Source of the DNA: a virus
Lineage: Duplodnaviria; Heunggongvirae; Uroviricota; Caudoviricetes
IMG/VR virus record: IMGVR_UViG_2740892258_000001
Length of the DNA stretch: 11,188 nucleotides
Direction: 5' to 3' (one strand)
A program made the translations under genes and the position numbers. Within the stretch, counting starts at the first letter, position 1, and each line of letters begins with the position of its first letter. The notes beneath the pieces were generated by a model. It did no database searches and was not told the origin of the DNA. It was given only the letters and a program-made list of their open reading frames with translations. Below are positions 1 through 11,188 of the stretch, one piece after another.

Positions 1-258
1 CCCCTGTCAGGGAGTGAAGAGACAATTTATCTTTACGCCGTCACGTCCTTGATGCTTCCAGGTAGAGAGGGGCTGGAAGCAGGAGAAAAATGAAAGAGCC
101 AGCGGTTATATTTTTGTCATGGCTGACGAGGAATGATGGAAGAAGGCGTTGTATGCCACACAACGCCTCACTGTTCATTTCTTCTTTTTCTCTAGTGGAA
201 CCCGATGAATAAGAGTTGCACTGGTTTCCGATGAGATGGCGATATACTCGGGCAAAGT

Positions 259-441
259 ATGCTGGCAGTTTTCCAACTGGTCAAAAATACCTGCTCTCGT
301 CTGTTGCAATGCCTGCAGCATGCGGCGGCAATGCGCCTTGCTTTTGCTAACCATCTTTCCTTCCTCTATCAGTCGCTGCGTGAACTCATCATGGAATACC
401 AGGTAAATGCGGATGTTATCGGTTTTGGCTACGCAGCATAG
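259..441 (+). CDS. hypothetical small protein (60 aa), uncertain
   Basis: ATG ORF in the phage right-end region. Codon choice looks enterobacterial (frequent CTG/GCG/CGT, no rare Arg/Ile codons), but there is no clear Shine-Dalgarno and no recognised homologue. A longer 117-aa ORF on the opposite strand (175..528) overlaps it and has poorer codon quality. Confidence 0.2.
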   Translation: MLAVFQLVKNTCSRLLQCLQHAAAMRLAFANHLSFLYQSLRELIMEYQVNADVIGFGYAA

Positions 442-804
442 TACAAAACGGACAGGTGCATCCCGGGACGGGGGAGGCGTCACATGTCCCTGTGATGGTT
501 GTTCCGGGTAATGCACTGTGTGGGGCATAAAAATGTCCGATAATTTTACTTTCTACCGCAGTTAGTTGATTCGTTGGTCCTGGTAGCACATTGGGCGAGG
601 ATTTAAATGCCAGGCAACTGAAGGATGATGTTGCAAGGGAGATAGCGAGAATATTTCTGATTTTCATTTGATGATGCCTCTGTGTGAAATGACGGTAAAC
701 GACGCACTTGTGCCGGCACATAATAGCAAGCACCATAATAGATCAGATTCGATTCTTGCTGTAAGTGATAATTATTCTCGTTTTTCGGGTCCTTTCCGGC
801 GATC

Positions 805-828
805 CAACAGGCTACGGGGCGGCGACCT
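805..828. other. cosN, terminase nicking site with 12-nt cohesive end
   Basis: GGGCGGCGACCT at 816..827 is the lambda left cohesive end, preceded by ...GATCCAACAGGCTACG resembling the lambda right terminus. Predicted nicks are between 815/816 on the top strand and 827/828 on the bottom strand. Right-end and left-end sequences are contiguous here. Confidence 0.8.
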
Positions 829-865
829 CGCGGGTTTTCGCTATTTATGAAAATTTTCCGGTTTA

Positions 866-986
866 AGGCGTTTCCGTTCTTCTTCGTCATAACTTAATGT
901 TTTTATTTAAAATACCCTCTGAAAAGAAAGGAAACGACAGGTGCTGAAAGCGAGCTTTTTGGCCTCTGTCGTTTCCTTTCTCTGTT
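866..986. other. cosB, terminase small-subunit binding region (R3, R2, R1 elements with AT-rich IHF-type spacer)
   Basis: Three copies of a CGTTTCC(G/T)TTCT-like element: 869..886 direct (cgtttccgttcttcttcg), 924..940 inverted (reverse complement ctgtcgtttcctttctt), 966..984 direct (ctgtcgtttcctttctctg). An AT-rich stretch at 889..916 lies between R3 and R2. The region sits between cosN and the Nu1 start, as in lambda. Confidence 0.7.
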
Positions 987-1005
987 TTTGTCCGTGGAAT
1001 GAACA

Positions 1006-1525
1006 ATGGAAGTCAACAAAAAGCAGCTGGCTGACATTTTCGGTGCGAGTATCCGTACCATTCAGAACTGGCAGGAACAGGGAATGCCCGTTCTGCGAGG
1101 CGGTGGCAAGGGTAATGAGGTGCTTTATGACTCTGCCGCCGTCATAAAATGGTATGCCGAAAGGGATGCTGAAATTGAGAACGAAAAGCTGCGCCGGGAA
1201 GTTGAAGAACTGCGGCAGGCCAGCGAGACAGATCTCCAGCCAGGGACTATTGAGTACGAACGCCACCGACTTACGCGTGCGCAGGCCGACGCACAGGAGC
1301 TGAAAAATGCCAGAGACTCCGCTGAAGTGGTGGAAACCGCATTCTGTACTTTCGTGCTGTCGCGGATCGCAGGTGAAATTGCCAGTATTCTCGACGGGAT
1401 CCCCCTGTCGGTGCAGCGGCGTTTTCCGGAACTGGAAAACCGACATGTTGATTTCCTGAAACGGGATATCATCAAAGCCATGAACAAAGCAGCCGCGCTG
1501 GATGAACTGATACCGGGGTTGCTGA

Positions 1526-1551
<26 letters not shown>
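1006..1551 (+). CDS. nu1: terminase small subunit (gpNu1-like), 181 aa
   Basis: Translation MEVNKKQLADIFGASIRTIQNWQEQGMPVLRGGGKGNEV... matches lambda gpNu1 along its whole length as I recall it (N-terminal winged-HTH region). It is the first gene downstream of cosB and is the same length as lambda Nu1. Confidence 0.95.
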
Positions 1552-5232
<3,681 letters not shown>

Positions 5233-5252
<20 letters not shown>

Positions 5253-6552
5253 TCTCCCGCATATTGCCAGCATGGCTTTTAATGAGCCGCTGATGCTTGA
5301 ACCCGCCTATGCGCGGGTTTTCTTTTGTGCGCTTGCAGGCCAGCTTGGGATCAGCCGCCTGACAGATGCGGTGTCCGGTGACAGCCTGACTGCCCCGGAG
5401 GCACCCGCGACGCTGGCGTTATCCGGTGATGATGACGGACCACGACAGGCCCGCAGTTATCAGGTCATGAACGGCATCGCCGTGCTGCCGGTGTCCGGCA
5501 CGCTGGTCAGCCGGACGCGGGCGCTGCAGCCGTATTCGGGGATGACCGGTTACAACGGCATTATCGCCCGTCTGCAACAGGCTGCCAGCGACCCGATGGT
5601 GGACGGCATTCTGCTCGATATGGATACGCCAGGCGGGATGGTGGCAGGGGCATTTGACTGCGCTGACATCATCGCCCGTGTGCGTGACATAAAGCCGGTA
5701 TGGGCGCTGGCCAATGACATGAACTGCAGTGCAGGGCAGCTGCTTGCCAGCGCCGCCTCCCGGCGTCTGGTCACGCAGACCGCCCGGACAGGCTCCATCG
5801 GCGTCATGATGGCTCACAGTAATTACGGTGCTGCGCTGGAGAAACAGGGCGTGGAAATCACGCTGATTTACAGCGGCAGCCATAAGGTGGATGGCAACCC
5901 CTACAGCCATCTTCCGGATGACGTCCGGGAGACACTGCAGTCCCGGATGGATGCAACCCGCCGGATGTTTGCGCAGAAGGTGTCGGCATATACCGGCCTG
6001 TCCGTGCAGGCTGTGCTGGATACCGAGGCTGCAGTGTACAGCGGTCAGGAGGCCATTGATGCCGGACTGGCTGATGAACTTGTCAACAGCACCGATGCGA
6101 TCACCGTTATGCGTGATGCACTGGATGCACGTAAATCCCGTCTCTCAGGAGGGCGAATGACCAAAGAGACTCAATCAACAACTGTTTCAGCCACTGCTTC
6201 GCAGGCTGACGTTACTGACGTGGTGCCAGCGACGGAGGGCGAAAACGCCAGCGCGGCGCAGCCGGACGTGAACGCGCAGATCACCGCTGCGGTTGCGGCA
6301 GAAAACAGCCGCATTATGGGGATCCTCAACTGTGAGGAGGCTCACGGACGCGAAGAACAGGCTCGCGTGCTGGCCGAAACCCCCGGTATGACCGTGGAAA
6401 CGGCCCGCCGCATTCTGGCCGCAGCACCACAGAGTGCACAGGCGCGCAGTGACACTGCGCTGGATCGTCTGATGCAGGGGGCACCGGCACCGCTGGCTGC
6501 AGGTAACCCGGCATCTGATGCCGTTAACGATTTGCTGAACACACCAGTGTAA
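5233..6552 (+). CDS. C: head maturation protease / scaffold-processing protein (gpC-like, ClpP/S49-type fold), 439 aa
   Basis: GTG start at 5233 preceded by AGGAGGAG (5221..5228), overlapping the last 20 nt of B. Translation VTAELRNLPHIASMAFNEPLMLEPAYARVFF... matches lambda gpC. The six-frame ORF extends further upstream, but the lambda-equivalent start is this GTG. Confidence 0.9.
5947..6552 (+). CDS. nu3: scaffolding protein (gpNu3-like), translated from an in-frame internal start within C, 201 aa
   Basis: ATG at 5947 is in frame with C (MDATRRMFAQKVSAYTGLSV...) and shares the C stop. Its position corresponds exactly to the lambda Nu3 start when the window is offset by the same 815 nt that maps Nu1, A, W, B and C. 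The nested arrangement is established lambda biology; weak SD. Confidence 0.75.
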   Translation: MDATRRMFAQKVSAYTGLSVQAVLDTEAAVYSGQEAIDAGLADELVNSTDAITVMRDALDARKSRLSGGRMTKETQSTTVSATASQADVTDVVPATEGENASAAQPDVNAQITAAVAAENSRIMGILNCEEAHGREEQARVLAETPGMTVETARRILAAAPQSAQARSDTALDRLMQGAPAPLAAGNPASDAVNDLLNTPV

Positions 6553-6561
6553 GGGATGTTT

Positions 6562-6894
6562 ATGACGAGCAAAGAAACCTTTACCCATTACCAGCCGCTG
6601 GGCAACAGTGACCCGGCTCATACCGCAACCGCGCCTGGCGGATTGAGTGCGAAAGCGCCTGCAATGACCCCGCTGATGCTTGACACCGCCACCCGTAAGC
6701 TGGTTGCGTGGGATGGCACCACCGACGGTGCTGCCGTTGGCATTCTTGCGGTTGCTGCTGACCAGACCAGCACCACACTGACGTTCTACAAGTCCGGCAC
6801 GTTCCGTTATGAGGATGTGCTCTGGCCGGAGGCTGCCAGCGACGAGACGAAAAAACGGACCGCGTTTGCCGGAACGGCAATCAGCATCGTTTAA
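6562..6894 (+). CDS. D: head decoration protein (gpD-like), 110 aa
   Basis: Translation [52 protein letters not shown]...AISIV matches lambda gpD. SD AAGGGA at 6551..6556 is spaced for the ATG at 6562; the upstream in-frame ATG at 6556 is probably not used. Confidence 0.9.
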
Positions 6895-6911
6895 CCTGAC
6901 CCTTCATCACT

Positions 6912-6936
6912 AAAGGCCGCATGTGCGGCTTTTTTT
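6912..6936 (+). terminator. stem-loop plus T-tract in the D-E spacer (intrinsic-terminator-like, possible attenuator)
   Basis: aaaGGCCGC-atgt-GCGGCttttttt: GC-rich 5-bp core stem (extendable through A:U pairs), 4-nt loop, then seven T at 6930..6936, about 14 nt before the E start codon. Confidence 0.4.
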
Positions 6937-6949
6937 ACGGGATTTTTTT

Positions 6950-7975
6950 ATGTCGATGTACACAACCGCCCAGCTGCTGGCGGCAAATGAGCAGAAATTT
7001 AAGTTTGATCCGCTGTTTCTGCGTCTCTTTTTCCGTGAGAGCTATCCCTTCACCACGGAGAAAGTCTATCTCTCACAAATTCCGGGACTGGTAAACATGG
7101 CGCTGTACGTTTCGCCGATTGTTTCCGGTGAGGTTATCCGTTCCCGTGGCGGCTCCACCTCTGAATTTACGCCGGGATATGTCAAGCCGAAGCATGAAGT
7201 GAATCCGCAGATGACCCTGCGTCGCCTGCCGGATGAAGATCCGCAGAATCTGGCGGACCCGGCTTACCGCCGCCGTCGCATCATCATGCAGAACATGCGT
7301 GACGAAGAGCTGGCCATTGCTCAGGTCGAAGAGATGCAGGCCGTTTCTGCCGTGCTTAAGGGCAAATACACCATGACCGGTGAAGCCTTCGATCCGGTTG
7401 AGGTGGATATGGGCCGCAGTGCGGCGAATAACATCACGCAGTCCGGCGGCACGGAGTGGAGCAAGCGTGACAAGTCCACGTATGACCCGACCGACGATAT
7501 CGAAGCCTACGCGCTGAACGCCAGCGGTGTGGTGAATATCATCGTGTTTGATCCGAAAGGCTGGGCGCTGTTCCGTTCCTTCAAAGCCGTCAGGGAGAAG
7601 CTGGATACCCGTCGCGGCTCTCATTCCGAACTGGAGACAGCGGTAAAAGACCTGGGTAAAGCGGTGTCCTATAAGGGGATGTATGGCGATGTGGCCATCG
7701 TCGTGTATTCCGGACAGTACGTGGAAAACGGCGTCAAAAAGAACTTCCTGCCGGACAACACGATGGTGCTGGGTAACACTCATGCACGCGGTCTGCGCAC
7801 CTATGGCTGCATTCAGGATGCGGACGCACAGCGCGAAGGCATTAACGCCTCTGCCCGCTACCCGAAAAACTGGGTGACCACCGGCGATCCGGCGCGTGAG
7901 TTCACCATGATTCAGTCAGCACCGCTGATGCTGCTGGCTGACCCTGATGAGTTCGTGTCCGTACAACTGGCGTAA
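6950..7975 (+). CDS. E: major capsid protein (gpE-like, HK97 fold), 341 aa
   Basis: Translation MSMYTTAQLLAANEQKFKFDPLFLRLFFRESYPFTTEKVYLSQIPGLVNMALYVSPIVSGEV... through ...DPDEFVSVQLA matches lambda gpE over its full length. Same length as lambda E. Confidence 0.95.
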   Translation: MSMYTTAQLLAANEQKFKFDPLFLRLFFRESYPFTTEKVYLSQIPGLVNMALYVSPIVSGEVIRSRGGSTSEFTPGYVKPKHEVNPQMTLRRLPDEDPQNLADPAYRRRRIIMQNMRDEELAIAQVEEMQAVSAVLKGKYTMTGEAFDPVEVDMGRSAANNITQSGGTEWSKRDKSTYDPTDDIEAYALNASGVVNIIVFDPKGWALFRSFKAVREKLDTRRGSHSELETAVKDLGKAVSYKGMYGDVAIVVYSGQYVENGVKKNFLPDNTMVLGNTHARGLRTYGCIQDADAQREGINASARYPKNWVTTGDPAREFTMIQSAPLMLLADPDEFVSVQLA

Positions 7976-7977
7976 TC

Positions 7978-7995
7978 ATGGCCCTTCGGGGCCAT
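7978..7995 (+). other. perfect hairpin with UUCG-type tetraloop in the E-FI spacer
   Basis: ATGGCCC-ttcg-GGGCCAT: 7-bp perfect inverted repeat with a 4-nt ttcg loop, beginning 3 nt after the E stop, followed by a T-rich stretch and the FI SD GGAGGAG (8007..8013). Confidence 0.4.
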
Positions 7996-8016
7996 TGTTT
8001 CTCTGTGGAGGAGTCC

Positions 8017-8412
8017 ATGACGAAAGATGAGCTGATTGCCCGTCTCCGCTCGCTGGGTGAGCAACTGAACCGTGATGTCAGCCTGACGGGGACGAAAGAA
8101 GAACTGGCACTCCGTGTGGCAGAGCTGGAAGAGGAGCTTGATGACACGGATGACGCTGCCGGTCAGGACACATCTGTCAACCCGGAAAATGCGCTGACCG
8201 GGTATGAAAATAACGTGGTATCAGCGCAGCCGGATACCGTGACTGATACGGCTGCTCTGGTCACGGTCGTGGCACTGGTGACGCTGCATACTGATGCACT
8301 TCACGCCACGCGGGATGAACCTGTGGCATTTGTGCTGCCGGGAACGGCGTTTCGTGTCTCTGCCGGTGTGGCAGCCGAAATGACAGAGCGCGGCCTGGCC
8401 AGAATGCAATAA
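8017..8412 (+). CDS. FI: DNA packaging / head-assembly accessory protein (gpFI-like), 131 aa
   Basis: ATG at 8017 with strong SD GGAGGAG. Translation MTKDELIARLRSLGEQLNRDVSLTGTKEELALRVAELEEELDD...AAEMTERGLARMQ matches lambda gpFI at the N and C termini, with a diverged acidic/linker middle. The six-frame ORF starts earlier (7978), inside the hairpin. Confidence 0.9.
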   Translation: MTKDELIARLRSLGEQLNRDVSLTGTKEELALRVAELEEELDDTDDAAGQDTSVNPENALTGYENNVVSAQPDTVTDTAALVTVVALVTLHTDALHATRDEPVAFVLPGTAFRVSAGVAAEMTERGLARMQ

Positions 8413-8423
8413 CGGGAGGCGCT

Positions 8424-8777
8424 GTGGCTGATTTCGATAACCTGTTCGATGCTGCCATTGCCCGCGCCGATGAAACGATACGCGGGTACATGGGAACGTC
8501 AGCCACCATGACATCCGGTGAGCAGTCCGGTGCTGTGATACGTGGTGTTTTTGATGACCCTGAAAATATCAGCTATGCCGGACAGGGCGTGCGCGTTGAA
8601 GGCTCCAGCCCGTCCCTGTTTGTCCGGACTGATGAGGTGCGGCAGCTGCGGCGTGGAGACACGCTGACCATCGGTGAGGAAAATTTCTGGGTAGACCGGG
8701 TTTCGCCGGATGATGGCGGAAGCTGTCATCTCTGGCTTGGGCGTGGCGTGCCGCCTGCCGTTAACCGTCGCCGCTGA
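8424..8777 (+). CDS. FII: head-tail connector protein (gpFII-like), 117 aa
   Basis: GTG start at 8424 with SD GGGAGG (8414..8419). Translation (M)ADFDNLFDAAIARADETIRGYMGTSATMTSGEQSGAVIRGVFDDPENISYAGQGVRVEG... matches lambda gpFII. Confidence 0.9.
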   Translation: MADFDNLFDAAIARADETIRGYMGTSATMTSGEQSGAVIRGVFDDPENISYAGQGVRVEGSSPSLFVRTDEVRQLRRGDTLTIGEENFWVDRVSPDDGGSCHLWLGRGVPPAVNRRR

Positions 8778-8788
8778 AAGGGGGATGT

Positions 8789-9367
8789 ATGGCCATAAAA
8801 GGTCTTGAGCAGGCCGTTGAAAACCTCAGCCGTATCAGCAAAACGGCGGTGCCCGGTGCCGCCGCAATGGCCATTAACCGCGTTGCTTCATCCGCGATAT
8901 CGCAGTCTGCGTCACAGGTTGCTCGTGAGACAAAGGTACGCCGGAAACTGGTAAAGGAAAGGGCCAGGCTGAAAAGGGCCACGGTCAAAAATCCGCAGGC
9001 CAGAATCAAAGTTAACCGGGGGGATTTGCCCGTAATCAAGCTGGGTAATGCGCGGGTTGTCCTGTCCCGCCGCAGGCGTCGTAAAAAGGGGCAGCGTTCA
9101 TCCCTGAAAGGTGGCGGCAGCGTGCTTGTGGTGGGTAACCGTCGTATTCCCGGCGCGTTTATTCAGCAACTGAAAAACGGCCGGTGGCATGTTATGCAGC
9201 GTGTGGCCGGGAAAAACCGTTACCCCATTGATGTGGTGAAAATCCCGATGGCGGTGCCGCTGACCACGGCGTTTAAACAGAATATTGAACGGATACGGCG
9301 TGAACGTCTTCCGAAAGAGCTGGGCTATGCGCTGCAGCATCAACTGAGAATGGTAATAAAGCGATGA
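8789..9367 (+). CDS. Z: tail completion protein (gpZ-like), 192 aa
   Basis: ATG at 8789 with SD AAAGGGGGA upstream. Translation MAIKGLEQAVENLSRISKTAVPGAAAMAINRVASSAISQSASQVARETKVRRKL... matches lambda gpZ. Same length as lambda Z. Confidence 0.9.
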   Translation: MAIKGLEQAVENLSRISKTAVPGAAAMAINRVASSAISQSASQVARETKVRRKLVKERARLKRATVKNPQARIKVNRGDLPVIKLGNARVVLSRRRRRKKGQRSSLKGGGSVLVVGNRRIPGAFIQQLKNGRWHVMQRVAGKNRYPIDVVKIPMAVPLTTAFKQNIERIRRERLPKELGYALQHQLRMVIKR

Positions 9368-9759
9368 AACATACTGAACTCCGTGCAGCCGTACTGGATG
9401 CACTGGAGAAGCATGACACCGGGGCGACGCTTTTTGATGGTCGCCCCGCTGTTTTTGATGAGGAAGATTTTCCGGCAATTGCCGTTTATCTCACCGGCGC
9501 TGAATACACGGGCGAAGAGCTGGACAGCGATACCTGGCAGGCGGAGCTGCATATTGAAGTTTTCCTGCCTGCTCAGGTGCCGGATTCAGAGCTGGATTCG
9601 TGGATGGAGTCCCGGATTTATCCGGTGATGAGCGATATCCCGGCACTGTCAGATTTGATCACCAGTATGGTGGCCAGCGGCTATGACTACCGGCGCGACG
9701 ATGATGCGGGCCTGTGGAGTTCAGCCGATCTGACTTATGTCATTACCTATGAAATGTGA
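9364..9759 (+). CDS. U: tail tube terminator protein (gpU-like), 131 aa
   Basis: ATGA overlap with the Z stop. Translation MKHTELRAAVLDALEKHDTGATLFDGRPAVFDEEDFPAIAVYLTGAEYTGEELD...LTYVITYEM matches lambda gpU. Confidence 0.9.
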   Translation: MKHTELRAAVLDALEKHDTGATLFDGRPAVFDEEDFPAIAVYLTGAEYTGEELDSDTWQAELHIEVFLPAQVPDSELDSWMESRIYPVMSDIPALSDLITSMVASGYDYRRDDDAGLWSSADLTYVITYEM

Positions 9760-9782
9760 GGACGAGAGAGGTATACCGACAA

Positions 9783-10486
9783 ATGGCAGCGACGCACACA
9801 CTCCCTCTGGCGTCACCGGGAATGGCACGCATCTGCCTTTACGGGGATTTGCAACGATTTGGCCGCCGCATCGACCTTCGTGTGAAAACGGGGGCTGAAG
9901 CCATCCGGGCACTGGCCACACAGCTCCCGGCGTTTCGGTGAAAACGGGGGCTGAAGCCATCCGGGCACTGGCCACACAGCTCCCGGCGTTTCGCCAGAAA
10001 CTGAATGAGGGCTGGTATCAGGTGCGCATTTCCGGGCGTGATGCAGGCGAAAATGAATTATCTGCCCGTCTTAATGAACCGCTGGCAAATGGTGCCGTGA
10101 TCCACGTCGTTCCGCGTCTGGCGGGTGCCAAAAGTGGCGGTGTGTTTCAGGCGGTGCTGGGTGCGGCGCTGATTGCGGTGGCATGGTGGAACCCTGTTGG
10201 CTGGCTGGGGGCCGCGGCTGTATCGGGTCTGTATGCAGCAGGGGCCAGTATGATCCTGGGTGGTGTGGCGCAGATGCTGGCACCGAAAGCCAGGACGCCC
10301 ACGGCAGCCAGTACAGATAACGGCAAACAGAACACCTATTTTTCTTCACTGGATAATATGGTTGCCCAGGGCAATGTTCTGCCCGTTCTGTACGGTGAAA
10401 TGCGCGTGGGATCACGTGTGGTATCTCAGGAGATCAGCACAGCAGATGAAGGTGATGGTGGTCAGGTTGTGGTGATTGGTCGCTGA
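9783..10486 (+). pseudogene. I: tail assembly protein I homologue, split by a frameshifting 56-bp tandem duplication
   Basis: ATG at 9783 gives MAATHTLPLASPGMARICLYGDLQRFGRRIDLRVKTGAEAIRALATQLPAFR, then TGA at 9939..9941. The remaining ...QKLNEGWYQVRISGRD...GGQVVVIGR is in another frame (9938..10486). Both termini match lambda gpI as I recall it. Removing one 56-bp repeat copy restores a single ORF of about 215 aa. Confidence 0.8.
9882..9993. repeat. perfect tandem duplication, 2 x 56 bp
   Basis: gtgaaaacgggggctgaagccatccgggcactggccacacagctcccggcgtttcg occurs at 9882..9937 and again, identical, at 9938..9993. Flanking bases differ on both sides, so there are exactly two copies. 56 is not a multiple of 3. 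Confidence 0.95.
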
Positions 10487-10504
10487 TGAAAAACGTTTTA
10501 TGTG

Positions 10505-10530
10505 AAACCGCCTCCGGGCGGTTTTATCGT
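10505..10530 (+). terminator. stem-loop plus T-rich tail in the I-J spacer (intrinsic-terminator-like)
   Basis: AAACCGCC-tccg-GGCGGTTT: perfect 8-bp stem with 4-nt loop, followed by tatcgttt. It lies in the 60-nt spacer between the I stop (10486) and the canonical J start (10547). Confidence 0.3.
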
Positions 10531-10546
10531 TTATGGAGCATGACGA

Positions 10547-11188
10547 ATGGGGATTAAAAAGCGTGCTGCTGAACAGTACGCCGGTGCTGGACAGTGAGGG
10601 GAATACCAATATATCCGGCGTCACGGTGGTGTTCCGGGCAGGTGAGCAGGAGCAGTCACCGCCGGAGGGATTTGAATCCTCCGGCTCCGAGACGGTGCTG
10701 GGTACGGAAGTGAAATATGACACGCCGATCACCCGCACCATTACGTCGGCAAACATCGACCGTCTGCGCTTTACCTTCGGTGTACAGGCACTGGTGGAAA
10801 CCACCTCAAAGGGTGACAGGAATCCGTCGGAAGTCCGTCTGCTGGTTCAGATACAGCGTAATGGTGGCTGGGTGACGGAAAAAGACATCACCATTAAGGG
10901 CAAAACCACCTCGCAGTATCTGGCCTCGGTGGTGGTGGGTAACCTGCCGCCGCGCCCGTTCAATATACGGATGCGCAGGATGACGCCGGACAGCACCACA
11001 GACCAGCTGCAGAACAAAACGCTCTGGTCGTCATAACGCTGACGCTCGACCGTGAAATCACGCTGCCATCCTCCGGTACCACGCTGATAAGTCTGGTTGA
11101 CGGAAGTGGCAATCCGGTCAGCGTGGAGGTTCAGTCCGTCACCGACGGCGTGAAGGTGAAAGTGAGCCGTGTTCCTGACGGCGTTGCC
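10547..11188 (+). pseudogene. J: tail tip / host-specificity protein J homologue, fragmented by a 5' frameshifting lesion and an internal deletion; continues past the window end
   Basis: Canonical start ATG at 10547 with SD GGAG (10535..10538) reads MGIKKRAAEQYAGAGQ then stops at 10595..10597. The J body GLKSVLLNSTPVLDSEGNTNISGVTVVFRAGEQEQ...QLQNKTLWSS is in a different frame (10551..11033) and ends at TAA 11034..11036. From 11039 a third frame encodes LTLDREITLPSSGTTLISLVDGSGNPVSVEVQSVTDGVKVKVSRVPDGVA, which in lambda J lies about 300 residues further on. Confidence 0.8.

Follow-up and report, generated by a model that had tools for sequence, protein, structure and literature searches.

A perfect 56-bp tandem duplication interrupts gene I in a contig that carries part of a lambda-like prophage. 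From sequence comparisons we conclude that this duplication is very probably an artefact of assembly or scaffolding and is not present in the DNA of the bacterium. It is almost certainly not a real feature and says nothing on the biology of the prophage. The true gene I is most likely intact, encodes 215 aa and is preceded by the genes V through K.

The window analyzed here is the entire contig CVOH01000018.1 (11,188 bp) of the draft assembly GCA_001245225.1. Its genes follow a lambda-type order, with Nu1, A, W, B, C, D, E, FI, FII, Z and U leading to the end of K, then to I and to fragments of J. Among complete E. coli genomes, the window was closest to a lambda-like prophage in N54, an isolate from CSF (100.0% after rounding by the tool), while IHE3034 and other ST95-type strains matched the window at 99.7–99.9%. 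We refer to the N54 prophage (L085 reverse-complemented) as P1, and the positions of the contig pieces described below were obtained by alignment to P1.

The duplication and the reading frames of gene I

The preliminary description of this DNA had reported two identical, adjacent 56-bp copies inside I, a frameshift that leads into a TGA at 9939–9941 and a peptide that is encoded twice as a result. All of this was confirmed from the sequence. The features concerned are the following:

9882..9937, + strand: copy 1 of the 56-bp unit, equal to P1 7389–7444
9938..9993, + strand: copy 2 of the 56-bp unit, identical to copy 1 and directly adjacent to it
9783..9941, + strand: apparent N-terminal gpI fragment of 52 aa (MAAT...PAFR), with its ATG at 9783 and its TGA at 9939–9941 in copy 2
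9938..10486, + strand: apparent C-terminal gpI open reading frame of 182 aa with a GTG start, beginning VKTGAEAIRALATQLPAFR and matching PF06805

The junction between the copies (9937/9938) reads ...GCGTTTCG on its left side and GTGAAAAC... on its right side. Tandem Repeats Finder (TRF), run on the window, placed an array with a period of 56 at the same site. As the 56-bp pair is the only exact repeat of at least 16 bases in the window, chance is excluded as its origin. The bases flanking the two copies differ, T vs. G on the left and C vs. G on the right, and the repeat does not extend any further.

Deletion of one copy in silico restored a protein of 215 aa, as the preliminary description had predicted. 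This is the length of the annotated I of E. coli N54 (21602–22249), and three relatives in IMG/VR have a protein that is 100% identical to the restored gpI. With one copy removed, the open reading frame is thus a full-length homolog within the lambda gpI family (PF06805). Residues 1–215 of the restored protein were matched by all 80 of the 80 best IMG/VR homologs, each with a locus span of 645 nt, which leaves no room for an insertion of 56 nt. Matches in phages and in E. coli likewise came as two aligned pieces whose span fell 56 bp short of that of the query, that is, with one copy.

In IHE3034, two substitutions relative to N54 and the window fall inside the 56-bp unit, a C>T and a G>T at P1 7433 and 7437. 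These positions correspond to window 9926 and 9930 and again to 9982 and 9986, and apart from them the two strains show 99.9% identity across the window.

The K/I overlap and the GTGA motif

The tail-tip genes K and I of lambda have overlapping frames. The same arrangement is seen here, with the stop codon of K and codon 34 of I overlapping as GTGA and with a restored I of 215 aa that matches PF06805. The contig differs from lambda in that it lacks most of K and has the GTGA twice, both of which we judge to be artefactual. In N54, K is annotated at 20961–21704 and I at 21602–22249, an overlap of 103 nt, with I started by PGAP at the upstream ATG.

The preliminary description had taken the GTGA to be formed by the break in I. 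Instead, it is the native TGA stop of K overlapping the GTG of I codon 34. It occurs once in every intact relative and was duplicated along with the 56-bp unit. Because the unit begins with GTGA and its length has the form 3n+2, the shifted I frame meets the K-frame TGA of copy 2.

We also considered whether the GTGA could serve for termination-reinitiation, as had been proposed. The motif was found in 70 of 80 I alleles, and the remaining 10 have GTAA. The GTAA alleles keep the K stop and a Val codon while losing the start codon, so that a start at the GTG lacks conservation. We therefore rejected reinitiation at this GTG as a conserved mechanism, and the locus does not show the conserved start overlapping a stop that marks programmed termination-reinitiation. 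By eye, no purine-rich stretch resembling a Shine-Dalgarno sequence was seen in the 20 nt upstream of either GTG.

A related explanation is that the repeat belongs naturally to the gpI lineage and that the GTGA acts as a programmed stop/restart signal. The prevalence of GTGA among the alleles speaks for it, as do those annotations that start I at the GTG. Against this, every homolog examined has a single copy, which also disposes of the idea that related genes hold the repeat in frame; the GTAA alleles have given up the start codon but kept the K stop; and PGAP places the start of I at the ATG inside K, 103 nt before the end of that gene. We regard this explanation as hardly credible.

Public records disagree on where I starts. 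N54 and IHE3034 have the start at the ATG (215 aa), phage Ayreon and many drafts at the GTG of codon 34 (182 aa). In Ayreon and other assemblies the gene callers end K at the TGA of the GTGA and start I at its GTG, and in these other assemblies the 182-aa product adjoins an intact K. The I of a second lambda-like prophage of N54 is annotated as 190 aa. Coordinates of such I annotations are 3121–3669 in L001 and 8421–8993 in L084.

Contig structure relative to the N54 prophage

The match to the N54 prophage consists of five collinear pieces distributed over 17,971 bp of the reference:

1..9764, + strand: piece 1, ending at P1 1451 and collinear with the N54 prophage at 100%
9765..9937, + strand: piece B, P1 7272–7444, with the last 40 codons of K (stop TGA at 9883–9885) and the first 155 nt of I
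9938..10550, + strand: piece C, P1 7389–8001, with I from codon 34 to its stop at 10486, the I–J spacer and the first 4 nt of J
10551..11035, + strand: piece D, P1 8118–8602, an internal J fragment that follows a loss of 116 bp
11036..11188, + strand: piece E, P1 9507–9659, an internal J fragment that follows a loss of 904 bp and runs to the contig end

Piece 1 holds the head and packaging genes Nu1, A, W, B, C/Nu3, D, E, FI, FII, Z and U. It is correctly assembled and ends at a graph fork just past the stop codon of U. The I–J spacer in piece C contains a terminator-like hairpin at 10505–10525, which is GC-rich and followed by a run of T (aaaccgcc-tccg-ggcggtttt). In the record of phage Ayreon a terminator is annotated at the equivalent site.

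There are four junctions in all, located between 9764 and 11036, so that three gaps and the 56-bp duplication are found in the last 1.4 kb of the contig. At 9764/9765, 5,820 bp are missing relative to N54 (V, G, T, H, M, L and most of K), and the stop codon of U directly adjoins the last 121 nt of K. At 10550/10551 the contig lacks 116 bp of the start of J, and at 11035/11036 it lacks 904 bp inside J. These two losses together create a chimeric open reading frame of 167 aa (10533–11036) that was called as a J fragment; within the indexed collection its product is found in this contig only. Microhomology at the four junctions amounts to 3, 0, 1, and 0 bp, and the contig contains 0 N characters.

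We searched for the junctions elsewhere using 44-nt probes centered on each of them, a design in which no match seed is possible unless the junction is present. None of the four junctions was detected in 5,426 complete E. coli genomes or in 50,697 phage records. Searches for the duplication junction in IMG/VR, in 185,579 GTDB species representatives and in JGI metagenomes likewise gave no match.

One way to account for this structure is that the prophage is decaying, has truly lost V–K and parts of J and has also undergone a real, recent 56-bp tandem duplication, for instance through slippage or template switching. Prophage decay by deletion is common, the two copies are perfect, the rest of the contig is clean and there is no N in it. 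It also counts against an artefact that 5.8 kb, much of which N54 has only in P1, would have been skipped without Ns being inserted. On the other hand, four junctions with 0–3 bp of microhomology within 1.3 kb are unusual for E. coli, and none of the four was seen in any other genome searched. A genuine duplication would further give no reason why five breakpoints should depend on k and lie 56 nt from sites where paralogs diverge, or why the duplicated unit should be a branching 56-mer, as described in the next section. We therefore consider a real duplication very unlikely. The same low probability applies to the scenario in which the duplication and all three deletions are physically present, I is split in a tail-less remnant and the GTGA could restart a 182-aa gpI fragment.

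Piece boundaries and branching 56-mers

Both flanking bases of the 56-bp unit sit at wobble positions that are polymorphic in the set of I alleles, suggesting that the unit is a stretch of exact identity delimited by sites where paralogous prophages differ. For example, base 9994 (I position 156), the next one after copy 2, differs in 65 of 76 other I alleles. We thus tested the idea that the unit represents the k-1 overlap of de Bruijn unitigs at k=57 (56 = 57-1).

When an offset of 56 was applied, all six testable boundaries inside I and J fell on polymorphic sites, namely P1 7328 (79 differing alleles), 7388 (8), 7445 (68), 7945 (61), 8174 (3), and 8546 (7). In a scan of offsets from 1 to 130, only 56 gave six of six. 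The start of piece B, for instance, lies 56 nt upstream of I position 39, a site at which 74 of 76 alleles differ. For the start of piece E we set down a prediction beforehand, that 11092 is a distinguishing base following a shared 56-mer. This was confirmed: 59 of 80 J alleles have the first 56-mer of piece E followed by a base other than T, and a T at 11092 is restricted to P1-type loci plus one other.

Two other prophages account for the individual boundaries. A second lambda-like prophage in N54, P2, lies next to sitABCD and shares with P1 exact matches of at least 56 nt. One of these terminates at 1451, together with piece 1, and one at 7327, from which the start of piece B follows (7327-55 = 7272); a further match starts at 7946 and gives the end of piece C (7946+55 = 8001). 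At P1 1451 the exact match stops not only for P2 but also for 41 of 80 U alleles, and the site is a branching vertex. P2 alone was rejected as the cause of the unit boundary, as SNPs distinguish it from P1 within the unit. In IMG/VR, eight contigs have I alleles that match the present allele exactly over precisely the 56-bp unit. The family of I alleles bounded at the unit, Q, is found at 99.8% identity in ST95 genomes including PMV-1, and the ST95 strain PMV-1 carries both P1 and Q. The exact match between the PMV-1 copy of Q (PMV-1-Q) and P1 over 5597–7444 ends on the last base of copy 1. Others start at 8118, the start of piece D, and at 8547, which yields the end of piece D (8547+55 = 8602), and another ends at 9562, which yields the start of piece E (9562-55 = 9507). 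A single mosaic paralog identical to P1 over a 1,016-bp segment around the 904-bp gap was sought as well and is present in no complete genome. Boundaries contributed by two different paralog types explain the data instead.

Long identical stretches are shared by the resident lambda-like prophages of ST95 strains. PMV-1-Q (L261, 1.426–1.445 Mb) equals P1 (L085) over 1,848 bp. This stretch runs from the last part of the tape-measure gene H through M, L, and K into the beginning of I, and the M, L, and K proteins of the two prophages are identical. In strain N1 (L087), the H, M, L, and K proteins are identical to those of P1 and are encoded at 2.95 Mb of the chromosome. The PMV-1 case suggests an exchange of modules between prophages in one genome.

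A rule by which only P1-specific unitigs are kept, each ending 56 nt after a SNP, fails at the end of piece 1, where P1 1395 is not polymorphic. We replaced this SNP-offset rule with a broader rule based on branching vertices, which fits. For this purpose a de Bruijn graph was built from N54-P1, N54-P2, and PMV-1-Q, which are proxy prophages of two related genomes and not the paralogs of the isolate itself. Among complete genomes, N54 supplied the pair P1 and P2, and PMV-1 the pair P1 and Q.

At k=57, all eight internal piece boundaries coincide with edges of branching 56-mers. Both ends of piece B are such vertices, and the duplicated unit is itself a branching 56-mer vertex: copy 1 forms the last 56 bases of piece B (its terminal k-1 vertex) and copy 2 the first 56 bases of piece C (its leading k-1 vertex). 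We scanned the odd values of k between 21 and 127 and, in addition, all k in the range 54–60. Eight of eight boundaries were explained at k=57 only, while every other k explained at most four. The k=57 graph has 120 branching 56-mer vertices on 11,801 nt, or ∼1% per position. From this vertex count we infer that the probability of a chance coincidence of the boundaries is below 1e-12, taking ∼1% per boundary, seven independent boundaries and a small factor for the ambiguity caused by microhomology. The contig end is an exception. At 11188 it lies 1 nt past the nearest branching 56-mer (P1 9603–9658), so that the k=57 rule misses it by one base.

The junctions could also stem from the library or the reads, if chimeric or PCR-recombinant molecules had been assembled faithfully. 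Such molecules would likewise produce junctions private to one data set, but they would not be expected to break at k-1 offsets from graph forks, and four separate chimeras would be needed, each of which would have to dominate the coverage. This origin appears exceedingly unlikely.

We favor the explanation that the overlap between unitigs was not trimmed. The isolate would carry several related lambda-like prophages, and in a k=57 de Bruijn graph each point where identity between them starts or stops would produce a branching 56-mer at which unitigs end and begin, with adjacent unitigs sharing that 56-mer. The last 1.4 kb of the contig would then be a chain of k=57 unitigs abutted without trimming of the overlap. 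As B and C are true neighbors, abutting them would write their common 56-mer twice and produce an apparent tandem duplication. Where intervening unitigs were omitted (between piece 1 and B, C and D, and D and E), 5,820, 116, and 904 bp would be missing. The geometry of the junctions fits k=57 alone; the program responsible and the reason for the dropped unitigs are our interpretation. The join at 9764/9765 is a k=57 join artefact of the same kind, and because of it the prophage looks tail-less.

Draft genomes are known to contain false duplications and deletions where scaffolds were joined or gaps closed. The present case resembles them in that the anomalies are small, perfect, confined to one assembly, near a contig end and in a prophage region of multiple copies. 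Unlike at draft-genome scaffold joins, the contig retains no gap marker (0 N). De Bruijn assemblers yield overlapping contig ends, which have to be removed before joining (PMC5481147). Such end overlaps of k or k-1 share with our case the k-1 length, the branching unit and a single k for all joins. They differ from it in that the overlap was here left inside a submitted contig and neighboring unitigs were skipped without Ns.

Taken together, the duplication has a length of k-1 for an odd k, its unit is branching, the other joins follow the same k and its junction is private to this contig. The preliminary description had named an assembly artefact as one option, and the k=57 geometry together with the private junctions strongly supports it. 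The accompanying view of a biologically split gene I was not supported, as the breakpoints follow k=57 and the junctions are absent elsewhere. For the same reasons, namely breakpoints tied to k=57 and no related genome with the junction, the locus does not qualify as a genuine tandem-duplication pseudogene.

The duplication has no biological significance, and its practical value is that of a warning. Draft assemblies of strains with several related prophages can hold perfect k-1 tandem duplications and silent, gapless deletions, and such join errors mimic frameshifts, pseudogenes and defective prophages. Building a graph from the paralogs and checking whether breakpoints coincide with edges of its branching (k-1)-mers is a diagnostic that can be reused in other cases. 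Surveys that use GCA_001245225.1 would wrongly score V–K as absent and I and J as disrupted in this prophage.

Follow-up and report, generated by a model that had tools for sequence, protein, structure and literature searches.

The DNA analysed here (the window, 11,188 nt) carries a lambda-like head region followed by parts of the tail genes K, I and J. It is the complete contig CVOH01000018.1 from the Illumina draft GCA_001245225.1 of E. coli K1 A192PP, a strain of ST95, and the CVOH00000000 project has been reported for this strain (PMC5054322). Over its whole length the window is approximately 100% identical to a lambda-like prophage carried by two ST95 strains, E. coli N54 and IHE3034. In its intact form this prophage occupies NZ_CM165885.1 3635642-3653612 in N54 and NC_017628.1 578125-596095 in IHE3034. 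The prophage of E. coli N54 (locus L003) was used as the reference in an ungapped BLAST alignment. The alignment divided the window into five colinear blocks separated by four junctions, all of which lie in the final 1.4 kb (Table 1). Only the bases at positions 1, 20 and 49 are unlike N54, with zero substitutions across the remaining 11.1 kb. The lengths balance, as subtracting the window from the corresponding N54 stretch gives 5,820 - 56 + 116 + 904 = 6,784 nt. The junctions display 0-3 nt of microhomology and zero inversions, as is expected when pieces of sequence are simply abutted.

The first junction follows directly on the head region and, according to the L003 annotation, the gap takes out V, G, T, H, M and L as well as most of K. 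Its placement is ambiguous by 3 nt (ACG), and a plain abutment between 9764 and 9765 puts both termini on branch points of the k = 57 test described below. The second junction is a perfect tandem duplication, which starts at the GTG of the short I open reading frame (ORF), 1 nt ahead of the K stop codon. This short I ORF (182 aa, 9938-10486) matches PF06805 (Lambda_tail_I). The lambda-like long form of I, which spans 215 aa in N54 and starts at 9783 in the window, is frameshifted by the duplication and reduced to 52 aa by a stop codon at 9939-9941.

Downstream of I, the initial annotation had described a 60-nt I-J spacer and a well-placed Shine-Dalgarno (SD) sequence, and both are there: the I stop codon occupies 10484-10486, the J ATG lies at 10547, and GGAG is found ahead of it at 10535-10538. 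The spacer also contains a hairpin at 10502-10531 with a folding energy of -19.4 kcal/mol (z = -4.4), followed by a U-rich tract. This hairpin was not picked up by a simple terminator scan, but was clear on folding, and in phage Ayreon the spacer carries a terminator annotation. It is a conserved peculiarity of these phages that a terminator stands immediately before J, within the late operon.

The third junction lies just inside J. Reading from the native J start yields MGIKKRAAEQYAGAGQ, 16 codons ending at a stop codon in 10595-10597, as had been proposed from the sequence. The J body was likewise correctly placed in another frame: the intact J of N54 starts MGKGSSKGHTPREAKDNLKSTQLLSVIDAISEGPVEGPVDGLKSVLL, in which GLKSV marks residue 41, the residue at which the body begins in the window. 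Alignment of the I-J region puts window position 10550 at L003 19313 and position 10551 at L003 19430, with a placement ambiguity of 1 nt (G). Of J, only ATGG remains ahead of the junction, and beyond it J picks up with the first base of codon 41. An earlier estimate of a loss of 115-120 nt, not a multiple of three, agrees with the 116 nt given by the alignment (3 × 38 + 2). The ATG at 10533 is the sole in-frame start for the J body, as had also been noted, adding MEHDEW before the sequence continues with GLKSVLLNSTPVLD; no SD sequence is located ahead of it. The resulting 167-aa ORF is what gene callers annotate at this junction, and it matches PF24801 (FNIII-A_GpJ) with an E-value of 2.2e-38. 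Its stop codon, TAA at 11034-11036, is made by the join at the fourth junction. In the window, no single uninterrupted frame leads from the native J start across all domains, for which about 1,130-1,160 aa would be expected, and the deposited J is a J-derived fragment, not an intact member of the gpJ/TipJ family.

Table 1. Blocks, junctions, reading frames and block termini of the window, aligned to the N54 prophage (L003). For the block termini, the last column gives the related lambdoid loci that place a branch point there at k - 1 = 56.
Feature	Window position	Strand	L003 position	Description
Block 1	1..9764	+	3000-12763	Unbroken lambda-like head region
Genes of block 1				Nu1, A, W, B, C/protease, D, E, FI, FII, Z, U (gene calls and Pfam)
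Junction 1	9764..9765		12764-18583	5,820 nt absent compared to N54
Block 2	9765..9937	+	18584-18756	173 nt, 100% identity; end of K and start of long-form I
Junction 2	9882..9993	+	18701-18756	Perfect 56-nt tandem duplication (9882-9937 = 9938-9993)
Block 3	9938..10550	+	18701-19313	613 nt, 100% identity; 182-aa I ORF, 60-nt I-J spacer with hairpin, SD, ATGG of J (10547-10550)
Junction 3	10550..10551		19314-19429	116 nt absent (J codons 2-40)
16-codon ORF from native J start	10547..10597	+		MGIKKRAAEQYAGAGQ*
167-aa ORF	10533..11036	+		MEHDEW, J residues 41-201 and stop; spans junction 3
Block 4	10551..11035	+	19430-19914	485 nt, 100% identity; J codons 41 to about 202
Junction 4	11035..11036		19915-20818	904 nt of J absent; no microhomology
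Block 5	11036..11188	+	20819-20971	153 nt, 100% identity; internal J piece up to the contig end
End of block 1			12763	11 of 21 loci with the terminal 56-mer diverge at 12764
Start of block 2			18584	52 of 54 loci sharing 18584-18639 differ at 18640 (start + 56)
End of block 2 / start of block 3			18756 / 18701	24 of 24 loci sharing 18701-18756 differ at 18757
End of block 3			19313	6 loci share 19258-19313 and differ at 19257 (end - 56)
Start of block 4			19430	6 loci share 19430-19485 and differ at 19429
End of block 4			19914	10 loci share 19859-19914 and differ at 19858 (end - 56)
Start of block 5			20819	47 loci share 20819-20874 and differ at 20875 (start + 56)

The positions of the block termini were compared with the boundaries that nodes of a de Bruijn graph would have. 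A terminus was counted as a branch point if a further prophage copy contains the same terminal 56-mer but carries a different base immediately next to it, on either side. The comparison covered 130 related lambdoid loci, of which 120 were IMG/VR loci sharing a 32-mer with the window and 10 carried the same U gene; these are stand-ins from other genomes, not the paralogous prophages of A192PP itself. Exact k-mers were scanned for every k - 1 from 30 to 99 at the eight internal block termini. With k - 1 = 56, all eight termini fell on branch points (supporting loci: 52, 24, 6 and 47 at the block starts, and 11, 24, 6 and 10 at the block ends), compared to at most three of the eight for any other value in that range. 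Five of the eight are k-dependent, with the variant located exactly 56 nt from the terminus. The background is low: requiring at least 5 loci, 4.3% of the positions in the tail region and 1.5% of those in the U/V region satisfy the same rule. The resulting chance expectation, a rough product of rates in which the termini are treated as independent, is approximately 1e-9, allowing for the four possible placements at the first junction and the two at the third.

The duplication displays the same length. The duplicated 56-mer ends one base before the site at which all 24 loci sharing it differ, and the duplication is the stretch of k - 1 bases by which two neighbouring k = 57 contigs overlap, present once from each. 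Since its 56 nt correspond to k - 1, k is 57, an odd number; Velvet needs an odd k. The missing 116 nt at the start of J lie inside L003 19258-19485, where other prophages have 56-mers in common with L003. The only terminus without an exact fit to the k = 57 rule is the contig end at 11188, which lies 1 nt past the branch point at L003 20970 (21 loci differ at 20971). No single stand-in locus gave the required breaks without extra breaks inside the retained blocks, and either the true paralogs must differ from the stand-ins at the extra break sites, or bubble-merging in Velvet must have erased breaks caused by isolated SNPs. One locus (L083) was considered as a paralogous prophage of ST95 and discarded, as it belongs to E. 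coli 042.

The three mismatches to N54 at positions 1, 20 and 49 all fall inside the first 56 nt of the contig, again k - 1. A mosaic boundary or the edge of a repeat, located upstream of Nu1/cos in A192PP, may account for them.

The junction at the start of J appears to be confined to this single record. Neither the 5,426 complete E. coli genomes nor the 50,697 phage records searched with a 50-nt probe across it (10527-10576) contained a match, and an exact 37-nt junction pattern was not found in IMG/VR or in the GTDB representative genomes. The exact 167-aa protein is known from one contig only, CVOH01000018.1, and a lookup of the exact ORF in the Logan and ENA re-assemblies did not return it. 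The surrounding sequence, on the other hand, is present in several copies per genome, measured on ST95 relatives and not on A192PP: the I-J junction region has four matching places in N54 and five in IHE3034, and the K-I-J stretch has 6-7 matching places per closely related ST95 genome. With four to seven copies of the region, a graph built from short reads must branch there. The protein cluster of the 167-aa ORF has 3,045 members, and most of the members listed are partial N-terminal J fragments of 87-214 aa on contigs of a few hundred bases. Such fragments on tiny contigs show that E. coli draft assemblies systematically break at the 5' end of J.

One member of this cluster, P0003, has a different profile. 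It is 183 aa long, is labelled complete and is found on 15 contigs, Logan included, the longest of which has 199 kb, and it may represent a real truncated J elsewhere.

The last gene of the head region also proved to be widespread, as the assembly collection holds an identical 131-aa U protein (window 9364-9759) in 23,558 of its indexed blocks. In ten of the loci (L005-L014) the U protein is found behind two head-gene sets, which differ in the protease/scaffold protein (439 aa versus 501 aa) and in D, E and FI, and both of which carry the same FII-Z-U-V-G-T. A mosaic boundary within the head-tail joining region is clear in these loci. One of them, L009 (GCA_042850905.1, DAXQGR010000029.1), has the exact U gene alone; Nu1 is located about 1.5 kb upstream of it, and downstream of U there are fragments of L, M and the tape-measure gene in inverted orientation. 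Either the prophage at this locus is truly scrambled, or the contig is a further case of faulty assembly.

These results argue that the 116-nt gap is very probably an assembly artefact arising from concatenated contigs, and not a property of the phage. The initial annotation was right that J carries an out-of-frame gap, of 116 nt by the alignment, just inside the gene relative to an intact J. Its reading of the gap as a deletion in the phage genome was not borne out, given the fit to the node-boundary rule and the unique junction. For the parent strain A192, the same laboratory used MiSeq 2x151 sequencing with Nextera XT, obtained an assembly of 627 contigs from Velvet and VelvetOptimiser, ordered these contigs on IHE3034, and stated that short reads limited the detection of structural variants (PMC5115809). 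Taken together with the sequence signature, this sister-strain description suggests that Velvet and k = 57 were also used for A192PP.

The most likely course of events is the following. Strains of the ST95 lineage carry several lambdoid prophages with common stretches of K, I and J, and in a k = 57 graph of the Velvet type the tail region would split into short nodes at the 56-mers common to other copies. After the 9.76-kb head contig of block 1, nodes of 173, 613, 485 and 153 nt would have been abutted in the order of the reference prophage, with no spacer and with their overlaps unmerged. Where true graph neighbours were abutted, the 56-nt overlap would be written twice and appear as a tandem duplication, and where one or more connecting repeat nodes were omitted, apparent deletions of 5,820, 116 and 904 nt would result. 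The abutment of blocks 3 and 4 would in this way have produced the out-of-frame J start and the 167-aa ORF with its MEHDEW leader.

The joining step itself would have taken place after assembly, probably as a reference-guided ordering on IHE3034. A jump of 5.8 kb is beyond paired-end links, and a reference-guided ordering step is therefore required. Velvet's own scaffolder was also considered as the joiner. In Velvet scaffolding, at least 10 Ns are inserted and the first k - 1 bases of each appended node are dropped. The block coordinates fit neither orientation of this model, and Ns would be expected at the joins, so the scaffolder was rejected. If contigs were indeed concatenated, the A192PP data should hold no reads spanning the junctions, and the real A192PP prophage most likely carries an unbroken 5' end of J, as do its approximately 100% identical relatives.

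The foremost alternative is that the changes are real, i.e. that V to K and two stretches of J (116 nt and 904 nt) were truly lost from the A192PP prophage and 56 nt were duplicated in it; under this reading, J would be a frameshifted pseudogene and the element a tail-less cryptic prophage. The deposited sequence does show the junctions without Ns, and microhomology of 0-3 nt would fit illegitimate recombination. Defective lambdoid prophages with truncated tail genes are, moreover, common in E. coli. Natural breakpoints, however, have no reason to fall exactly 56 nt from variant sites or immediately beside them, as all eight termini do here and only at k - 1 = 56, and four structural changes next to zero substitutions past the first 49 bases form an implausible mutation spectrum. 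The anomalies are also bunched where a draft contig ends within multi-copy sequence, and the junction was absent from every other genome or re-assembly searched. No structural variants among A192, A192P and A192PP were reported by the same laboratory, which pointed out that short reads are limited in this respect (PMC5115809), and this too counts against true decay of the prophage. Both the losses and the pseudogene status of J that would follow from them are accordingly regarded as distinctly unlikely.

Such a history would, if true, leave A192PP with a head-only lambdoid remnant in which Nu1 to U are intact, V to K are gone, I is short and J is crippled. An element of this kind could package DNA in capsids and borrow the tails of co-resident prophages, somewhat like capsid-forming satellites. 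The agreement with the k = 57 branch points would then have to be an accident, and the existence of such a remnant is considered very unlikely.

Still less probable is a single complex, replication-based event in an ancestor of the strain, in which serial template switching, of the type seen in microhomology-mediated break-induced replication, gave rise to all four junctions. Clustered colinear junctions, deletions accompanied by a small duplication and 0-3 nt of microhomology are what such an event would leave behind, and mixed junction patterns of this sort have been reported for template switching, mostly in eukaryotes. This explanation leaves the k = 57 coincidence standing, together with a duplication whose length equals k - 1 and which ends exactly at a variant site, and no independent occurrence was seen in the complete E. 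coli genomes or the phage records. It is therefore held to be extremely unlikely, and taken jointly, true decay and template switching remain unlikely.

The two remaining explanations concern the start of J only. A base-calling or homopolymer error in the run of four Gs at 10549-10552, which the initial annotation had suggested checking and which does sit at the frame change, has a negligible probability: the alignment refutes it, as the difference amounts to 116 nt and not one base, and the run is itself the product of joining ATGG to GGATT, so a homopolymer miscount does not explain it. Equally negligible is a natural short J isoform starting from the ATG at 10533 (MEHDEW...), for although the 167-aa frame is open and is called as a gene, it occurs on one contig in the protein collection, none of the relatives examined, out of thousands of matching genomes, has such a start and the junction probe revealed none, no SD sequence precedes 10533, and the stop codon is made by the fourth junction.

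With assembly from concatenated contigs as the preferred explanation, the altered start of J is almost certainly not a real feature and adds nothing new to the biology of J. The consequences concern the public record. The mis-joins in CVOH01000018.1 yield a spurious 167-aa 'J', a truncated long I and a seemingly tail-less prophage, and the entry merits an error flag. Transposon-insertion data from the same laboratory are mapped onto its A192PP reference assembly (PMC5847654). More generally, where phage regions are repeated, calls of pseudogenes or of a 'defective prophage' based on draft contigs need to be backed by reads, and the branch-point test with related sequences offers a way of exposing concatenated de Bruijn nodes without reads.

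Compared to known systems, the J region of the window resembles that of lambda gpJ (TipJ) as found in N54, IHE3034 and phage Ayreon, where J follows I after the same 60-nt spacer, hairpin, SD sequence and ATG, and the J pieces are 100% identical to N54 and 98.5% identical to Ayreon at the DNA level. The intact J of N54, however, has 1,159 aa and seven Pfam matches, among them the receptor-binding domain at the C-terminus, whereas J in the window lacks codons 2-40 and a further 904 nt and breaks off with the contig at about 1.66 kb of the 3.48-kb reference gene. There is also a superficial likeness to defective lambdoid prophages, in that the head genes are intact, tail genes are missing and J is in fragments. 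The cryptic prophages of E. coli K-12 are genuinely defective lambdoid prophages with truncated tail genes. Real remnants nevertheless display substitutions, breakpoints that are independent of k, and recurrence in related strains, none of which is seen in the window. De Bruijn contigs are usually joined through Ns or left as separate contigs, in contrast to the seamless joins within this submitted contig. In other respects the window is like a set of concatenated de Bruijn contigs, with a repeat of k - 1 nucleotides, termini on the branch points of one single k, colinear pieces and a contig end in multi-copy sequence.

Follow-up and report, generated by a model that had tools for sequence, protein, structure and literature searches.

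The gene examined here corresponds to J of bacteriophage lambda, which encodes the tip attachment and host-specificity protein gpJ (lambdap21) and is preceded by the genes nu1...U, K and I; its coding sequence (15505-18903 in NC_001416) was used as the reference for codon numbering. Genuine decay in prophages of the same kind is represented by DLP12 of Escherichia coli K-12, which we take to be a heavily deleted relative residing at the DLP12-type locus, and by the J pseudogenes of E. coli 1916D18 and SCU-104. A further point of comparison is technical, namely that adjacent contigs of a de Bruijn graph assembly overlap by k-1 nucleotides, as in Velvet (Zerbino and Birney 2008). Artefacts arising in such assemblies usually end in a run of N characters or in a contig break.

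The window, by which we mean the whole 11,188-bp stretch of DNA analysed, shows the lambda gene order upstream of J and is present in its entirety as CVOH01000018.1, a single complete contig of the NCBI draft assembly GCA_001245225.1, with zero N characters. No paper mentioning the accession GCA_001245225.1 was found in the literature, the sole match being unrelated. The closest intact prophage is a lambda-like element carried by E. coli N54 (locus L002, NZ_CM165885.1 3,619,642-3,654,032) and about a dozen similar strains, for example IHE3034. Since the N54 prophage is flanked by ompT, ybcH and nfrA, the surroundings of a DLP12-type locus, the prophage of the window would be a less decayed counterpart of K-12 DLP12 in the same chromosomal neighbourhood. 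The N54 locus between L002 20278-34391 contains lom, stf-like tail fibre genes, duplicated ompT and methyltransferase genes, an integrase remnant, ybcH and nfrA. Window positions 50-9764 match the intact N54 prophage collinearly and without a difference, and from base 50 on (11.1 kb) there are zero substitutions; the structural joins number four, all within the final 1.4 kb (9764/9765, 9937/9938, 10550/10551 and 11035/11036), and the blocks that they connect stand in the right order and orientation (Table 1). Judging from this match, the strain evidently carries a lambda-like prophage at a DLP12-type site that is essentially identical to the one in N54.

The last join, at 11035/11036, sits 153 bp before the contig end and lies inside J. 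In BLAST comparisons with lambda (NC_001416, locus L001), window 10551-11035 aligned to 15625-16109 and window 11036-11187 to 17014-17165, both at about 97% DNA identity, while the same two blocks are 100% identical to J of N54. The intervening 904 bp of lambda (16110-17013), beginning with the third base of codon 202 and ending with codon 503, are missing from the window, such that the J frame jumps at the join from codon 202 to codon 504 and, because 904 mod 3 = 1, distal J continues out of frame, at +1 relative to the preceding block. The open reading frame 10533..11036 accordingly terminates ...QLQNKTLWSS, with a TAA stop assembled from bases on both sides of the join. From 11039 onward, in the other frame, the window reads LTLDREITLPSSGTTLISLVDGSGNPVSVEVQSVTDGVKVKVSRVPDGVA, the protein stretch encoded there beginning LTLDREITLPSSGTT... 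The first-pass annotation had described both the end of this frame and the resumption of J coding from 11039, and translation bears it out on each point; its estimate that roughly 300 residues, or about 0.9 kb, separate the two segments in lambda J is likewise accurate, the lambda alignment giving 904 bp. The direct repeats that it had proposed as possible signs of replication slippage or illegitimate recombination are absent: neither microhomology nor direct repeats were detected at the J breakpoints, and the join is blunt.

The retained reading frame matches the Pfam domain FNIII-A_GpJ (E = 2e-38), and the missing stretch holds the end of the FNIII-A domain together with the entire Phage-tail_3 hub domain; in the intact N54 J (1159 aa), all six J domains are present in Pfam searches. 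Homology, a J-specific Pfam domain and the order K 3' end, I (PF06805) and J all identify the gene as that of a lambda-type gpJ. What sets the record apart from lambda gpJ is the absence of J codons 2-40 and of codons 202-503, as well as its stop at codon 554, where the contig ends. The 904-bp gap and the stop are truly in the database record.

Table 1 Blocks of the window and distances of their edges from sites at which other prophage loci differ from N54
Feature	Window position	Strand	Position in N54 prophage (L002)	Differing site (L002)	Loci with the difference	Content or remark
Head block	1..9764	+	420-10183			nu1, A, W, B, C/nu3, D, E, FI, FII, Z, U
Block B1, 173 bp	9765..9937	+	16004-16176			K 3' end and 5' part of I; 100% to N54
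Perfect 56-bp tandem duplication	9882..9993	+				Copies 9882-9937 and 9938-9993; K stop and I 5' region
Block B2, 613 bp	9938..10550	+	16121-16733			Divergent I-gene module, I-J spacer, first J bases
Block B3, 485 bp	10551..11035	+	16850-17334			J codons 41-201 and two bases of codon 202
Block B4, 153 bp	11036..11188	+	18239-18391			Lambda 17014-17165; J codons 504-554; ends at contig end
TAA stop	11034..11036	+				T and A of J codon 202 and A of codon 504, across 11035/11036
Head end			10183	10184	8	IMG/VR prophages, preceding 56-mer exact
B1 start			16004	16060 (start + 56)	74	
B1 end / B2 start			16176 / 16121	16177 (B2 start + 56)	126	
B1 end, second site				16120 (end - 56)	4	
B2 end			16733	16677 (end - 56)	5	
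B3 start			16850	16849 (start - 1)	8	After exact 56-mer
B3 end			17334	17278 (window 10979; end - 56)	20	
B4 start			18239	18295 (window 11092; start + 56)	91	Loci with exact 18239-18294

Upstream of the joins, the head block contains the Pfam families Phage_Nu1, GpA, gpW, portal, S49, HDPD, cap_E, FI, Phage_attach, Z and U. At 9764/9765, gene U directly abuts the 3' end of K, and 5,820 bp are missing relative to N54 (V, G, T, H, M, L and most of K); the left edge of this join is located 3 nt ahead of the start codon of V and coincides with a mosaic boundary at which other prophages part from N54. The second join, at 9937/9938, falls between the two copies of a tandem duplication that are identical at 56/56 bases, and other tested repeat lengths from 50 to 61 do not fit. 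The GTG that opens the second copy is the gene caller's start for a 182-aa I ORF. The block that follows is 100% identical to N54 and 76% to lambda. It ends at the third join, 10550/10551, where 116 bp (J codons 2-40) are missing with an ambiguity of 1 bp, in agreement with the 5' lesion of J reported in the first-pass annotation. An ATG at 10533, in the I-J spacer, is by chance in the frame of the J body, producing the fusion ORF MEHDEWG-LKSVLL..., which was called as a 167-aa gene.

The four joins were searched for in other sequences by exact 28-mer scans (GTDB representatives, IMG/VR and JGI metagenomes) and, among complete E. coli genomes, by BLAST with 120-nt and 4 x 60-nt probes. The 5,426 complete E. 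coli genomes, 14 of which carry a prophage with at least 99% identity, contain none of them, and neither do the GTDB species representatives, IMG/VR or JGI metagenomes; the J junction did not recur in independent sequences of the lineage. At the protein level, the 167-aa junction ORF (10533..11036) has an exact match on CVOH01000018.1 alone, among about 15 billion proteins. The J segments themselves are common, being present in 4,457 of the 5,426 complete E. coli genomes, with 4 places as the per-genome median and 6 places in N54. The 90% cluster of the 167-aa ORF consists largely of partial J fragments on contigs of 0.3-1.3 kb, indicating that the J region routinely shatters in short-read assemblies. 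The piece predicted to have been omitted from the contig (N54 J residues 184-521) was absent from the protein collection as a separate partial protein.

Both halves of J occur close together in only two of the complete genomes, 1916D18 and SCU-104, where they are annotated as J pseudogenes and have other junctions. In these genomes, the frameshifted or partial J pseudogenes span positions 2597-5108 of locus L235 (E. coli 1916D18) and 1492-6399 of locus L236 (E. coli SCU-104), and the segments that flank the join are spaced by 74 nt and about 500 nt, respectively. A separate 25.5-kb record, IMGVR_UViG_2724679539_000001 (loci L009 and L052), carries the K/I 56-mer twice in opposite orientation; a prophage tail region may have been assembled there as a palindrome or a chimera.

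To place the block edges relative to differences between prophage copies, we used variant sites obtained by aligning first 120 and later 224 loci to the N54 prophage with BLAST, under one consistent assignment of ambiguous bases; these loci are IMG/VR prophages of other genomes and stand as a population proxy for copies co-resident in the strain. The duplicated 56-mer is found exactly in lambda and in IMG/VR prophages numbering at least 120; lambda and all of the sampled loci (120 of 120) depart from N54 at the base that immediately follows, L002 16177. When offsets from 20 to 130 nt were scanned, a variant was present at offset 56 for 8/8 edges (Table 1), while offset 57 scored 5 through microhomology ambiguity and all remaining offsets scored 0-3. 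A second set of 104 loci, found with a 99-mer and chosen independently of the duplicated 56-mer, again gave 56 as the best offset. A random edge meets the 56-nt rule with a probability of 0.10-0.15, and the joint chance probability of the edge fits is about 1e-5 to 1e-6; taken by itself, the J join has a value of about 5e-4, given the locus counts observed.

Both edges of the J join lie 56 nt from common variant sites, at the right-hand one of which (L002 18295) lambda also differs from N54, and the J breakpoints are hence not independent of assembler k-mer structure. The variant sites 17278 and 18295 have 1,016 bp between them, and 1,016 - 2 x 56 = 904. Among 231 analysed loci, none was identical to N54 across the whole of 17279-18294, suggesting that this interval would comprise several nodes, or a repeat with an unsampled copy. 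The right contig end (L002 18391) showed no fit to the 56-nt rule in the sampled loci. The IMG/VR loci that have the N54-type I junction are just 84-95% identical and come from other taxa, and no co-resident pair was found among them. Across the contig, mismatches to N54 occur at window 1, 20 and 49 only. All three fall within the first 56 nt (k-1) of the contig, and this sequence pattern suggests that the contig start is a stretch common to another prophage allele in the isolate.

The 56-nt edge geometry together with the exact 56-bp duplication is the signature of concatenated k = 57 nodes, and on this reading of its sequence the contig evidently derives from short reads assembled in a de Bruijn graph at k = 57. 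The join at 11035/11036, like the other three, is very probably an artefact of such an assembly, in which the tail of the contig would consist of k = 57 nodes concatenated untrimmed and ungapped. The strain, as do most E. coli, probably harbours additional lambdoid prophages whose K, I and J segments are near-identical, and these co-resident prophages would carry the common variants seen elsewhere. The graph would then split the prophage into nodes at every point where another copy joins or leaves it; a node edge is expected to lie either 56 nt from the closest differing base within the node or beside a differing base just outside it, and a copy-specific node would start k-1 = 56 nt before its first copy-specific base. 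A head node of 9.7 kb and four short nodes would have been pasted in order, with neither gap characters nor overlap trimming. If B1 and B2 are true neighbours in the graph, their 56-bp overlap would have been written twice, appearing as the tandem duplication, and omitted repeat nodes common to other prophages would appear as deletions. The step that removed the gaps could be a scaffolder, a gap closer or a submission script.

In the widely used pipeline of Velvet, SSPACE and GapFiller described by Page et al. (2016, PMC5320598), k is chosen within 66-90% of the read length, and its authors caution that false joins can result; greedy scaffolding and gap filling are documented to make such joins (PMC5320598); if that pipeline was applied here, k = 57 would fit reads of 63-86 nt. 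On the other side, the 5.8-kb skip from V to K is hard to explain by bridging with short-insert read pairs. Standard scaffolders also generally insert Ns instead of butt-joining. The contig resembles known de Bruijn artefacts in its duplicated 56-bp overlap, its k-1 edges, its ordered pieces and the position, at the contig end, of a prophage region that is multi-copy in most E. coli, but differs from their usual outcome in being butt-joined and N-free and in having one join that skips 5.8 kb. Velvet's internal scaffolding and SSPACE were considered as the culprit and set aside, since both generally insert Ns or merge overlaps. An artefact of read mapping or consensus calling was also rejected, because it cannot make a tandem duplication and would scale with read length, not with an odd k.

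The difficulty of the 5.8-kb skip leads to a mixed case, which we regard as unlikely, in which assembly would account only for the two J gaps and the 56-bp duplication, the V-K loss being real. In its favour, 5.8 kb would exceed ordinary paired-end inserts, the V-K join has a 3-bp microhomology (ACG), and this join taken alone fits the k = 57 rule by chance with a probability of about 0.04-0.09. The microhomology is, in turn, consistent with chance, and both V-K edges fit under one partition of the ACG (10183 with 10184, and 16004 with 16060); moreover, k-mers would bridge a true junction, and the contig would continue across it with no node edges.

Quite unlikely, in our estimate, is a genuine deletion in which a decaying prophage lost 904 bp of J, by itself or together with the other three lesions, via illegitimate end-joining or one-step template switching. 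Joins that are blunt or have 0-3 bp of microhomology are as in RecA-independent deletions, and prophage tail genes do decay, as seen in 1916D18 and SCU-104 with their J pseudogenes at other breakpoints and in K-12 DLP12 at the same locus. Those junctions, however, belong to finished genomes, whereas the ones described here occur on a single draft contig only and match the k-mer geometry of an assembler. Four structural lesions would have to be set against zero substitutions in 11.1 kb, and this combination, with the joins packed at the end of a draft contig and within a region that is multi-copy in most E. coli, is unlike gradual prophage decay. Eight breakpoints at offsets of k-1 = 56 have no biological reason and would need coincidence, the duplication corresponds to exactly a 56-nt offset and exactly one shared 56-mer, and the joins were found in no other public sequence searched. 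The out-of-frame central deletion of J proposed in the first-pass annotation consequently holds as a description of the record, in that 904 bp are missing relative to lambda J and to N54 and a stop lies at the join; as a genomic event it is not supported, since the joins follow the k-1 = 56 rule. Its conclusion that J is non-functional through deletion is not supported either, with four joins near the end of a draft contig and edges that obey the same rule.

That all four lesions are real, produced in an otherwise pristine prophage by a single MMBIR-like, replication-based template switch of the form deletion-duplication-deletion-deletion with joins that are blunt or have 0-3 bp of microhomology, is very unlikely; if true, such an event would have reduced the prophage to a tail-less remnant with head genes only. 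That J naturally has a short allele of this kind, or that the TAA was created by a base-call error, is hardly credible at all, given that the segments are adjacent, in frame or otherwise, in none of the 5,426 complete E. coli genomes (an in-frame adjacency being what the first-pass annotation had named as refuting its deletion), that the missing part holds the conserved Phage-tail_3 hub domain, and that the segments lie in different frames so that no single-base fix restores the reading frame.

By this analysis, the missing J codons are properties of the record and not of the gene. Errors of this class are known from draft assemblies, and the present example is an unusually clean one: in a public whole-genome shotgun record, butt-joined pieces mimic gene-inactivating deletions and a duplication, which matters mainly as quality control. 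The k-1 offset test, in which block edges are found exactly k-1 from variant sites between copies, offers a read-free way of detecting false joins in drafts. Were the deletion real, the element would be just another ordinary decayed prophage. The underlying gene is an ordinary lambda-type J, with no new biology, and J in the genome of the isolate is probably intact. Automated calling of pseudogenes or of prophage completeness from this contig would misjudge the prophage as tail-less and J-defective.
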